Source of the DNA: Candidatus Dojkabacteria bacterium
Lineage (GTDB): Bacteria; Patescibacteriota; Dojkabacteria; J137
Direction: 5' to 3'
DNA: 64,000 bases
Assembly: GCA_041750555.1 (NCBI GenBank)
Contig: JBGSZB010000029.1
Coordinates: 672-64,671 of the forward strand
Shown here: positions 1-64,000 of the stretch, in pieces
Layout of the letters: every line of letters begins with the position of its first letter
Numbering within the stretch: position 1 is the first letter of the stretch
The notes under the pieces: generated by a model
The model's input: the letters and a program-made list of their open reading frames with translations, nothing else
Database searches by the model: none
What the model was told of the DNA's origin: nothing
Program-made: the position numbers and the translations under genes

Positions 1-454
1 CATCTCCTCCATATTCTTCTATGTTTACTCCGAAACTTGCTAATTCTGTCTTAATTTTTAAAGTATTTACACCTTTAATATCTATTTTATTTATTGCAAC
101 TATTATTGGAACACCTGCTTTTTTAGCAAATTCTATACTCTCTTTAGTTTGTGGTTGTACTCCATCATCTGCTGCAACAATTAGTAATACAAAATCAGTT
201 ACTCTCGAACCTCGTAACCTCATATTACTAAATGCTTCATGGCCTGGAGTATCTATAAATGTGATTTTAAATCCATTATCTAGTACTACTTCATGAGCTC
301 TTGTATTTTGAGTAATACCACCAGCTTCTCTATCTACGACTCTTGTACCTCTTACTGCATCTAGAAATGAAGTTTTACCATGGTCTACATGTCCCATTAC
401 TGTTACAACTGGTGTCTTTAATTTTATTTCTTTTTTAATATTTTTCTTAGCCAT
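1..454 (-). CDS. infB: Translation initiation factor IF-2, N-terminal part (gene runs off the left edge). The G domain starts at about residue 13
   Basis: Reverse-strand translation from the ATG at 454..452 gives [49 protein letters not shown]...[38 protein letters not shown]...IVAINKID. These are the G1 (GHVDHGKT), G3 (DTPGH) and G4 (NKID) motifs of IF-2. A stop lies just upstream of the Met, so there is no long N-terminal domain. Confidence 0.85.
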
Positions 455-589
455 TAGCTTTAGTTATTAATTAGTCATGTGATTTTAACATAATAGTGGA
501 TATACTTTTAGTGATTAATGAGACAGTAGTTAGTTTTGTAATCCTATATTAAATTTGATATCATCAGAAATATTTAATCAAACATATTT

Positions 590-1324
590 ATGAATCAGGA
601 ACAACCAATGCAAACAACTCAAAAAAGTAATGGAGTGTCACTTCCAGTTTTAGTAATAGCTCTATTTCTAACAGTTCTAGTATCTATAGGTGCTACATTA
701 TTAGTAGTTAATCTTTTAAATACTCAAGGTCAAAGTACTAATACAAGTAGTAATAACAGTAATACTGATAGTAACTCTGATCAAATTATTGATAACGATG
801 GGGTCGTAGCAGATGAAACAGCTAACTGGAAAACATATACAAATAATTCATATACTTTAAAATATCCTAGTGATTGGAGTGTAGAAACATTAGTACCTAA
901 TCAAAGTATATATGCATCACAAAATGGATTTGAAGAGCCTTATCCTAAATTTACTTCACCTAGTGGAGAGAATAAATTTATGATAGCCCCACAAAGTTAT
1001 TTAAGTTATGGTTTTGCAGGTAATCAGGAATTTGAGAATACTAATATCTCAGTTAAATTAAAAGATGAAACAGTTACTTTAGTTGAGAAAAAATATTTAG
1101 AAGATGACTTTATGGTATTTATCGTTGGAGAAGTTAGTGAAATATACACTGTAACTGATGAATTCCAAGCTACATGTCCTGAGTGTACATCCCAACTTAA
1201 TTTTGAAATTCACTTTGGTAATACTTACCCTATTCACGCTCAAGAAAGTGGAAGAAGTGAAACTGTATACAATACTGAAAAAGAAGTGTTCTTAAAGATA
1301 ATAAGTACTTTAGAGTTTAAGTAA
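590..1324 (+). CDS. Hypothetical membrane-anchored/secreted protein with an N-terminal TM helix and a Ser/Asn-rich linker
   Basis: 244-aa ORF. Hydrophobic segment VSLPVLVIALFLTVLVSIGATLLVV near the N-terminus, followed by the low-complexity stretch TNTSSNNSNTDSNSD. No recognisable catalytic motif. Confidence 0.55.
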   Translation: MNQEQPMQTTQKSNGVSLPVLVIALFLTVLVSIGATLLVVNLLNTQGQSTNTSSNNSNTDSNSDQIIDNDGVVADETANWKTYTNNSYTLKYPSDWSVETLVPNQSIYASQNGFEEPYPKFTSPSGENKFMIAPQSYLSYGFAGNQEFENTNISVKLKDETVTLVEKKYLEDDFMVFIVGEVSEIYTVTDEFQATCPECTSQLNFEIHFGNTYPIHAQESGRSETVYNTEKEVFLKIISTLEFK

Positions 1325-1343
1325 AAATAGGAAATTAAAAGAA

Positions 1344-1377
1344 AAGGTTAAGGGATAATATCTCTTAACCTTTTTTA
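1344..1377 (+). terminator. Rho-independent terminator, bidirectional, between convergent genes
   Basis: Inverted repeat aaggttaag (1344-1352) / cttaacctt (1364-1372) with an 11-nt loop, followed by tttt. It lies 20 nt after the stop of the 590..1324 ORF. Confidence 0.55.
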
Positions 1378-1401
1378 ATACCTAAACCAGTATTTAAATA
1401 T

Positions 1402-1719
1402 TTAACAAATATACTTAGGAATAAACTCATATTCCATACTTATAGCGACAATTACATTAACTAATATAACAACTAAAAGAAATAATAAGATAGATCCTAA
1501 TATCATTAAAATTTTCTTAAAAATACTAGCTTTAATAAAATAGTTTCTAAATATAAATATAGGAATAATAATACCTATAACAAGCCCAAATAAGATACTT
1601 AATGTAAAAATAGTTTCATTATTAGTAATAAAATTAAGAAAACCTACAATATAAGAAGGGATTGTTGGTTCTTGAGGATCACATCCTATTGAAGGTAAGT
1701 AAAGATTTAATTGTCCCAT
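1402..1719 (-). CDS. Small hypothetical integral membrane protein
   Basis: 105-aa ORF with two to three hydrophobic helices. No motif recognised. Confidence 0.35.
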   Translation of the reverse strand: MGQLNLYLPSIGCDPQEPTIPSYIVGFLNFITNNETIFTLSILFGLVIGIIIPIFIFRNYFIKASIFKKILMILGSILLFLLVVILVNVIVAISMEYEFIPKYIC

Positions 1720-1790
1720 AAGTTATTTAAAATTACTTCTCTTATATAAAATACCTAATAAATAATATATTAATCCTTTAAACTAGTAAA

Positions 1791-2114
1791 TTAACAATAA
1801 TTAGGTTCAGCAATACCAGAAAGTGGGTTAAATAATATTCTTAAAGCAAAATATACAACCACAAGAATTAAAACTGTAATTCCAATAAATATAACTTTTA
1901 GCAAATTTCTTCTCCTAGGATACCTTTTAATTAACTTTTTAATAAAATAGTAGTTAATTAATGAGAGAATAAAAATAGTAAATAAAGAGATAAGAGTTCC
2001 TACTATTAAATAAGGGTTTCTGAAATAATCCTGTATAGAGTCTAAGATCCCCTCTGTAAATGTTGGTCTTGGAGTACACTCAGTATTTAAAAGTTCTAAA
2101 AGCTCATTATTCAT
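1791..2114 (-). CDS. Small hypothetical integral membrane protein
   Basis: 107-aa ORF with two hydrophobic helices and a basic loop (KRYPRRRN). Confidence 0.35.
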   Translation of the reverse strand: MNNELLELLNTECTPRPTFTEGILDSIQDYFRNPYLIVGTLISLFTIFILSLINYYFIKKLIKRYPRRRNLLKVIFIGITVLILVVVYFALRILFNPLSGIAEPNYC

Positions 2115-2123
2115 AAAAGATAT

Positions 2124-4373
2124 TTAATTAATATTACCCAACATCTCTAACACCTTAATCTCATAACTATTAGATTCACTAAACTTCTTAGATGCCACCT
2201 TTAATGTATATCTAAGTGATTCATCACTCTCTAATGTATTAATACCATTAACTATACTTTCAACTGATTCATCCTTAATTTTAAATACTTCATCATCAAA
2301 CTCTTGAAACATATTAATATCAGTTACAATTGTAGTTGCATTAGATGCTAGAGCTTTTCTAACAGAGGCAGAACTCGATTCCCCTACTTCAGAATAATTA
2401 AAGATAATGTAATCACTTAGAGATAATAGTATTTCAATTTGATCATCATTTAAGAATTGTTTAATAAAGGTTACATTAGTTTCTAAATTATTCTTTTTAA
2501 TAATACTTAAACACTCATTATATATACCCTGAGAAAATATATTATTAGAACTCACAGCACTTAGAGCTAATAAATGAATATTCTTATACTTCTCTTTAAG
2601 AACTGATATAGCTTTAATAACATTTGGAATATTTTTGTTTTTATTCAATAACCCATGGACTGCAATAATAGGGTTAAAGTCATTAAAACCTAATTGTTCT
2701 TTAAGAACATTTTTATCTCTTTTTTTAAATACAACAGTAGGTAATTCAAATAATACTAAGTTATTTAAACTATCATTAGCATAGTCATAATCATTCTTGT
2801 TATGAATAAATACTAAATCACAAGCTTTTAATTGTTTAATCTCTTTAATAAAGTCAAAAGATGGTCCTCTTACTGCATGTAGTGTTAAATATACTTTAAT
2901 ATTAAGTTTCTTTAATTTAGAAATTAAGTTATCTAGAGAACTAGGAGAGAACATTGTTCCAGAGTGATATTGAATATGAAATATATTAATATCCCTTTCT
3001 TTAACAAAATTTAAAACCTCTTTAAATTCACTCTCTCCACTTCTCCATAACCTTAAAACGTTCTCTCTATCTCTACTTGATCTATCTGCAATATCGTTAT
3101 TTGAGATATAGTAGAATTCATTAAAACTTTTTTCAACAGATTTATATAAATCCTCAGTATAGTCTGCTATACCTGTTTCATCATTTAGAAATGATAATAC
3201 AGCATATTTTTTATTCTTTAATTCTTGCAGTGGTTTAACGTTTTCTATAAAGCCCGTTGCTCTCTCTGCAATATTCTCCCATTTAAAATCAAGAGAGGTA
3301 TCATATGCTCTTTTAACTTTGTTTTGCATCTCTTCAATATCGTTATTCACTTTCCCTAACTTTTCATCTAACTTAAGCTTATACAGTTTAAGCATGTAAG
3401 TTTTTAATTGATTAATATCAGGTTCTGCCCAAAGGGATCCTAAATTAGCAAATTCAGAAGCTTTTGCATATTCAAGAGTGTAATTTAATAAATAACTATT
3501 GTCTTCGTTGATAAACTCTTTAAATCCACTGTAATTAGTTACAATTAAAGGCTTTTTAAAATACATTGCCTCTAATGCGGGTAATCCAAAACCTTCGGCT
3601 CTTGATGGGTATAGAGCTATATCTATAGTATTAGTTAAATTTGCAATCTCTTCTTCTTTTAAATCTTGGGTAATTATTTCAACTTCTGGTGAATTTTTCT
3701 TTTGTAATGAGTTTATTATTTCATTAATATTGTTATCAGGACCCTCTTTAGTCTTAATAACTAAAACACAGTCATCACTATCTTTAAAGTTTTCAAAATA
3801 TGTCTTTAATATCAAATCTACTCCTTTTCTTTTTTTAGCTGTACTGTTATGGAAGAATTTAATACTTTTCTTACTTTTTAATGGATAATCTTTTAAATTT
3901 AAATTACGTAATCCATTATCCATTGCAATTGAAGTATTAATTATTGGAACACTTACTCCACTTTTAATTAATATCTCTTTTACAAATTCAGAGATTGTTA
4001 ATACTCCATGAAGATTTTCATTAATTTCATTTACCCAATCACTCGGATAAACACTTTCTTCCCAAGCTACATACATTAATTTTAAAATGCCTGGTAATTG
4101 TTTAAGATTATTTAGTGAAGTAATGCTTTTAGGGAAGTTATTGTATATTACAATATCACAGTTACTAAAGTCTTTTGTAACTATATCTTTTAATTCTTTA
4201 TTCCTCTCTAATTCGGTATCTGTTGGATAATAGTCAATTGATTCTCTATCACAACCTAAATATGCCCTGTATCCGTTATTTAATGAATTTATGCCTAATG
4301 CTAATCCTCTATTTACTTTAGCGTAACTATAGTTGGTAAAGAATGGTCCGTATATTAATATATTTTTATTCAT
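2124..4373 (-). CDS. Two-domain glycosyltransferase, tandem GT4/GT-B modules
   Basis: 749 aa. The first half ends with the GT4 C-domain signature YPSRAEGFGLPALEAMYFKKPLIVTNYSG (EX7E-type). The second half has the Rossmann-like layout of a second GT-B module (HLLALSAV... ASVRKALASNATTIVTDINMFQEF). It sits 53 nt downstream of rpsI and is co-directional with it. Confidence 0.75.
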   Translation of the reverse strand: MNKNILIYGPFFTNYSYAKVNRGLALGINSLNNGYRAYLGCDRESIDYYPTDTELERNKELKDIVTKDFSNCDIVIYNNFPKSITSLNNLKQLPGILKLMYVAWEESVYPSDWVNEINENLHGVLTISEFVKEILIKSGVSVPIINTSIAMDNGLRNLNLKDYPLKSKKSIKFFHNSTAKKRKGVDLILKTYFENFKDSDDCVLVIKTKEGPDNNINEIINSLQKKNSPEVEIITQDLKEEEIANLTNTIDIALYPSRAEGFGLPALEAMYFKKPLIVTNYSGFKEFINEDNSYLLNYTLEYAKASEFANLGSLWAEPDINQLKTYMLKLYKLKLDEKLGKVNNDIEEMQNKVKRAYDTSLDFKWENIAERATGFIENVKPLQELKNKKYAVLSFLNDETGIADYTEDLYKSVEKSFNEFYYISNNDIADRSSRDRENVLRLWRSGESEFKEVLNFVKERDINIFHIQYHSGTMFSPSSLDNLISKLKKLNIKVYLTLHAVRGPSFDFIKEIKQLKACDLVFIHNKNDYDYANDSLNNLVLFELPTVVFKKRDKNVLKEQLGFNDFNPIIAVHGLLNKNKNIPNVIKAISVLKEKYKNIHLLALSAVSSNNIFSQGIYNECLSIIKKNNLETNVTFIKQFLNDDQIEILLSLSDYIIFNYSEVGESSSASVRKALASNATTIVTDINMFQEFDDEVFKIKDESVESIVNGINTLESDESLRYTLKVASKKFSESNSYEIKVLEMLGNIN

Positions 4374-4426
4374 AGATATATGAATATATATTGTTATTTA
4401 TATATCTGTCAAATATATTTGAAATG

Positions 4427-4816
4427 TTATCTCTTAGAGTATTGTTCTGCTTTTCTAGCTTTTCTAAGACCTGGTTTCTTTCTTTCAACCATTCTAGAAT
4501 CTCTAGTTAATAGCAATTGATCTTTAAGAGCTTTCTTCTTATCAGGAAACTTCTTAATAATTGCTCTAGCAATACCTAATGCAAGTGCTTCTAGTTGAGA
4601 ATATCTTCCTCCACCAACTGATTTAGCTGTAAAATGAAAATCCATTGGATTTAAATCCGAAGCTAAGAATGGAGACAATATTTTAGCTTTATCACTTTTA
4701 GATGTATAAATTTGTTCAAATTCTTTTTCATTGAATAAATTTTTACCACTCTCACCGTATAATCTAACTGTAACTACTGATGTTTTTCTTCTTCCTAATG
4801 CGTATGAATACTCCAT
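4427..4816 (-). CDS. rpsI: 30S ribosomal protein S9
   Basis: GGGRYSQLEALALGIARAI ... RDSRMVERKKPGLRKARK...YSKR, the conserved uS9 C-terminus. Confidence 0.95.
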   Translation of the reverse strand: MEYSYALGRRKTSVVTVRLYGESGKNLFNEKEFEQIYTSKSDKAKILSPFLASDLNPMDFHFTAKSVGGGRYSQLEALALGIARAIIKKFPDKKKALKDQLLLTRDSRMVERKKPGLRKARKAEQYSKR

Positions 4817-4817
4817 G

Positions 4818-5264
4818 TTAAATCTTTAAACTTCTAATATTTAAAACTTCAGGGTTTTGAGCCTGATGAGTGTGACTTTCACCTACAAATATTCTTAAGT
4901 TAGCAATCATTTCGCTACCTCTTTTTGTTTTAGGTAACATTCCTTTAACTGCTTTCTCTATTATATATGTTGGATCTTTTTTATATTGATCTCTTAAATT
5001 TAAGTATCTTAATCCTCCTGGAAATCCTGAGTAAAACTTATAGAATTTAGTAATAGCTTTTTTCTCTGTAATATCTAATTTTTCAGAGTTAATCACGATT
5101 ACTTTATTTAATGGTTTTAAATTAGATCTCATTAAAGGATTATTTTTACCTTGTAATACTTCAGATACTACTGAGGCTAATCTTCCGATTTTCATACCTC
5201 TAGCATCTATTAAATACCATTTTTCTAAAATATCCTTTTGTGATACTTGTGTTATGCTTTTCAT
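4818..5264 (-). CDS. rplM: 50S ribosomal protein L13
   Basis: N-terminus KWYLIDARGMKIGRLASVVSEVLQGK matches uL13. It lies 1 nt upstream of rpsI. Confidence 0.95.
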   Translation of the reverse strand: MKSITQVSQKDILEKWYLIDARGMKIGRLASVVSEVLQGKNNPLMRSNLKPLNKVIVINSEKLDITEKKAITKFYKFYSGFPGGLRYLNLRDQYKKDPTYIIEKAVKGMLPKTKRGSEMIANLRIFVGESHTHQAQNPEVLNIRSLKI

Positions 5265-5791
5265 ATATTACTTCCTCTTTTAACTATTGTTTTCTTAACA
5301 GGTGCAGGAGCTTTAGCTACTTTATTAACACCTACTGCCTTTCTTACTTTATTAACTACACTCTTTTCTTTATCAGCTTTCTCTCTTTTTTCTAAAGCTT
5401 TTTGAATATTACTCTTTTTCTCTCTTTCAACTCTATTAACAACCATTACATACATTTGTTCTGAATTATCACCTTTTCTAGGTAGGGTTCTTGCAGAATA
5501 TGCATATCCTGAATTTCTATCGTTAAAGTTGTTTTCAACTAATTTATAGAATTTTGTAATAGCTAAAGTGTTATCACCAAAAAAACTAGAAACTAATCTT
5601 TTTGAATGATCAGTATTCTTTTTTGCTTTAGTAACTAATTTATCAAATTGAGATTTTAATATTCTAGCTCTATTAGGAGTAGTTTTTAATTTCTCATTTC
5701 TAACCAATTCCATAACAAGAGATCTGATAATAGCATCTCTATGATCAGAGGTTTTACCTTGCATTCTTGGTCTTTTAATTCTGTTATACAT
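5261..5791 (-). CDS. rplQ: 50S ribosomal protein L17 with a Lys/Ala-rich C-terminal extension
   Basis: DHRDAIIRSLVMELVRNEKLKTTPNRARILKSQFDKLVTKAKK matches the bL17 core. It is 176 aa against the usual 115-130 aa. Confidence 0.9.
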   Translation of the reverse strand: MYNRIKRPRMQGKTSDHRDAIIRSLVMELVRNEKLKTTPNRARILKSQFDKLVTKAKKNTDHSKRLVSSFFGDNTLAITKFYKLVENNFNDRNSGYAYSARTLPRKGDNSEQMYVMVVNRVEREKKSNIQKALEKREKADKEKSVVNKVRKAVGVNKVAKAPAPVKKTIVKRGSNI

Positions 5792-5793
5792 TC

Positions 5794-6774
5794 TTAAATT
5801 ATCTTAACGTTATATTTTTTTAATATCTCAACTAATTCAACAAAAGATTTATTACCCATTCCTCTAATATTTGATAATTCTTCTTCTGTCATGTTTTCTA
5901 ACTTTCTTAAGTCATCATAACCAGATTTTAATAAAGCATTAGTTAATCTAGTTGATAAATTTAAATCAGAAACCATTATTGGTTGTTTATCTTCTACTGC
6001 CTCAACTGCTTCTTCCTCTTTTTTACTATTTTCTAATTCTTCTTTATGTAACTTAACATTTACTTCATCTCCCTTTAACATCTCTGTACTTAGGTTTAAT
6101 AAATGATCTGTCATTAAATTAATTGTATTTGTTGCAATATTTAATGCTTCTTCAGGAGTTACTGATCCATCAGTCTTTACTAATAACTCTAATTGATCTA
6201 AATCTGTTTCTTTACCAACTCTAGCTGTTGTAACAACATAATTTACTAATGTTACAGGACTAAATGATGCATCTAATGGTAAAAGAGTTAATTCTTTTCT
6301 TAATTCATCTTTTAAGTGTGCGTATCCTACTCCTCTTTCTACTGTAAATTCAGCATTAAATTTTGCTTTTGCAGAAGTTAATTTTGTAATTACATAGTCT
6401 GGATTAACAATATCTACTTTAGGATTCTTTTCAATGTCACTTGCCTTAACTTCAACAACTTGACCCTCTTTACCTTTAACTTCAATTTTTAGGGTTACAG
6501 GTTCTAATACTTTAGATGCTACTACTACATTTTTAATTGATAATAGTACTGCTAAAATATCATCAGGTAATCCTGATAATGTTGAGTATTCATGTTGTAC
6601 TCCATCAATTTTTACAGCAGTTATTGCACTACCTGGGATTGATGTTAATAGGATTCTTCTTAAGAAGTTACCTAATGTATGTCCATACCCTTTTTGAAGA
6701 GGTCCCATTATGAATTTTGTAGATCCATCTTTCTCTTCAATCTTTTTTATATTAAATTCGTTTAAAGCAACCAT
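5794..6774 (-). CDS. rpoA: DNA-directed RNA polymerase alpha subunit
   Basis: 326 aa. The N-terminal dimerisation domain (KGYGHTLGNFLRRILLTSIPGSAITAVKIDGVQHEYSTLSGL) and a C-terminal domain (LNLSTRLTNALLKSGYDDLRKL) are both present. It sits in the canonical position between rpsD and rplQ. Confidence 0.95.
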   Translation of the reverse strand: MVALNEFNIKKIEEKDGSTKFIMGPLQKGYGHTLGNFLRRILLTSIPGSAITAVKIDGVQHEYSTLSGLPDDILAVLLSIKNVVVASKVLEPVTLKIEVKGKEGQVVEVKASDIEKNPKVDIVNPDYVITKLTSAKAKFNAEFTVERGVGYAHLKDELRKELTLLPLDASFSPVTLVNYVVTTARVGKETDLDQLELLVKTDGSVTPEEALNIATNTINLMTDHLLNLSTEMLKGDEVNVKLHKEELENSKKEEEAVEAVEDKQPIMVSDLNLSTRLTNALLKSGYDDLRKLENMTEEELSNIRGMGNKSFVELVEILKKYNVKII

Positions 6775-6804
6775 ATTTTTCTATTAAGAATTAATAAATA
6801 ATTA

Positions 6805-7404
6805 TTATCTAGAGTAAAGTTCAATAATTAACCTTTCTCTGATACTCTGATCCATTTGATCTCTTGTTGGTTCACTAACAACTTTTCCTCCTAAATCTAA
6901 TTCACTTAACCAGCTTGGAACTTTGTTCACTTTATTTTGTTTTTTAATCTCTTCTAAGTAAGCTTTTAATGCTTCTCCAACTACTAATTTAACTTCATCG
7001 CCTGGTTTAACTATTGCAGAAGCTACATTATGTTTTCTACCATTTAATAATATATGTCCATGTGTTACTAATTGTCTTGCTTGTGCTCTTGTTAAGGCAA
7101 AACCTAATCTATATATTACGTTATCTATTCTTAATTCAAGTAATTGTAATAATCTAGTACTAGTGTTTCCTGTAGATTTAGCAGCTAAGTTATAAAATCT
7201 TAAAAATTGTCTCTCTGTCATTCCATACATTCTTTTTACTTTTTGCTTTTCTCTAAATTGCAATGCGTAATCAGATGGTCTCTTTTTTAATATTGGGAAT
7301 TGACCTGGAAGAGATGTTCTTCTTTTCCATTTTTCGCTAGATCCAAGAACAGTTGCTTGTTCTCTTCTATTTATTCTCCATTTTGGTCCTATATATCTAG
7401 ACAT
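6805..7404 (-). CDS. rpsD: 30S ribosomal protein S4
   Basis: [15 protein letters not shown]... [33 protein letters not shown] matches uS4. Confidence 0.95.
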   Translation of the reverse strand: [199 protein letters not shown]

Positions 7405-7423
7405 TTTATATATTAATTAAATA

Positions 7424-7846
7424 TTATTTCTTTGGCATCTTTCTTGGCTTACAACCTCCATGTGGTACTGCTGTATGATCTGCCAATAATGTTACTCTAA
7501 GTCCTGCTATTCTTAATCCTTTAACTGCTGCTTGTCTTCCAACACCTATTCCTTTAATTATTACTTCAGCTTCTCTTGCTCCTGCCTCAACTGCTCTAGT
7601 TGCTGCATCTTCTCCAGCTTTTGTTGCTGCATATGGAGTACTTTTCTTACTTCCAGTAAACCCTACTTTACCGCAACTACTTTGAGATACTACATTTCCT
7701 GAATAATCAGTAATACTAACTATTGTATTGTTGTATGTAGATCTAATTTTAGCTAATACTTTAGGTGAAGCTAATTTTAATTTCTTTTTCTTTTTAACTT
7801 CTACCTTTGCTTTTGGTTTTTCTTTTATATTTGTTGCTTTAGCCAT
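7424..7846 (-). CDS. rpsK: 30S ribosomal protein S11
   Basis: The C-terminal VTLLADHTAVPHGGCKPRKMPK matches the uS11 signature. Confidence 0.95.
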   Translation of the reverse strand: MAKATNIKEKPKAKVEVKKKKKLKLASPKVLAKIRSTYNNTIVSITDYSGNVVSQSSCGKVGFTGSKKSTPYAATKAGEDAATRAVEAGAREAEVIIKGIGVGRQAAVKGLRIAGLRVTLLADHTAVPHGGCKPRKMPKK

Positions 7847-7847
7847 T

Positions 7848-8231
7848 TTATGTCTTTGTTACTTTAACTTTTAATCCTCCAACTGTTGCTCCTCTACCTT
7901 TTCTAGTTTTTGCATTTTTTCTTGTATTTTGACCTCTTACAGGTAAACCTTGTTTATGTCTAATACCTCTATAGTTTCTAATATCTTTTAATCTTTTTAT
8001 TGCTAAAAAGTTTTTTTGTTTAACTTGACCCTCTGTTGGGATATTTTTTTCTATATATTCGTATAATCTTCTAATCTCTGTATCTTGTAACTCTTTAACT
8101 CTAATATCTGGATTGATGTTTGTAGCTAATAATATCTTTTTAGCAGATGATAGCCCTATTCCATAAATATAGGTTAATGCTATTTCTACTCTTTTTTCGT
8201 TTGGTATTTCTACCCCTACTAATCTTGCCAT
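7848..8231 (-). CDS. rpsM: 30S ribosomal protein S13
   Basis: MARLVGVEIPNEKRVEIALTYIYGIG... RGIRHKQGLPVRGQNTRKNAKTRKG matches uS13. Confidence 0.95.
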   Translation of the reverse strand: MARLVGVEIPNEKRVEIALTYIYGIGLSSAKKILLATNINPDIRVKELQDTEIRRLYEYIEKNIPTEGQVKQKNFLAIKRLKDIRNYRGIRHKQGLPVRGQNTRKNAKTRKGRGATVGGLKVKVTKT

Positions 8232-8239
8232 AATTTTAA

Positions 8240-8392
8240 TTATCCTTGCCTTTGTTTATGCTTAGGATTACTTTTACAATAAACATAATATGTAGGTCTA
8301 ACAGTAACTTTACCATTGGTAACCTTTACTTTATTCCTTTTAACGATGTAACAATCTTTACACCTTTTTTTAAGACTTGCTTTTACCTTCAT
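8240..8392 (-). CDS. rpmJ: 50S ribosomal protein L36, an unusual 50-aa form with a 12-aa insertion
   Basis: Not in the ORF track because it is under 60 aa. The reverse translation is [50 protein letters not shown]. Canonical bL36 is about 38 aa (MKVRASVKK.C..C..V.R.G.V.V.C...PKHKQRQG). It occupies the conserved slot between infA and rpsM. Confidence 0.8.
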
Positions 8393-8443
8393 ATTAATCG
8401 GTCATTTATAACAAATTTATTTTTTTTAGTCAAAGAACAATTT

Positions 8444-8701
8444 CTAAGAAACTGGTCTAAATTTTCTTTCTGTTAATCTTCTAGTTATTATACCTTTATT
8501 AATATCATCTAGGGAGATTAATATTCTTACTTGATCTCCTACTTCTAAAGAAATAAACCTTGTCTTCATTTTGCCAGATACATGGCAGTTTACAACATGT
8601 TTAATCCCTTTATATTCAACCTCTACAAGGAATCTTAATTCTGGAAGAGCTTCAGTTACTTTACCTTCAATCTCAAAAAATCTCCCTTTATTATTAGACA
8701 T
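8444..8701 (-). CDS. infA: Translation initiation factor IF-1
   Basis: GKVTEALPELRFLVEVEYKGIKHVVNCHVSGKMKTRFISLEVGDQVRI matches the IF-1 S1-like fold. Confidence 0.95.
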   Translation of the reverse strand: MSNNKGRFFEIEGKVTEALPELRFLVEVEYKGIKHVVNCHVSGKMKTRFISLEVGDQVRILISLDDINKGIITRRLTERKFRPVS

Positions 8702-8796
8702 AGCCTTGTTACATTGATATTAATAAGTTACCTAACTGTTTTTAGGCTTAGAATTTTAACAAATAAAGTTTTATTTTACAATTACTATTGTGATTA

Positions 8797-9570
8797 TTAA
8801 GCTTCTATATATTTATCTCTTTTTGGTCTTTTACCCTGTTTTGTTAAAAGTGCAAATCCTATTACTACAAAAAACAAGCCGAGAGATAATGGGATTATTG
8901 GTTCTAACCCCGTTATAGCTGTATCTGGAAGAGAGGGCGTTACAGGTGTAGTAGGTGTTGTTGGGGTTGTAGGCGTTGTTGGATTAGTTGGCTCTTCAGG
9001 ATCAGGCTCTTCTGTTACAGCTTGTATCTGAACTGTTAGCTCATTAGGGCTATAATCCAACCCTGCTCCATTAGATCTAACTAACTGAGTACCCACTGAC
9101 CCCTGTACAACTTTAACATTTGCACTACCCACCACTTGGGATTGAAATTCTATCTCAGCAACCGCTCTATTTACTGAAAAACTACTTCCACTTGGGGTTG
9201 TTGCTAAAAGCGTAATTCTTCCAGTCTGTGTTGCAGTATTATCACTAACTGGATTATTTACTACAAAAACTGTATCTATAAATTTAATTTGTGTTCCAGT
9301 AGAGTTACTATCTTGATCAACTACACTTAATTTTGTTGAATCATACTCTATTACAAGTTTAAATTCATTTATTTGTTGTTCTCCTGTATTTATACTAACT
9401 GTTACTTTAAATTTACTTCCAACAGTTGATGAAGTACTACTGGAACTTAATAGTACAGTTGCAGCTTGTCCATTAGAAGTTCCTATATCAATACTCCCAA
9501 ATGTAGGTTGCGATAGAGCATCAAAATCTTGAGCTTTAACTACAGGAATTAAATTTAATAAGTTAGCCAT
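8797..9570 (-). CDS. Predicted cell-surface protein with a Pro/Thr-rich stalk and a C-terminal sortase-type sorting signal (LPDTA, then a hydrophobic segment, then a basic tail)
   Basis: C-terminus ...EEPDPEEPTNPTTPTTPTTPTTPVTPSLPDTAITGLEPIIPLSLGLFFVVIGFALLTKQGKRPKRDKYIEA*. The upstream half has Ig/cohesin-like alternating beta-strand composition. The LPDTA motif is encoded at 8917..8931. Confidence 0.6.
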   Translation of the reverse strand: MANLLNLIPVVKAQDFDALSQPTFGSIDIGTSNGQAATVLLSSSSTSSTVGSKFKVTVSINTGEQQINEFKLVIEYDSTKLSVVDQDSNSTGTQIKFIDTVFVVNNPVSDNTATQTGRITLLATTPSGSSFSVNRAVAEIEFQSQVVGSANVKVVQGSVGTQLVRSNGAGLDYSPNELTVQIQAVTEEPDPEEPTNPTTPTTPTTPTTPVTPSLPDTAITGLEPIIPLSLGLFFVVIGFALLTKQGKRPKRDKYIEA

Positions 9571-9676
9571 ATGTATATAATATTATGAATCACTAATCTT
9601 TGGAATAGTTTAAGAATTATTTGATATTTTAACAATCTCTTGTATATTAAATATATATTTTCTAAAAATTAATTAA

Positions 9677-10483
9677 ATGAAAGATAATCAACCTATAATT
9701 TCTATTATAATTGTTACCTGGAATAACTCTCAGGATATTAAAAGTTGTTTAGAGAGTGTTTTTAACCAAACTTACAAAAATTTTAATGTTGTATTGGTTG
9801 ATAATGCTTCAACTGATAATACTGTAGAAATTGTTAGAAGTAATTTTCAATCAGTAATAATTTTACAGAATAAAGCAAATCAATATTTAACAAGGGGAAA
9901 TAATAAAGGTATTAAGTTTTCAATTGATACATTTGACCCTAAATATATTATGGTTTTAAATCCAGATACCCTTCTTAGTAAAAATTTGCTATCTGAATTG
10001 GTTAATGTTTTAGAAAAAAATCCAGAAGTTGGAGCTAGTGGTCCAAAAGTAATATTTGAGAACGATAGAGATAAGGGTTTAATTAATTCTGCAGGATTAA
10101 TTTTTGATGGATTTATGCAAGCATATGATAGAGGTTTCTTAGAGAAAGATAAGGGGCAATACGATAAACAAGAATATGTTTTTGGGGTTACTGGGGCATG
10201 CATTCTTTATAGAGCTGATATGCTTAAAGATATAGGGCTTTATTGGGAACAAGTAAGACTTCATTTAGATGAGGTTGAGTTATTTATTAGAGCTAAGAAA
10301 CGTAATTGGAAAGTTATATACAATCCTAAAGCGATTCTTCAACATAAATATATGCAATCTACAGATCAGAATAAAGCATACAAGATTAATAACGCAAAAA
10401 AGAATGTGTGGTTAAAAATTGCTCTAAAGCATTATTCATTAAAAAGTAAATTAGCAATGATTAAAAAGTATTTGTTTAGTTAA
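9677..10483 (+). CDS. Glycosyltransferase family 2
   Basis: ISIIIVTWNNSQDIKSCLESVFNQTYKNFNVVLVDNASTDNT is a GT-A N-terminal signature with a DNA(S) motif. A later DxD-like element is also present. Confidence 0.85.
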   Translation: MKDNQPIISIIIVTWNNSQDIKSCLESVFNQTYKNFNVVLVDNASTDNTVEIVRSNFQSVIILQNKANQYLTRGNNKGIKFSIDTFDPKYIMVLNPDTLLSKNLLSELVNVLEKNPEVGASGPKVIFENDRDKGLINSAGLIFDGFMQAYDRGFLEKDKGQYDKQEYVFGVTGACILYRADMLKDIGLYWEQVRLHLDEVELFIRAKKRNWKVIYNPKAILQHKYMQSTDQNKAYKINNAKKNVWLKIALKHYSLKSKLAMIKKYLFS

Positions 10484-10491
10484 GTTTTTAA

Positions 10492-10899
10492 TTAGCTTTC
10501 TGCATTCAGCCTTTGATCTACAAATCTCCTAATAGTGTGAGTTTTATCATGAACACTAATAAAAGTAAGGATCTTTTCAATCTGAGACCTTCTTTCTGAC
10601 TGATACTCTCCTCTAATATACCCTTTTATATATGACTTAGAAGTACTTTTTACTAACATATCTCTAATCTCTTGCACTGCTCTTGAAAATAATTTATTAA
10701 GTTGTAAGTTTCGAGATTCCCCTTTTGGAAATCTTTCTGATATTGATGCCAATGCAGAGTATAATTCAAAAAACTTCAAGATACGATTATCATCATCATA
10801 TGAACCTTCTATTAAGTCATTAAGTACTTTCTCTGCAACCTCCAGATCACTTCCGTTTCCCATGATATCGAGAGTTTCAAAATCAACCTCATGATCCAT
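10492..10899 (-). CDS. Hypothetical protein
   Basis: 135-aa ORF with no recognisable motif. It is acidic at the N-terminus and basic at the C-terminus. Confidence 0.35.
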   Translation of the reverse strand: MDHEVDFETLDIMGNGSDLEVAEKVLNDLIEGSYDDDNRILKFFELYSALASISERFPKGESRNLQLNKLFSRAVQEIRDMLVKSTSKSYIKGYIRGEYQSERRSQIEKILTFISVHDKTHTIRRFVDQRLNAES

Positions 10900-10967
10900 A
10901 CAGACTATCTTAAATTTAATACAGGATTATATTACTGATGATTAAATAATATAAAGGTCCTATAATA

Positions 10968-11468
10968 TTAAATAACAATATTACCAATTAAAAGAACCCC
11001 TAAAGAGATTAATAGACCTAGAAGAAACCCCACAATTACATCACTTAAATAATGATAGCCTAGTACTACTCTACTAAACCCTAGAATTATTGAATAAATT
11101 AATATTAAAAATACTATTAAAGGATTAGTAATATAAAATAAACTTAATATAAAAAAATAACCAACACTAGTAGCGTGAGTTGATGGAAATGAATGCGAAG
11201 TTAACTTTGAATAGTATGGTCTCTTTCTTTTAATAAACTTTTTAATACCATTCTCAATAATTAAAAACATTAAAACTATACCTACAATACTTAAGATAAA
11301 TAGTTCTAATCTTTTTTCAGTAAATAACAATTCAATTAATATTAAAGGAATAACTCCATATCCTACAGTTAATAAATCTAATAGTTTATGAGTTGACTTA
11401 TTAAGCCTAAAGACATTAAATACCTTTTCTGATAAACTCCTATCTAGTAGTACTAATTGTTTATACAT
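10968..11468 (-). CDS. PAP2-family (type 2 phosphatidic acid phosphatase) polyprenyl-pyrophosphate/phospho-sugar phosphatase
   Basis: All three PAP2 motifs are present in order: KRKRPYY (KX6RP), FPSTHA (PSGH-like) and SRVVLGYHYLSDV (SRX5HX3D). The protein is polytopic. Confidence 0.8.
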   Translation of the reverse strand: MYKQLVLLDRSLSEKVFNVFRLNKSTHKLLDLLTVGYGVIPLILIELLFTEKRLELFILSIVGIVLMFLIIENGIKKFIKRKRPYYSKLTSHSFPSTHATSVGYFFILSLFYITNPLIVFLILIYSIILGFSRVVLGYHYLSDVIVGFLLGLLISLGVLLIGNIVI

Positions 11469-12346
11469 TGAATAAATTTAAAGATTACTTAACATTAATA
11501 AGAATACATCAGATTCCTAAAAATTTCTTTATATTTCTACCATTAATATTTACTTCTAAATTTTTAATATTAGATGATTTAGTTAAATCTATACTCTACT
11601 TTCTACTTTTTACAATTATTACCTGGAGTGTATATATTATTAATGATATTAAAGATATAGAGGAAGATAAACTTCATCCAATTAAAAAGTATAGACCTTT
11701 AGCTTCTAATAAAATATCAAAAAATGAATTATTAATTATAAGATCATTCTTATCATTTTTATTCTTACTAATATCCTTTATTTGGTTTATTTTTATTGGA
11801 ATTGATTTAAACTTTATACTTGCACTTATTGTTCTATCAACTTACTTCTTAATTAATATTTTATATTCATATTTCTTTAAAAGAATACCTTATATTGAAT
11901 TAACTATAGTTCCAATAGGTTTTATATTAAGAAGTTTAGGTGGAGCCTATATTATTAATGAATATTTATCTATAGATCTATTTTTATTAATACTATTTTT
12001 AACCTCTTTTATTATTTTATCTAAAAGATTTAGAGAAAAATTTGTTACTAAATCTAGTAGAAGTGTTTTAAAAGTTTATACTAATAATTTTCTAAATTAT
12101 GGATTAAAAATTACTTTAAGCTTATTTTTAATTACCTATACCCTATTTACTTTATTCAACACAAGACATAGTAGTTTAATAATAATTACTAATCCATTTG
12201 TTTACTTAATTTCCATACGATACTTAAATTTAATTACTAATTCAAATGATAAGCAAGATGATCCTTTTAAAATATTTATTAAAGATAAATTTAATTTATT
12301 CTTAATAATACTCTGGGGAATAATTGTTGTTATTGAAACCATCTAA
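11468..12346 (+). CDS. UbiA-family polyprenyl-phosphate prenyltransferase, resembling decaprenyl-phosphate phosphoribosyltransferase
   Basis: The exact NDxxDxxxD motif is present (YIINDIKDIEEDKLHP, about 11641..11667), followed by KKYRPLASNKIS (compare the RPLASG of the UbiA family). The protein has about 8 TM helices. It contains no internal Met at all, so it must start at a non-ATG codon. The TTG at 11468 shares a base with the divergent PAP2 start codon. Confidence 0.7.
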   Translation: MNKFKDYLTLIRIHQIPKNFFIFLPLIFTSKFLILDDLVKSILYFLLFTIITWSVYIINDIKDIEEDKLHPIKKYRPLASNKISKNELLIIRSFLSFLFLLISFIWFIFIGIDLNFILALIVLSTYFLINILYSYFFKRIPYIELTIVPIGFILRSLGGAYIINEYLSIDLFLLILFLTSFIILSKRFREKFVTKSSRSVLKVYTNNFLNYGLKITLSLFLITYTLFTLFNTRHSSLIIITNPFVYLISIRYLNLITNSNDKQDDPFKIFIKDKFNLFLIILWGIIVVIETI

Positions 12347-13866
12347 TGCAGTATCTAAAGGAGAAAATAAAATTAAATAAAGCTTTATATCTAGTTTTAC
12401 TTGTTGTGATTTCTCTCTCTTTAATCACTATTCTATTAAATAATCCAAAAAGTTTTGGTGATGGGAGCGAATACACTTTATTGCTTGAAAGCTTATACAA
12501 TCACCAAAGCCCTGAATTGAGATTAGAAGATATTAATAGCACATACACAAATGCACTTAAATACAATTATGACGTTAATCTTTTTACACAAGAGAATGCA
12601 TATAGTGGGTACTTTACATCTGGTGATGGTTTAAACTACTCCTATCATTTCTGGGGATATTCCTTAGTATCCTTGCCAGTTAGGGGCTTTTTAGAAGTTT
12701 TTAATTTAAATATATTTAATACTTTTGCAATAACAAACTTATTACTCTTTAGTATTACTTCGTTTTTAATTCCTTTACTCATAAAGAGAAATAAAATAAT
12801 ATCTTTTTTAATACTTACTCTTAATACATCAATTCTTTACATTAACCTTAATCATCCTGAGTTCTTTACCTATTCATTAGTATTACTCTCTTCTCTTCTT
12901 TTTTTAAGAAATAAATACTTTTTAGCAATATTATTAAGTTCTCTAGCATCTCTTCAAAACACACCTGTAATATTTTTAACGTTATTAATATTAATTTATT
13001 CAACATATATTTATTTTAAAGAAACAGGGTTTAGATTAGTTTTAATAAAAAGACTATTACCCATATTTTTAATTTCCCTAATATCAGTCATTCCCTTTAT
13101 TTTTTACTATATAAACTTTCAAACTTTTAATTTAATACAAAAGGTTGGAGGGTCCGATTTAAATTTAATTTCTTTAAAAAGAGTAATTGAACTGTTTTTT
13201 GACCCTAACTTAGGATTATTTTTTTATGTTCCACTATCTGTAATTGGTATAGTTACTTCAATTTATTATTTCATTAAAAAAAGATCTTTAAAGATACTAA
13301 TCTTAATCTTAAGTGTTGTATTAATGAGTATTCTTTCTACTTCAACAACTAACTGGAATCATGGAATGATAACCTCTTCTAGATACGCTATATGGGCAAT
13401 ACTACCAATAGGTAACTTGCTTCTTATTGAGATAGTAAATCGGGAAAACATAATAATAAATTTGAAAGATTTTATTAAATTAGAGGGGTTGAAAACTCTA
13501 TTTAAGTTTAAATACTTAATAACTATTGCAATCTATTTATTACTAATCTATCAATTATTAATAGTAGTAATAGCAGGAGGTTTAATTTCAAACGGAAGAT
13601 TGGGGGGAAGCGGATTAACTCCTTTCTCTCAAGTAATATTAAATTACTTTCCATCTCTCTACTCTCCTACACAGCAAATATTTGAAGGTAGAGTTTTATG
13701 TAATGAAAAATTGTGTGATTATCCAATAATATATAAATACAATAATGATTGTAAGAAGATATTATTAAAGAATACTAGTGATAATGTTTCTAAAGTTATT
13801 AATGAATGTGGAGAAAATTTTAATATAGATCACTGTGATTCTACTTTTTGTTATTATAGTTATTAA
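12346..13866 (+). CDS. Polytopic membrane protein, putative GT-C-fold glycosyltransferase, with a Cys-rich extracytoplasmic C-terminus
   Basis: 506 aa and at least 10 TM helices. An acidic first loop is present (FGDGSEYTLLLESL...ELRLEDINS). The C-terminal 60 aa contain 7 Cys (CNEKLCDYP...DCKK...ECGENFNIDHCDSTFC). Its start overlaps the UbiA stop (taATG). Confidence 0.4.
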   Translation: MQYLKEKIKLNKALYLVLLVVISLSLITILLNNPKSFGDGSEYTLLLESLYNHQSPELRLEDINSTYTNALKYNYDVNLFTQENAYSGYFTSGDGLNYSYHFWGYSLVSLPVRGFLEVFNLNIFNTFAITNLLLFSITSFLIPLLIKRNKIISFLILTLNTSILYINLNHPEFFTYSLVLLSSLLFLRNKYFLAILLSSLASLQNTPVIFLTLLILIYSTYIYFKETGFRLVLIKRLLPIFLISLISVIPFIFYYINFQTFNLIQKVGGSDLNLISLKRVIELFFDPNLGLFFYVPLSVIGIVTSIYYFIKKRSLKILILILSVVLMSILSTSTTNWNHGMITSSRYAIWAILPIGNLLLIEIVNRENIIINLKDFIKLEGLKTLFKFKYLITIAIYLLLIYQLLIVVIAGGLISNGRLGGSGLTPFSQVILNYFPSLYSPTQQIFEGRVLCNEKLCDYPIIYKYNNDCKKILLKNTSDNVSKVINECGENFNIDHCDSTFCYYSY

Positions 13867-13869
13867 GAT

Positions 13870-14847
13870 ATGGAGAAATTTAAAAAAACTGCAATTATAA
13901 TTGTAAGCTATAAAACACCTTGGTATTTAAACCAATGTTTAAAAAGTATATATAAACATACTTCTAACTTTCATATATATATTTCTCAAAATACTAAAGA
14001 CTTAGCTTCCATTAATGTTATTAACAAATATATTAGTAAATATCCAAATACCCTAACTTTAAAAATTAATGATAAAAATTTAGGATATGTTGGAGGAGTT
14101 AATAGTCTGTACACAGAAACTATACAACATGAGAGAATATGCTTTCTAAATAGTGATTGTATAGTAACCCCTAATTGGTTAACTGAAATGAATAAAGTTT
14201 TAGATTTAGATAATAATGTTGTACAAGTAGCTCCTGACTCTAATCAATTTTATACTGAAAAACTTTTTTGGAGATTAATTAGATGGCAAATTATGAAAAG
14301 ATTTCCAATATTAGGGGCTAGAATATATAAATATATGTTGTTTTTTAATCCACCTAGACATAGTGGTAATAAAGACTTTAGTGATACAGGCGATAAATTT
14401 TATCTATTCTGTGGTGGATTTTGTAATTTAATTAGAAGTAAATACTTTAAAGATTTAGGTTATTTATTAGATCCTAACATTGTTCATGGATATGGAGACG
14501 ATTTTGACCTAAGTTACTATTTAAGGCAATTTGGTAAGATTGGGGCTACATATCATAGTTATGTATTCCATTTTGTTAATGCTTCTTTAAACAAATTAAA
14601 TTCTAGAGAACAATTAAAACAAAAAGTGAGTCAATTAAATAGACTGTATATTGTTTCTAAATGGGAAAACAGATTAAAAGATGATATGAATAAAGTAAAT
14701 CAAGATGAACTACTCTCTCTCTCTAACTCTCAAGAAATTGATATTATTCTTAAATACTTTGGAATAATTAACATTGATCCTAAATTTAGAGAATATATTA
14801 AATCTATTCCTGCAAAAGAATACGAGAATCAATTATTAAATAATTAG
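13870..14847 (+). CDS. Glycosyltransferase family 2
   Basis: AIIIVSYKTPWYLNQCLKSI is a GT-A N-terminal motif. Acidic residues follow at the expected DxD position (NSDC). Confidence 0.6.
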   Translation: MEKFKKTAIIIVSYKTPWYLNQCLKSIYKHTSNFHIYISQNTKDLASINVINKYISKYPNTLTLKINDKNLGYVGGVNSLYTETIQHERICFLNSDCIVTPNWLTEMNKVLDLDNNVVQVAPDSNQFYTEKLFWRLIRWQIMKRFPILGARIYKYMLFFNPPRHSGNKDFSDTGDKFYLFCGGFCNLIRSKYFKDLGYLLDPNIVHGYGDDFDLSYYLRQFGKIGATYHSYVFHFVNASLNKLNSREQLKQKVSQLNRLYIVSKWENRLKDDMNKVNQDELLSLSNSQEIDIILKYFGIINIDPKFREYIKSIPAKEYENQLLNN

Positions 14848-14925
14848 CTTAAAGTTAATTTAAGTGTATATAATATCCCTAAGAAATAATATTTCTTAAA
14901 CGTCTTTTATTTATTATTTAATTAA

Positions 14926-16002
14926 ATGAAAATAATAATATTTGCTGGAGGTACAGGTAAAAGATTTTGGCCTGCTAGTAGAAAGAGTTCTCCTAAACAG
15001 TTTTTACCAATAATAAATAATAGTCCATTAATTAAAATTAAATACGAGTATTTAAGATTAGGCTTTAAACCCGAAGATATATTTGTAAGTACTGGAATTC
15101 AATACAAAAAAGAAGTAACTACAATTTTAAATGAATTACCAGAACAAAACTTTATATTTGAACCAGAGATGAGAGATACCGGTCCTGCAGTAACCCTTGC
15201 AATATCATATGTTTCAAAAAGATTTCCAACGGAAGTTATCTCAACTCAATGGTCAGATCATTTAATAAAAAAACCTAAAGTATTTATTAAAGCATTGAGG
15301 GAATCTGAAAAATATATTTTAAATAATAGGGCTAAATATATTTTAATTGGAGTTCCTGCTAGATTCCCCTCACCTCATAGGGGATATATTAAATTTGGTA
15401 ATGAAATAGAAAAGATTAATAAAGATATTAGTTTAAAAAAGTTTATAGCTTTTAAAGAAAAACCAGATTTAGAGTTAGCCAAAGTTTATATTAAATCTAA
15501 AAACTACGCTTGGAATCCAGGTTACTGGAGTATGAAGGGAGTTGATTATTTAAATATTGTAAAGAAGAGCTCTCCTGAAATTTACAATGTTTGCCAGGAA
15601 ATAGTTAATAGTGAATTTAATATTAATAGTTTAAATAAGTTTAAAACTTTAGAAAAGATAGCCGCTGATTATATCTTTGCAGAAAACTTAAAAGTTAAGG
15701 ATACCCTAGTTACTTTAAGTGATATGGGTTGGAGTGATGTTGGGGAATGGATAGCTTTTAAAGAAGCATTTGAAAGTAGTAATAATTCAAATGTAAGTAT
15801 TGGTAATAGCTTTGACTATGAATCACATGATACTCTAATTTATAATCAAGAAAATGAAAAGTTAATAGCCACAATTGGATTAAAAGGCTTTGTGGTTGTT
15901 AATACTAAAGATGTACTAGCAATATTTCACAAAGATGATAATACTAAAATTAAAGAGTTTTTAAATAAATTAGAGGAGAATGATTTAAGTAAATATCTAT
16001 AA
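14926..16002 (+). CDS. manC: Mannose-1-phosphate guanylyltransferase (GDP-mannose pyrophosphorylase), nucleotidyltransferase domain only
   Basis: MKIIIFAGGTGKRFWPASRKSSPKQFLPI matches the ManC/CpsB N-terminal signature (GGxGxRLWPxSR..PKQF). No phosphomannose isomerase domain is present. Confidence 0.8.
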   Translation: MKIIIFAGGTGKRFWPASRKSSPKQFLPIINNSPLIKIKYEYLRLGFKPEDIFVSTGIQYKKEVTTILNELPEQNFIFEPEMRDTGPAVTLAISYVSKRFPTEVISTQWSDHLIKKPKVFIKALRESEKYILNNRAKYILIGVPARFPSPHRGYIKFGNEIEKINKDISLKKFIAFKEKPDLELAKVYIKSKNYAWNPGYWSMKGVDYLNIVKKSSPEIYNVCQEIVNSEFNINSLNKFKTLEKIAADYIFAENLKVKDTLVTLSDMGWSDVGEWIAFKEAFESSNNSNVSIGNSFDYESHDTLIYNQENEKLIATIGLKGFVVVNTKDVLAIFHKDDNTKIKEFLNKLEENDLSKYL

Positions 16003-16060
16003 TTCAATAGTTACTTAATGTATTTATTTACTCATATAATTACTTTACTGCTATACTGAA

Positions 16061-16516
16061 TTGATAAAAGTGAGAAATAAATATATGGTCAGAAAAACAT
16101 TAAATACACAGGTTTTTAGATTTTTAGTTGTAGGATTTAGTGCTTTTTTAATAGATTATGGAACTCTTTTTATTTTAATTGAAGTTTTTAAATTTAATTT
16201 AGAACTATTTAACTTTATATTAGTTGCTAATATCATCTCTACTGTTATAGCTGTACTATTTGGTTTCTATTTTCAAAAGAAATGGACATTTAAAACTATT
16301 AACTCTGAAAAGGCTAAGATGGAGTTTGTGTTGTTTATTGCCCTACAAGTATTTAACATCTTATTTTACAATGCTTTATTATTTAATATTTTTAGATACA
16401 ACTTATCTCTTGATGCATTAATTGCTAAACCTTTAGTTGTTGTATTTCAAACCATAACAAGTTATATGGCTATGAAGTTTATTATCTTTAAAACAGATAC
16501 AAAAGTAAGTAATTAA
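16061..16516 (+). CDS. GtrA-family small membrane protein, a putative polyprenyl-phosphate-sugar flippase component
   Basis: 151 aa with four TM helices. FRFLVVGFSAFLIDYGTLFILIEVF is typical of the GtrA family. Confidence 0.75.
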   Translation: MIKVRNKYMVRKTLNTQVFRFLVVGFSAFLIDYGTLFILIEVFKFNLELFNFILVANIISTVIAVLFGFYFQKKWTFKTINSEKAKMEFVLFIALQVFNILFYNALLFNIFRYNLSLDALIAKPLVVVFQTITSYMAMKFIIFKTDTKVSN

Positions 16517-16560
16517 TTACTATTTAATATATAAATTAAAGCTTATATTTTTTTATAACT

Positions 16561-17304
16561 ATGAAAAATACCCTTTTATCAATTGTAATACCTGCATACA
16601 ATGAGGAAAAAACTTTAGAAGAATTAGTTAATAGAGTTCTTAAAGTTAAATTCCCTGAAGATATAGATACTGAAATAATTATTGTTAATGATGGTTCTCA
16701 AGATAATACAGGTAAGATTGCTAAATCATTAGATAAGAAACATAAAAATATTAAAGCTTTTGATAATGCAGAAAATTCTGGTAAATCACAAACTGTTAGG
16801 AATGGATTATTAAAAACAAAAGGAGATATTGTAGTTATTCAAGATGCTGATTTTGAATATGATCCTAATGAATTAGTAGATTTATTAAATTTAATGAGGG
16901 AAAACAATTTGGAAGTTGTATATGGGAATAGGTTTGGGAAAAAGAATAAGGTTATATATTGGCAAAACTATATTGGAAATAAATTTTTATCTCTCGTTTC
17001 AAATGTTTTTACATACCCAAGAATTGGAGTATGGTTACCTGATATGGAAGTTTGCTATAAAATGATTAAAGGAGATATTGCTAGAAAGCTAGGCGAAGAA
17101 ATAGTATCTACTACCATGTTTGGTTTAGAACCTGAAATTACCGCTAAACTATCCCAATATACAATAGAAAAAAGAAGGTTAAAGTTTGGAGTTGTACCAA
17201 TTAGTTATCTACCTCGTAGTATAAAAGAAGGCAAAAAGATGAAAGCTTTTAATGATGGGTTTAAAGCTATAGTTGAGATTATTAAATTTAATTTACTAAA
17301 CTAG
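16561..17304 (+). CDS. GT2 polyprenyl-phosphate sugar synthase (Dpm1/GtrB-like)
   Basis: LSIVIPAYNEEKTLEELVNRV... IIIVNDGSQDNT ... VIQDADFEYDP is the DPM1/GtrB-type motif set (DGS, DAD). Confidence 0.8.
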   Translation: MKNTLLSIVIPAYNEEKTLEELVNRVLKVKFPEDIDTEIIIVNDGSQDNTGKIAKSLDKKHKNIKAFDNAENSGKSQTVRNGLLKTKGDIVVIQDADFEYDPNELVDLLNLMRENNLEVVYGNRFGKKNKVIYWQNYIGNKFLSLVSNVFTYPRIGVWLPDMEVCYKMIKGDIARKLGEEIVSTTMFGLEPEITAKLSQYTIEKRRLKFGVVPISYLPRSIKEGKKMKAFNDGFKAIVEIIKFNLLN

Positions 17305-17307
17305 TAT

Positions 17308-18252
17308 TTATTTATATTGAATTGCCTTTAACCTTTCAATTGTATCCTCTACTAACTTTCTATTAACTGATATTAATTCTGCAAGTATTCCTAAAGATAC
17401 TAATTGAACACCAACGACCAAAGATATTGCTCCCAATGTTACTGATTGTATATATCCATCTCCTTGCCCTATCAGAAAGAAATAAAAGAATCTTCCAAGT
17501 GTTATTGCTGCAAATAAAAAGAAAATTGATGAAATATATAAAAAAGTCTTAAAGGGTTCATAAATTGCAAACATTCTCAGTATATTGAAACCTGATTTTT
17601 TAAGTTTACTAAATAAGCTTTTGATTAATCTTGATTCCCTTGTTTTAGCATTAACATTGATTGGTAACCATACTATATCTAAACCTTTTTTGCTTGCTTG
17701 AATAACAGTATCGACAGTATATGTATAATTCGTTACTACATTAATTTTTATCATGGCTACCCTAGAGTAAGCTCTGAAACCACTTACTGCGTCTCTAACT
17801 TCAGATCCTGCAGCCATTTGGGTTAAACCACTTCCTAACTTTTGAAGCATTTTTTTAATAAATGAAAACTCTTTTATACTTGAAGTTTTTCTATCTCCAA
17901 TAACTATTTCTGCCCTTCCTTCAAGAATAGGTTTAATTAAATCAGGAATTCGCTCTGATGGATATTGATTGTCACCATCAGTATTAACTAGAATATCTGC
18001 CCCATTTTTAAGAGCATTATCTAATCCCAATTTAAAAGCTCTTCCTAACCATCTTCTATTCTTACCGTTATATCTTACTATATGTTTTACACCAAGTTTC
18101 TTTGCAACTTCAATTGTTTTATCAGTTGAGCCATCATCAATAATTTGGTATTCAATTACATCTACACCTTCTATCTTTTTAGGCATTTTTTTAAAAACCA
18201 TTGGTAATGTCTCCTCTTCGTTAAAACAGGGGATTTGTATTATGAGTTTCAT
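17308..18252 (-). CDS. GT2 polyprenyl-phosphate glycosyltransferase with a C-terminal two-helix membrane anchor (ArnC/DPG-synthase-like)
   Basis: MKLIIQIPCFNEEETLPMVFKK...IIDDGSTDKT...NTDGDNQYP forms the GT2 core. The C-terminus YISSIFFLFAAITLG...LGAISLVVGVQLVSLGILAELI forms two TM helices, as in ArnC/GtrB. Confidence 0.8.
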   Translation of the reverse strand: MKLIIQIPCFNEEETLPMVFKKMPKKIEGVDVIEYQIIDDGSTDKTIEVAKKLGVKHIVRYNGKNRRWLGRAFKLGLDNALKNGADILVNTDGDNQYPSERIPDLIKPILEGRAEIVIGDRKTSSIKEFSFIKKMLQKLGSGLTQMAAGSEVRDAVSGFRAYSRVAMIKINVVTNYTYTVDTVIQASKKGLDIVWLPINVNAKTRESRLIKSLFSKLKKSGFNILRMFAIYEPFKTFLYISSIFFLFAAITLGRFFYFFLIGQGDGYIQSVTLGAISLVVGVQLVSLGILAELISVNRKLVEDTIERLKAIQYK

Positions 18253-18315
18253 TTTTATTGTATAAATATTATTATTTGGGTATTATAGCAACATATTTAA
18301 TGTTAATAAATTTAT

Positions 18316-18942
18316 ATGGAAAGAAAAGCTACGCCAGAAAAAGAAGACTTTGGAAAAAAATATAAAGAAACAAACTTTATCTCTAAAAAACTTTTAGATG
18401 GATATTTTAAGTCAGTTGAAAAACTTATTAGAGAAATACCGGGGTCTAATCTAAATACAACCTTAGAAATTGGTTGTGGAGAGGGATATTCTACTGCAAT
18501 TATCAAAACCTTTCTTCCAAACAGCTGTAAATTTGAGGCTTCTGAGTATGTAGAGAACTTAGTTCCAGTTGCTCAAAGTAGAAACCCAGGTTTAAAAATT
18601 GTTCAAGAAGATGTGTATAAAATGGATCGTAAGGATAATTCATTTGACCTAGTATTTTTGTTAGAAGTTTTAGAACATTTAGATTATCCTGATAAAGCCT
18701 TGGAAGAAATTAAAAGAATTGATAGTAATTATTTGATACTTGGTGTACCGAGAGAACCAATCTGGAGAGTTTTAAATATGGCTAGAGGTAAATATTTAAA
18801 AGATTTTGGAAACACTACTGGTCATTTAAACCATTGGGGAAGAAGAGGTATTATAAAATTTGTTGAGAAGAATTTTGGTCCTGTTATAAAAGTTAAAAAT
18901 CCCCTTCCTTGGACAATTCTTTTAGCTAAAAAGGTAAAATAA
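18316..18942 (+). CDS. Class I SAM-dependent methyltransferase
   Basis: TLEIGCGEGYST is motif I (GxGxG). DLVFLLEVLEHL is the motif II/III region. Confidence 0.7.
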   Translation: MERKATPEKEDFGKKYKETNFISKKLLDGYFKSVEKLIREIPGSNLNTTLEIGCGEGYSTAIIKTFLPNSCKFEASEYVENLVPVAQSRNPGLKIVQEDVYKMDRKDNSFDLVFLLEVLEHLDYPDKALEEIKRIDSNYLILGVPREPIWRVLNMARGKYLKDFGNTTGHLNHWGRRGIIKFVEKNFGPVIKVKNPLPWTILLAKKVK

Positions 18943-18945
18943 TTA

Positions 18946-19815
18946 ATGGACAAAAAAACTATAGTTAAACTCACAAAGATTGTAGTTTATAATTTGTTTT
19001 TTGTTGGTACTTTATACTTTGCATTAAAGTCAATTGATATATCTTCTGTAGAGATACGTTTACCTGATAGTGTAACTTATTTAATACTTTCAGTTTTTTT
19101 CTTTTTTCTCTTTTATCTTTTACTTTCACTTGCTTGGAGTCTTATACTTGATACTTATTCTGAAAAAAGAAGTGGTTACACTTCAGTTTTAAGTTTTTTA
19201 GCAGGTCAGGTATATAAATATCTTCCATCAAGTTTATTTGGTATCTCTTTTAGAATACTTTATTCAAAGAAACTAGGTTTCTCTGTAGGTGATTCTATAA
19301 GAGCATCATTATTTGAAAATCTTCTTTTAATTTATACATCTTTTTGGATTTTCCTTTCCTTTTATTACTCATATATCCTTTTTCTTGCAGGGTTAATAAT
19401 ATACCTAATTGGTCTTTTAATCTTAAAAAAAGGTAAAAAAATATTTAGCAATTTACCAATTATTAAAAAGATTATAGTTTTTCAGAAGTTTTCATATTCT
19501 AAGCTTATCTCTGCTTATTTTTTGCAATCTTTAGGTTGGTTAGTAGCAGGCTTAGCTCTTTTTGTATATCAATTAGGGTTTCAAAATAATAATGCTGATA
19601 TAGTTTCTACAATTTCAGCTCAATCTGTATCATATACTGTTAGCATTTTAGCTGTATTTGCTCCAGGTGGATTAGGTATAAAAGAATATTTTTTAAACAA
19701 TGCAGGAATTACTGCATTAATAGTAATTAATTGGAGGTTATTAACGGTTGCAATGGATATAATAATAAGTAGTATTTCTATTATATTTATATACAAGAAA
19801 TCAAATGAGAATTAA
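18946..19815 (+). CDS. Hypothetical polytopic membrane protein, possibly flippase-like of the UPF0104/LPG-synthase-TM type
   Basis: 289 aa with about 8 TM helices. The assignment is tentative and rests only on composition and topology. Confidence 0.4.
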   Translation: MDKKTIVKLTKIVVYNLFFVGTLYFALKSIDISSVEIRLPDSVTYLILSVFFFFLFYLLLSLAWSLILDTYSEKRSGYTSVLSFLAGQVYKYLPSSLFGISFRILYSKKLGFSVGDSIRASLFENLLLIYTSFWIFLSFYYSYILFLAGLIIYLIGLLILKKGKKIFSNLPIIKKIIVFQKFSYSKLISAYFLQSLGWLVAGLALFVYQLGFQNNNADIVSTISAQSVSYTVSILAVFAPGGLGIKEYFLNNAGITALIVINWRLLTVAMDIIISSISIIFIYKKSNEN

Positions 19816-21403
19816 TATAAAAAATCTTAAAACACTAACTGGCAAATACTTGATCGATATATCTCTATTTTTAGCAAACAATATACTTTTAGCTGGGATT
19901 TTCTCATTTTTAGTTAGAAATATTGTAAGTTTAGATAGATATGAAACATTAAAATTCCTAATTATCTATTTTATATTCTTTTCTTTGCTTACTCTTACCT
20001 ACTACTACATAGAGTCTAAAATACTGATGCTTGGATTAAATAGAAAAACTTTCAGAACCTTTAACCTTTTTTTAATTTTTGTATCTATTGTACTTTTTTT
20101 TCATTACTTTGTAGGAGAAAGAAGACCTTTGCTTCTTTCAGGGATCTTAATCATTTTAATTAGATTAATAATATTAAAGTTGTCTCTAAGGGCAAGCTTC
20201 TTCCAACATTTAAAAAACTTAATTCAAAAAAAATACTTACCCTTTATAATAGTTTTAGCTATTTATTCAATAATGGTTTTATTCCTATATATTTTCCATA
20301 AACAGCCTGGGTTAAATCAATTGGTCTGGGAGAATTCTGATTCTGTAGCATATAAAAACTTAAGTAATACTCTCGTTTTACTCTCTCCAGCTAAAAGCGT
20401 TTTCTCACTAGGATTACCACTTATTATGGCTCCCCTTAATCTAGTAATGCAAACTTTTCAGTATATGAATAATATATATTATGACAACATTTTAAACCTT
20501 CCCTTGTTGATTTTTGTAGGATTTATAATCACACCTTTAGCAATAACCTTAGCTATTAAGAGTGCATTAATAAAATCTAAGGAGTTTATAACTAACAAAA
20601 TATATCTAATTATTACAAGTATAGTAATTTTAACTTTATTACTTTACTTTACTATCCTACCATCTCATTATGAGTTTCTGACAATTGATGATACTCAACG
20701 AATGTGGCTAAGAGTTACAGGTTTTGTAGCAGCTGTAGAGCCCTTAATTAACCTAGGTTCAGCAATATTTTTACTTTGCTTAGCATACCTTCCTAAAAAA
20801 AGATTTAGCCCACTATTAATTGGATTAATTGGAGGGTTATATCTTCTTGTAAAAGAACCTAACTTTGTAATCTGGGGGTTATTTTTAATATTTATGCTCT
20901 TAAAGAGTAAATCAATATGGTGGAGTTTTAAAGCTGGGCTAGTTTCCCTTGCAGTTTATAGCTTACAATTGTTATATAATTTCTTTCTTTATGGAGATCC
21001 GATTAGTGCAGGAAGAGCTGCTCAAGATGAAAAAGTTGGGCTTAAATTTATTGAACATGTTAAAAACACATATGGTATAGAGTTTGAAAGTGCCCCTAGA
21101 ATTAGTCTTGAGTATCTTGGACATAATCTTGAGATGATTTTGCAAACATACTTAATCCCCATAATCTTACTTGTAGTTATTATATTTTTTCTATTAAGAA
21201 GTAAATTCGTAGATAAATTTGTACTAGCATTTTCTATAGTAAACATAGGGTTTTTCTTTATCTTTTATTCGATGTATATAAGATTAGGTGCTACAACAAG
21301 ATACTTTAGTGTACTCTTACCTTTTATTATCTATATAGTAGTAAGCGCTTCCCTGTTAATTATTAATCTAATAAGAAAAAGAAGAGGTTTAAAAGTTAAT
21401 TAG
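19805..21403 (+). CDS. Large polytopic membrane protein, putative GT-C-fold glycosyltransferase
   Basis: 532 aa and at least 12 TM helices. No soluble domain is recognisable. Its context is polyprenyl-phosphate sugar synthases. Confidence 0.4.
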   Translation: MRINIKNLKTLTGKYLIDISLFLANNILLAGIFSFLVRNIVSLDRYETLKFLIIYFIFFSLLTLTYYYIESKILMLGLNRKTFRTFNLFLIFVSIVLFFHYFVGERRPLLLSGILIILIRLIILKLSLRASFFQHLKNLIQKKYLPFIIVLAIYSIMVLFLYIFHKQPGLNQLVWENSDSVAYKNLSNTLVLLSPAKSVFSLGLPLIMAPLNLVMQTFQYMNNIYYDNILNLPLLIFVGFIITPLAITLAIKSALIKSKEFITNKIYLIITSIVILTLLLYFTILPSHYEFLTIDDTQRMWLRVTGFVAAVEPLINLGSAIFLLCLAYLPKKRFSPLLIGLIGGLYLLVKEPNFVIWGLFLIFMLLKSKSIWWSFKAGLVSLAVYSLQLLYNFFLYGDPISAGRAAQDEKVGLKFIEHVKNTYGIEFESAPRISLEYLGHNLEMILQTYLIPIILLVVIIFFLLRSKFVDKFVLAFSIVNIGFFFIFYSMYIRLGATTRYFSVLLPFIIYIVVSASLLIINLIRKRRGLKVN

Positions 21404-22850
21404 TACAATTATACTTTACTGAGTCTAAGTCGCTATTAAAGCTAATTAAAAGTACTGAATTTATAATGTAAACACGGTTAACTTCATCACTCATGTTAAT
21501 GCAGTTTAAATCATTATTATAGTTTTCCTCTACGTATTTACTTGTTTGATTATAATGACCAAACTTAACATTTCTATAATACTCACTATTTTTAATAGAA
21601 TCATACATTACTGGAGATATATTCATTAAAGGACTTTCATACCCATCTCTTCTAGATATATTAAAATTTGAATTGGCTATATCAGACTTTGTAATATAGT
21701 AATTATGAAAAATCATTAAATCTTGTCCATTTAAGAAACCACCTAAAGGAAGGGAGTTAAAGTAGATTATCAAAACTAATACAGTGAAAAAGATTATGTT
21801 TCTAATTCTACTAATATATTTATTAACTAAGTATCCTAATATTAAATATATCCATGGTGTTAGATAAACTAAGAACCTTCTATCCTGCCAATCGTATAGA
21901 TGAACCCAAAAGACCCAAGTTATCAAAAATCCTGAAACTAAAAATATAAACTGTCTATTTTTTAAAATTTCTCTATGTTTAAAAAAGCTTAATAGGAGTA
22001 AACCAAGCAAAATAATCATTACAAATCCAAAAAAAGTATGTGTATTAAAAATATAGAATATTGTATTGGCAATATTTGGTTTTATTAATTCAAACTGAGT
22101 AACTTTTGTATAGAAAAAGCTATTAAATTCTAAAAACTTATACAAATGCCAAGGTAGAATTACTAAAAGAGCTAGAATAGATGGTAGAAAGATAATAAAA
22201 AGCTTATATAGATTATTTCTTAAATCTTTCACACTCTTAATAATTTGATTACGAAATAAATAAATATAGTAAAGAATCCAAAGAATAAAAAGATAATATC
22301 CAAAATTTTGAAATAGCATTGATACCGTAAGGCTTAAGAATGATAGATACCATTTATTCCTTATCAAGAAACAAATCGAGGTAGCTATAAATGCAACAGC
22401 ATAAAAGTCAGCTAATATATAATTACTTCCTAGATTCAGGGAATAGTTAAAAAATACTAGAAGTGCAATAGCAAGTGAGATTCTTAAATTTTTAGTCATA
22501 CTCTTAACAGAGTAATAAATTGAAGATATCATTAAGAAAAAGATACCCTGGTTAATTAGTGGCAGAAGATATATAGCTCCTAACCTATTTAGTATTGATA
22601 TTATTAAAGGAAGTCCGAGATTTCTAAAAGTAATCGAATCATTCTCCAAGAATCTAACTCCATTAGCAATCCAATCAAAACTATCACTATATGTGAACTT
22701 ATAGATATCTAAAAACCCATCAATATCCCCCACCATTGGGGTTATTAGTAAATATTTTATAAAAAGGGTAACTCCAATAGCTGTTAGGATTGATACTTCA
22801 ATCTTATTTCTTTTTATATACTTAACTATTCTTTGGAACATATTATGCAT
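21396..22850 (-). CDS. Large polytopic membrane protein, putative GT-C-fold glycosyltransferase
   Basis: 484 aa and at least 11 TM helices. An acidic motif lies in the first extracytoplasmic loop (MVGDIDGFLDIYKFTYSDSFDW), reminiscent of the D-D/E loop motif of ArnT/PMT/Emb-type GT-C enzymes. Confidence 0.4.
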   Translation of the reverse strand: MHNMFQRIVKYIKRNKIEVSILTAIGVTLFIKYLLITPMVGDIDGFLDIYKFTYSDSFDWIANGVRFLENDSITFRNLGLPLIISILNRLGAIYLLPLINQGIFFLMISSIYYSVKSMTKNLRISLAIALLVFFNYSLNLGSNYILADFYAVAFIATSICFLIRNKWYLSFLSLTVSMLFQNFGYYLFILWILYYIYLFRNQIIKSVKDLRNNLYKLFIIFLPSILALLVILPWHLYKFLEFNSFFYTKVTQFELIKPNIANTIFYIFNTHTFFGFVMIILLGLLLLSFFKHREILKNRQFIFLVSGFLITWVFWVHLYDWQDRRFLVYLTPWIYLILGYLVNKYISRIRNIIFFTVLVLIIYFNSLPLGGFLNGQDLMIFHNYYITKSDIANSNFNISRRDGYESPLMNISPVMYDSIKNSEYYRNVKFGHYNQTSKYVEENYNNDLNCINMSDEVNRVYIINSVLLISFNSDLDSVKYNCTN

Positions 22851-22936
22851 TAACCTTACTAGTAGGTTTAAATTGACTTTAAGATCTTAAAATTTACTAT
22901 ATGATAGAATATCATATATTTTGTTAAATTAACTAT

Positions 22937-24214
22937 ATGAAAGTTTCAGTAATAGGATTAGGCTATGTCGGTTTACCACTACTTATAGCAATGAGTAATA
23001 AAACAAAACATAAAGTTGTGGGGTTTGATATTTCTCAAAAAACAATTGATAAAATAAATAATAATATATGTCCAGTAATTGATGAACAAACAGAGGAAGA
23101 ATTTAAAAAATCACAGAAGCTTAATGTTTCTAATGACATTAAAAGTATAAAAGACTCAGATGTATATATAATATGTGTTCCAACTCCAATTAATAGTGAT
23201 TTTGATCCTGATTATGGTCCTGTAATTGGTGCTACAAAAACAGTTTGTACATATTTAAAAAAAGGAAACATTGTTATTCTAGAATCAACAGTTAATCCTG
23301 GAACTTGTGAAGAAGTAATGGCTCCTGTTATCGAAGAAGTAACAAAATTAAAAATGGGTAAGGACTATGATATTGTACATGCACCTGAAAGAATTAATCC
23401 AGGGGATAAGACTTGGAATGTAACTAATTTATCAAGAAATATTGGAGGTTCTAGAATTGAAGCTAGTGAAAAAATTAAAAGGCTCTACTCTGAGTTTATT
23501 ACTGCTAATTTAAATGTAGTATCTAATTTAAAAGTAGCAGAAGCTTCTAAAATAGTTGAAAACTCATTTAGAGATTTAAACATTGCATTTGTAAATGAAT
23601 TAGCAAAATCATTTGATGCAATGGGAGTAGATTTAATAGAAACAATACAAGCTGCATCATCTAAATTTAGTTTTATGCCTCATTGGCCAGGTCCTGGAGT
23701 TGGAGGACATTGTATAGCAGTTGACCCATACTACTTAATTAAAAGAGCAGCTAAGTCTGGGTTTGACCATAGATTAATGAAAGAAGCTAGAAATATTAAT
23801 AATAGTATGCCAGATTACACAATTAGTAAATTATCTCTTTTATTAAATAGCTTAGAGCTTTCAATTAAGGGTACTAAAATTGCTCTTTTAGGTTTAAGCT
23901 ATAAACCTGAAGTTGGAGATTTAAGAGAAAGTCCATCACTTGTTTTAAAAAATAAACTTGAGAAGTTAGGTGCAGATTTAAATGTTTATGAACCATTTGT
24001 ACTATCACTATCTAATGTTAAAACGTTAGAAGAGGCTGTTAAGGGTTGTGATGTAGTTCTACTTACAACAGCTCATAACGAATTTAAGGATAAACTTACA
24101 GGTAGTTTCTTAAAGAAAATGAAAGTTAGGGCAGTTTTAGATACAAGAAACTGTTTAGACTTTAAAGATATTAGGAAAAATAAGGTATTATATACAGGAA
24201 TAGGTAGAAGTTAA
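22937..24214 (+). CDS. Nucleotide-sugar 6-dehydrogenase (UDP-N-acetylhexosamine dehydrogenase, WbpA/WecC/TviB-like)
   Basis: MKVSVIGLGYVGLPLLIAM...VVGFDISQKTIDKIN is the N-terminal NAD-binding motif. It includes the GFDI(N) signature of the UDP-GlcNAc/ManNAc dehydrogenase branch. The catalytic Cys region GGHCIAVDPYYL is also present. Confidence 0.85.
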   Translation: MKVSVIGLGYVGLPLLIAMSNKTKHKVVGFDISQKTIDKINNNICPVIDEQTEEEFKKSQKLNVSNDIKSIKDSDVYIICVPTPINSDFDPDYGPVIGATKTVCTYLKKGNIVILESTVNPGTCEEVMAPVIEEVTKLKMGKDYDIVHAPERINPGDKTWNVTNLSRNIGGSRIEASEKIKRLYSEFITANLNVVSNLKVAEASKIVENSFRDLNIAFVNELAKSFDAMGVDLIETIQAASSKFSFMPHWPGPGVGGHCIAVDPYYLIKRAAKSGFDHRLMKEARNINNSMPDYTISKLSLLLNSLELSIKGTKIALLGLSYKPEVGDLRESPSLVLKNKLEKLGADLNVYEPFVLSLSNVKTLEEAVKGCDVVLLTTAHNEFKDKLTGSFLKKMKVRAVLDTRNCLDFKDIRKNKVLYTGIGRS

Positions 24215-25674
24215 TGAAATTAATACAAGATAGATTAGCAGTTTATACAGCAATATATGGGGGTACCGATATATTAATCGATCCCCCTATAATTCCAGCT
24301 AATTGTGATTTCTTTTGTTTTACAGATAGAGATGATGTAGATTCTAGTATTTTTAAAGTAATTAAAACTCCTAGACTATTTCCTAATGATACTAATAGAT
24401 CTGCTAAATTCTTTAAAGTATTTCCACATAAAGTATTACCCGACTATGAATACTCTTTTTGGATAGATGCTAGAACATATATTAAAGATGAAAATATATT
24501 TAAAAAAACTGTTAACTTACTTAAGGATAATAACTTAGCAATATTTAAACACCCTGAACGAACTTCAATTTATGATGAGGCTAAAACTTGTATAGATTGG
24601 GGTAAAGATAAGGCTGAAATTATTAATCCTCAAATAGAAAAATACAAAAAGGATGGTTACTTAGATCAAGTAAGATTAATTGCAGGTACTTTCATATTTA
24701 GAAGACATCATTCTCGCGATGTAATTAAATTTGAAGAAGGTTGGTGGAAAGAAATACTAAAACACAGTAAAAGAGATCAGATTAGTTTCCCATATATTGC
24801 ATGGAAAACTAAGTTAAAGTTTAACGTAATTGAGAAAGACACTAACAACAACAACTTAGTTGGGGTATTAAGGTATAGAGAAAGAGATACACTTAAAACA
24901 ATAAAGATTTCAAATAAAAAGAACGGGAACAATATTGTTATTTACTCTGCTCTATTTGGAGACATAGACAACTATATTGAACATAATAAAATACCGGGGT
25001 GTGATATTGTACTTTTTACTGATAATAAAGAGTTAAAGCTTAAAAATACTAAAAAGATATTAATTGATCCTAATGGTTTTGATTCTAGAAAACTAGCTAG
25101 AATGTTTAAAACATTACCACATAAGTTTTTCCCAAACTATGAATACTCAATATGGATTGATGCTAGTATAGAAATAACTAATGATGCACTTGTAGATTTA
25201 ACATATAACTCTATTCAAACAAAAGATCTGGCGTGTTTCAAACATATGCATAGAGACACTCTTTATGATGAAGTTAATTCATGTTTAGAAAGAAAAAAAG
25301 ATAATCCATTTATTCTTACAACACAATACAGAGACTATAAAGCGGATAAATTTATTGATAATGGAACATTAATAGAATCAGGTGTATTAATAAGAAAACA
25401 CATGAATCCAGCATTAATTACCTTTTCTGAGAATTGGTGGAAAGAGATAAAAAAGTATTCAATAAGAGATCAGATTAGTTTTCCTTATGTACTATTTAAA
25501 AACCCAATAAAAATTAAACAATTAAGAGGCTTTATCTGGGAGAATCCATACTTTAGAGTAAGAGAACATAATGAAACTAGTTCTAAGTATGCTTCAATAA
25601 AGGTTAAACAAAATATTCTTAAAAACTTTAAGGAATACTTTAAATGGTATAAACTTTACCGGTCATTACATTAA
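24214..25674 (+). CDS. Tandem-duplicated DUF616-like putative glycosyltransferase
   Basis: Two internal copies of about 235 aa share the same motifs in the same order. YTAIYGGTD/YSALFGDID, FKHPERTSIYDE/FKHMHRDTLYDE and RDQISFPYIAWK/RDQISFPYVLFK are present in both. W(I)DA and WW(K)EI are common to both as well. The start overlaps the dehydrogenase stop. Confidence 0.55.
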   Translation: MKLIQDRLAVYTAIYGGTDILIDPPIIPANCDFFCFTDRDDVDSSIFKVIKTPRLFPNDTNRSAKFFKVFPHKVLPDYEYSFWIDARTYIKDENIFKKTVNLLKDNNLAIFKHPERTSIYDEAKTCIDWGKDKAEIINPQIEKYKKDGYLDQVRLIAGTFIFRRHHSRDVIKFEEGWWKEILKHSKRDQISFPYIAWKTKLKFNVIEKDTNNNNLVGVLRYRERDTLKTIKISNKKNGNNIVIYSALFGDIDNYIEHNKIPGCDIVLFTDNKELKLKNTKKILIDPNGFDSRKLARMFKTLPHKFFPNYEYSIWIDASIEITNDALVDLTYNSIQTKDLACFKHMHRDTLYDEVNSCLERKKDNPFILTTQYRDYKADKFIDNGTLIESGVLIRKHMNPALITFSENWWKEIKKYSIRDQISFPYVLFKNPIKIKQLRGFIWENPYFRVREHNETSSKYASIKVKQNILKNFKEYFKWYKLYRSLH

Positions 25675-25690
25675 ATATTAAAAAAAATAC

Positions 25691-26395
25691 ATGGCTAGAC
25701 CAACATTTAACTTAAGAAACTTTGACTTTTTAGATTTAGGTAGTAAGAAAGGTGGTTCAATACTATACTGCCAAGAAAGATTTAGTAAGATATATAACAA
25801 AAATTTAAAAGGTATTGGAGTTGATATTAATCCTGTAAGTGTAGATTATGCTATAGGGAATGGTTTTCCATCATTTGTACATGATATAACCAAGCTTAAG
25901 ATTAACAACTATAAGTTTAAATTTATCTCCTCTCTTGATTTCATGGAACATTTACCAAATAAAGAGTATGTTCCAAAAGTTGTAGAAAATATTAGTAATT
26001 TAGCATCTGACTTTTTATTCATTAGACACCCCTCTTTTGAGGATCTAGACTATTTAAAAGGATTAGGTTTAAAAATTGATTGGAACGATTGGAGTGGACA
26101 TAGTGCAATGATGAGAGTTGATGAATTTACAGAGATATTTAATAATTTAGGGCTTTCTAAATACTGTATAGTTTTTAGAAACCCAATACTTTCAAGTGAT
26201 AGTCCAAGAATTATTCCAATAGATGCTCCAGTAGATAGCCATGAATATGATAAATCTATGGGGAATAAGAAGTCCTTTAAGTTTAATAAACCAATCTATG
26301 CTCAAATTGATATGTTTGTTGCATTAAAAGATATAAAGAAAGATAAATGGAATAGAATTGTTGAAGAAAGTATTAAAATTCAGAAGTTTCTTTAA
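25691..26395 (+). CDS. Putative SAM-dependent methyltransferase
   Basis: FLDLGSKKGGS (degenerate motif I) and GIGVDINPVSVDYA (the post-I acidic motif). This call is weak. Confidence 0.4.
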   Translation: MARPTFNLRNFDFLDLGSKKGGSILYCQERFSKIYNKNLKGIGVDINPVSVDYAIGNGFPSFVHDITKLKINNYKFKFISSLDFMEHLPNKEYVPKVVENISNLASDFLFIRHPSFEDLDYLKGLGLKIDWNDWSGHSAMMRVDEFTEIFNNLGLSKYCIVFRNPILSSDSPRIIPIDAPVDSHEYDKSMGNKKSFKFNKPIYAQIDMFVALKDIKKDKWNRIVEESIKIQKFL

Positions 26396-28522
26396 TTACC
26401 TTTTAACTAGTTTTACAGCTTTATACAGTACTGGATATTGCATTAACTTGGCCTTTAGTTTAGCCTTTAAGAAGTTTTTAGAGTAAGGATTAAATAGATC
26501 ATTTAAAAATCTTTTAGTAAAAAACAACCCTATACCCTTCATTGAATTACCTTTATTTCCTAATTCAAGTAAATATTTTTCAATATCTTCCCCATAATTA
26601 CTACTCAATTGTAAATTACTTGAAAATTTAAAAGCTTTATCTACTCTTTTTTTATCATTATCATTTAAAAGCTCATCAAAAGCCTTCTTTAATGAATTTA
26701 AATCTGAAGCATTAAATGTATATGCGGTTGTTTCATCTACAAAATCACTTAATCCACCTACCGTTGTTGAAATTAATGGTACCTTTAATAGCATTGCTTC
26801 AAATGCTGATCTACCAAAACCTTCTGATCTAGATGCATTTATCATGGCTTTACTTGATTTAATAATTTCAAATGGATTATCAATAAATCCTAAGAAATGT
26901 ATATATTCTTCTAACTTATATTTTTTAATTAATTCAAGAATTTTAGTATAGTAATCACTATTAACATCATATTCTCCAATTAAGAGTAAATGATATTTAT
27001 CACTATCTTTTGTTTTATTTAATGTATTAATTAATTCTATAGCATCAATTTGACCTTTATTCTCTTCAATTGAACCAAGGACTACTAATCTATTACTATT
27101 AAACACTTCATCATCTTTTGTTTTAAAGTAATTAACTATCTTTTTAATATCAACTAATTGATTTCTTTCATGAAATTGTTTTTCTAATACGTGTAAGTTT
27201 GGATATCTTTGTATTAAGACTTTTGTTCTCTCCTTAATAATTTTTTTCTTTTCTTCACCTATTACATCAAAAGATCTTCCTTCCCAATGATGTATATACA
27301 TATTTGTAGATACAATTATTCTATAGCCCTTATTCAATGCTCTCATTGATAAATCAACTTCTTCTCCATAACCTTTTCCAAAGTTATCTTCATCAAAGTA
27401 ACCTATATCATTCAAAAGAGATCTTTTAATATATGTACAATATCCATGAGTTGCATGAGTCTCTATATATTTGTAAGGGGAGAATAATTCTAGTGCTTTA
27501 TTAACAATTTCAGGGTTATTTTCAAACTCTTTATTAAATTGATCTGGAACAGAGTAATAACTTGCACTATTAGATAAACTTGTAGACATACAAATATTAT
27601 CATCTTGATAAACATTAGTTCTTAATTTATCTATCCAGTTAGAAGTAACAACTGTATCTGAGTTTAATAGTATTACATCATTAGCACTTGATAACTTCAT
27701 TCCTCTATTACAATTTTTAACAAATCCTAAGTTTTCTTCGTTTTCTAAATATACAAACAAATCATTATGCTTTTTTATCCAAGTTTCTACTCTCTCTCTT
27801 AATTCTAAATCTGGTCCTTTATCAAATATTACATATACTTTATCTAAGTGAGGTGATTTATGCTTTAAAACGCTCTCTAAGCACTCTAGAATACTATCAT
27901 CTTTGTAAAAGGGTATAACTACATCAACCTTTCTTTTCTCTTTAATAGGCTTTAAATTTTGATTTTCTACAACAATCCTATTTGTAATAACTGTGGAATT
28001 TTCATTAACTATCTCTTTGGTATAAATATCTTTAAGATAATTTGAAATATATATTACTCTTGAACTACTACTGTTAATGTAATTAGCAATATCATTTTGT
28101 GGAACTATTGGTGTATAAGTTGGGTTATCAATTATTGATTCTCTAATATGCCATATATGTGGCACATTTAAGAAAGTTGAAACCATTGCTCCTACATTTG
28201 TAACTGCAGTATTTGTATATATTAAATCTACCTTTTCACCCTTTAAAAAATTATATATGTTAATAGCTTGAGTTAATATATTCTGAAACTTTATATTGTT
28301 GTTAACATTCTTTTCCCATGATAAGTTTACCCAAAGATCAAAATAGAAATGAAAACATTTAACTCCAAGTTTTGTTGATTCTTCTAAAAGGGATCCACTA
28401 TCTTCTCTACTAATTAAAAGAATTTCGTGGTTTTTTGATTTTAAATATTTAATTAATTCAAATAGTGACTCTTCAGCTCCACCTGTTTTTCTTGCTCTTG
28501 GAGTTATTATTGCTATTTTCAT
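26396..28522 (-). CDS. Three-module glycosyltransferase (GT4 N-lobe, GT2, GT4)
   Basis: 708 aa. The N-terminus MKIAIITPRARKTGGAEESLFELIKYLKSKNHEILLIS is a GT-B N-lobe. The middle VDVVIPFYKDDSILECLESVLKH...DVILLNSD is a GT2/GT-A module. The C-terminus RSEGFGRSAFEAMLLKVPLISTTVGGLSDFV is the GT4 EX7E motif. Confidence 0.8.
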   Translation of the reverse strand: MKIAIITPRARKTGGAEESLFELIKYLKSKNHEILLISREDSGSLLEESTKLGVKCFHFYFDLWVNLSWEKNVNNNIKFQNILTQAINIYNFLKGEKVDLIYTNTAVTNVGAMVSTFLNVPHIWHIRESIIDNPTYTPIVPQNDIANYINSSSSRVIYISNYLKDIYTKEIVNENSTVITNRIVVENQNLKPIKEKRKVDVVIPFYKDDSILECLESVLKHKSPHLDKVYVIFDKGPDLELRERVETWIKKHNDLFVYLENEENLGFVKNCNRGMKLSSANDVILLNSDTVVTSNWIDKLRTNVYQDDNICMSTSLSNSASYYSVPDQFNKEFENNPEIVNKALELFSPYKYIETHATHGYCTYIKRSLLNDIGYFDEDNFGKGYGEEVDLSMRALNKGYRIIVSTNMYIHHWEGRSFDVIGEEKKKIIKERTKVLIQRYPNLHVLEKQFHERNQLVDIKKIVNYFKTKDDEVFNSNRLVVLGSIEENKGQIDAIELINTLNKTKDSDKYHLLLIGEYDVNSDYYTKILELIKKYKLEEYIHFLGFIDNPFEIIKSSKAMINASRSEGFGRSAFEAMLLKVPLISTTVGGLSDFVDETTAYTFNASDLNSLKKAFDELLNDNDKKRVDKAFKFSSNLQLSSNYGEDIEKYLLELGNKGNSMKGIGLFFTKRFLNDLFNPYSKNFLKAKLKAKLMQYPVLYKAVKLVKR

Positions 28523-28523
28523 T

Positions 28524-29714
28524 TTAATTTTTTGAAATATATTTTTGAATATCCCATGATTTATCTAGGGTTAATAACCCTCTGTCTTTGTTATCAACTT
28601 CACTCCTTTCTATATGAAACACTGTAGATCTTTTATCCATAAAAAGAACTTTATCATTATTTTCATCAAGAACTGCAACATCTACATAATAGTCACCTTC
28701 ACTTAGGTTTAAGTTTTTTAAAGTTAGATAAACTGAATCACATTCTACTAAGTTTGAAATGTTTGAAAAATTTGAAGTAGTTTCATAAATTAATAAATCA
28801 TCGTCTCTAGTTAAACTAAATTTTAAATTATAATTTTGTACTAATTTCTTATTCTGAATAGCTGCTCTTATGCTTAAATCATAATCCTTAATAATCTCTG
28901 CTCTTACTTTTGAAACTACAATATCATTGTCCACCCTGTCATATTTTTCTTCTTCTGCTTTTTGTAGCTTTTCAATTTCAAGTAAGGATTGACGATACTG
29001 ATCAATACCTGTTCTTGTATCTCCATCAAATATGACTTCTCCTTGGTTTAACCATACAACCCTATTACAGTATTTTTGAACTGAACCTAAACTGTGACTA
29101 ACATAAATAACTGTTTTACCCTGTTCAATTAGTTTATTTATAACTCCAATAGATTTAGATCTAAATGCACCATCACCTACTCCAAGTATTTCATCTAAAA
29201 TATATATATCAGCATCAGTTTGAATAGCTATTGAGAAAGCTAATCTAACCTTCATTCCACTTGAATAGTTTTTAACAGGTGTATGTATAAAGTCTCCTAA
29301 TTCTGAAAACTCTACAATATCGTTATATCTTTTTTTAATCTCCTTAGTTGTTAAACCTAAAATTGCTCCATTAAGAAATATATTTTCTCTACCAGATAGT
29401 TCTGGGTTGAATCCAACTCCTAATTCTAGAAAAGGAACCATTCTTCCATTAACCGTAACCTCTCCTCCTTTATCTGGACTATATATCCCTGCAATTACTT
29501 TTAAAAGTGTTGATTTACCACTACCATTTCTACCTATTATTCCAATAAACTCACCTTTTTTAATATCTAAATGAATATTTTTTAATGCATGAAAAGGTTT
29601 AGATTTACCTTGATTAAAAAGTGAAACAACTAGAGATCTTAATGTATCCTTTTTATTATCTGCTATAAAAAAGGATTTATTTAAATTTTTTATACTTACT
29701 GCTATATCATTCAT
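28524..29714 (-). CDS. ABC transporter ATP-binding protein, Wzt/TagH-like polysaccharide exporter with a C-terminal extension
   Basis: Walker A GRNGSGKSTLLKVIAG, the signature YSSGMKVRLAF and Walker B IYILDE. A C-terminal region of about 150 aa follows the NBD, as in Wzt glycan-binding domains. Confidence 0.85.
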   Translation of the reverse strand: MNDIAVSIKNLNKSFFIADNKKDTLRSLVVSLFNQGKSKPFHALKNIHLDIKKGEFIGIIGRNGSGKSTLLKVIAGIYSPDKGGEVTVNGRMVPFLELGVGFNPELSGRENIFLNGAILGLTTKEIKKRYNDIVEFSELGDFIHTPVKNYSSGMKVRLAFSIAIQTDADIYILDEILGVGDGAFRSKSIGVINKLIEQGKTVIYVSHSLGSVQKYCNRVVWLNQGEVIFDGDTRTGIDQYRQSLLEIEKLQKAEEEKYDRVDNDIVVSKVRAEIIKDYDLSIRAAIQNKKLVQNYNLKFSLTRDDDLLIYETTSNFSNISNLVECDSVYLTLKNLNLSEGDYYVDVAVLDENNDKVLFMDKRSTVFHIERSEVDNKDRGLLTLDKSWDIQKYISKN

Positions 29715-29717
29715 AGT

Positions 29718-30500
29718 TTAAAAATACTCAGCTACTCTTTTTATTCTTTTGTTAAAGAATGACCAACCTAAAATAAAGATAATTAATGATCCTAAAAAGA
29801 ATATTATTCCCTTTTCTACATCAATTGTTCCATATACTCCTAACGCTGCTCTTACCTGATTAATTAATATTCCTACAGGGTTATATTTTAATATATATGA
29901 CATAACGCCTCCACTCCCTAAAGGGAAACTTGAAAGTGTAAAAAATATTGGTGTTAACCAATAAAGTAAAAAGAAACCTAGATCTACAATGTTTTTTAAA
30001 TCTCTAAATCTAATTGAAACTATACTAAAAAAGAAAGATATTCCAAGACATGCAATAAATGCACTTATTGTTAAGAAGATAAAGTACGCAAGACCTCCTA
30101 ATGTAACTTGAATATTATTAGCTAATATAAAGATTACTATTAACAACATATTTATTACTAAATTGATAAGTGCATTAAATTGAGATGCAATAACAGCTAT
30201 TTGTCTTGGGAAATTAACTTTAAGAATAATTCCTGCCTTATCTAGTAAAGACATCATACCCAGGGTTACCATTTCAGTTATATATGTATAAAAGATTATT
30301 CCAGTTAGTAAATAAAGTGAGAAAAATTCAACATCGTCATTTTGTCTAATCCTACTCCATATTAGAAAAAGAACTATAAAAGTTGCATATGGCTTTATTA
30401 ATACCCATAAAACTCCTAGTACGGAGTTTTGATATCTCATCTTAAAGCTTGTTTTTATTAGTTCTTTTAAAAGTGTAAAAGAGTTACGTGTTTTAATCAT
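29718..30500 (-). CDS. ABC-2 type polysaccharide export permease (Wzm/TagG-like)
   Basis: 260 aa and 6 TM helices. It lies immediately upstream of the Wzt-like ATPase, with a 3-nt gap. Confidence 0.8.
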   Translation of the reverse strand: MIKTRNSFTLLKELIKTSFKMRYQNSVLGVLWVLIKPYATFIVLFLIWSRIRQNDDVEFFSLYLLTGIIFYTYITEMVTLGMMSLLDKAGIILKVNFPRQIAVIASQFNALINLVINMLLIVIFILANNIQVTLGGLAYFIFLTISAFIACLGISFFFSIVSIRFRDLKNIVDLGFFLLYWLTPIFFTLSSFPLGSGGVMSYILKYNPVGILINQVRAALGVYGTIDVEKGIIFFLGSLIIFILGWSFFNKRIKRVAEYF

Positions 30501-30547
30501 ATTACTTATCTTACAGGTTATTATACAATAGTAGATTTAATTAACAA

Positions 30548-31447
30548 CTATACCCTGAAAATTTTTAATCTCGAAATTATTGAATTTGAACGTATTAATT
30601 CTTTAGGTAAAGACATCCTTCCTTTTGAATTAAGAATCTTTATAGCTTCATAGTATTCTTTTGGTGATTTAAAATTTTTAATAAACCTTGATATTTCTTT
30701 GGTATTCTTAAAAGAATCAATTTCGCTTTTTTTCTCTGATATTTTGTTTTTTTTCATAAAATTTTCGAATTCATCTTTTACCTCATCTTTATCCAGCATT
30801 AATTTACCCTTAAAATCTCTCCCTATATTCAAACCAGCAAGCAGAATTTTAAAATCACTGTCGTTTTCTGATTCTCTTGACCAATAGCTTTCAAGTATAG
30901 AATTTACATCATCATGTTTTACACCATAGGTAAAGCCCTTTCGAAAGATATCTTCAAAATACTGTTCAAAATCATGAATTCCACAAACTACATCAGTAAT
31001 ATAATTATAATAACCATTCTTGTGCATTGATTTAATCATATGAGTTTCTGGTCTATTCTCATCAACTGATATATATTTCAGAGCTTCCGGTATGAAGCTT
31101 GTTCTATAAAATTTAATACCCCCAACCCTAACTCCACCAAAATACTTATCCAACATTGATGACTGTATTGTAAAAACTTTTTCGTTCTGTGTATTAGCAA
31201 TTTTTAAAAATTTAGTTAATACACCTTTAGCAATTAAAACATCTGCATCTATAACCATTGTCCATTTCTTATTAGCTTTTATACCTGCCTCCATTGAAGA
31301 ATATAGTGCCTTACTAAAAGGAAATTCGTTAATGACAAATATATTATTTTCATTACGCTCCTCTTCTAAAAGGGATATGCATAAATCTAATGTTCTCTCT
31401 TTTACCGATCTGATAACTATTAATACTTCCCTATCAAGATTCTTCAT
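30548..31447 (-). CDS. Hypothetical protein, possibly a GT-A-fold nucleotide-sugar transferase
   Basis: N-terminal VLIVIRSVKERTLDLC and a DxD-like WTMVIDADVLI. The assignment is weak. Confidence 0.3.
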   Translation of the reverse strand: MKNLDREVLIVIRSVKERTLDLCISLLEEERNENNIFVINEFPFSKALYSSMEAGIKANKKWTMVIDADVLIAKGVLTKFLKIANTQNEKVFTIQSSMLDKYFGGVRVGGIKFYRTSFIPEALKYISVDENRPETHMIKSMHKNGYYNYITDVVCGIHDFEQYFEDIFRKGFTYGVKHDDVNSILESYWSRESENDSDFKILLAGLNIGRDFKGKLMLDKDEVKDEFENFMKKNKISEKKSEIDSFKNTKEISRFIKNFKSPKEYYEAIKILNSKGRMSLPKELIRSNSIISRLKIFRV

Positions 31448-32304
31448 TTAATTGATCTTCTAAAATATACTTTTGTATCACTAATCTCTTTTCTTGGTAT
31501 TACCTTAGAAGTATTAATATCTACTACTTCATAATGAAGGTCATTTATTAAATCCCAAAGTTTCTCTGGGCTAAAGTAGTTAACGTGTTCCCAAGTATTT
31601 ATGCTTTTATCAAAAGGTCTCCCTTCCCTTATGCCATTAAGACTCCTTTCAAGTCTTTCTTGGGAATAATTAGGAACTATTATTAGTCCAATAAACTCAT
31701 CTGATAAGTACTTATCTATACTCGAAAGGATCTCTCTTGGATTAACAATATGTTCAAAAACTGCATTAGAAAAAAATATATTGTATTTTTTATCTGTGCT
31801 AAGCTCTTCAAAAGATTTAACACTATGGATACCTGTTTTATTCATATAATCTCTTTTTCTGTCATCATACTCAACAGTTGATACTTCGACTCCTGGAGCT
31901 GAAATATTCAAAGCAAAATCTCCCCATCCAGAACCAAACTCCAAAACCTCAAGTTTATCAGAGTTCTCTATTTTATCTTTAAATAGGTAACTAAATATCT
32001 CGACTTTCAAGATTGAGTAGAACAGTCTTTTTGAATTTTTAAATATCTTAGTCTTACTCTCATTAGCATCTATAATCTTTCCATATATTACAGACATTCC
32101 TTCCTCGTCAAGAACTTCAGAGGTGAATACAAACTTACATTTTCTACACTTTACTATATTTATTTCGTTAAGGTTAATAATATCACTTCTATAAATTGTT
32201 TCCCTATCTAAAGAAGGGTTAATATCAACAAAGTCTTTGTAATTCACAGATATTAGACAATCAAACTTGTTAGATTTACATAGAGGACAATTTCTTTTAA
32301 TCAA
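31444..32304 (-). CDS. SAM-dependent methyltransferase with an N-terminal Cys4 zinc ribbon
   Basis: CPLCKSNKF...CRKCKFVF is the zinc ribbon. VLEFGSGWGDFA is motif I. Both flanks overlap their neighbours by 4 nt. Confidence 0.7.
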   Translation of the reverse strand: MIKRNCPLCKSNKFDCLISVNYKDFVDINPSLDRETIYRSDIINLNEINIVKCRKCKFVFTSEVLDEEGMSVIYGKIIDANESKTKIFKNSKRLFYSILKVEIFSYLFKDKIENSDKLEVLEFGSGWGDFALNISAPGVEVSTVEYDDRKRDYMNKTGIHSVKSFEELSTDKKYNIFFSNAVFEHIVNPREILSSIDKYLSDEFIGLIIVPNYSQERLERSLNGIREGRPFDKSINTWEHVNYFSPEKLWDLINDLHYEVVDINTSKVIPRKEISDTKVYFRRSIK

Positions 32305-33989
32305 TTATTAACAAGCTCTTGAAATAAATTATTAAGTATATATATCTGTATCTTACCTTTGAAGTCATTAAATAACTCCCTCTTCCAAGATCCAAGAGGT
32401 ATACTAAAACCTTTTTTAGCCCTATTAATGATCTTATTTGGCAATATATCCTTGTATGCATACTTTAATAGGCCCTTCAGTTCTCCGTTCAAATATTTTA
32501 TTTCTTCTGGAACTGTAAACATATATTCAATAAGCTTTCTAGATTGTAGCGGAACTCTTACTTCTAGGGCTACAGACATTGAAACCCTGTCAACCTTTGT
32601 CAAAATATCACTTGGCAAATAAGTATTAAAATCCATATACTGAAGTCTTGTACGCAAAGGCAAATCTTTTTTATAATATTTTCTTATATACCAGTAGTCA
32701 TCATAATCCCTAGGAATGTTCCAGAGTTTTCTATACTCAAATTTTTCTTCTTTAGTTAAACCTGATATATGTTTAATATACAGAGTAAAGATATTATTAT
32801 CACTTAAAGTTGGATTAAATTTATCAATAAATATATTTTTCAACTTCTTACTTTCGTTCCAAATAGAGTTATACCATACATATCCCCCAAATATTTCATC
32901 ACCTCCGTCACCAGTCAATACAACAGTTGAATCTTTTCTTGCAAATTCTGAAACATAGTAGGTTGGGAATGCTGAAGTATCTGAGAAAGGTTCATCATAC
33001 CAACTTTTTAACTTTGAAAACAATGAGCTGATGTCTTTACTCTCCAAATATTTAACAGAGTGCTTAGTTTTAAACTTCTCTGAAACTAAAAGTGCATACT
33101 CAGTTTCATCTTTCTCATTATCCTTATATCCTATAGAATAAGTATTAAGTTGTTTCGTAAATTTTGAAGATGTAGAGACTACTATACTTGAATCCATACC
33201 TCCACTTAAGAAAAACCCAACAGGAACATCGCTGACTAGGTGGGAGCTGACTGACTCATCAATGATATTACGAATCTTATCTGCACATTCACTAAGATTT
33301 GAGTTGTTAAATTTAACACTCAAACTCCAATATTTATTTATTGAAAGAGATCCACTTCTTAAATTAAATCTAAGATAACTACCCGGTTCAAGCTTATATA
33401 CATTCTTGTAAGGAGTTTTAGGTTCGGGTATATAGTTATATGTTAAAAAATCATATAAAGCTGTTTTATCAATATCTAAAGAATTGTTTTTATGAAAATA
33501 TTGTAAAGACTTCAGTTCTGACCCCCAGGCAAGAGTATCTTTTATAAATGAATAGTATAGTGGTTTTATTCCAACCCTATCTCTTATGAGATATATATCT
33601 TTACTCTTAACATCATAAATAGATATTGAATACATCCCTTCAATTTTGGAAAGTAATTTTTCTATACCCCATTTCTTAAAACCATAGAGTACTACTTCAG
33701 AGTCTGACTCACTTTTAAACTTAAACTCATAGAGCTCCTCTCTTAACTCCTTATAATTATAAATTTCACCGTTAACACTTATCACTACTGTGTTGTTTTC
33801 ATCAAACATTGGCTGTTTACCGTTATCAGAAATATCTAGTATGCTTAATCTTCTATGTCCCATATATATATCCTCATCAGACCAATCACTCCATTGATCA
33901 GGCCCTCTATGTGACAATGTGTCTAGTGCATTCCTCGAGTGCTGGATATTTTTTTTATTAAAATTTGTATGACCAAATATTCCACACAT
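32301..33989 (-). CDS. Asparagine synthase (glutamine-hydrolysing) family amidotransferase (AsnB/WbpS-like)
   Basis: MCGIFG is the N-terminal nucleophile Cys2 of class II glutamine amidotransferases. The synthetase-domain PP-loop SGGMDSS is present. Confidence 0.9.
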   Translation of the reverse strand: MCGIFGHTNFNKKNIQHSRNALDTLSHRGPDQWSDWSDEDIYMGHRRLSILDISDNGKQPMFDENNTVVISVNGEIYNYKELREELYEFKFKSESDSEVVLYGFKKWGIEKLLSKIEGMYSISIYDVKSKDIYLIRDRVGIKPLYYSFIKDTLAWGSELKSLQYFHKNNSLDIDKTALYDFLTYNYIPEPKTPYKNVYKLEPGSYLRFNLRSGSLSINKYWSLSVKFNNSNLSECADKIRNIIDESVSSHLVSDVPVGFFLSGGMDSSIVVSTSSKFTKQLNTYSIGYKDNEKDETEYALLVSEKFKTKHSVKYLESKDISSLFSKLKSWYDEPFSDTSAFPTYYVSEFARKDSTVVLTGDGGDEIFGGYVWYNSIWNESKKLKNIFIDKFNPTLSDNNIFTLYIKHISGLTKEEKFEYRKLWNIPRDYDDYWYIRKYYKKDLPLRTRLQYMDFNTYLPSDILTKVDRVSMSVALEVRVPLQSRKLIEYMFTVPEEIKYLNGELKGLLKYAYKDILPNKIINRAKKGFSIPLGSWKRELFNDFKGKIQIYILNNLFQELVNN

Positions 33990-34063
33990 ATTTATAATTC
34001 TTAATAATTAACCAGTTTAAAACAAATTCACTAAATTGAAAAACAAAAAAATATAATAACTGA

Positions 34064-37000
34064 TTAATCAATTGTGCCTAATAAAATATCTGTTGATTTT
34101 CCTGATTCACTATTCCAATCTCCATCTGGTGTAAACGAATCAACCTCATTTGATAATGCAACTATCCATCTAAATTGATTATTGTTTGATGGAACAACTC
34201 TTAAAGTCATAATATCTGTATCGCCATCACCATCAAAATCTCCTAACTTTACTTGATCACTACTCTTTCCCCAAGCACTATTCCAGTCCCCATCTGGTGT
34301 AAATGAATTACTTCCATTTGATAGTGCTACTATCCATCTAAATTGGTTTTTATTTGAAGTTACAACCCTTAAAGTCATAATATCAGTATCGCCATCGCCA
34401 TCAAAATCTCCTAACTTAACTTGGTCAGTACTCTTTCCCCAAGCACTGTTCCAGTCTCCAGTTGGAGTAAAAGCATTACTTCCATTTGATAGTGCTACTA
34501 TCCATCTAAATTGATTGTTATTTGAAGTTACAACTCTTAAGGTCATAATATCTGTATCGCCATCACCATCAAAATCTCCTAATTTTACTTGATCACTACT
34601 TTTACCCCATGCACTATTCCAGTCCCCATCTGGTGTAAACGAATTACTTCCATTTGATAGGGCAACTATCCACCTTAATTGATTATTGTTTGATGGAACC
34701 ACTCTTAAAGTCATAATATCTGTGTCGCCATCTCCATCGAAATCTCCTAATTTAACTTGGTCAGTACTTTTTCCCCATGCACTGTTCCAAGTAACTTCAG
34801 GAAGAAAGGTATTAGTTAAAGCATTTGCTAGGGATACTCTCCAAACAAGTTGATTATTTTGATTTGGATCAACCCTAATAGATAGTATATCCATTGCTCC
34901 ATCTCCATTAAAGTCTCCTGATTTTATTGTATCTCCACCTTGGCCAAAGTCAGTATTCCAATCTCCTGCAGGTACAAACGTTTGTTCCTGGGTATTCGAA
35001 TACATTGTTATTAACCTATAGCTATCCGTTGAAGAAACATATCTAGCTAATACACTATCATCTGCACTATCTTCAATTAATGGATTGTTATAGTTGTTTA
35101 TTAACCTCTCTAAATTTAGCATACCCCAACCTGTATCATTATCAAAACCTTTAGTATTAATATCTGTTGTACTAGATTTCAATAATGTTTCTACCATTCT
35201 AAAGCTTAGTGTAGAGTCTAAAGATTTAAGTAACGCAACTGCTGCACTCACTTGAGGAGCTGCGAAACTAGTACCTGCAAAAGTTTCAGGTGTAGTGGCT
35301 GATGTAAAATCAAAGAACAAATCGGGATTACTTTCATTAAAACAACTATCAGTTAGGGAGCAACTAAACATTTGAGTTGCAACTTTTGCACCACTATCTC
35401 CTACTGGTGCTACTAAATCTAAACTAGTTCCATAATTTGAGTAAGATGATCTAGAATCATTTGAATTAATAGCACCAACATTTATTACATTAGACATACC
35501 TGCAGGGAAATAGTTATTTGTATTATCATTATTGTTTCCTGATGCTACAACTACAATTACACCTAAACTTGCTGCTTCATCAATAATTGATTGAAGTAAT
35601 GGATCTGTTCCACCTCCTGTTAAACTCATATTAATTACATCAGCTCCATTAGAAATTGCATGATCAATTGAATAGTATAGTATTAAACTATCACTAACTG
35701 ATCTTAGAGAGTATTGTTGATTACCATTTAGACAATCAGGATCATTATTACCTAGTGAGTCATAACACATAGAGGTATCATTTGGATAAAATGCTTTAAT
35801 TGGCATAATTGATACATTATGTGCAATCCCAACTAAAGAATTTGGTGCATCATCTGAAACACCTGATGCAATAACATTTGTAACTGCTGTACCATGTCCT
35901 TCATCATCATTCGCATGATTAATTTTTTCTAATTCATCTGCATTACAAGGTGTACTGTTTTCCCCTCTTAGGAAACATAGCAAATCTTGATTAGCATCAT
36001 ATGGATTTACAAATAGTACATGAGCTAATTCAGGTGTTGCAAAATATTCTCTGTCATAACCTTCATTGTATACACCATTACCAGTATTATTTGATGGAAT
36101 CTCCATATTAATTCCACCAATATCAGTTAAGGTATAGTCACTTCCTGCATCGTATAGATAATCTTCATAAGCTACACCTGTATCAATTACTGCAACAATT
36201 GTTGTATCACTTCCTCCACAATCATCATCTAATTCACAACCTTCTAAGAGTTTCCAAGCTTCAGGTAACTTAATTTTATCTAAATACCAATGAGTTGTTT
36301 CATCATAATCTCTAGGTATTGATCTATTTATATCAGTATTATCCCACGAAGATATTGTATATTTTCTTCTAGTTTGAGCTAATCCATCAGGATCTTTTTG
36401 AATTACTTGAATTAGGGATGATCTTAAATATGATTCATCCACCTCTAGTATTGTAAATTCTCCTAGAGTTTTACTACTTTCAATATTTACAACATTGTTT
36501 AATACTTCATTTTTTAAGGCAGTATCACTTTCCTTGTAAACTATTTCTACTGTATTTCCGGTACTCACATAACTATCAGTTATAATATTTTCATCAATAT
36601 ATTCTGAAACTTCGTTAAACGCTCCCTTTGTATTATTTGCAACATTAACAGCAGAATTTACTATATTAGGTAATTCTGCATACAAAACTTCTCCAGGACA
36701 TAGTGTTGCATTTCTATCACTATGACCTACAACGCTAGATCCAAAACTTAAATTAAATCCATTTAATTGAGATAGTGCAGCCATAAGTCTAACTAGTGAA
36801 CTTCTAGCAATACCTGTAGGAAGTGAATAAGAGTAATCTCCAATAAAGGATATTCCAATAGTTCCACCATTTGGAGGTGAATGAGCTCCAATAGTTCCAT
36901 TACCCCCTACTCTACCTTCGTAAATGTTTCCAAATTGATCAATTAGATAATTGTATCCAATATCTTGCCATAGTTCATCAGGTTCATCACAGTTAGGGTC

Positions 37001-37681
37001 ACTTGGGTTATAGCTTCCATTATTATTAGAACATCTGTTTTTATGCATTTCGTATATAAATCTAACTGCATTTGATGGATCACTATTATCTACATTAGTA
37101 ACAGTATGATGTACAACAATATTATTAACTGTAGATGGAACTTGGGGATACCATAAACTTTCACTACTAGCTCCCCAATCTTCTCTTGGAATAATATTAA
37201 TGCCTAATTTATTAAAGAAATCTTTTTTTGCTTGAACCGATTCTACGCTTGCCTGTTTAGTAACATTGTTACTTAGTTCAAAATTAACAATTCTTTTAAC
37301 ATTAAAATTACTACTTAACAAAACTTCATTAATTACTCTATCTCTAATTATTTGATTAGTAGTATACACTTGAGAACTAGTTTTAATAGTTTCAATTGAA
37401 TCAAAACCATCTTCACTTAACTCAATATTAATTATTTCATCACTTCCGTCATCAAATCGTAATACTACTCCTTCATTCAATAAGGATTCATTAAACTCAT
37501 TAAGTTCAATAACAAATGATTTTGAATTAACACTATATGATTGAGATTGATCATAATCAAACTCTAAGGCTTTAGCTACATTCTCTATTCTACTATCGCT
37601 ATACCTTAAAATTGGGAATATGAAACTATAAATAGATAGCACTATTAAAAAAGAAACGCCTAGTTTTCTTAAACTTATCAT
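34064..37681 (-). CDS. Large secreted multidomain protein with an N-terminal signal anchor, an amidase_2/PGRP (N-acetylmuramoyl-L-alanine amidase) domain, a subtilisin-like S8 protease domain and C-terminal FG-GAP repeats
   Basis: Amidase_2: NIVVHHTVT...WQDIGYNYLIDQFGNIYEGRVGGNGTIGAHS...GTIGISFIGDY. S8 catalytic triad: VAVIDTGV (Asp), DDEGHGTAVTNV (His), GTSFAAPQVSAAVALL (Ser). There are four near-identical plus one divergent copies of the 56-aa repeat KLGDFDGDGDTDIMTLRVV.SNNNQ.RWIVALSNGSNSFTPDGDWNSAWGKS.DQV, and the C-terminal end carries a further truncated copy. These are FG-GAP/VCBS-like. The N-terminus has the TM helix LGVSFLIVLSIYSFIFPIL. Confidence 0.85.
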   Translation of the reverse strand: MISLRKLGVSFLIVLSIYSFIFPILRYSDSRIENVAKALEFDYDQSQSYSVNSKSFVIELNEFNESLLNEGVVLRFDDGSDEIINIELSEDGFDSIETIKTSSQVYTTNQIIRDRVINEVLLSSNFNVKRIVNFELSNNVTKQASVESVQAKKDFFNKLGINIIPREDWGASSESLWYPQVPSTVNNIVVHHTVTNVDNSDPSNAVRFIYEMHKNRCSNNNGSYNPSDPNCDEPDELWQDIGYNYLIDQFGNIYEGRVGGNGTIGAHSPPNGGTIGISFIGDYSYSLPTGIARSSLVRLMAALSQLNGFNLSFGSSVVGHSDRNATLCPGEVLYAELPNIVNSAVNVANNTKGAFNEVSEYIDENIITDSYVSTGNTVEIVYKESDTALKNEVLNNVVNIESSKTLGEFTILEVDESYLRSSLIQVIQKDPDGLAQTRRKYTISSWDNTDINRSIPRDYDETTHWYLDKIKLPEAWKLLEGCELDDDCGGSDTTIVAVIDTGVAYEDYLYDAGSDYTLTDIGGINMEIPSNNTGNGVYNEGYDREYFATPELAHVLFVNPYDANQDLLCFLRGENSTPCNADELEKINHANDDEGHGTAVTNVIASGVSDDAPNSLVGIAHNVSIMPIKAFYPNDTSMCYDSLGNNDPDCLNGNQQYSLRSVSDSLILYYSIDHAISNGADVINMSLTGGGTDPLLQSIIDEAASLGVIVVVASGNNNDNTNNYFPAGMSNVINVGAINSNDSRSSYSNYGTSLDLVAPVGDSGAKVATQMFSCSLTDSCFNESNPDLFFDFTSATTPETFAGTSFAAPQVSAAVALLKSLDSTLSFRMVETLLKSSTTDINTKGFDNDTGWGMLNLERLINNYNNPLIEDSADDSVLARYVSSTDSYRLITMYSNTQEQTFVPAGDWNTDFGQGGDTIKSGDFNGDGAMDILSIRVDPNQNNQLVWRVSLANALTNTFLPEVTWNSAWGKSTDQVKLGDFDGDGDTDIMTLRVVPSNNNQLRWIVALSNGSNSFTPDGDWNSAWGKSSDQVKLGDFDGDGDTDIMTLRVVTSNNNQFRWIVALSNGSNAFTPTGDWNSAWGKSTDQVKLGDFDGDGDTDIMTLRVVTSNKNQFRWIVALSNGSNSFTPDGDWNSAWGKSSDQVKLGDFDGDGDTDIMTLRVVPSNNNQFRWIVALSNEVDSFTPDGDWNSESGKSTDILLGTID
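34090..34960. repeat. Tandem direct repeat, about 168-bp unit, four near-identical copies plus degenerate flanking copies, encoding the FG-GAP repeats
   Basis: The motif taaagtcataatatc[t/a]gtatcgccatc[a/g]ccatcaaaatctcctaa recurs at about 34202, 34370, 34538 and 34706, a 168-nt spacing with over 90 percent identity. Confidence 0.85.
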
Positions 37682-37727
37682 AAAGCTATTATATATAAAT
37701 ATCTAAATTAATGAAGCTTAATATAAG

Positions 37728-38510
37728 TTACACATCAGAAGCCCTATCCCAAGCGAGTTCAAATAACTGTTTTTGCATATCAGATATTTTTTTATTATAA
37801 ATCTCTACACCAAATATTTCTGTATCATACCAAAGGTAGAATGCTAATACATCGTTATATATATCTACTTGATGATTAATATCTAAAACAGTTTTAGATA
37901 AATACTTAGTTCTAAAGTGATTAGAATACTCCAGTTCCTTAACAGATTCACCAGCTAAACTTGCTAAATAACTATCACTTACTAAATCTCTAATAACTAA
38001 ATTTCTTTTAATAAACTCTTCTCTCCAATCACTTTCAAATTTTTCACCTACTATCTCTTTTAATGATCTAAATGTATATCCTATTACCTCTTTATTACAT
38101 CTTAATGTATTCCAAACCATCTGTTTTATACCTTCAACTCCTTTATATACTTGAATCTTAGTTCCAGGTTGTGTAATTGATTCGCTACTTGTAATAAGGC
38201 TTGTTAATTCAGGTAATATCTTTCTTAAAAAATCAGCTTTTGATTCTTGCTCTTTAACTATAAGTTCTAATTTATGAGTACCAACTGGATAAAGTAATCT
38301 TTTATTATCCCTCATTATCTCTTCTAACAAACCTATCTCTTTTAAATCTTCAACTAATCTATAAACATTTGTTCTACTAATTCTACTCTCTCTTGATAAC
38401 TGTAATATTGTGATCCCTGGATAATCAAGTAGAGTTAAATAAATCTTAGATTGATCTACATTTAATCCTAGATTGGACAAGAATTTTATTATTCCATCGA
38501 TACTTCTCAT
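37728..38510 (-). CDS. TrmB-like winged-HTH transcriptional regulator
   Basis: The N-terminus IIKFLSNLGLNVDQSKIYLTLLDYPGITILQLSRESRISRTNVYRLVEDLKEIGLLEE is a TrmB-type HTH. The C-terminal domain is about 170 aa. Confidence 0.6.
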   Translation of the reverse strand: MRSIDGIIKFLSNLGLNVDQSKIYLTLLDYPGITILQLSRESRISRTNVYRLVEDLKEIGLLEEIMRDNKRLLYPVGTHKLELIVKEQESKADFLRKILPELTSLITSSESITQPGTKIQVYKGVEGIKQMVWNTLRCNKEVIGYTFRSLKEIVGEKFESDWREEFIKRNLVIRDLVSDSYLASLAGESVKELEYSNHFRTKYLSKTVLDINHQVDIYNDVLAFYLWYDTEIFGVEIYNKKISDMQKQLFELAWDRASDV

Positions 38511-38610
38511 TTAAATGTCTTTAATTTGGACGTCAATTATTACCTTCATAATACTCTCTTGTATAATTAGTGACAAGTTTAAATTAACTTTTTAATTATT
38601 AATAATAAAT

Positions 38611-39342
38611 ATGAAAGATAGTTACAATAAAATATTTAAGGATGTAAAGAAAGTGTTAGTAGTATTTGCTCATCCGGATGATATGGAGGTGGTAAGTGGG
38701 GGAACTATTAAAAGACTTACGGATGAGGGAATTAGTGTTCGTTTAGTTGTAGTAACAAATGGTGGTAGGGGTAATAAAAATAACGAGAAATTTAATGAGA
38801 ATGAGTTGTCAGATATAAGGTTTAAAGAGATGGTTAATGGTGCAACCATTTTAGGAATAAAGAAAAAAGAAATATTTAATTTAAATTTACGAGATGGAGG
38901 AGTAGAAAACATAGAAGATAATATTGAAAAGATAGTTCTGCATATCAGAGAATTTAAACCAAATTTAGTTATAACCCATAATCCAGATAATCATATAATT
39001 GAATATAGTAAAGGATATGGATGGGTTAACCATAGAGACCATAGAAATGTAGGCTCAATAACTCTAGATGCCTGTTATCCATTCTCAAGAGATTTGAATT
39101 TTTTTCCTGAACAAATTAATAATGGTCTAAATTCTCATAGTGTAAACAGGTTATTACTAACCGATTCATATAATCTAAATGAAATTGAAAGAATAGAAAT
39201 AACTGATTATATAGATTTTAAAAAGAAAGCCTTACAATCTCATAAACTTGGAATTGGGAAGGAAAATGTTGATGGATTTATAGAAGATGATAAAGAAGGT
39301 AAAAAGTATTTTGAAAAGTTTAAATTTATTGAGATTTATTAA
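38611..39342 (+). CDS. PIG-L/LmbE-family N-acetylglucosaminyl deacetylase
   Basis: VLVVFAHPDDMEVVSGGTI matches the LmbE zinc-binding signature HPDDE. A later HRDH is present. Confidence 0.8.
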   Translation: MKDSYNKIFKDVKKVLVVFAHPDDMEVVSGGTIKRLTDEGISVRLVVVTNGGRGNKNNEKFNENELSDIRFKEMVNGATILGIKKKEIFNLNLRDGGVENIEDNIEKIVLHIREFKPNLVITHNPDNHIIEYSKGYGWVNHRDHRNVGSITLDACYPFSRDLNFFPEQINNGLNSHSVNRLLLTDSYNLNEIERIEITDYIDFKKKALQSHKLGIGKENVDGFIEDDKEGKKYFEKFKFIEIY

Positions 39343-40145
39343 TAAACAATTCTTTTAATTTGTGGCATTAAGTCTCTAGCTTTTTGATAACCATAATCAA
39401 ACAAATAATTAGCTCTATCAAATCCAAAAGGAGATACATCTAGTCCTAAATCATCAATTAATAAATCAAGTGGATTTAATTCTAAATCTTGTTCTCTAAT
39501 AATATGAGTAGACATAGTTATTGAATCAATAAATCTATTAATTGGATTCTCATGATGAGTACCAGTCATTGCATGTTTACCAACTGCAAGACCAATTACC
39601 TTATCAACACCTAAATCTCTAAGCTTTTCAGCTCCAAAACCTGATGTAATGTCGCCATCAATGTATAGTTTGTTCTTAATTTTAATTGGTCTAATTAAAA
39701 AAGGGAAAGCCGCACTTGCAGTTAGGGCACTTACTAAATCCCCTTCAGTTAAATACTCACAGTTTCTTGTTTCAACATTACTAACTTGAATTAATAACTT
39801 AGTATTTGTATCCTCTATCTTCTTACCTTTAAAGATAGATCCTATTAACTCCTCTGCTCTACTATCTCCAATTATTGCAAAATCTCTAAGGGATTCTAGA
39901 GATAAAAACCTTCTCATATTTAAGTTTTTTACAGCTTCAAACATTTCTTTGTTACTTAATCCAATAGCGTAACTAGCTGCAATAATAGCTCCCATACTAC
40001 TTCCAACTATTGCATCTACTTTAATATTTTCCTCGTCCAATGCCTGAAGTATTCCTACATATCCTCCACATCTAGCCATTCCACCTCTTAAGGATAGACC
40101 TAAACTTTTTTGCTTTTTAAAAGGATTTAGAAAATTAAAAAACAT
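39339..40145 (-). CDS. Patatin-like phospholipase
   Basis: GLSLRGGMARCGGYVGILQALDE is the GGxR oxyanion motif. GSSMGA is the GxSxG nucleophile. DGD is the catalytic Asp. Confidence 0.8.
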   Translation of the reverse strand: MFFNFLNPFKKQKSLGLSLRGGMARCGGYVGILQALDEENIKVDAIVGSSMGAIIAASYAIGLSNKEMFEAVKNLNMRRFLSLESLRDFAIIGDSRAEELIGSIFKGKKIEDTNTKLLIQVSNVETRNCEYLTEGDLVSALTASAAFPFLIRPIKIKNKLYIDGDITSGFGAEKLRDLGVDKVIGLAVGKHAMTGTHHENPINRFIDSITMSTHIIREQDLELNPLDLLIDDLGLDVSPFGFDRANYLFDYGYQKARDLMPQIKRIVY

Positions 40146-40198
40146 AGATATATTTAACTGTTAAAAGTATCTAATAATTTAAAATGTTAAGCAATATG

Positions 40199-41470
40199 TT
40201 AAGTTAAACTTTTATCAATTTGTTCTCCCGTTGTTAAGTTTTTAATAGAATATATCCCTTTAGAAGCCTCTAAACTTCCAAATATTACTACATTTGATGC
40301 CTTAATCTTATTTGCAAAACTTAATGCCTTACTAATATTTTGCTCCTCTACACCTACAAGAACATTAAATCCTTCACTTCTTAATTTTTTAGAAAGAGTT
40401 AGAGATTTAACATAGAGATCACTCGATAATATTGGTAAATAGTAAATATCATCGCTAAATTCTGGAAAGAGATTCCAAGAATCTAAAAACAGTTTAGTTG
40501 TTTCATCTCCAGGAGCAAAACCAACAGATGGAAAAGGTGTAAAACCAAATATTTCGGATAAACCATTGTATCTTCCTCCTCCAAACATCGCTCTATTATT
40601 CTCTGGATTATTATCAAACACTTCAAAAATCATACCGTTATAGTAGTCAAATCCTCTAATAACAGTTGGGTTAAACTCAACCCACTCTGAATATCCTAAA
40701 CTATCTAGAATACTCATTATTTCTTTAATCTCATTTAATCCATCATTATCTTTTAATTGTGGTAATTCATTATCTAATTCTTGAATTGTTTTAGAATTCA
40801 TAAATTTAGTTAAAACTTTAACCGATTTACTGCTCATACCTAAAGATAGTAATTTATCCATAATATCTTTTTTCTCTAACTTAGCCCACTTGTCCAATAG
40901 CCTAACAACCTCAACTGTTAGCTGTTTATCTTTTAAACCTATCGTGTCCAATATCAAGTCTAATAACTTCCTGTTATTTAACCTTACTTTAAAACTATTT
41001 TGAGGTGGATTAAAGCTTAGCATTAATTCTATAGCTAATTGTAAAACCTCTATATCGCTGTATATACTATCAGATCCAAATATATCAGCATTTAATTGCC
41101 AGAATTCTCTATTTCTTCCTCTTTGTGGATTTTCATTTCTAAAGAAATTAGCTATAGAGAATAGCCTTAAAGGTTTAGGTGAACTCTCATAAGTTTTTGT
41201 AACTAACCTAGTAACAGATGGTGTCATTTCGGGTCTAATAGCCATCTCACGCCCTCCTCTATCTTTAAAGGTAGTTAACTCACTTCCACCAACATCCTCT
41301 CCTGATTTAGCCCTGTATACCTCAGAATTCTCTATTAAAGGTGTTAGATACTCAGAGTACCCAAACCTTAAACAGACATCTCTCCATTTATCAAAGATAT
41401 ATTTACGTTTTTTAAATTCAACTGGATCCCAATCCCTCGTTCCCTTTGGTGGTAAATTAGATATTTTCAT
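40199..41470 (-). CDS. hisS: Histidine--tRNA ligase
   Basis: The class II aaRS motifs of HisRS are present (GTRDWDP...YIFDKWRD...GYSEYLTPLIE). The C-terminal anticodon-binding domain is present, so this is not HisZ. Confidence 0.9.
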   Translation of the reverse strand: MKISNLPPKGTRDWDPVEFKKRKYIFDKWRDVCLRFGYSEYLTPLIENSEVYRAKSGEDVGGSELTTFKDRGGREMAIRPEMTPSVTRLVTKTYESSPKPLRLFSIANFFRNENPQRGRNREFWQLNADIFGSDSIYSDIEVLQLAIELMLSFNPPQNSFKVRLNNRKLLDLILDTIGLKDKQLTVEVVRLLDKWAKLEKKDIMDKLLSLGMSSKSVKVLTKFMNSKTIQELDNELPQLKDNDGLNEIKEIMSILDSLGYSEWVEFNPTVIRGFDYYNGMIFEVFDNNPENNRAMFGGGRYNGLSEIFGFTPFPSVGFAPGDETTKLFLDSWNLFPEFSDDIYYLPILSSDLYVKSLTLSKKLRSEGFNVLVGVEEQNISKALSFANKIKASNVVIFGSLEASKGIYSIKNLTTGEQIDKSLT

Positions 41471-41499
41471 AAAATTTTAATTAATAGATATATTATTAC

Positions 41500-41526
41500 A
41501 TAAAAAAACCTCCATTTCTGGAGGTT
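41500..41526 (-). terminator. Rho-independent terminator on the minus strand, downstream of the LOG-methyltransferase gene
   Basis: aacctcca (41507-41514) / tggaggtt (41519-41526) with a tttc loop. It is followed on the minus strand by a run of seven T (complement of 41500-41506). Confidence 0.6.
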
Positions 41527-41637
41527 ATATATATTTATACAAATACAACCCCCAAATTAGAGGTTATGATGATTTAATTTGTTAGTTAATGTCTTATTCA
41601 TGCGAGTAATTATACAATGTTTCATAGATTTAACCAA

Positions 41638-42915
41638 TCACTGGCTTCTTTTTTTAAACACACCAATTAACCACTTATGACTTCTTTTAGTATGATCAAT
41701 CTTAATCATTTCTAACCCTACCTTAGATGCCCTTTGAGTTAACTCTTCAGGGGTAAATAAATGGTAAAACCTTTCAATAGTTGTATAACTTTTTTTAGAT
41801 CGCTCTGTTATCTCCCCTGTACCCTCTCTAACAACTGCATAAAGAATACCTCCATCCACTAATGCATCTGCAATTTTTTGAAATACAGCATCTAAATGTT
41901 CATTAGATACATGATGAATAGAATCTCTAGCCCATATTCCTTTAAATTTATTAACTCCAATATCTACTTTGACAATATCTCCTAATATAATTTCAGAATT
42001 AGGATTTTCAAATCTAGCAATGTTTACAAATTTAGAGCTAATATCTATACCTGTAAGTTTAAATCGCTCTGATAAATACTTTAAATCATACCCTGGACCA
42101 CAGCCAATATCTAACACTTGAGCTGGTGGATTAATCATAGAGATAAAATCATCTAATTGTTCTTGAGCTACAAGCTTTCCTGCATGCTCATTATGATATT
42201 GACTAGATACCCTATTGTATTCTTGTGCTAAGGATTTTGATCTATCAGAGATAACAAAAGCTAATTCATCTCCTTGAAAGTTCTTAGTTTTACAATTTTG
42301 AACTAATATTTCATGCTTAGTAATAATATCCAAGACTTCTTTAGCCGTATTTGCTTGATACAAAACAACTAATTCAGTTTCATCAATATACATGGACTTT
42401 TGAAAAGCTTCTATTAAAGGATCCCAGAAATCTCCGAAAAGTATTACAGGTTTATGACATCCATAGTACAACTTTGCTAAAGCCCAAACTAATCCAAGTT
42501 CAGAAATTGTACCTGTTCCACCTTTACAGACAACATAAGCATCCCCTTTTTCAATAAGGCCTAATGTTCTCATCATATAATTTGATGATGTTTCAGATTC
42601 ATCAACTACATTAGCCAAATTTTTACCTTCAAAAACAGAAGCTAATCTGGGTTCCCAATATACAGCAATAGTTTTACCACCGACACTTTCAGCTCCATCA
42701 GTTGCAGCTTTCATGATTCCAGGACCTCCTCCATTAACTATTGTAAATCCATTTTCAGCTAAATACTTAGAGGTTTCCCATACAGACTTATATATCACAT
42801 CATCTTCAGGGATCGCAGAATCACCAAAGAAGGTTATATTATTTATTAATCTATCCTTATGGTTTCCATTAGTTTCTCCATTTTCTCTTTTAGGTAATTC
42901 AACAACTGTTGGCAT
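41638..42915 (-). CDS. Fusion protein: LOG-family (TIGR00730, cytokinin-riboside-5'-phosphate phosphoribohydrolase-like) N-terminal domain plus class I SAM-dependent methyltransferase C-terminal domain
   Basis: LOG motifs GGGPGIMKA (GGGxGxM) and CKGGTGTISELGLVWALAKL (PGGxGTxxE). MTase motif I VLDIGCGPGYDL and a downstream acidic motif. Confidence 0.8.
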   Translation of the reverse strand: MPTVVELPKRENGETNGNHKDRLINNITFFGDSAIPEDDVIYKSVWETSKYLAENGFTIVNGGGPGIMKAATDGAESVGGKTIAVYWEPRLASVFEGKNLANVVDESETSSNYMMRTLGLIEKGDAYVVCKGGTGTISELGLVWALAKLYYGCHKPVILFGDFWDPLIEAFQKSMYIDETELVVLYQANTAKEVLDIITKHEILVQNCKTKNFQGDELAFVISDRSKSLAQEYNRVSSQYHNEHAGKLVAQEQLDDFISMINPPAQVLDIGCGPGYDLKYLSERFKLTGIDISSKFVNIARFENPNSEIILGDIVKVDIGVNKFKGIWARDSIHHVSNEHLDAVFQKIADALVDGGILYAVVREGTGEITERSKKSYTTIERFYHLFTPEELTQRASKVGLEMIKIDHTKRSHKWLIGVFKKRSQ

Positions 42916-43587
42916 TTAATTATTTAATAACTCATTTAAATTATTGTAGTCACTTAATAAATCTTTACTTTTTTGAAAATATGATCCAACACTAACTCTA
43001 TCAGGATTAGCTTTTCTTATCAAGTTTGCACTCTCCATATTTACACCTCCATCTAGTGAGATTTCTCCTTTAAACCCTATACTCCTTAATTGATCTGCCC
43101 TTTTAAGAGAGTCTTTATCAAAGGTTGATCCTTGTTTTCCTATGTCTATAGTCATTAACTGTATTTCATTAAATTTAGAATAAAAATCTAAATCTTTAAG
43201 AATACTATTTTTTTTAATAACTAAGCCAATTTTAAAAATGCTTAAAAACTCCTCTACTTCATCAATATCAGCTTCTTGATGAATATATATTCTTAAATTA
43301 TCAAACTCCTTAAACCCATTTAAAATTAAATATCTAATCTTCTCTATTGGATCTTTAACCATTAAGTGAATACCAATATCAAAGCTATTATTAATTACAC
43401 CACTATCTAATATATCTATCAAACTAATTGTATTATTATTTGCAAAATCAACTTCTGCAATATCTATATCTAAACTATTAAAAGTCTTTGTGTACTTAAG
43501 AAATAGCGAAATGAAATCATCAAAATCAGAAGTTAAAATAGCTGGTGTTATTTTAATCATACTTTTTATTTTACTTAAAAATATCAT
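42916..43587 (-). CDS. Ribulose-phosphate 3-epimerase-family TIM-barrel protein, divergent
   Basis: It is collinear with Rpe: ITPAILTSDF (compare IAPSILSADF), IGIHLMVKDP (compare VHLMV), LMTIDIGKQGSTF, ISLDGGVN and VGSYF. The first metal-ligand block (HFDVMD in E. coli) reads DIAEVD here. Confidence 0.55.
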   Translation of the reverse strand: MIFLSKIKSMIKITPAILTSDFDDFISLFLKYTKTFNSLDIDIAEVDFANNNTISLIDILDSGVINNSFDIGIHLMVKDPIEKIRYLILNGFKEFDNLRIYIHQEADIDEVEEFLSIFKIGLVIKKNSILKDLDFYSKFNEIQLMTIDIGKQGSTFDKDSLKRADQLRSIGFKGEISLDGGVNMESANLIRKANPDRVSVGSYFQKSKDLLSDYNNLNELLNN

Positions 43588-43613
43588 ATCATAGATATAT
43601 TTAAATTAATTAA

Positions 43614-44216
43614 TTGAAAAGATACATACTATTTATATTAACTTACATTATTTCAACCATTGGATATCTCCTCTCTTTAGGTCAATCATGGGGTGAAGGT
43701 ATTTATTTCTTTATATACTTAATAGCGAGCCTTTTCTTTGTATTTGAGCTAGGTAGATTACCTTCAAACGATGTTTTAGAGTATCCAGAGGTAAGAATAT
43801 ATAGAGCAAAAAGAGTTAATTACTTTACATACACCGTCCTTGGATCCCTTGTAATTCAGGCAATCCTCTACTCTGTAATAAGCATGACACTTAAATTAAA
43901 CACAGGACTTATAACCTTTATACTATGGGGATTATCCATAATTATTATATATTTCGCATCAATTATAAATGAGAAATTTAATGAGAATGCTGATCTTATA
44001 GATTATGTTTTTCAAGGTTCAAATGTACCTATTGAAAGTTTTGCTATTTTACTAGATGAATTTGAAAAAGGAAAAGAAAATTTGGAGAAAATTACTATAA
44101 GATATCCACAGATTGAAAAATCTTTTTTATATGAAAGCTATAACAGGTATAGAGAAATCAAAAAGACCACTAATAACCTTAGCTACAAGGAGATTGAAAA
44201 ATCTAAAAAATCCTAG
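43614..44216 (+). CDS. Hypothetical membrane protein
   Basis: 200 aa, with 4 TM helices in the N-terminal 120 aa and a charged C-terminal tail. Confidence 0.4.
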   Translation: MKRYILFILTYIISTIGYLLSLGQSWGEGIYFFIYLIASLFFVFELGRLPSNDVLEYPEVRIYRAKRVNYFTYTVLGSLVIQAILYSVISMTLKLNTGLITFILWGLSIIIIYFASIINEKFNENADLIDYVFQGSNVPIESFAILLDEFEKGKENLEKITIRYPQIEKSFLYESYNRYREIKKTTNNLSYKEIEKSKKS

Positions 44217-44271
44217 AAAATATTATTTTGTAAGAACTTTGTAAGAAGTTTGTGTAATAGTATAATTAGTT

Positions 44272-44652
44272 GTGAATGAAACTCAACAAAACATACTTGA
44301 TAACTACAAAAACCCGCAGAATTTTGGGGCTCCAAAAGGTAATAACTATATTACCTCAGAGAGTTCTAATGTTTCATGTGGCGACAGTATAAAAGTATAT
44401 ATAAAGCTTGATGGCGAAATAATATCTGATATTAAATTTACAGGAGAAGGATGTTCAATTGCTATCGCTTCTGCCTCTCTACTCTATCAAGATCTTAAAG
44501 GCAAAAATATTAATGAAGTTATTTCACTCGATAATGCTTATCCAGAAAAGGTTATGGGTATTGAACTAACACTATCTAGGAAAAAGTGTGCAATGCTAAG
44601 TCTTGAAGCTTTGAAAAAAGCGATAGGTAAAACGGGTATAGATATTAAATAA
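44272..44652 (+). CDS. sufU: SufU/IscU-type Fe-S cluster assembly scaffold / sulfur acceptor
   Basis: NILDNYKNPQN...SNVSCGDSIKVYIKLDGEIISDIKFTGEGCSIAIASAS has the three conserved Cys in the SufU arrangement. Confidence 0.8.
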   Translation: MNETQQNILDNYKNPQNFGAPKGNNYITSESSNVSCGDSIKVYIKLDGEIISDIKFTGEGCSIAIASASLLYQDLKGKNINEVISLDNAYPEKVMGIELTLSRKKCAMLSLEALKKAIGKTGIDIK

Positions 44653-44956
44653 AAGTATCTCTCTACTCTTCCCTACCCTATCTACTCTCACAATACCTTA
44701 TATTTTAATTAAACAAAAGCTTAAACTTTTCAAGAGGATTAATATCCTTACAGACAAATGAGATAATCGAATACACCACTAAAAGCGATATGTGAACAAT
44801 ATTTGGCAATACTACTAAATCTGTTCAAGGTTAAAGGTTTCATAGATTTAAAATTAAAAGGTGATATTTGACATAAGAGAGTAGTGGAGTCTAAACTTTT
44901 ACTAGAACTATATTGCTGGCCAGCATTAGTTAATTTATTTTTAATTCATAAATAAT

Positions 44957-45229
44957 ATGAATAAAGCAGATTTAGTAAACTACATCGCTAACAAAAGTGC
45001 AATGACAAAGAAAGATGTTGCTACTATGTTAGACGCAATGGTAGATGCTGTAGTTGCTACAGTTTCTAAAGGTGATGCAGTAACTCTAACTAACTTTGGT
45101 ACTTTCGTTTCTGTAAAAAGAAAGGCAAGTATTAAAAGAAACCCAAAGACAGGTGCTCCTGTTAAGGTTCCTGCAAAGAGTGTTCCAAGGTTTAGACCTG
45201 GAAAACATTTTAGAGAAGCTGTTGCTTAA
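44957..45229 (+). CDS. hup: HU-family DNA-binding protein
   Basis: MNKADLVNYIA...GDAVTLTNFGTFVSVKRKASIKRNPKTGAPVKVPAKSVPRFRPGKHFREAV is the canonical HU fold with the RNPKTG arm. Confidence 0.95.
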   Translation: MNKADLVNYIANKSAMTKKDVATMLDAMVDAVVATVSKGDAVTLTNFGTFVSVKRKASIKRNPKTGAPVKVPAKSVPRFRPGKHFREAVA

Positions 45230-45251
45230 TCTAAAACTTTGTAAAAGAAAA

Positions 45252-45286
45252 GCTCCTAATACCATTTTGGTATTAGGGCTTTTTTG
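45252..45286. terminator. Bidirectional rho-independent terminator between convergent hup and recJ
   Basis: cctaatacca (45255-45264) / tggtattagg (45268-45277) with a ttt loop. ttttt follows on the plus strand and a T-rich run on the minus strand. Confidence 0.7.
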
Positions 45287-45287
45287 T

Positions 45288-46964
45288 TTATCTCAATTCT
45301 TCTAACTTAATTACAACCTTTCTATCCCTAAAATCATCTATATCTAAATTAAAAGCTATCTCGTAACCCTTAGATGTATTTATATCACGAGTTAAATCTC
45401 CTTTATTAAAACCTAAAAACTCAACTTCATTACCATCTCTATCGTATAGAATTCCTTTAACATGATTCCCTGTTGATCCCATACTTTTAATATTTTTAAA
45501 AAATATTTCACTAGAGTAGAGTAGTGGTTTTTTATTCCCAAACCCAAATGGTTGCATTAAATTAAATTTCTCTACAAAATTAATATCTACATCTTTAAAA
45601 TCTTTTAAAATACCATCTAGTATTAATTCTTTTTTAAATAACTCATCGTTTTTAAGATATACACTAAAATCTCTTTCTAATGCCTCTAGGAATGTTCCCT
45701 CATTTTTAATATCTAGAGTTAGTCCTGCAGCTTGAGAGTGACCTCCGTACCTTTTTAAGTTAGATTTTAAGCCATCTAGAAGTTCGGTTACATTAAAGTT
45801 TAATGGGTTTCTAACAGAAGCTTTAATTTCTTTACTTTTTAAATTCTTACTACCAATAATTACTGGTTTAAAATATTTCTCAGCTAATTTACCTGCTATA
45901 AGGCCAATAATGCCTTCTGACCAATCCTCTGAAGCTAAATAAATATATCCATTATCTAGATTTAACATCTTTTCTGCTTCATTTAGTGCTTTCTCTGTAA
46001 ATTCTTTTCTTTTTAAATTTAAAATTTCTAAATTTTTTGCAGTAGAGTAGGCTAAACTATCTGAATTAGTAGTTAAAAGCTTTACACCCTCTAATGCATC
46101 TCCCATTCTTCCTGAAGCATTAAGTCTTGGCCCTACAATATATCCAATATGATAAGTAGATAATTTATCTCTAATTCCTGCTATTTTTTTTAAATTAAAT
46201 AATCCTAAGTTTTTAGTATTGTTTAATTCTTTTAAACCAAGAGATACTATAACTCTATTTTCTTCAATTAATGGCATTACATCACAAACTGTTCCAATAC
46301 AAGCTAGCTCTAAATATTTATTAATATCTACATTTAATTTATTCTCAATTATTAATGCTTGTACAAGTTTAAACGCTACACTTGCCCCACAGAGTTGTTT
46401 AAAAGTTAGAGAAGAGAGTAGGGGGTGTATATTTGCAACTGACTTAGATGAAACTAAGTAACTATCTACAATCTTTGAGCCTTCAATATTAACTTCATCT
46501 GAACTTCTAATTGTATGGTGATCCGTTATTAAAAAATCAACTTTATCTGAATATTTATTTATTAACTCTATATCTTTTATCCCACAATCTACGGTAATAA
46601 TAACTTCAGCACCTTTTTGTATTAAAGATTCTATTGATTCTGTAGTTAAACCATATCCTTCATCAAAACGGGAAGGAATAAATGGCATTACATTAGCTTT
46701 TAATTCTCTGTATAAAAACTGCCATAGTATTGAGGTAGCGGTTATTCCATCTGCATCAAAGTCTCCATGTATATATATCTTTTTATTTTCTTTAATAGAT
46801 TTATTTATGAATTTAACAGCCTTCTTCATGTCACTAAATTCAAATGGATCTGATAAATCAGAGAGAGTAGGGTTATGAAATTTATCTCTATCTTTAATAC
46901 CTCTAGTGAAATAGATATATTCTAATAACGGCATGTCTTGTTGATCTGGGATTATCCATTCCAT
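45288..46964 (-). CDS. recJ: Single-stranded-DNA-specific exonuclease RecJ
   Basis: DHH-family motifs HGDFDADGITA, ITDHH (DHH) and the C-terminal DHHA1 GGHSQAAG. Confidence 0.9.
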   Translation of the reverse strand: MEWIIPDQQDMPLLEYIYFTRGIKDRDKFHNPTLSDLSDPFEFSDMKKAVKFINKSIKENKKIYIHGDFDADGITATSILWQFLYRELKANVMPFIPSRFDEGYGLTTESIESLIQKGAEVIITVDCGIKDIELINKYSDKVDFLITDHHTIRSSDEVNIEGSKIVDSYLVSSKSVANIHPLLSSLTFKQLCGASVAFKLVQALIIENKLNVDINKYLELACIGTVCDVMPLIEENRVIVSLGLKELNNTKNLGLFNLKKIAGIRDKLSTYHIGYIVGPRLNASGRMGDALEGVKLLTTNSDSLAYSTAKNLEILNLKRKEFTEKALNEAEKMLNLDNGYIYLASEDWSEGIIGLIAGKLAEKYFKPVIIGSKNLKSKEIKASVRNPLNFNVTELLDGLKSNLKRYGGHSQAAGLTLDIKNEGTFLEALERDFSVYLKNDELFKKELILDGILKDFKDVDINFVEKFNLMQPFGFGNKKPLLYSSEIFFKNIKSMGSTGNHVKGILYDRDGNEVEFLGFNKGDLTRDINTSKGYEIAFNLDIDDFRDRKVVIKLEELR

Positions 46965-46984
46965 ATATTTTAAAACTGGGTTAA

Positions 46985-47566
46985 TTAATTGTTATACCAC
47001 TTAACAAACTTTTTTAAAACAAAGAAGCCAGCTAATAAAGCTATTACAACTATAACTAAAACTATTACTACATTTTTAATTATACTTAATGTTTTACTCT
47101 GATTATATGAATCTGTAAGAGGTAAGACTTCACTAGATTCATTACTTGCAAAGTTTTTTCTAACTGTTGCTAAATATGAACTATCAGCTTTAAATGCTTC
47201 TACTTTTCCAACTAATTCACTTACACCATTTCCTTGTGGTATTAGGGTTATTGGGAATGTATAACTCTCTCCCTTTGCTACGGTTGTATTTATTATCTTT
47301 TCTTCTCCCTCTTTTATTATACTAGACCCTCTAATACTCCAAGTTAACTTAACTCTATCAGAGTCTATTCCTGATTTTAATATTAATTCATATACTATTT
47401 CTTTGTTATCAGGATTTTGAGTATTCTCCTTAAATTCAACTCTTAAACCCTCTACATCACTAATTACAGCTTGTTGATTTTCTTCATAAATATCTACTTC
47501 TTGTGCATAGACATTAAAAGGCAATAGAGTTAATATACACGCGGACAAAAGTAATTTTAGTTTCAT
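46985..47566 (-). CDS. Hypothetical secreted protein with a signal peptide and a C-terminal TM anchor
   Basis: MKLKLLLSACILTLLPFNVYAQE is a signal peptide. The C-terminus is IIKNVVIVLVIVVIALLAGFFVLKKFVKWYNN. Confidence 0.5.
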   Translation of the reverse strand: MKLKLLLSACILTLLPFNVYAQEVDIYEENQQAVISDVEGLRVEFKENTQNPDNKEIVYELILKSGIDSDRVKLTWSIRGSSIIKEGEEKIINTTVAKGESYTFPITLIPQGNGVSELVGKVEAFKADSSYLATVRKNFASNESSEVLPLTDSYNQSKTLSIIKNVVIVLVIVVIALLAGFFVLKKFVKWYNN

Positions 47567-47596
47567 AACAATATATTATCATTTATTTTAAAAGAT

Positions 47597-47929
47597 GTGA
47601 CACTGGATCTAAGTAATTCTCGAAACACCTCAGGATTTGACCTCATTGATTGTATGATGAATTCAGGAATACTCACACAAAGAGCGGCAAAAAGAATTCT
47701 AAGGGATACAATTACAGAGGAAATTGAAAAACTTACTACAAGATTAAATGAGGTCGATGAGAAACTTTTAACCTTAAGTGATAATCCTTACGCTCAAGAG
47801 CTTGAACAAGAAAAGCTTAGACTCCACCAATGGATAAGCGATCTAAATATCATGCTAAATTCCCAAAAGCATTCTGGGCTTAAGGTTAAGGTAGCTGATG
47901 TAAAATCCTCAAACGATTTAGAGTCCTAA
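47597..47929 (+). CDS. Hypothetical small coiled-coil protein
   Basis: 110-aa ORF with no motif recognised. Confidence 0.3.
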   Translation: MTLDLSNSRNTSGFDLIDCMMNSGILTQRAAKRILRDTITEEIEKLTTRLNEVDEKLLTLSDNPYAQELEQEKLRLHQWISDLNIMLNSQKHSGLKVKVADVKSSNDLES

Positions 47930-48654
47930 CCCTTAACCTCTCTAACTACTAACATAGGTGTAATAGCACCATCATCTTCTTGACCTTGAGGATTACCTTT
48001 AACAATAGACATAAATTCATCTTTTTTAAACTTTTCTTTAACACTCTGACTCATACCTAAAACATTGTTATCAATATTGTTTCCATCAAGAATAACAGTT
48101 GGATATTGAAACTTAGACTCTAATTCATTACATATCTCATCACCATTTTTTGGTGGAAGTACAGCATACTCATTCATAGGTGGTTTAGAAACTGGATTAA
48201 AACCATCAATAGCATTAATATTGTTACCTGCAATAATATAAAAATAGCCAGGTTTTTTAAAAAGCTTCATAACAACACCTCCAACTAATGCAACAATAGT
48301 TCTTGGATATCCTATTTGATTAATAGCAGCTTGCATTTTTCTAGGATGAGAATAACCAATATCTCCTGGCCACTTTTTAACAAACTTAACAATGAGTCTT
48401 GCTAAAAGTGATATCTTAACTTCAGACTCATGTAAAACAAGAGCTTTTGCAATACTCACAACTTTTGCTGAAATACATAAGATATCTCCTTTTTTTAAAT
48501 AAGGGATAGCGTAAGTTTTAACAAACTCATCTAAACTATCTCCAATCTTTAATGTAGTTGTTTGGAGTGGATATCTTGCATACTTAACACCATTAAGCTC
48601 AGAGAATAGATCTCTACCTTTATTAGGAGACATTTTTAAACCGTAATTAGCCAT
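47926..48654 (-). CDS. CofE-like (F420-0:gamma-glutamyl ligase family) protein
   Basis: GDILCISAKVVSIAKA (compare CofE GDvlvvssKivSKaEG), a Gly-rich IVALVGGVV, and the C-terminal DDGAITPMLVVREV (compare GGDGIPAVVVRG). Confidence 0.55.
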   Translation of the reverse strand: MANYGLKMSPNKGRDLFSELNGVKYARYPLQTTTLKIGDSLDEFVKTYAIPYLKKGDILCISAKVVSIAKALVLHESEVKISLLARLIVKFVKKWPGDIGYSHPRKMQAAINQIGYPRTIVALVGGVVMKLFKKPGYFYIIAGNNINAIDGFNPVSKPPMNEYAVLPPKNGDEICNELESKFQYPTVILDGNNIDNNVLGMSQSVKEKFKKDEFMSIVKGNPQGQEDDGAITPMLVVREVKG

Positions 48655-48751
48655 AAAAAAATATTAATTATTTAAAATGATTATATTCCCGATATTATCT
48701 CTTTACAATAATCAATTATGTAATTAGTATGTAAGAAGTATATTTAAATTT

Positions 48752-49276
48752 ATGGATAAATTTTTAGAATTCTCAAAATCACTTTTAACAATAGTTGCTA
48801 TAGTTTCACTAGTAGGGCTTTCAACACTAACAGTTGGTGCTTTAAACCCAAAAAGTGACTCACCTACAAATTTAGAAGATAAACAAATTGCAGGAGTAGT
48901 AGATTATGATAATTTACTTCCAATTGAATTTGAAGAGGTAGGTGGATTACAAAAGATTGGGAGAGATACACTTGGAATAACAATAGAACAAGGTATAACT
49001 GAAAGAGAAGCTGGATATATAACCCTTTATAATCCTGATTTAAACCCACAAAGTGTATTTGTAAAAGCACTTATTCCAACAACATTAAAGGGCAATCTTA
49101 GGCTTGAATTATCAGATAAATTTGATACTTTAGTTCTTAAAGATTTTGATAAAGAGTTTGATGGACAATATATAACTTTAAATAAACTTGAGAGAAGAAC
49201 CTTTAAAGTAAACTACATTCTTAAAACACCTCTAAATTTCAATACCGTATTTAATATAGAAAAAAATAATTTGTAA
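48752..49276 (+). CDS. Hypothetical secreted/anchored protein
   Basis: N-terminal hydrophobic segment LLTIVAIVSLVGLSTLTVGAL. No motif recognised. Confidence 0.4.
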   Translation: MDKFLEFSKSLLTIVAIVSLVGLSTLTVGALNPKSDSPTNLEDKQIAGVVDYDNLLPIEFEEVGGLQKIGRDTLGITIEQGITEREAGYITLYNPDLNPQSVFVKALIPTTLKGNLRLELSDKFDTLVLKDFDKEFDGQYITLNKLERRTFKVNYILKTPLNFNTVFNIEKNNL

Positions 49277-49347
49277 GCCTCTTGTAAGAACTAGGAGTTA
49301 GTATGATATTATCAAATTAAAGAGGTAATATTTATTATTTAAATTTC

Positions 49348-50355
49348 ATGGCTAAAGAAGAAGTCAAAACAAATAACACTAAGGAGGAAGCTATTAAGAT
49401 GGCTTTACAGCAAATCACTAAACAGTTTGGAGAAGGTTCAATTATGACCCTTTCAGGAGATAAAGTTAAAAAAATGGATGTAATTTCAACAGGAGCAATT
49501 GGATTAGATATAGCTCTAGGAGTTGGAGGTGTTCCAAGAGGAAGGATTATTGAGATATATGGTCCAGAGTCTTCAGGAAAAACTACTTTAGCTATGCATA
49601 TAATTGCAGAAGCACAAAAAGCAGGAGGAACTGCAGCGCTAATTGATGCTGAACATGCATTTGATGCTGAATACGGTAAAAAATTAGGAATTCAAACAGA
49701 GAGTCTTTTAATTTCTCAACCAGATTATGGAGAACAAGCCTTAGAAATCTTAGAAACACTTTTAAGAAGTGGAGCGGTTGATGTTGTGGTTATTGACTCA
49801 GTAGCAGCATTAACTCCAAAAGCTGAAATTGATGGGGAGATGGGAGACTCACATATGGGATTACAAGCTAGACTTATGAGCCAAGCATTAAGAAAAATAA
49901 CTAGTATCGCTGCAAAAACAAACACCATAGTTGTGTTTATTAATCAAATAAGGTTAAAAATTGGGGTAATGTTTGGAAATCCAGAAACTACAACAGGAGG
50001 TAATGCCCTAAAGTTTTACTCAAGTGTAAGAATGGATATAAGAACTAGAGAAAAGATTGTTAAAGGTGAAGAAACAGTTGGAAATCTTGTAAGAGTTAAA
50101 ATAGTTAAAAACAAAGTAGCTCCTCCATTTAGAGAAGCAGAATTTGAAATTAGATATGGAGAAGGAATAGATAAAATATCAAGTCTTATCGATGCCGCAT
50201 TAAAATACAACATTATCGAAAAGAGTGGAGCATGGTTTAAAAGAAACGGAGAAAACTTGGGACAAGGTAAAGAATCTGTTAAAGAGTTAATGAAGAACGA
50301 TAAAAAATTACTCCAAGATGTTTGGAATGAAGTTAAGAAAGCTGCAGGGTTGTAA
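49348..50355 (+). CDS. recA: Recombinase RecA
   Basis: Walker [12 protein letters not shown], with [13 protein letters not shown] and other canonical RecA blocks. Confidence 0.97.
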
Positions 50356-50964
50356 TTAACCCTCAGCCAGAATTAATTTATTTAACTCATCTATAACAAC
50401 AGGATAGATTTGAGATAATATACCTATATCTTTTTTTACTCTTTGCATTGTAGTATCCTTTTCTTCTGCTGTAGATAAGGGATACCCATTTATATCTAAA
50501 CTTATTCCCTCATCACCAAAGGTTTCAATTCCTGTCCACAATGCAATTCTGGTACCATCAATTTCGATAGCAATATATCTTGATTGGGGAGTGCCACTCA
50601 CTAAAGTAACAGAGCAATCAGACAGCTCACTTAAACTTGTGGTCAAAGCTTCTACTAGCTTTTTAAGTAGTCTATTTTTAACTCTTATATTACCCCTAAC
50701 TTGGTCAAAAGTCTTCCAAGATAAATTAAGCTTTGGTCCATCACCTCCATCATAGTATCCATCAAAAGTTATCTCCCCGCTATTTAATTCAATTGTAAAA
50801 TTATCCGTAAAAACAGTAGACTCAATTGACGGAACACGATCCCCTTCTGACTCGGCTACATTAATTGCTAAGCTTATCGCCGATTCTATTTCACTCTGTT
50901 GTGAACTAATGTCAAAAGATGCCATGATAAAAATTTTAACTGCAAATTTATAACACAAACACAA
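50356..50964 (-). CDS. Hypothetical protein (the true start is probably the internal Met at about 50922)
   Basis: About 190 aa and acidic. No motif recognised. It is convergent with recA with no spacer. Confidence 0.4.
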   Translation of the reverse strand: MCLCYKFAVKIFIMASFDISSQQSEIESAISLAINVAESEGDRVPSIESTVFTDNFTIELNSGEITFDGYYDGGDGPKLNLSWKTFDQVRGNIRVKNRLLKKLVEALTTSLSELSDCSVTLVSGTPQSRYIAIEIDGTRIALWTGIETFGDEGISLDINGYPLSTAEEKDTTMQRVKKDIGILSQIYPVVIDELNKLILAEG

Positions 50965-51042
50965 GCATTCTTAAATATTTGCAAATTTAAGAAAAATAAA
51001 TTAATCTTAGATAACTCACATTTAGTTTTAAAAAATTGTTCA

Positions 51043-51639
51043 ATGTCAAATTTATCAGTAGTCCTAGATCATTTATTTATTTCAAAAGTTAGAATTAAAA
51101 TCCTTAAATATTTTATCTTCAATATGGAAGATGAGATTCATTTAAGAGGAATAGTTCGAGAGGTTGATGAAGAGATAAATGCTGTAAGACGGGAACTAAA
51201 TAGGTTAGAAGAATTAGGTATATTTATTACAAAAGAAAAAGGTAATAGAAAGTACTTTAAATTTATACAAACACATCCCTTAGCTAAAGAGATAGCTAGT
51301 TTAATAATTAAATGCTATGGATTAGGTGATGAAATTATTAGAAAAGAAGCAAGACTTGGAGATATTAAGTTTGCATTCTTTACTCCATCTTTCATATTTA
51401 AATCAATGTACGCATCTAACTCTATAGATTTAGTAATAATCGGGAAAGTAGATATGATAGAACTAGAGGAGTTGGTTCAAAAAACACAAAAAACTTTAAA
51501 AAGAGAGATCCACTATACAGTTTTAACATTTAATGAGTTTGAAACAAGAAAGAAGAGAGGAGAGCAATTTGTAACAAATATATTAATTCAAGATAGAGTA
51601 ATGCTAATAGGCAGAGAAGACGAATTAATAAGGATTTGA
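51043..51639 (+). CDS. Hypothetical protein with an N-terminal winged-helix-like segment, possibly a minimal nucleotidyltransferase-like C-terminus
   Basis: LRGIVREVDEEINAVRRELNRLEELGIF is wHTH-like. NSIDLVIIGKVD resembles the (S/D)xD motif of MNT/pol-beta nucleotidyltransferases. The call is weak. Confidence 0.35.
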   Translation: MSNLSVVLDHLFISKVRIKILKYFIFNMEDEIHLRGIVREVDEEINAVRRELNRLEELGIFITKEKGNRKYFKFIQTHPLAKEIASLIIKCYGLGDEIIRKEARLGDIKFAFFTPSFIFKSMYASNSIDLVIIGKVDMIELEELVQKTQKTLKREIHYTVLTFNEFETRKKRGEQFVTNILIQDRVMLIGREDELIRI

Positions 51640-51675
51640 TTTAGCAGAAAAGTTAGATAAGTGATAAAATAAAGT

Positions 51676-52068
51676 ATGTTAAAAAACTTTTCTATACAAA
51701 ATTTACTACAACAAATGCAGAATGTAATACCAAATTACTGCGATAAATGTGGTCATAAACACGATAAAGCTGATTTAGAACTAATTTCACAAGAGGGAAC
51801 AAAAGCTAACTTTAGATTATCTTGTTCAAACTGTGGTAACTCATACATGGTAATGGTACAAAGTCCTATGGATGGAGTATTTACAGCAAGAAAATACAAT
51901 GCAAGAAAAGATCTAACAGCTAGCGAAATTTCTAAGTTTTCTAGATTAGAATCAATTAACAAAGAAGAAATCCTTGATGCATTTATTGCAATTAAAGATG
52001 TAAACACATTAGAAGAGCTAGAGTCTTTATTTAACTCAGATATTGATAGCAGTACTAATAGTAAATAA
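51676..52068 (+). CDS. Hypothetical Cys4 zinc-ribbon protein
   Basis: CDKCGHKH...CSNCGNSY. Confidence 0.4.
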   Translation: MLKNFSIQNLLQQMQNVIPNYCDKCGHKHDKADLELISQEGTKANFRLSCSNCGNSYMVMVQSPMDGVFTARKYNARKDLTASEISKFSRLESINKEEILDAFIAIKDVNTLEELESLFNSDIDSSTNSK

Positions 52069-53115
52069 AGATTTAGGTATCTCAAATTCCTCTGCAGTAG
52101 TTAGAATAAATTGAATATCATTATCTAATAGATAATTAGATATATACTCTCTATTAGTATTATCAAGTTCCGACATTAAATCATCAATTAAAAACAATGA
52201 CGACCTATCAAGTGTAGATTTAAAAAACCTTAGCTGTGCAAATTTAAGTAACAATACAGCTATTCTTTGTTGTCCACGAGAACCAAAAAACCTCATTGAT
52301 TTATTTTCTAATTCAATTGTGTAATCATCCTTTTGAATTCCATATAAGGTTTTACCAACAATAATTTCCTTTTCAATATTTTCTCTAAATTTATTTAATA
52401 ACTTAACTTTATACTCTTCTAAACTATTACACGTATTTGGCAAATATTTTAATTCCCAGCTACTTCCATTACTTAAAAATGATTTTAAGTCTTTAGAGAC
52501 CTCTTTAAACTCAATATTTAAGCTATTAAACACCTCATATCTTCTTTTAAAAATATCAAAACCTAAATCAACTAAGTTATTAGTCCAGTAATCTAAATCT
52601 GATTTATTAGCTTTTCCATCTCTAATCATTTTTAAAAATGAATTCCTATTTTTTAAAAATTTGTTATAGCTACTTAATGTTTTATAGTAGTCAGGATAAA
52701 TTGAAGAGATATAGTTATTAATATCTTTTCTTCTAATATCTGGTTCTCCTGAAACAATATTTACAGAGTTAGGAGCGAAAACTATACATGATAATTTCTC
52801 TAATACCTTTCTTTTAATAGTACTTTTATCATTAAATTTAATTAATACTTTAGTATCTAACTTAAAACTACTCTCTAAAATACCTTCATCCCAAATAGTT
52901 TTAACATACATGACTTCACTTCCATCTCCTACTAATTCATTCATTGACATACTTTCTCTAAGAGAATCTGAATAAATTGAAAAATATATTGATTCTAAGA
53001 AGTTAGTTTTACCACTAGAGTTAGAAGCTATAACGATGTTACCCCTCTTGTTTATATCTAGAGATAGCAATTTAAGATTCCTAAAATTTTTAATTGTGAT
53101 ATGCTTTAACATCAA
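52036..53115 (-). CDS. recF: DNA replication and repair protein RecF
   Basis: MMLKHITIKNFRNLKLLSLDINKRGNIVIASNSSGKTNFLESIYF is the RecF N-terminal Walker A. The C-terminus has SRGQQRIAVLLLKFAQ (the ABC-like signature) and LFLIDDLMSELD (Walker B/D-loop). Confidence 0.9.
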   Translation of the reverse strand: MMLKHITIKNFRNLKLLSLDINKRGNIVIASNSSGKTNFLESIYFSIYSDSLRESMSMNELVGDGSEVMYVKTIWDEGILESSFKLDTKVLIKFNDKSTIKRKVLEKLSCIVFAPNSVNIVSGEPDIRRKDINNYISSIYPDYYKTLSSYNKFLKNRNSFLKMIRDGKANKSDLDYWTNNLVDLGFDIFKRRYEVFNSLNIEFKEVSKDLKSFLSNGSSWELKYLPNTCNSLEEYKVKLLNKFRENIEKEIIVGKTLYGIQKDDYTIELENKSMRFFGSRGQQRIAVLLLKFAQLRFFKSTLDRSSLFLIDDLMSELDNTNREYISNYLLDNDIQFILTTAEEFEIPKSLFTISTAINI

Positions 53116-53174
53116 AGTATTTTAACTTAAAGCTTTAATAGCTTAAAATATATTATTCAAAAAGATAAATACAA

Positions 53175-54296
53175 ATGAAAAGAAAACTTAAAATTGCAAT
53201 AGATTTATCTATGGTAGACAACAGATCTGCAGGTATTGGGCAATATGCATCAAGTATTACAGAATCGCTTTTAAGAAATGATAAAAAGAATACTTTTACA
53301 ATATTTACAAATAATATTGATAATTTAAAAACATTTAAAGAGTTTGTGGGCGAATCTAAAAACTTTGAGATAAGAGAAATTAAGGGTAGAGGGGTTTTAT
53401 GGATATTAAAAGTTAGTAAATTACTTAAGAGTGAAAATTATGACTTCTTACTATCTCCCTCCAACTTTCTATTTGGAATACTTTTCCCAAATACACTACA
53501 GTGGGTACATGATTTAGCTCCAGTAAAGTATCCAAAGTTTTTTAAAAAATCATCATCACTAATGTATAAACTATTGCTTGACCTACTTTTACTTAAGGGT
53601 AAATATATAGCAACTATTTCAGAAACCATTAAAGAGGAGTTAATTAAATATAGACCATCAAGTAGGAGTAAATTAATTAATATTGGGATTGGTATTCATA
53701 CTTGGATATTAAAAGACTCTACCAGTAAAGAAAAGGAAAAAGTAATTAATAAGTTTAATTTACCTAAAAACTTTTTTCTTATTGTTTCAACACTTGAACC
53801 TAGAAAAAACCATATAAACACTATTAAAGGATTTAGAGCATATTTGGATACATTTGAAAATAAAGGGGAATACAAGTTAGTAATTACCGGTAAAAGAGGT
53901 TGGTTTTACAATGAGATATTTGAAACTGTAAAAGAATTAAAATTAGAGAACGATATTATTTTTACAGACTACGTTGAAAACCTTGAAATAAATGCACTAT
54001 ATGAACTATGTAGTGGAGTAGTGCTGTTAAGTCTTTATGAAGGGTTTGGATTATCTCTTATTGAGGGATTAATAAAAAATAAAAACTTACTTGTTTCAGA
54101 TATTCCTATCTTTAGAGAAGTATTAACACTTCAGAAAAAAGGTGTTGTATTTGTAAATGAAAATGATAGAGTTGAAATATCAAATGGATTTAATAAACTA
54201 ACAACAATGGGTGATTTGTCAGTTTCTTATGACTACTCTCCATACAGCTGGGACGCTACCTACACTAGAATATCATCTATTCTAAATAGTCTTTAA
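53175..54296 (+). CDS. Glycosyltransferase family 4 (GT-B)
   Basis: LSLYEGFGLSLIEGL is the EX7E motif. It has the GT-B two-Rossmann layout. Confidence 0.85.
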   Translation: MKRKLKIAIDLSMVDNRSAGIGQYASSITESLLRNDKKNTFTIFTNNIDNLKTFKEFVGESKNFEIREIKGRGVLWILKVSKLLKSENYDFLLSPSNFLFGILFPNTLQWVHDLAPVKYPKFFKKSSSLMYKLLLDLLLLKGKYIATISETIKEELIKYRPSSRSKLINIGIGIHTWILKDSTSKEKEKVINKFNLPKNFFLIVSTLEPRKNHINTIKGFRAYLDTFENKGEYKLVITGKRGWFYNEIFETVKELKLENDIIFTDYVENLEINALYELCSGVVLLSLYEGFGLSLIEGLIKNKNLLVSDIPIFREVLTLQKKGVVFVNENDRVEISNGFNKLTTMGDLSVSYDYSPYSWDATYTRISSILNSL

Positions 54297-54377
54297 GATT
54301 GAAAGTCTAAATTTTCTTGACAAATGCAGTCAAATAGTGTATTTTAAGGGATTTGTAAAAAGGCAGTTAAAAATTTA

Positions 54378-54386
54378 TGGTATACT
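54378..54386 (+). promoter_or_regulatory. Putative extended -10 promoter element (TGgTATACT)
   Basis: tggtatact lies 33 nt upstream of the ATG at 54420. A TTGACA hexamer also lies at 54317-54322, and the weak -10 tatttt 17 nt downstream of it could form a second promoter. Confidence 0.3.
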
Positions 54387-54419
54387 GCAACTTTAAGAAT
54401 TTAAATATTAACTAAAATT

Positions 54420-54722
54420 ATGGCACCTAAAAGAAGAACTAAAAAAAACAATGGCTCTGATGAGAGCTTAGTAGATCCAGGTGTTACCCCAGCAGAAGAG
54501 AATTTAGCCGTAGATGGTGGCTATCAAATGGGAATAGTTGAAACAGATGAAGATGAAGAAACCCGCGACGAAGAAAAATTTAAAAGAGCAGCTCTAGAAC
54601 TAGTATCCCCTGAAGATGAAGAGATGGAATTAACAGATTCATTAGATATTGGAGAATACAAGGATGACTTTTTAGAGCTTGAGGGTTGGGATCCAAACGA
54701 AGCTTATTCTGAAGAAGATTAA
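54420..54722 (+). CDS. Hypothetical highly acidic small protein with a basic N-terminus and an Asp/Glu-rich body
   Basis: 100 aa. The N-terminus is MAPKRRTKKNNG, followed by about 35 percent D+E. Confidence 0.45.
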   Translation: MAPKRRTKKNNGSDESLVDPGVTPAEENLAVDGGYQMGIVETDEDEETRDEEKFKRAALELVSPEDEEMELTDSLDIGEYKDDFLELEGWDPNEAYSEED

Positions 54723-54774
54723 ATTACAAAGGTTAACATATATAGTATAATCACCTCTTAGTTATATTAAATTA

Positions 54775-55821
54775 ATGGATTTAGAATATAAAAAATTAAC
54801 CCAAGTTAAAAACAGAGTAAAATACCAAGCTTCAATTAAAAAAGAAGAGCTAGATCGTGAGCACAAAGCATTCATTACAAAACTTGGTCGGGATGTTAAA
54901 GTTCCAGGATTTAGACCAGGTAAAGCACCTCAAGCTGAAATTGAGAAGGCTGTGGGATATAACGCATACATCGAAGCAATTAATTCACTACTACCTAAAA
55001 CTGCACTAGAAATTCTTAAAAAAGAGAGTTTAAACCCAATATCATCTCTTGATTACAATTTTGATGATAATAAAGATTCTAAAGATGATAAAACCCTAGT
55101 ATTTACATTTGAATTCTTAACTCAACCTGATATTGATGTATCAAAATTTAAAAAAATTAAAGTTAAAAAAGAAGAAGTTAAAGTAACTGATAAAGATATT
55201 AATGATACTATTCAATCTTTAATTAAAACCTCATTACCTAGAGAGAAATGGGAGAAACATATTAAAAAAGATTCTAAAGATAGTGAATTAGAAATTACCG
55301 AAGAACTAATTAAAGACGTAGGATTTGAAGATGCTAAATCTTTAAAAGAGTTTCAAGTTAAAGTTAGGGAATCATTAGAAAACGTTAAAAATGAACAAGC
55401 TCAGAATAAATATGTAGCAACAATTGTAGAAGAAGCTCTAAAATTAAGTGACTTTGAAGTACCTCATGAATATGTACATAGAGAGATGGAACATAGAGAA
55501 GGTGAATTTAAAAAGCGAATAGACGAATTGAAATTAAACATGGAGGTATATTTAAGAAGTCAGAATAAAACTATTGAAAGCTTAAGAGAGGAGTGGCATA
55601 AACAAAGTGAATTAGATTTATCTACTGATTTATTATTAATTAATATCTCTGTTAAAGAAAAATTGATTCCAACTGATAAGGAAGCAGATGAAGAGATTAG
55701 CAAACTAGATAAAGAATCTCAAGAATACTATAAAGTTGAAGCTAATAGAGATTATTTAAAAACTGCATTATCTAGAAATAAAGGGTTACTTAGATTAGTT
55801 GATATTGTAGAGGGTAAATAA
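54775..55821 (+). CDS. tig: Trigger factor-like chaperone, lacking a recognisable PPIase domain
   Basis: The N-terminal ribosome-binding signature VKVPGFRPGKAPQAEIEK (compare GFRxGKxP) is present. At 348 aa it is short of the roughly 430 aa of a canonical trigger factor, and there is no FKBP-type block. Confidence 0.75.
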   Translation: MDLEYKKLTQVKNRVKYQASIKKEELDREHKAFITKLGRDVKVPGFRPGKAPQAEIEKAVGYNAYIEAINSLLPKTALEILKKESLNPISSLDYNFDDNKDSKDDKTLVFTFEFLTQPDIDVSKFKKIKVKKEEVKVTDKDINDTIQSLIKTSLPREKWEKHIKKDSKDSELEITEELIKDVGFEDAKSLKEFQVKVRESLENVKNEQAQNKYVATIVEEALKLSDFEVPHEYVHREMEHREGEFKKRIDELKLNMEVYLRSQNKTIESLREEWHKQSELDLSTDLLLINISVKEKLIPTDKEADEEISKLDKESQEYYKVEANRDYLKTALSRNKGLLRLVDIVEGK

Positions 55822-56235
55822 TTAAGCTTCGGGAGATAGATCTGCACACAATTCACTAGAAGCATTAAATCTTCTTTTCAATACTATATGTCTAATACCA
55901 GAAAGACTATCTCCATTACTATTGAATTTCGCCTTTATCGATTTTATAAAATCAGCATAGGAATTAAACCCAAGTTTACAAAGATTACTCTCGTTTACTA
56001 CAACCTTCCAGCCATGGTAATACAGCGTATCAACAAATAAAATATCAGTTTCAAGAGTTATTCTGAAAGTTAAAATCTCACCATTTAATACAAGAGTAAG
56101 AAAAGTTTTACCTTTGTAGCTCCATAACTCATATTCGGGTTTAATCTCCTCTGCAAAGTTAACTTGATGATCGAATATCTCAAGACGTAACTTTGGATTT
56201 TGAAGATCCCAGGTTAATTCTAAAATTTTTTTCAT
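55822..56235 (-). CDS. Hypothetical protein, paralog of the adjacent 56241..56699 ORF
   Basis: Collinear similarity to the neighbour: LRLEIFDHQVNFAEEIKPEYELWSYKGKTFLTLVLNGEILTFRITLET and LGFNSYADFIKSIK. Confidence 0.45.
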   Translation of the reverse strand: MKKILELTWDLQNPKLRLEIFDHQVNFAEEIKPEYELWSYKGKTFLTLVLNGEILTFRITLETDILFVDTLYYHGWKVVVNESNLCKLGFNSYADFIKSIKAKFNSNGDSLSGIRHIVLKRRFNASSELCADLSPEA

Positions 56236-56240
56236 TTTAA

Positions 56241-56699
56241 TTAAGCCTCTGTTTGTATTTCAACCTTTTGTAAAAGATTTGGAGATACAGTATATTCTCC
56301 CCCGTAAGTTTTATACATTCTTAAGTTTCTTATTTTTGTAAAATCTATCTCCCCTTTATTGCCATCAGTCAATATTTTTCTAATGCTTAAAAGAAATTCA
56401 CTCTCCGAACTAAAACCTATTGTCCTCAAACTAACTGAATCAAGGATTGCTTTTTGTGCATCATAATACATTTCACCTACTGAAAAAGTATCTAGGTCAA
56501 CCCCCTTTCTACTGCTTTCTACCCATATTCTTAAAGTAAAAGGCCTACCATTTAGCTTAATACTTAAATATGACTCTCCCCCCCTTTCCCAAAATGAATA
56601 TTCAAGGCTATTGGAATCGAGCGAATTTTCATGATATCCAATCTGTAATCTGAAGTTTGTATCCTGTCTCTCATATGGTTTTTGTATATGTATATCCAT
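56241..56699 (-). CDS. Hypothetical protein, paralog of the adjacent 55822..56235 ORF
   Basis: FRLQIGYHENSLDSNSLEYSFWERGGESYLSIKLNGRPFTLRIWVES and IGFSSESEFLLSIRKIL. Confidence 0.45.
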   Translation of the reverse strand: MDIHIQKPYERQDTNFRLQIGYHENSLDSNSLEYSFWERGGESYLSIKLNGRPFTLRIWVESSRKGVDLDTFSVGEMYYDAQKAILDSVSLRTIGFSSESEFLLSIRKILTDGNKGEIDFTKIRNLRMYKTYGGEYTVSPNLLQKVEIQTEA

Positions 56700-56705
56700 A
56701 TTATT

Positions 56706-57701
56706 TTAATAATAATTAATACCAATAGCTTCTCTAACTAAATCCATAGTAATTTTAGCTTCAGCTCTTGCTTTAGCTGTACCACTCTTAATTATATCCA
56801 TTACTTCATCCATATGAGATTCAAAATATTTTCTTTTTTCTCTAATTGGATCTAAAAAGATATTTAGTGCTATTTCTAATTTTTCTTTAACCTCTACATC
56901 CCCTACCATTCCTTTAATATATCTTTCTTTTAAATCTTTAACCTCTTCTAAATTTGTATTAAAAGCATCATGGTAAATAAAGACCGGGTTACCTTCAACC
57001 TTACCTGGATCAGTTGCTTTTACTCTATTAGGGTCTGTATACATACTCATTATCTTTCTATGTAGTGTTTCACGATCTTCAGATAAAGAGATAAAGTTAT
57101 TTAAAGATTTACTCATTTTGGCACCTCCATCAATACCTACTAATCTTGGTATATCACTATATATACCTTTAACTTTAGGGAAAATATCTGTTTTATACAC
57201 TTTATTAAATCTTTGAGCGATATAGTCGGCTAATTCAACCATAGGAGCTTGATCATTTCCTACAGGAACATTATTAGCTCTTAATATTAAAATATCAGCA
57301 GCTTGACTAATTGGATATGCTACAAAACCAAATGGAACTCCTGTGCTAAATCTTTTTTCTTTAATTTCTGTTTTAACAGTAGGATTTCTTAAAACCTCAC
57401 TGTGACTAACTAAGTTCATAAAAAACACAGTTAGTTCAGCAATCTCTGGTATTTGAGATTGTATAAAGATATTTGAATATTTAGGATCTATACCCACGCT
57501 TAGATAGTCAATTAAAACTTGATAAATATTATCTTGTATTTTTTTAGGATTATCATAATTATCTGTTAATGCTTGTACATCAGCTAACATAATATATGTA
57601 TCCATTTCACTTTGTAACTTAACTCTATTAGATAGCGACCCAACGTAATGACCTAAATGTAACCTTCCTGTAGGCCTATCACCTGTTAATATTCTATTCA
57701 T
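56706..57701 (-). CDS. trpS: Tryptophan--tRNA ligase
   Basis: TGDRPTGRLHLGHYVG is the HIGH region. KMSKS is present, and the length is typical of bacterial TrpRS. Confidence 0.95.
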   Translation of the reverse strand: MNRILTGDRPTGRLHLGHYVGSLSNRVKLQSEMDTYIMLADVQALTDNYDNPKKIQDNIYQVLIDYLSVGIDPKYSNIFIQSQIPEIAELTVFFMNLVSHSEVLRNPTVKTEIKEKRFSTGVPFGFVAYPISQAADILILRANNVPVGNDQAPMVELADYIAQRFNKVYKTDIFPKVKGIYSDIPRLVGIDGGAKMSKSLNNFISLSEDRETLHRKIMSMYTDPNRVKATDPGKVEGNPVFIYHDAFNTNLEEVKDLKERYIKGMVGDVEVKEKLEIALNIFLDPIREKRKYFESHMDEVMDIIKSGTAKARAEAKITMDLVREAIGINYY

Positions 57702-57843
57702 AATATATGTATTAAAATTTAAATTAATTATATTCTATTTATTGAAATTAGGTGTAGAAATTTATGGCTTAAAGCCATGAGAAGAAATTTAGAACGATTA
57801 CTTTGTTAACTAGTGTATTTTTCTTTACCATAGGGCAATTATA

Positions 57844-58971
57844 TCATTTATTAACCACGTTATACACCCTTATCTCCCTTGCTGTTTCACTTAAAACATT
57901 AAGTTCTATATGAAGATAATTTAAATTATTAAAAAACTCTTCATCTAAATTAAAAATTATACTAGCCCATTCAATAACTACTATATTATCTTTATTAAAC
58001 CAGTTATAGAAACCTAGTAATTTTAAATCCTCAATACTTTGAATCTTCCAACCATCAAAGTGTATTAATTTAATCTCTTTATTATTTAATGTACCCATAT
58101 ATTCATTAAAGTAATTATATGTAGGGGATTTAATAATTCTCTCAATATTTAAAGATTTAGCAACTCCTTTTGTAAAATGGGTTTTACCTGCACCTAATTC
58201 ACCATCTAGCAATATTAATTTAACATTATTATATGAATTATCTGTTTCCTCTTTGGCTTTACTAACTTTTAATATTTTTGAAGCTATATCTATAGTATCC
58301 GTAACACTATTAGAAATATATTTATTAACACTTTTAACATTTCTAGGATTAATTAACCCTTTCCTATATACAACTAAATCATCTCTTGATGAATCAATTA
58401 CAGTTGAAGGTGGATTTTTTGGTAATTCTCCTGCATCTATTACTAAATCTATTAACTCTTTATTCTTTTCTGGTAAGTGTTTAAAGATATCTTCTATTGT
58501 ATATGGAGTTGGTTTAGAACTTAAATTAGCAGAAGTAGAGGTAATAGGGAAACCAAACTCTGATATTAAATCTAATAATATACTATAGTTAGGTATTCTA
58601 ATTCCCAGAGTTCCTGCTTCACTTTCCAGTCTCTTATCAACCTTCCCCTTTGATTTAGAAACTACAGTTACAGGACCCGGCATAAATGTATCGTATATTT
58701 TTTTAGCACTTTCATTAATCTCTACATATTCACTTGCCATATGAATACTATCTACAGCAATAGATATCGCTTTACCTTCAGGGCGCTTTTTATATTCTAA
58801 TAGTTTAGTTACTGCATTTGAATTTCTAGCATCAACCCCAACACCATAACAAGTTTCTGTAGGGAATATTATTAATCCACCACTCTTTAATGTATTAACA
58901 GCTTCATTAATTAAATCACTAGTATAATTAGTATCACTTAAATTAACACTGTTAAGTTTTATTATTTTCAT
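57844..58971 (-). CDS. Fusion of L-threonylcarbamoyladenylate synthase (TsaC/YrdC) and the t6A ATPase TsaE (YjeE)
   Basis: The N-terminal half carries GGLIIFPTETCYGVGVDA, PGPVTVV and TSTSANLSSKP, the YrdC motifs. The C-terminal half carries LDGELGAGKTHFTKGVAKSL (the TsaE P-loop), SPTYNYFNEY and HFDGWKIQ. Confidence 0.85.
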   Translation of the reverse strand: MKIIKLNSVNLSDTNYTSDLINEAVNTLKSGGLIIFPTETCYGVGVDARNSNAVTKLLEYKKRPEGKAISIAVDSIHMASEYVEINESAKKIYDTFMPGPVTVVSKSKGKVDKRLESEAGTLGIRIPNYSILLDLISEFGFPITSTSANLSSKPTPYTIEDIFKHLPEKNKELIDLVIDAGELPKNPPSTVIDSSRDDLVVYRKGLINPRNVKSVNKYISNSVTDTIDIASKILKVSKAKEETDNSYNNVKLILLDGELGAGKTHFTKGVAKSLNIERIIKSPTYNYFNEYMGTLNNKEIKLIHFDGWKIQSIEDLKLLGFYNWFNKDNIVVIEWASIIFNLDEEFFNNLNYLHIELNVLSETAREIRVYNVVNK

Positions 58972-59070
58972 AAATGGATTATATCTAATTTTATATCTAT
59001 ATTAAAATTACATTCATTTACAAAATTAAGATCTAAACTTAAAATGTAATATATATGTTAAATTAAAGAT

Positions 59071-59358
59071 ATGAATGATTTCTTAAAAAAGTTAGTACTC
59101 TTTGGAGTTGGTAGTGTAGAATTAACTCGTGATGCAGTTACAAGTTTAGTAGAAGATTTAAAGAAAGAAGGAGCACTTGATAAAGAAGAAGGTAAGAAAT
59201 TAGTAAGAAAAGCATTTAAAGATTTAGAAAAGAATGCAAAAAAAGCTGAAAAGAGTGTAATGGAAGAACTTGATAAATTAGAAAAGAAAGAGAATAATCT
59301 TGAGAAAACTACAAAAACTAAGACTAGAAAGACAAAGGGCAAACTTGATAAAAAATAG
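59071..59358 (+). CDS. Hypothetical small Lys/Glu-rich coiled-coil protein, phasin/YtxH-like
   Basis: MNDFLKKLVLFGVGSVELTRDAVTSLVEDLKKEG... It was chosen over the overlapping low-complexity minus-strand ORF 59058..59387. Confidence 0.4.
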   Translation: MNDFLKKLVLFGVGSVELTRDAVTSLVEDLKKEGALDKEEGKKLVRKAFKDLEKNAKKAEKSVMEELDKLEKKENNLEKTTKTKTRKTKGKLDKK

Positions 59359-59506
59359 TTATATAATTTAGTAAAATTCTGTAACAACCTCTTTACAGGA
59401 TTTTGTTTCTATGTTATAAATCAATCACACTTTTAAATAAATTAATACCCGTTTTGATTAATAAATCTAAGATTTTCAACAAAATAAGAGTATTTTAAAG
59501 CAATAA

Positions 59507-59538
59507 GCGCACTATATCTTTATAGGTGCGCCTTTTTT
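59507..59538 (+). terminator. Rho-independent terminator/attenuator-like hairpin just upstream of rpoB
   Basis: gcgcac (59507-59512) / gtgcgc (59526-59531) with a 13-nt loop, then tttttt. Confidence 0.5.
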
Positions 59539-59556
59539 ATTTAATTAAATAAAAAT

Positions 59557-62500
59557 ATGTCAACAAAATCAAGAATCAACCTGACAAAAAATCCAGTTCC
59601 TCATATAGATATGGATTTTTTAGAAGCTCAAAAGAGCTTTTTCAGACAGTTTATGGAAGATGGATTTCAATCTTTATTTGAAGAGATAAATCCAATATCA
59701 GACTATACTAATAGTTCATGGGAGATTACATTAGAAGATGTTGACTGGGGAGAACCCAAAATCTCATTTAGAGACGCTCAATTACTTGGATTAACATACG
59801 ATGTTCCAGTTTTTGTAGATGTAAAATTACTTAACAAAAGAAGTGGAGAGATAAAAAAACAAAGAATTTATCTTTGTGATATGCCAATAATGAGTGATAG
59901 AGGATCATTTATGGTTAATGGTAATGAAAGAGTTGTAGTTTTTCAAATATTAAGAAGTGAGGGTGTTTTATTCTCTGAGGGTAAAAACTCTACACCTAAG
60001 AAAAGACTTTACTCAGTTAAATTAATGCCTCATAGAGGTAACTGGTACGAGTTTGAAATAAATAAATACGGAGTAATGAGTATTAAATTACTTCAAAAAA
60101 GACCTAGAATTTTATTAACTACATTAATGAGAGCCCTAGGTTACAGTTCAGATGCAGAAATTAAAAAAGCATTAGGTGGCTCAGATGAAGGAGAGATGAG
60201 TTTTATTGATGCAACATTAAAGAAAGATCCAACTAAGAATACAGAAGAAGCTTTAATTGATATCTATAGAAAATTAAGACCAGAAGATACAGTAACTGTA
60301 GAAAATGCTAAAGCTTTAATTGATAATATTTTCTTTAACAAAAGAAGATTTTACTTAGGAAAGATTGGTAGATACAAATTAAATAAAAAGTTAAAAATTA
60401 ATGAAGACTTTACAATAGATGACTACCTATTAAAGAAAAGAGATGTAATAGAAGTTATAAAGTGTTTACTTGAATTAAATCATGGTACAAGAAACCCAGA
60501 TGATATTGATAGTTTAAGTAATAGAAGAATAAGAGGTGTAAATGAATTAGTTGCAGAAAAATTAAGAGTAGGTGTTCTAATAATGGAGAAGAGTATTAGA
60601 GATAAGATGAGTACTTATTCTACAGATGAAAAAGTTACTCCTGCAATGATTGTAAATACAAGACCAATTATCTCAGCTGTTAAACAATTCTTTGGAAGTA
60701 GTGCTTTAATGAGATTCATGGACCAAGAAAATCCATTGAGTGAGTTAGAAGCAAAAAGAAAGATTTCAGCAGGAGGACCAAGAGGTTTAACTAAAGAGAG
60801 AGCAACATTCTCAGTTAGAGATGTACATAACTCTCATTACGCAAGATTATGTCCTGTAACTACTCCTGAAGGTCCATCAGTTGGTATGGTTAACCAAATG
60901 GCAATTTATACAAAAATTAATGAATTTGGATTTTTAGAATCACCTTACTATCCAGTTATTACTAAGTTTAATAAGGATAGTAAAGTTAAAGAATTTATAG
61001 GAAGAATCTTAGGCGAAGATATTAAAAGTGGAGGTAAAGTAATCGCTAAGAAAGGAAGTATTTTAAGTGAAGAATTAATTAAAAAGATAAATAAAGAGGT
61101 TAGTGAGTTTAGAGTAAATCCTTTTATAAACAAGGAAACTGTATATTTAGATGCTGACGAAGAGTTAACTCATAAGATAGCCAGCTCAAGTATACATACA
61201 GATGATAAAAACAATATTTTAGAAGAATACACATACGTTAGAGATGGACAAAACTATGTAAAGATCTCTACTAGTGATATTGATTTAATTGACGTTAGTC
61301 CAGCACAAATTGCAGGTATGGGACTATCATTAATTCCTTTTGCAGGAAATGATGACCCTAACAGAACATTAATTGGTGCTAAGACACAAAACCAAGCTAT
61401 ACCTTTAGTAAAACCACAGTCTCCAATTGTTGGAACTGGATTTGAAAGAGATGCTGCAAGAGCAACTGGAAGAACAGTATTTGCAGAAGAAGACGGTAAA
61501 GTTATTGCAGCTGATGGTAGTTTGTTAGTTGTACAATACAAAAATAATAAAAATAAAACAGAATATCCTATTGAGAAATTTGTTAGAACAAATCAGAACT
61601 CATCTTTTACTCAGATTCTAAGAGTATTACCTAATACTCAATTTAAAAAAGGAGATGTATTAATTGATGGTCCTGCAACAGAGAACGGAGAATTAGCATT
61701 AGGAGCTAATTTAAGAGTAGCTTACGTTGTTTATGATGGATACAACTTTGAAGATGGAATTGTAATTTCAGAAAGATTAGTTAGAGAAGATGTTTTAACA
61801 TCTGTTCATATTCATGAATTTTTACAAGAAGTTAGAGAAACAAAATTAGGCGATGAACAAATAACAGCAGATATACCTGGAGTTGGAGAATGGACATTAA
61901 GAAATTTAGACGAAGAAGGCGTTGTAAGAATTGGAGCATATGTTCAATCAAATGATGTTTTAGTTGGAATAATCGCTCCTAAGGGAGAAGCAGAATTAAC
62001 TGCTGAAGAAAAACTTTTAAGAGCAATCTTTGGTGAATATGCAAGAGATGTTAGAGATAACTCATTAAGAATGCCTCATGGAGAGCATGGAGTTGTAATA
62101 GGAGTACAAGTTTTAGATAGAAATAGTGGAGCTAAATTAAATGCAGGAGTTATTAAACAAGTTAAAGTATGGGTTGCAAAAACTCATAAGATATCAGTTG
62201 GAGATAAATTAACCGGTTTCCATGGAGATAAAGGCGTTATAACAAAGATTGTTCCTGACGCTGATATGCCATTTACAGAAGATGGAAAACCTGTAGATAT
62301 TGTATTAAACCCAATATCTATGATTAGAAGAATGAACTTAGGTCAGTTATTAGAAACACATATTGGTGAATTAGCACATAAATTAGGTGTAAAGGTTGAA
62401 GTTCAACCATTCTCAGAATATTCTAAAGATCCATTAGTAGAGTTAGCTAAAAAACAAGGATTAGAATATGTTGAAAAAGTTGATTTATACGATGGTAAAA

Positions 62501-63006
62501 GTGGAGAAAAGTATAATCAAAAAGTAACTGTTGGAATGAAGTATACATTTAAACTAGACCATTTGGCTGATCATAAAATACATGCAAGATCAACTGGACC
62601 ATATACTTTAGTTACTCAACAACCTTTAAGAGGTAAAGCTCAAAGAGGTGGTAGAAGATTTGGAGAAATGGAAGTTTGGGCTCTAGAAGCACATGGAGTA
62701 CCTAGCGTACTACACGAAATGTTAACAATTAAATCAGATGATGTTGTAGGTAGAGCTGCAGCATACAAAGCAATAATCTCAAGTCAAAAGATTACTGCTC
62801 CTAATGTACCAGAGTCATTTAATGTATTAGACAAAGAGTTAGCAGGACTTGGAATAAAGTTAGATAAGATAAATGCAGAATATGACCAAGAAAGAGGAGA
62901 AATGGCATTAGAAGAGATTGTTGACTCTATAGGTAACGGAGAAGTAGAAAAAAAACAAATTGAAAAAGTAGCTGAAACTATGTTGAATGAAGATTCATCA
63001 TTCTAA
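59557..63006 (+). CDS. rpoB: DNA-directed RNA polymerase beta subunit
   Basis: 1149 aa. The conserved blocks ...GRYKLNKKL..., NPLSELEAKRKISAGGPRGL, GKVTPKGE-like IAPKGEAELTAEEKLLRAIFGE and the C-terminal GGRRFGEMEVWALEAHG are present. Confidence 0.97.
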   Translation: MSTKSRINLTKNPVPHIDMDFLEAQKSFFRQFMEDGFQSLFEEINPISDYTNSSWEITLEDVDWGEPKISFRDAQLLGLTYDVPVFVDVKLLNKRSGEIKKQRIYLCDMPIMSDRGSFMVNGNERVVVFQILRSEGVLFSEGKNSTPKKRLYSVKLMPHRGNWYEFEINKYGVMSIKLLQKRPRILLTTLMRALGYSSDAEIKKALGGSDEGEMSFIDATLKKDPTKNTEEALIDIYRKLRPEDTVTVENAKALIDNIFFNKRRFYLGKIGRYKLNKKLKINEDFTIDDYLLKKRDVIEVIKCLLELNHGTRNPDDIDSLSNRRIRGVNELVAEKLRVGVLIMEKSIRDKMSTYSTDEKVTPAMIVNTRPIISAVKQFFGSSALMRFMDQENPLSELEAKRKISAGGPRGLTKERATFSVRDVHNSHYARLCPVTTPEGPSVGMVNQMAIYTKINEFGFLESPYYPVITKFNKDSKVKEFIGRILGEDIKSGGKVIAKKGSILSEELIKKINKEVSEFRVNPFINKETVYLDADEELTHKIASSSIHTDDKNNILEEYTYVRDGQNYVKISTSDIDLIDVSPAQIAGMGLSLIPFAGNDDPNRTLIGAKTQNQAIPLVKPQSPIVGTGFERDAARATGRTVFAEEDGKVIAADGSLLVVQYKNNKNKTEYPIEKFVRTNQNSSFTQILRVLPNTQFKKGDVLIDGPATENGELALGANLRVAYVVYDGYNFEDGIVISERLVREDVLTSVHIHEFLQEVRETKLGDEQITADIPGVGEWTLRNLDEEGVVRIGAYVQSNDVLVGIIAPKGEAELTAEEKLLRAIFGEYARDVRDNSLRMPHGEHGVVIGVQVLDRNSGAKLNAGVIKQVKVWVAKTHKISVGDKLTGFHGDKGVITKIVPDADMPFTEDGKPVDIVLNPISMIRRMNLGQLLETHIGELAHKLGVKVEVQPFSEYSKDPLVELAKKQGLEYVEKVDLYDGKSGEKYNQKVTVGMKYTFKLDHLADHKIHARSTGPYTLVTQQPLRGKAQRGGRRFGEMEVWALEAHGVPSVLHEMLTIKSDDVVGRAAAYKAIISSQKITAPNVPESFNVLDKELAGLGIKLDKINAEYDQERGEMALEEIVDSIGNGEVEKKQIEKVAETMLNEDSSF

Positions 63007-63035
63007 ATAATTTAATTTTAAGATCTTAAAAAATT

Positions 63036-64000
63036 ATGTTAAAAGATTTTAATGCAGTAAAGATTACGATATCGTCTCCTCAAGACATATTAAATATGTC
63101 ACATGGAGAAGTTACTAAGGCAGAGACTATTAACTATAGGACTTTTAAAGCTGAACCGGGAGGTTTAATGGCTGAAGAGATCTTTGGACCTACAAAAGAC
63201 TTTGAATGTTATTGTGGTAAATACAAGAAGGTTAGATACAAAGGAATAGTTTGTGATAGGTGTGGAGTTGAAGTTACTCATAAAAGAGTAAGAAGAGAGA
63301 GAATGGGTCATATTAAATTAGCTGCCCCAATAGCACACGTATGGTTTTCTAATGGTATTCCAAATAGATTATCCTTAATCTTAGATATACCTCAAAAGAA
63401 ATTAGAAACTGTTATTTACTATGCTAGATATGTTGTAACTAATGTAATAAACGAAGATAAAGATAAAGCTTTAGAAAGTTTAGAAGAGTATAAAAAGACT
63501 GAATTAGATGAATTAAACGTAGAATTAGATTCTAAAGTTAAAGAAGTTAAAGATAAATTTGAATTAGAAGCTGATGATATTAGAAAAGCAAATAAAGATA
63601 AGGCAAAAGCTGAATTACATTTAGAAAGAAATAGAAATAGTGAAAGATTAGAAATTGCTAGAGTTAAATCAGCATACAAACAAAGAGAAGATAACGTAGA
63701 CAAAAAATTTAGAGATATTAAATCTTTAATCGCAGACATGAGACTAGGTTCTACCTTATCTGAAGAGGAGTATCAATTACTTGATAATTACTCATTCTAT
63801 TTCTTTGAAGCAGGAATGGGTGCTGAAGCAATAAAGCAATTACTTGAAAAAATGAATATCTCTGAAGAGATTGAAAGAATTGAAGAAGAGAAATTAATTA
63901 GTAGATCAGCACTTAAAAGAGCAAGATTAGTACAAAGATTAAGAATACTTAAAGGATTAAAGAAATCAGGAGTAAATCCATCATGGATAATCTTTGATGT
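63036..64000 (+). CDS. rpoC: DNA-directed RNA polymerase beta' subunit, N-terminal part (runs off the right edge)
   Basis: It is not in the ORF track because there is no stop inside the window. From the ATG at 63036 the translation is [104 protein letters not shown]. This gives the beta' zinc-finger and the AAPxxHxWF motif. Confidence 0.95.

Follow-up and report, generated by a model that had tools for sequence, protein, structure and literature searches.

The LOG-type core of E. coli PpnN (YgdH) cleaves nucleoside monophosphates to base and ribose-5-phosphate, for a metabolic rather than a hormonal purpose. Three residues are essential in PaLOG (E74/R92/E115) and in PpnN (E223/R241/E264), and in BpLOG K121 is needed for substrate binding, the K121R mutant being nearly inactive. 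The S. islandicus LOG is active despite a changed first residue in its PGGxGTxxE motif, which there reads GGGxGTxxE. LOG cores are also found joined to other domains: PpnN carries accessory domains that respond to (p)ppGpp, whilst in the IPT-LOG chimeras of Claviceps purpurea and Rhodococcus fascians A21d2 the partner is an alkyltransferase. CPR bacteria such as the Dojkabacteria have a minimal metabolism and are thought to subsist on scavenged nucleotides; to our knowledge, the AMP-phosphorylase/RuBisCO pathway is the only route described in these bacteria for harvesting nucleotide ribose.

The window analysed here, a stretch of 64,000 nucleotides from a Candidatus Dojkabacteria contig, encodes a protein in which a LOG domain is followed by a class I SAM-dependent methyltransferase (MTase).

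41638..42915, minus strand: LOG-MTase fusion gene, 425 aa, a single ORF with no internal stops and 100% identical to NCBI protein P0001
42316..42846, minus strand: LOG/SLOG domain, residues 24-200 (Pfam Lysine_decarbox and LDcluster4; PDB LOG matches)
42166..42315, minus strand: inter-domain linker, residues 201-250, with a mean pairwise identity of 0.42 and low pLDDT in the model
42256-42273, minus strand: GDExAF patch in the linker, with E217 and F220 invariant and D216 present in 41/44 sequences
41650..42165, minus strand: class I SAM-dependent MTase domain, residues 251-422 (Pfam Methyltransf_25/23/11; pLDDT ~90; Foldseek)

The fusion is genuine and not an artefact. The initial annotation, which gave no strand, described the two halves as covalently joined and named a frameshift or stop between them as the mark of two separate genes; the 425-aa ORF runs through both without either. 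Both halves are present in one polypeptide in ~170 clusters among the matches listed, at 46-87% identity, and the fusion has been recovered independently in NCBI, JGI, ENA and Logan assemblies. An open frame of 1.3 kb is unlikely by chance, because the G+C content of the window is only 28.6%, and the fusion signal far exceeds chance. Nearly all of the named clusters with both halves belong to Candidatus Dojkabacteria, and the LOG-MTase architecture is lineage-wide in this group rather than rare. The initial annotation did not recognise it as a characterised architecture, and this stands to the extent that the literature searched holds no description of it and nothing relevant on LOG+MTase, Rpe-LOG or SLOG+MTase fusions. 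The source annotation of the fusion proteins is generic (‘methyltransferase domain-containing protein’), and a search of genome contigs with the single protein gave a weak Leptospirales LOG as its sole match. Four apparently MTase-only matches (P0121, P0122, P0143 and P0145) begin within the C-terminal helix of the LOG domain and were treated as fragments of fusions; P0145 clusters with the full-length fusion P0399.

Among 44 orthologs, the mean pairwise identity is 0.73 for the LOG half and 0.60 for the MTase half, against 0.42 for the linker, so that both halves are under constraint relative to the segment that joins them. Both also look intact for catalysis; the residues concerned in the LOG half are set out below.

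42712..42732, minus strand: GGGPGIM nucleotide/phosphate-binding loop, residues 62-68, with G62-G66 and M68 invariant in alignments A1 and A4
42628..42630, minus strand: E96, counterpart of PaLOG E74 (the ligand of the ribose 2'/3'-OH), aligned with the conserved FE of 5zi9 and invariant in 44/44
42568..42570, minus strand: R116, the putative catalytic Arg, aligned to the Arg of the RK pair in LOGs and followed by T117, both invariant
42499..42525, minus strand: KGGTGTISE, a variant of PGGxGTxxE with the putative catalytic E139; G132-T136, S138 and E139 invariant

The LOG half scores 50.1 bits against Lysine_decarbox (PF03641; gathering score 27) and 50.4 bits against LDcluster4 (PF18306; 26.3), and residues 26-176 match type II LOGs in the PDB (5zi9, E=3e-12). 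The two LOG signatures lie where the initial annotation placed them, GGGPGIM at residues 62-68 and KGGTGTISE at 131-139, and E96/R116/E139, which correspond to the essential triads of PaLOG and PpnN, are invariant in the fusion alignments. Two positions depart from the canonical pattern. The first residue of KGGTGTISE varies in the wider family (K/Q/R/L/P/V), and the Lys that follows the catalytic Arg is replaced by T117, the pair being RT throughout the CPR clade discussed below. The curated cut-offs are all missed, with 63 bits against 96.35 for TIGR00730, 37.6 against 106.9 for TIGR00725 and 33.5 against 300 for NF058542 (CtkRMPhLog). By these scores, and with K in place of P and T in place of K, the domain belongs to a divergent LOG subfamily.

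The MTase half is equally well marked by conserved positions.

42091..42117, minus strand: SAM motif I, VLDIGCGPG, residues 267-275, with D269, G271 and G275 invariant in A1
41911..41937, minus strand: predicted post-beta4 catalytic loop, IWARDSIHH, residues 327-335, with W328 and R330 invariant; aligns with Plasmodium PMT IYSRD(A/S)ILH

Its Pfam scores, 60.5 bits for Methyltransf_25 and 59 bits for Methyltransf_23 (cut-off 27), lie above the gathering score, and with motif I at residues 267-275 they agree with the earlier assignment to the class I MTases. The other refuting case named in the initial annotation, a common LOG extension with no MTase fold, does not apply, as Foldseek on the AF2 model gives RPA2492 (3e23) as its best match (TM 0.84, E=1.6e-15), with ToxA, DhpI, TylM1 and PMT also found. 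In the PDB, residues 248-392 match phosphoethanolamine N-methyltransferases and TylM1 by sequence. The stand-alone relatives form a very broad family of ~200 aa proteins that are 28-36% identical, and no NCBIfam equivalog was reached, the best being DVU_1556 at 42 bits against a cut-off of 155. In the wider family of 34 sequences the glycines of GxGxG are kept in 34/34 (G271), 32/34 (G273) and 33/34 (G275), and the acidic residue of motif II (D/E291) in 34/34. H335, kept in 30/34, is the apparent counterpart of the catalytic-loop His132 of PfPMT. A basic and aromatic pocket formed by W328, R330, R363, H413 and W415 is invariant, and R330, D331, H334 and H413 are specific to the fusion when compared with ~30 stand-alone relatives. 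The RD..HH loop and the invariant basic pocket suggest a phosphorylated or otherwise anionic substrate, and the pattern of conservation makes it very probable that the MTase half is catalytically active. In P0399, a divergent member, motif I is degenerate (VLMVGCAGS) and the H335Y change is present; a pseudo-enzyme reading based on it was rejected, P0399 being a lone outlier in the wider alignment.

What the LOG half might be for is indicated by its genetic context.

42916..43587, minus strand: Rpe-like gene, 223 aa (Pfam Ribul_P_3_epim, 57.7 bits; PDB Rpe matches)
41507..41526, minus strand: hairpin resembling an intrinsic terminator, with an 8-bp stem containing 4 GC pairs, then TTTTTAT

The TAA stop codon of the Rpe-like gene directly abuts the ATG of the fusion gene, in the same frame. 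The encoded protein, a putative epimerase, has Asp in place of a His at its metal site. An Rpe-like gene lies immediately upstream of the fusion in six of the eight Dojkabacteria-type loci (the window, L001, L003, L004, L010 and L011) and is absent from the other two (L002 and L012). The in-frame arrangement itself, found at 4/6 loci, was discarded as a signal, not being significant (p ~0.1). The terminator that the initial annotation placed after the gene is represented by the hairpin ~110 nt past the fusion stop, which may be where the Rpe-like/LOG-MTase unit ends; the region holds 3 such terminator-like sites, against 0.8 expected from shuffles. Gene neighbours include Rpe, HisRS, NifU, HU and RecJ, and Pfam scans of 20 further ORFs of the window gave housekeeping and glycan-synthesis genes only. 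There are no Rfam matches in the window, no genes for RpiB, transketolase or PfkB in the window or L001-L004, and no conserved partner gene other than the Rpe-like gene among the Dojkabacteria-type loci compared.

A closer association with pentose-phosphate enzymes is seen elsewhere in the CPR. WWE3, Nomurabacteria and their CPR relatives encode more than 110 Rpe-LOG fusion proteins, whose LOG halves show 34-39% identity to that of the window and have in common with it the clade-specific motifs EGxxxxNxxD, RT and (F/C)xGGTGTxSE. These fusions are embedded in operons of RpiB, Rpe-LOG, split transketolase and PfkB, and the divergent LOG-MTase P0399 lies between an Rpe-like gene and a transketolase gene, with RpiB close by. 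The protein P0363 was considered as an RpiB-Rpe-LOG triple fusion and rejected, since translation with table 11 meets an in-frame stop, which the source gene call reads as Trp; its adjacency to RpiB still stands. No MTase, adjacent or fused, is present in the Rpe-LOG pentose-phosphate operons of WWE3 and Nomurabacteria, and the MTase is a lineage-specific addition to the LOG clade. According to one report (PMC5113843), glycolysis and the pentose-phosphate pathway are incomplete in Dojkabacteria. Because members of the LOG clade are joined to Rpe or lie next to it within non-oxidative pentose-phosphate operons, ribose-5-phosphate, not the base, is likely to be the valued product. The coupled hydrolysis and methylation in modified-base salvage put forward in the initial annotation stays a proposal; for the LOG half, the context of the clade points instead to ribose-5-phosphate.

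We infer the following scheme. The LOG half would hydrolyse nucleoside 5'-monophosphates at the N-glycosidic bond, releasing the free base and ribose-5-phosphate, and the latter would be passed to the putatively co-transcribed Rpe-like enzyme and a non-oxidative pentose-phosphate module, the net effect being hydrolytic salvage of ribose from scavenged nucleotides. It is probable that the LOG half has phosphoribohydrolase activity and that this activity is linked to pentose-phosphate metabolism. The MTase half is probably a SAM-dependent small-molecule methyltransferase, and as a committed guess it would methylate the nucleotide substrate of the LOG half or the base that is released; that it acts on either is, taken by itself, rather doubtful. 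Flux of ribose-5-phosphate and coupling of the two halves are likewise predictions of the scheme. The reading as a whole, of a ribose-salvaging LOG with an intact MTase acting on its nucleotide or base, we regard as nearly an even bet, a little on the unfavourable side. Several considerations weigh against it, among them T117 in place of Lys, the score below the TIGR00730 cut-off, the reported gaps in glycolysis and the pentose-phosphate pathway of Dojkabacteria, the missing RpiB, transketolase and PfkB genes in the window and L001-L004, and the two loci that have no Rpe neighbour. Bulk catabolism would also be expensive if each nucleotide consumed one SAM, and the MTase may have no chemical tie to the LOG reaction, because the pentose-phosphate-linked Rpe-LOG proteins manage without one.

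The latter point leads to the possibility that the halves work independently, the LOG in ribose or nucleotide turnover and the MTase on an unrelated small molecule, RNA or protein, their fusion being a capture of convenience in a compact genome. We consider this possible, if on balance unlikely. It would fit the breadth of the stand-alone MTase family, the homologous operons of WWE3 and Nomurabacteria that do without an MTase, a best structural match that is the uncharacterised protein RPA2492, and the lack of further conserved partner genes at the loci compared. Independent halves sit less comfortably with a fusion that is kept without exception in the ~170 clusters among the matches listed, down to 46% identity, the apparent MTase-only matches looking like fragments. 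Nor would they readily account for the invariant ExxF patch in a linker that is otherwise variable, or for the gain of R330, D331, H334 and H413, which are specific to the fusion, in and around the active-site loop.

A biosynthetic role can also be envisaged, with alkylation preceding cleavage: a purine nucleotide such as AMP would be N-methylated by the MTase (at N6 in that case), after which the LOG half would free the methylated base as a signal or effector, making the protein a methyl analogue of IPT-LOG. Besides the IPT-LOG chimeras themselves, this draws on the preference of some LOGs for N6-substituted AMP over AMP, on the production of 6-O-methylguanine by BpLOG in vivo, and on the resemblance of the MTase loop to those of the N-methyltransferases PMT and TylM1. 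Such an order of events is improbable, however, given that the LOG clade as a whole occurs in a pentose-phosphate setting, which favours ribose-5-phosphate as the useful product, and that the canonical substrate-binding Lys is missing. A more elaborate form earns just as little credence: an N-methylated purine nucleotide, for example N6-methyl-AMP or an N7/N3-methyl derivative with an activated glycosidic bond, would be cleaved by the LOG half, the methylated base would act as a diffusible signal or effector towards the host of the episymbiont, and the ribose-5-phosphate would be recycled via the Rpe-like enzyme.

It is very unlikely that the MTase fold serves only to regulate or scaffold, controlling the LOG nucleosidase by sensing SAM or SAH or by oligomerisation. 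PpnN offers a precedent for a LOG core governed by accessory domains, and the degenerate motif I and H335Y of P0399 would fit such a role. Yet P0399 is the sole outlier, GxGxG being kept in 32-33/34 and the acidic residue of motif II in all 34 sequences, and the invariance of R330, R363, H413 and W415 is a pattern typical of an active enzyme. The notion that there is no enzyme pair at all, the gene being an assembly or frameshift chimera or its SLOG half a non-catalytic defence ligand sensor as in ThsA, is highly improbable and essentially already refuted: SLOG domains are reported to serve as Thoeris sensors, and there is a weak PADLOC match to PsyrA (E=0.0012), but the fusion recurs in independent assemblies, the catalytic triad is invariant, the only PADLOC match of note is to a generic MTase (mad2), the neighbours are housekeeping and pentose-phosphate genes, and neither PADLOC defence-system models nor the neighbourhood gave a defence signal at the locus.

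If the two activities are coupled, the protein would be the first bifunctional enzyme to pair a methyltransferase with LOG. More broadly, the CPR-wide LOG clade with its Rpe, RpiB and transketolase associations suggests that nucleotide ribose enters central carbon metabolism by a second route, a hydrolytic one, of which no description was found in the literature searched, and at this node the Dojkabacteria-specific MTase would add a SAM-dependent step. The protein is compact and easily expressed, and its activities are open to direct test.

With the LOG/TIGR00730 proteins (type II 5zi9 and 5wq3; PaLOG 5zbk) the fusion has in common PF03641, a GGGxGxM loop, a catalytic triad of Glu, Arg and Glu, and a GGxGTxxE core, but it falls below the TIGR00730 cut-off, its second motif has K/Q/R where P is expected at the start, the substrate-binding Lys is exchanged for Thr, and it has a clade-specific FEGxNxxNxxD segment, a C-terminal MTase and no cytokinin (IPT) context. 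PpnN is likewise a LOG-type core with added domains, but these (DUF4478 and DUF3412) are alarmone-binding regulators and not an enzyme, the likeness being one of core type and metabolic purpose. In IPT-LOG a group-transfer enzyme is joined to LOG, as here, but the transferase is a DMAPP-using prenyltransferase for cytokinins rather than a SAM-dependent MTase. The best sequence matches of the MTase half are the phosphoethanolamine N-methyltransferases PfPMT (3uj6) and PvPMT (4mwz), with which it has an SRDxILH-type loop in common (ARDSIHH here). Identity is ~20% (E=1e-10) over the SAM core only, the C-terminal lid cannot be confidently aligned and the phosphate-binding Tyr and Lys of PMT are not identifiable; the MTase half was therefore not classed as a PMT, because the similarity is limited to the core and the lid is unconserved.

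The Rpe-LOG proteins of WWE3 and Nomurabacteria belong to the same LOG clade, and the order of their two parts, Rpe then LOG, mirrors that of the Rpe-like and fusion genes in the window. In those proteins Rpe and LOG form one polypeptide that has no MTase, whereas in the window the Rpe-like protein has a gene of its own upstream and it is the MTase that is attached to LOG. These proteins are uncharacterised and appear in the sources as ‘ribulose-phosphate 3-epimerase’ or ‘LOG family protein’. Finally, the pathway of AMP phosphorylase, R15P isomerase and form II/III RuBisCO resembles our proposal in harvesting ribose within a minimal metabolism, including that of Dojkabacteria (PMC5113843). That route is phosphorolytic and leads to ribose-1,5-bisphosphate, whereas the one proposed here would be hydrolytic and deliver ribose-5-phosphate for use by Rpe, RpiB and transketolase.

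The initial annotation had read 41638..42915 as a single frame joining a LOG phosphoribohydrolase (PF03641/TIGR00730 family) to a SAM-dependent methyltransferase (MTase), and the gene, on the minus strand, is indeed one 425-aa ORF without an internal stop. The two N-terminal LOG signatures, the GCGPG motif I of the C-terminal half and the terminator after the gene that it had pointed out are all present:

42712-42732, - strand, GGGPGIM, residues 62-68
42499-42525, - strand, KGGTGTISE, residues 131-139
42091-42117, - strand, VLDIGCGPG, residues 267-275
41526..41507, - strand, terminator (hairpin and T-run) 3' of the fusion gene

Between the fusion stop and this terminator there is a second, weaker terminator-like hairpin (41545-41567 (-); 10 pairs, 3 GC). 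The Pfam families Lysine_decarbox/LDcluster4 cover residues 27-196 and Methyltransf_25/23/11 residues 257-405, in each case above gathering scores, which bears out the class I MTase assignment. PDB sequence searches match the N-terminal half to type II LOG phosphoribohydrolases and the C-terminal half to phosphoethanolamine N-methyltransferases, TylM1 and RPA2492. Pairwise identity among 44 orthologs averages 0.73 over the LOG domain and 0.60 over the MTase domain, and drops to 0.42 in the linker; the relative orientation of the domains is not confidently modelled (AF2, pTM 0.49).

The fusion is widespread and is not an artefact. An NCBI entry encoded on a 72-kb contig matches the window protein at 100% identity, and both Pfam sets are present in all of the at least 120 clusters listed (59-87% identity). 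Starting from a divergent member, another search gave at least 51 further clusters, 46-61% identical to the window protein. Apart from one Doudnabacteria and one 'bacterium', the named sources are Candidatus Dojkabacteria; the proteins carry no annotation beyond 'methyltransferase domain-containing protein' or 'TIGR00725 family'. When 50%-identity representatives were searched exhaustively, the fusion cluster P0037 was the sole full-length match among the 150 listed, the remainder covering one half only. The apparent MTase-only matches P0121, P0122, P0143 and P0145 start within the final helix of the LOG domain and look like fragments of fusions, not separate genes; P0145 falls into one cluster with the divergent full-length fusion protein P0399.

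The LOG half retains E96/R116/E139, invariant in the 44 orthologs and counterparts of the experimentally established catalytic triads of PaLOG (E74/R92/E115) and PpnN (E223/R241/E264). The first residue of its second signature is K in the window protein and Q/R/L/P/V elsewhere in the wider family, a variation that is probably harmless, since an active archaeal LOG carries GGGxGTxxE. Thr invariably follows the catalytic Arg, in place of the Lys of canonical LOGs, which BpLOG needs for substrate binding; this change may shift specificity. Fold, loop and catalytic triad are those of a LOG, while the RK feature is lacking and the score falls below the curated TIGR00730 HMM cut-off, which makes this half a divergent branch of the LOG family and not a canonical LOG.

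The C-terminal half is a genuine class I MTase, though not demonstrably a phosphoethanolamine methyltransferase (PMT). In 34 diverse members, GxGxG is kept in 32-33, the motif II acidic residue in all, and W328, R330, R363, H413 and W415 are invariant. The only degenerate sequence seen in the fusion family is P0399, which has VLMVGCAGS at SAM motif I together with H335Y. The domain is modelled confidently (AF2, pLDDT ~90), and its best structural match in Foldseek is RPA2492 (3e23, TM 0.84), itself uncharacterised, followed by the small-molecule MTases ToxA, DhpI, TylM1, PMT and RebM-like enzymes. The post-beta4 loop, IWARDSIHH, aligns with IYSRD(A/S)ILH of Plasmodium PMT. Since this loop is WAxASLLH in about 30 stand-alone relatives, R330, D331 and H334 are specific to the fusion, as is H413; the four are described as gains of basic or His residues. 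Such residues suggest an anionic, possibly phosphorylated, acceptor.

The main new evidence on the fusion comes from gene context. Directly upstream lies a gene of the ribulose-phosphate 3-epimerase (Rpe) family:

42916..43587, - strand, Rpe-like gene

This gene also directly precedes the fusion in five other Dojkabacteria-type loci (L001, L003, L004, L010, L011), where the other neighbours differ. Among the loci of this type examined it is absent only from L002 and L012, in which the 16S and the 23S-5S rRNA genes flank the fusion gene; the 16S-23S interval, of about 5-7 kb, also carries further protein genes and, in each locus, two tRNA genes:

L002 2207-12012, rRNA-flanked locus, fusion on the opposite strand
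L012 2197-13299, rRNA-flanked locus, fusion on the opposite strand

In the window the Rpe-like TAA stop adjoins the fusion ATG in the same reading frame (42913-42918). The two share a frame in L001, L003 and L011 as well, and are out of frame in L004 and L010; four of six loci (p ~0.1) would fit either the splitting of an ancestral Rpe-LOG gene or chance. No other pentose-phosphate pathway (PPP) gene lies near the fusion in the window or L001-L004. HisRS is found downstream in the window, L001, L010 and L011, and a block upstream of the Rpe-like gene is syntenic in the window, L001 and L010:

43614-44216, + strand, unknown 200-aa protein, reads as a membrane protein, without Pfam match
44272-44652, + strand, NifU
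44957-45229, + strand, HU-like gene
45288-46964, - strand, RecJ

Elsewhere in the window (28.6% G+C), a cell-surface glycan cluster unrelated to the fusion (26396-33989 (-)) holds a multi-domain GT4/GT2 glycosyltransferase, a Wzt-type ABC transporter pair, an asparagine-synthase-like gene and a second Methyltransf_23 protein (31444-32304). No Rfam family scored above gathering in 1-64000, and hence there were no tRNA, rRNA or riboswitch matches.

In some other CPR bacteria Rpe and LOG are joined in one protein. The single-domain match P0142 is an Rpe-LOG fusion, and a search with it gave more than 110 such proteins of ~400 aa, with source names WWE3, Nomurabacteria and 'bacterium'. Their LOG halves share with the window LOG the clade-specific features RT, xGGTGTxSE and (Y/F)EGxxxxNxxD, and one Rpe-LOG protein gives one continuous tblastn HSP that covers both the Rpe-like gene and the LOG domain of the window. 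The Rpe-LOG gene is second in a conserved operon, after RpiB and before transketolase N, a small unknown ORF, transketolase C and a PfkB kinase; then comes FBP aldolase or a 2-hydroxyacid dehydrogenase. The transketolase is split at L006 8317-10743, L007 7312-9729, L008 3982-5898 and L009 7227-10043; the conserved intervening ORF, without Pfam match, has 173-183 aa in L006-L008 and 340 aa in L009, and starts with a hydrophobic, membrane-like stretch in L006 and L007. P0363 (554 aa, L008 2315-3979) is not an RpiB-Rpe-LOG triple fusion, as its in-frame stop under table 11 was read as Trp in the source's gene call.

The P0399 locus (L009 6001-7218) connects the two arrangements: an Rpe-like gene lies one gene upstream, transketolase N/C on the other side and RpiB further upstream. 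This position suggests that P0399, whose nearest database relative is 57% identical, may show the fusion at an early stage or in decay. In the window's Rpe-like protein, Asp replaces the first metal-ligand His of the HxD motif (DIDIAEVDF; 42916-43587 (-)), and WWE3 Rpe-LOG fusions have Gln there (IQIDVCDG; L006 6001-7197). HLMV and DGG are kept. The Rpe-like proteins may be genuine epimerases whose metal site has changed, or may have a different sugar phosphate as substrate.

Most economically, the CPR LOG clade would hydrolyse nucleoside monophosphates to base and ribose-5-phosphate, in genetic association with enzymes handling pentose phosphates. In Dojkabacteria, Rpe is a separate gene, apparently co-transcribed with the fusion, and the LOG has acquired an MTase domain, predicted to be active. 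The nucleotide, or the base set free from it, is tentatively proposed as the target of this domain; the main rival, an unrelated acceptor, is likewise possible. A biosynthetic 'methylate-then-cleave' role, analogous to IPT-LOG chimeras and to the methylated product of BpLOG, is rather improbable. The conserved catalytic motifs make a purely regulatory role for the MTase fold unlikely.

The fusion is conserved, easily tested and informative on CPR nucleotide-ribose metabolism, though not categorically new. The architecture had not been recognised as characterised in the initial annotation, and neither a LOG-MTase nor an Rpe-LOG protein is described in the literature searched. As a caveat to the pentose-phosphate reading, Dojkabacteria reportedly lack a complete PPP and glycolysis (PMC5113843). 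An AMP-phosphorylase/RuBisCO nucleoside pathway has been proposed for CPR bacteria, Dojkabacteria included; the proposed LOG route would be its hydrolytic counterpart. LOG fusions are known in the IPT-LOG chimeras, and in PpnN a LOG-type core is joined to regulatory domains; the fusion protein is predicted to work like a LOG/PpnN-type nucleosidase combined with a small-molecule MTase.

Follow-up and report, generated by a model that had tools for sequence, protein, structure and literature searches.

The 64-kb stretch of Dojkabacteria DNA analyzed here, which we call the window, encodes one polypeptide in which TsaC, the threonylcarbamoyl-AMP (TC-AMP) synthase, is directly joined to the P-loop ATPase TsaE. 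We suggest, with a probability of about 0.7, that this fusion is a genuine bifunctional protein of the t6A pathway, conserved in CPR bacteria, and that it brings TC-AMP synthesis to TsaD through the docking of TsaE. The t6A modification at tRNA position 37 is universal and is essential in most bacteria, and the fusion is a new variant within this known pathway. The gene and its elements are as follows, with conservation counted over 273 distinct family sequences.

57844..58971, minus strand: tsaC-tsaE fusion gene, complete; a single ORF of 375 aa with an ATG start and its stop codon at 57844-57846.
58363..58971, minus strand: TsaC/YrdC domain, residues 1-203 (PF01300, TIGR00057, Foldseek); its last strand in the model is 200-203.
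58783..58791, minus strand: K61-K62-R63, the KxR half of the KRSN tetrad (K61 in 270/273, R63 in 204/273).
58525..58533, minus strand: S147-A148-N149, the SxN half of the KRSN tetrad (S147 in 258/273, N149 in 260/273).
58339..58362, minus strand: inter-domain linker GLINPRNV, residues 204-211 (~8 residues), between TsaC strand 200-203 and TsaE strand 212-220 of the AF2 model.
57847..58338, minus strand: TsaE/YjeE P-loop ATPase domain, residues 212-375 (PF02367, TIGR00150, phmmer, Foldseek).
58180..58203, minus strand: Walker A motif GELGAGKT, residues 257-264, aligning with GDLGAGKT of HI0065 and YdiB.
58117..58128, minus strand: SPT(F/Y) loop, S282-P283-T284-Y285, aligning with KSPTYT of HI0065.
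58048..58062, minus strand: switch II, H304-F-D306-G-W308, aligning with HFDLYR of HI0065 and HMDVYR of YdiB.
57967..57972, minus strand: E334-W335, aligning with IEW of HI0065 and VEW of YdiB.

The fusion ORF runs without interruption in the ORF listing of the window, and its product is identical to P0001, a database protein encoded on a 72,133-bp NCBI contig. The Pfam model PF01300 (Sua5_yciO_yrdC) covers residues 27-205 (E 3.4e-47, 160.7 bits against a cut-off of 25.1), and the NCBIfam equivalog TIGR00057 gives the TsaC half 184.4 bits (cut-off 123.2). For the C-terminal half, on whose match to TsaE profiles the initial annotation had let its proposal depend, both PF02367 (TsaE; residues 223-366, E 5.6e-26, 91.4 bits against 26.6) and the equivalog TIGR00150 (T6A_YjeE; 76.8 bits against 60.1) score over their cut-offs. 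The E. coli-type TsaE model NF007931 stays under its cut-off (53 against 246), which is expected because the lineage is distant. The Pfam search of the fusion protein gave no SUA5 domain (PF03481) at E <= 0.01 and no PF00814 (Kae1/TsaD-like) domain, and the hypF model TIGR00143 reaches 38 bits, over the YrdC part only, against a cut-off of 466. By its profile matches, the TsaC half is a short, TsaC1-like predicted TC-AMP synthase without a SUA5 domain. The motifs from which the fusion had been proposed were located at residues 37-45 (PTETCYGVG), 98-104 (PGPVTVV) and 147-151 (SANLS) of the TsaC half and at residues 257-266 (GELGAGKTHF) and 282-288 (SPTYNYF) of the TsaE half. Thus the proposal of a TsaC(YrdC)-TsaE(YjeE) fusion in a single polypeptide has the joint support of profiles, fold and conservation in the family, and the tethering of the synthase to the regulator of the transfer complex is borne out by the presence of both Pfam domains in one chain, with a linker of about eight residues between the halves.

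The AF2 model of the window protein has a pLDDT of 93 and a pTM of 0.88, with a linker pLDDT of ~87. In Foldseek searches the TsaC half matches E. coli YrdC (1hru, 1k7j) with target-normalized TM scores of 0.83-0.84 and an rmsd of 2.0-2.8 Å, while the TsaE half scores 0.78 to 5np9, 0.74 to 1htw_A and 0.73 to 6n9a_E. A phmmer search of PDB sequences with the TsaE half finds HI0065 (1htw, 8e-14), B. subtilis TsaE (5np9) and T. maritima TsaE (6n9a_E). The TsaC half is thus modeled with the alpha/beta twisted open-sheet fold of YrdC and the TsaE half with the P-loop fold of TsaE. The best whole-chain Foldseek matches are two-domain Sua5/TsaC2 structures, though their superposition is poor (rmsd 10-12 Å), and the match list includes the TsaN chain 8ide_A. 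We dropped the idea of a rigid two-domain body. This is because a fixed domain orientation is predicted for the window protein and not for a divergent relative with 44% identity (P0119), whose model has a pTM of 0.68 and a linker pLDDT of ~70.

The residues expected for the two activities are kept across the family. The KRSN tetrad (KxR...SxN), which separates TsaC from its non-isofunctional paralogue YciO (PMC4615747), is complete in the window protein (K61, R63, S147 and N149). In the TsaE half, the Walker A residues G260, G262, K263 and T264 each occur in 269 of the 273 sequences, and T264 is at the position that corresponds to Thr42 of T. maritima TsaE, which binds Mg (PMC6009658). [quoted passage not shown] In the family this loop is kept as S282 (271/273), P283 (268/273), Thr or Ser at 284 (270/273) and Tyr or Phe at 285 (270/273). 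When SPTYN of the window protein (282-286) is compared with SPT(F/Y)T, the first four positions agree and the fifth is not Thr. E334 (270/273) and W335 (269/273) match Glu108, a Mg ligand, and Trp109 of switch I (PMC6009658). Switch II differs from the canonical HxDxYR, since it reads HFDGWK in the window protein, with Trp for Tyr. Its H304 and D306 are found in 270 and 271 of the 273 sequences, and position 308 is Trp in 212, Tyr in 51 and Phe in 7. In the solved complex, Tyr82 of TsaE stacks on Lys166 of TsaD, and the Y82A mutation in E. coli TsaE lowers the affinity for ATP-gamma-S about 7-fold (PMC6009658). Judged by residue type, the Trp at position 308 is a conservative aromatic change. 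In most of the 273 members, G205 and S222 of the linker region are 12-20 residues apart, and the family lacks a conserved internal Met from which TsaE could be translated separately. On these counts, both halves retain their predicted catalytic residues under selection.

A search for the YrdC-YjeE architecture elsewhere found PF01300 and PF02367 together in 120 of the 120 best 90%-identity clusters, and more than 100 of the best 150 representatives at 50% identity align over the two domains in a single continuous alignment, at identities as low as 33%. The fusion is present in Dojkabacteria/WS6, in Beckwithbacteria (Microgenomates), and in Kerfeldbacteria and Magasanikbacteria (Parcubacteria group). 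One locus (L010) has a gene content that looks non-CPR. It could be argued that tsaC and tsaE are adjacent genes that were wrongly joined in the window contig by assembly, gene calling or a frameshift, and local frameshifts are indeed known in the family, within the TsaC half of L052 and at the N-terminus of an ENA copy, L092. However, an intact single fused ORF is found in 49 of 50 loci, and in none of these 50 are tsaC and tsaE adjacent separate genes. Short matches to TsaC or TsaE only were considered as an unfused ancestral state and rejected: the two examined, P0207 and P0262, are fragments, because their contigs are shorter than 1 kb. The continuous two-domain ORF recurs in hundreds of independent assemblies from four sources (NCBI, JGI, ENA and Logan), with the linker in frame and conserved in length. 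Since the ORF recurs in independent assemblies, a frameshift artefact in the window is very unlikely, and these sequence comparisons effectively refute a false join in the window contig, to which we assign almost no probability.

The fusion is also linked to tsaD in these genomes. Canonical tsaD genes were taken to be those positive for TIGR03723 (cut-off 296 bits). Among 37 informative loci, retrieved via the fusion, 29 have tsaD at most 800 bp downstream, often overlapping: in 21 loci tsaD starts -14 to +27 bp from the stop of the fusion gene, and another 8 have it within 800 bp. Four further loci, retrieved via TsaD, have the same arrangement, and tsaD adjoins the fusion in the WS6/Dojkabacteria contigs L004, L091 and L092 and many others. 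From this adjacency, tsaD is predicted to be usually co-transcribed with the fusion gene and translationally coupled to it. The outcome in the window itself is different, as no tsaD was found in its 64 kb by motif search, by tblastn with the TsaD of the lineage or with an HMM of the TsaD N-half, yet the gene is within 800 bp in 29 of the 37 loci. The sub-lineage of the window has lost the adjacency, and its tsaD is elsewhere in the genome. The TsaD proteins of the fusion loci score 351-367 bits with TIGR03723, their HMEGH, GGGV and GDNAAM motifs are invariant and the metal site is intact. A profile of them gives 324-344 bits to TsaB-dependent bacterial TsaD versus 189 bits to Qri7. The idea in the initial annotation that the TsaD partner could be absent or altered is not upheld, given that a canonical TsaD is encoded directly downstream in most relatives. 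The gaps of 260-620 bp between the fusion and tsaD in some loci were considered as hiding places for a small TsaB or a tRNA, and this was rejected. Those of L022, L025, L028, L032, L042 and L044 contain a gene of the HIT family, encoded on the other strand, that of L034 has no ORF and no tRNA, and that of L050 has just two unannotated ORFs of 128 and 72 aa.

TsaB provides half of the docking site for TsaE in known systems. The scan took in ~10 kb to either side of the loci, ~1.03 Mb in total. Neither the window nor these ~1.03 Mb of loci yielded a TsaB-like ORF with a motif, an approximate E. coli TsaB probe, phmmer and the TsaD N-half HMM, so that TsaB is not seen within ~10 kb on either side of the fusion or of tsaD. 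Standalone tsaE was likewise found nowhere in this ~1 Mb. Several ORFs were tried as TsaB and rejected. The ORF at 1076-1666 of L004 is peptide deformylase, that at 947-1552 of L079 encodes a glycosyl-hydrolase-like protein, that at 13527-14234 of L091 has only a sub-threshold RimI-like match, and the 226-aa ORF that immediately follows the fusion gene of L001 (11114-11794) matches no family.

In the mechanism that we propose, the TsaC domain would make unstable TC-AMP from threonine, bicarbonate and ATP, and the TsaE domain would dock in an ATP-dependent manner on TsaD at the TsaB-TsaD interface, as in characterized bacteria. The TsaE domain would put its SPT(F/Y) loop into the active site of TsaD, compete with tRNA and reset TsaD between turnovers. 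Each docking event would hold the TsaC half beside the TsaD active site, and TC-AMP would be loaded locally, through channelling or a hand-over by proximity. Once TsaE hydrolyzes ATP, the fusion would be freed, and tRNA would bind and take the threonylcarbamoyl group. The fusion would also set a 1:1 stoichiometry of TsaC and TsaE in very small genomes. While the tethering of TsaC to TsaE is directly observed, it is from the tethering alone that we infer a direct hand-over of TC-AMP. The timing of TC-AMP loading relative to the ATPase reset of TsaE is listed by the field as unresolved. Whether TC-AMP is presented to TsaBD by TsaC is a stated open question, and binding to TsaC extends the half-life of TC-AMP from 9.4 min to 160 min (PMC7913687). 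TsaE competes with tRNA for one site, and ATP is sandwiched between TsaE and TsaD (PMC6009658). Loading of TC-AMP during TsaE docking is not obvious, because TsaE bound to TsaBD keeps TsaD open, partly melted and inactive (PMC6009658). The TsaB search that gave nothing in any locus, the lack of a nearby tsaD in the window and the domain orientation that was not reproduced in P0119 also speak against the proposed mechanism.

The merger may instead serve only to guarantee co-expression and 1:1 dosage, with the halves acting as separate TsaC and TsaE, TC-AMP diffusing and the tether having no kinetic role. In vitro, free diffusion can indeed carry TC-AMP to TsaBD or Qri7 without protein contact (PMC7913687), and the inter-domain orientation is not robust across the family, as seen in the model of P0119. 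There are also t6A fusions without an obvious channelling logic, such as alr::yjeE and yeaZ::rimI::ygjD (PMC3571937) and TsaC/HemK (PMC4615747), and TsaN joins TsaD and TsaC yet forms no channel (PMC10484737). Even so, we consider this explanation unlikely. The fusion has been retained over very divergent CPR lineages with a short linker of constrained length, and its tight coupling to tsaD points to selection on physical assembly.

We give still less credence to the possibility that TsaC has recruited the TsaE-like half as an intramolecular accessory domain in place of SUA5, and that this half no longer acts as a TsaD-docking ATPase; TsaD would then work alone or as a homodimer like Qri7, with no TsaB and no functional TsaE cycle. 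The TsaE domain does occupy the exact position of SUA5 in TsaC2, to which the top whole-chain structural matches belong, and the window protein is modeled as a compact two-domain unit. The lack of TsaB in the ~1 Mb of loci and the Trp in place of the TsaD-stacking Tyr of switch II in most members would fit as well. However, all TsaE elements that contact ATP and TsaD are kept (the Walker A Thr, SPT(F/Y), HxD and Glu-Trp), the TsaE half passes an equivalog model, and the superposition on Sua5 is poor. Trp is conservative for Tyr, which some members keep, the partner TsaD is nearer to the TsaB-dependent bacterial type than to Qri7, and the absence of TsaB covers only the ~10 kb around the loci. 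For these reasons we find co-option very improbable. A TsaB-less, two-gene CPR module of tsaCE and tsaD, in which the TsaE half docks TsaC on a TsaD homodimer for ATP-gated channelling of TC-AMP, is also doubtful, although we rate it a little above co-option. If true, such a module would be the first natural t6A system in bacteria whose two steps are physically and obligately coupled. As a streamlined form, it would stand between the bacterial pathway, with its four proteins, and the minimal one of mitochondria.

The bifunctional TsaC-TsaE protein that we favor can be compared with several known systems. It has the same two domain families, folds, catalytic motifs and partner TsaD as the bacterial TsaBCDE systems of E. 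coli, B. subtilis and T. maritima, but TsaC and TsaE are separate there and form one polypeptide in the CPR fusion, where the switch II Tyr is mostly Trp. In characterized bacteria TsaC is a free protein that is not known to interact stably with TsaBDE (PMC3571937; PMC7913687). TsaC2/Sua5 is likewise a TC-AMP synthase of two domains, in which YrdC is followed by a C-terminal alpha/beta domain; that domain is SUA5, reached by a long gating hinge, whereas the fusion has a TsaE P-loop ATPase and a linker of ~8 residues. We do not file the fusion as TsaC2, because it has no SUA5 match and its C-terminal half is TsaE. The archaeal Kae1-Bud32 proteins (MJ1130, HVO_1895), found fused in 25 of 53 archaea (PMC4615747), are likewise natural t6A fusions of a catalytic subunit with the ATPase regulator of the complex. 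They join the transferase to the kinase-fold ATPase Bud32 and leave out the enzyme of the first pathway step, whereas the CPR fusion joins the TC-AMP synthase to the P-loop ATPase TsaE.

TobZ and HypF likewise tether an adenylate-forming YrdC domain to transfer machinery, and in both an internal channel carries carbamoyl-adenylate (PMC10484737; PMC9654439). In TobZ and HypF the synthase shares a chain with the transferase itself (YrdC-like with Kae1/TsaD-like), while in the CPR fusion it is joined to the ATPase partner of the transferase. Because of this, any hand-over in the CPR fusion would be between subunits and gated by ATP-dependent docking. Pandoravirus TsaN (TsaD-TsaC-SUA5-TcdA) is likewise a multi-domain fusion of TsaC with t6A partners (PMC10484737), but it is viral, lacks TsaE, has no channel and acts on nucleotides and not on tRNA, while the CPR fusion is cellular. 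Other Rosetta-stone t6A fusions, from which membership in complexes has been deduced, are alr::yjeE, yeaZ::rimI::ygjD, hydrolase::yeaZ and TsaC/HemK (PMC3571937; PMC4615747). None of these links TsaC with a TsaBDE subunit, and they come from Gram-positives, Dehalococcoides and Mycoplasma, not from CPR. In the literature searched, we found no prior description of a TsaC-TsaE architecture; the sole literal "TsaE-TsaC" there is the order of an engineered cassette.

Databases label the fusion proteins only as "L-threonylcarbamoyladenylate synthase". Since this label names the TC-AMP synthase only, TsaE would be scored as missing in the genomes that carry the fusion. Recognizing the fusion closes this annotation gap and provides a candidate lineage marker for CPR. 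It also raises the question of whether TsaB is dispensable in the CPR lineages that carry it. The fusion is a natural, ready-made construct for kinetic and structural tests of channelling of TC-AMP versus diffusion. Fused to the subunit that docks on TsaD, and usually coupled to tsaD, it is Rosetta-stone evidence for a physical TsaC-TsaE-TsaD assembly.

The window (G+C 26-34%) gives long ORFs with the standard bacterial code, and one of these carries both TsaC and TsaE:

57844..58971, minus strand, tsaC-tsaE fusion, a single ORF of 375 aa with an ATG start

The initial annotation had proposed a TsaC(YrdC)-TsaE(YjeE) fusion in one polypeptide. Its five quoted peptide motifs are all found in the translation, and the fusion is confirmed, with both Pfam domains and both NCBIfam equivalogs matched in the single ORF. 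Residues 27-205 belong to Sua5_yciO_yrdC (PF01300, E 3.4e-47), and the protein passes the equivalog model for L-threonylcarbamoyladenylate synthase (TIGR00057, 184 bits, cut-off 123). The C-terminal half matches the TsaE profiles of both Pfam (residues 223-366, PF02367, E 5.6e-26) and NCBIfam (TIGR00150, 76.8 bits, cut-off 60.1). Pfam detects no SUA5 domain in the fusion protein. With 50 aligned family sequences as input, AlphaFold2 gives a confident model (pLDDT 93.2). In it, the N-terminal half superposes well on YrdC of E. coli (1hru) and on 1k7j (target TM 0.83-0.84), and the C-terminal half on TsaE of B. subtilis (5np9), H. influenzae (1htw) and T. maritima (6n9a_E) (TM 0.73-0.78); no solved structure with both halves together was found. 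Since the final TsaC strand of the model stops at residue 203 and the initial TsaE strand runs from 212, the inter-domain linker is about eight residues.

Both active sites are conserved across the 273 distinct fusion sequences of the family. In the TsaC half, T40 and R125 are present in 273/273, K61 in 270, N149 in 260 and S147 in 258. YciO, a non-isofunctional paralogue in the YrdC superfamily, is without the KRSN tetrad (PMC4615747). Because this tetrad is complete in the fusion (K61, R63, S147, N149), the YrdC half is TsaC, and YciO is ruled out. In the TsaE half, S282 and D306 are retained in 271/273, H304 and E334 in 270, K263, T264 and W335 in 269, and P283 in 268. Against solved TsaE chains, GELGAGKT (Walker A) aligns with GDLGAGKT, KSPTYNY with KSPTYTL, IEWAS with IEWSE (the Glu108/Trp109 pair) and HFDGWK (switch II) with HFDLYR; the roles of Walker A, the SPT loop, Glu108/Trp109 and switch II are taken from PMC6009658. 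In the TsaBDE crystal structure the KSPTYTL-type loop enters the TsaD active site, and the switch II tyrosine stacks on TsaD (PMC6009658). This tyrosine is the sole departure among the aligned elements, being Trp in 212/273, Tyr in 51 and Phe in 7.

The authenticity of the fusion was tested by recurrence across independent assemblies. In a 5.8-billion-protein collection, both Pfam domains are found in 120/120 of the best 90%-identity clusters, which come from NCBI, JGI, ENA and Logan assemblies. When 1.84 billion representatives clustered at 50% identity were searched exhaustively with HMMER, 290 matched below 1e-30; of the top 150, more than 100 have a single alignment that spans both halves, at identities down to 33%. 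A few TsaC-only or TsaE-only matches also turned up. Two of these proteins, P0207 and P0262, were rejected as true single-domain proteins; their contigs are shorter than 1 kb and they are therefore truncations. The fused ORF is single and intact in 49 of the 50 loci with the gene; in no locus are tsaC and tsaE separate neighbouring genes, and no locus has a standalone tsaE ORF. No internal Met is conserved across the 273 sequences, and linker lengths stay within a narrow range. A frameshift or chimera is thus rejected, because the fused ORF recurs in independent data with both halves conserved. Two copies are disrupted away from the TsaC-TsaE junction, which is intact in both: L052 (9929-10983) is frameshifted within the TsaC half, and L092 (8916-10014, an ENA copy) is split at the N-terminus. 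Both are probably pseudogenes or the result of sequencing errors.

For the closest matches, every attached organism name is Candidatus Dojkabacteria (WS6), which is also the probable lineage of the window. Further afield, one locus (L009) comes from a Candidatus Kerfeldbacteria MAG (protein MBI2410897.1), and the TsaD of two others is identical to a protein of Candidatus Magasanikbacteria (L021; OGH66243.1) or Candidatus Beckwithbacteria (L025). By NCBI taxonomy, these three fall in the Parcubacteria and Microgenomates groups of Patescibacteria. The G+C of fusion loci ranges from 29% to 53%. A fusion-tsaD pair is also held by L010 (NCBI GCA_029260735.1, contig JAJDCR010000093.1, 197 kb), whose gene content (BMC shell proteins, aldehyde dehydrogenase, TrkH, SpoIIE phosphatase, arginyl-tRNA-protein transferase (ATE)) is atypical for CPR genomes. 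The fusion may not be confined to CPR, or else this contig may be mis-binned.

The fusions known from the t6A literature are TsaC/HemK and Kae1-Bud32 (PMC4615747), the YrdC-Kae1 proteins TobZ and HypF (PMC10484737, PMC9654439), TsaN, i.e., TsaD-TsaC-SUA5-TcdA (PMC10484737), and yeaZ::rimI::ygjD, alr::yjeE and hydrolase::yeaZ (PMC3571937). TsaC-TsaE is absent from the fusions in these reviews and structure papers, and we found no description of it by full-text literature searches, where the sole literal match is an engineered cassette order. Public databases already hold fusion proteins. Since these are named only "L-threonylcarbamoyladenylate synthase", the architecture is visible to domain databases and apparently uninterpreted. 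The enzymes themselves are ordinary; as far as we searched, their covalent coupling, the CPR breadth and the tsaD linkage are undescribed.

The fusion and tsaD are coupled operon-style. The gene that follows the fusion passes the TsaD equivalog model (cut-off 296) in L007 (at +5 bp, 367 bits) and L008 (at -4 bp, 351 bits). About 40 further fusion loci came from scanning metagenomes with the family profile. We tallied loci retrieved via the fusion that have readable downstream sequence, with the duplicate pair L002/L003 counted once (n=37). Here the distance to the tsaD start is at most 60 bp in 21, 61-800 bp in 8 and about 2 kb in 1; in the other 7, tsaD is not in the visible flank. With tsaD no more than 800 bp away in 29/37, the earlier speculation that TsaD might be missing is not supported. 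Four loci reached via TsaD, two of them WS6/Dojkabacteria contigs, have the same arrangement, with overlaps up to 14 nt. The same scan returned TsaC-only loci (L057, L058, L059, L062, L066, L074, L080-L082, L088; 32-39% identity to the window's TsaC half), where a Kae1/TsaD-like gene (27-32% identity to CPR TsaD) often adjoins tsaC; synthase-transferase adjacency without TsaE fusion therefore exists in other lineages.

A HIT-family histidine-triad gene lies between the fusion and tsaD, on the opposite strand, in six loci, including the Beckwithbacteria one. The three tested ORFs match PF01230 with E 8e-21 to 4e-15:

L022 11001-11369, minus strand, HIT-family gene, PF01230 match
L042 7968-8399, minus strand, HIT-family gene, PF01230 match
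L044 4339-4740, minus strand, HIT-family gene, PF01230 match
L025, L028 and L032, strand opposite to fusion and tsaD, HIT-family gene (alignment A3)

As an acyl-adenylate, TC-AMP belongs to the compounds (acyl- and aminoacyl-adenylates) that HIT/Hint enzymes hydrolyse, so it is conceivable that the HIT product scavenges stray TC-AMP. In two loci, tRNA-Arg(CCU) and tRNA-Pro(CGG) genes directly follow tsaD:

L022 12460-13062, minus strand, region with tRNA after tsaD
L025 4499-4975, plus strand, region with tRNA after tsaD

The tRNA-Arg(CCU) decodes AGG and is a member of the ANN-decoding class that receives t6A. In L006 (462-kb contig), a bacterial Elongator protein 3 homologue (13721-15499, plus strand; Radical_SAM and Radical_SAM_C; JGI name 'elongator complex protein 3') is a second tRNA-modification enzyme in the neighbourhood, some 2.6 kb away from the fusion.

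The window is of the minority type, without tsaD adjacency, and has no tsaD anywhere in its 64 kb. The fusion's neighbours are TrpRS and trigger factor, then glycosyltransferase, RecF and RecA, in the same order as in L001, a locus of a 1.14-Mb genome. Other features of the window are:

55822-56235, minus strand, 137-aa ORF between trigger factor and TrpRS
56241-56699, minus strand, 152-aa ORF between trigger factor and TrpRS
47926-48654, minus strand, 242-aa ORF, match to F420-0:gamma-glutamyl ligase (PF01996, 29.3 bits, cut-off 25)

The tandem small ORFs are mutual paralogues (29% identity, E 3e-14) with no significant Pfam family. The PF01996 match is just above threshold and is unexpected in a CPR-type genome. 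Across 1-64000, ARAGORN finds no tRNA genes, and no Rfam family reaches its gathering threshold.

TsaB matters for the mechanism of the fusion because TsaE docks at the TsaB-TsaD interface in characterised bacteria (PMC6009658). In the window and about 1.03 Mb of loci (about 10 kb visible on each side of each), neither the GPGxFTGxR motif nor a match to E. coli TsaB used as a probe was found, and an HMM built on the N-terminal half of TsaD from this lineage picked out no additional paralogue; individual candidate ORFs in the loci were rejected one by one. A priori we expect these genomes to encode TsaB at another site, because a t6A review finds it in almost all bacteria, with only two Mycoplasma species lacking both TsaB and TsaE (PMC4615747). 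The partner TsaD retains the HMEGH metal site, GGGV and GDNAAM, and its profile scores 324-344 bits against TsaB-dependent bacterial TsaD (E. coli 4ydu, T. maritima 6n9a_D) and 189 bits against homodimeric Qri7. By sequence, it resembles the TsaB-dependent enzymes far more.

TsaE with ATP binds TsaBD, inserts its SPT loop where the active site of TsaD lies and excludes tRNA (PMC6009658); its role must belong to a different step from transfer itself (PMC6009658, PMC7913687). The half-life of TC-AMP is about 9 min free and 160 min on TsaC (PMC7913687). The same paper names the presentation of TC-AMP to TsaBD by TsaC as a major open question, and the fusion bears directly on this question in t6A synthesis. 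In the fusion, the TC-AMP synthase is covalently tethered to the TsaD-docking ATPase; this tether and the conservation of both active sites support the initial interpretation of a synthase tethered to the transfer-complex regulator. We infer a local hand-over of TC-AMP from the TsaC half to TsaD. Docking of the TsaE half would place the TsaC half beside TsaD, so that TC-AMP would be loaded locally during TsaD reset; ATP hydrolysis would release the fusion, and tRNA would bind. However, TC-AMP diffuses to the transferase in vitro without protein contact (PMC7913687), the TsaE-bound conformation of TsaD is open and inactive (PMC6009658), and the compact domain orientation predicted for the window protein (pTM 0.88) is not reproduced in a 44%-identical member (pTM 0.68). 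The main rival to local hand-over holds that co-expression and a fixed stoichiometry are all that the fusion secures. In a less likely rival, the TsaE-like half has turned into an accessory domain of TsaC, comparable to SUA5, and the system works like Qri7 with no TsaB.
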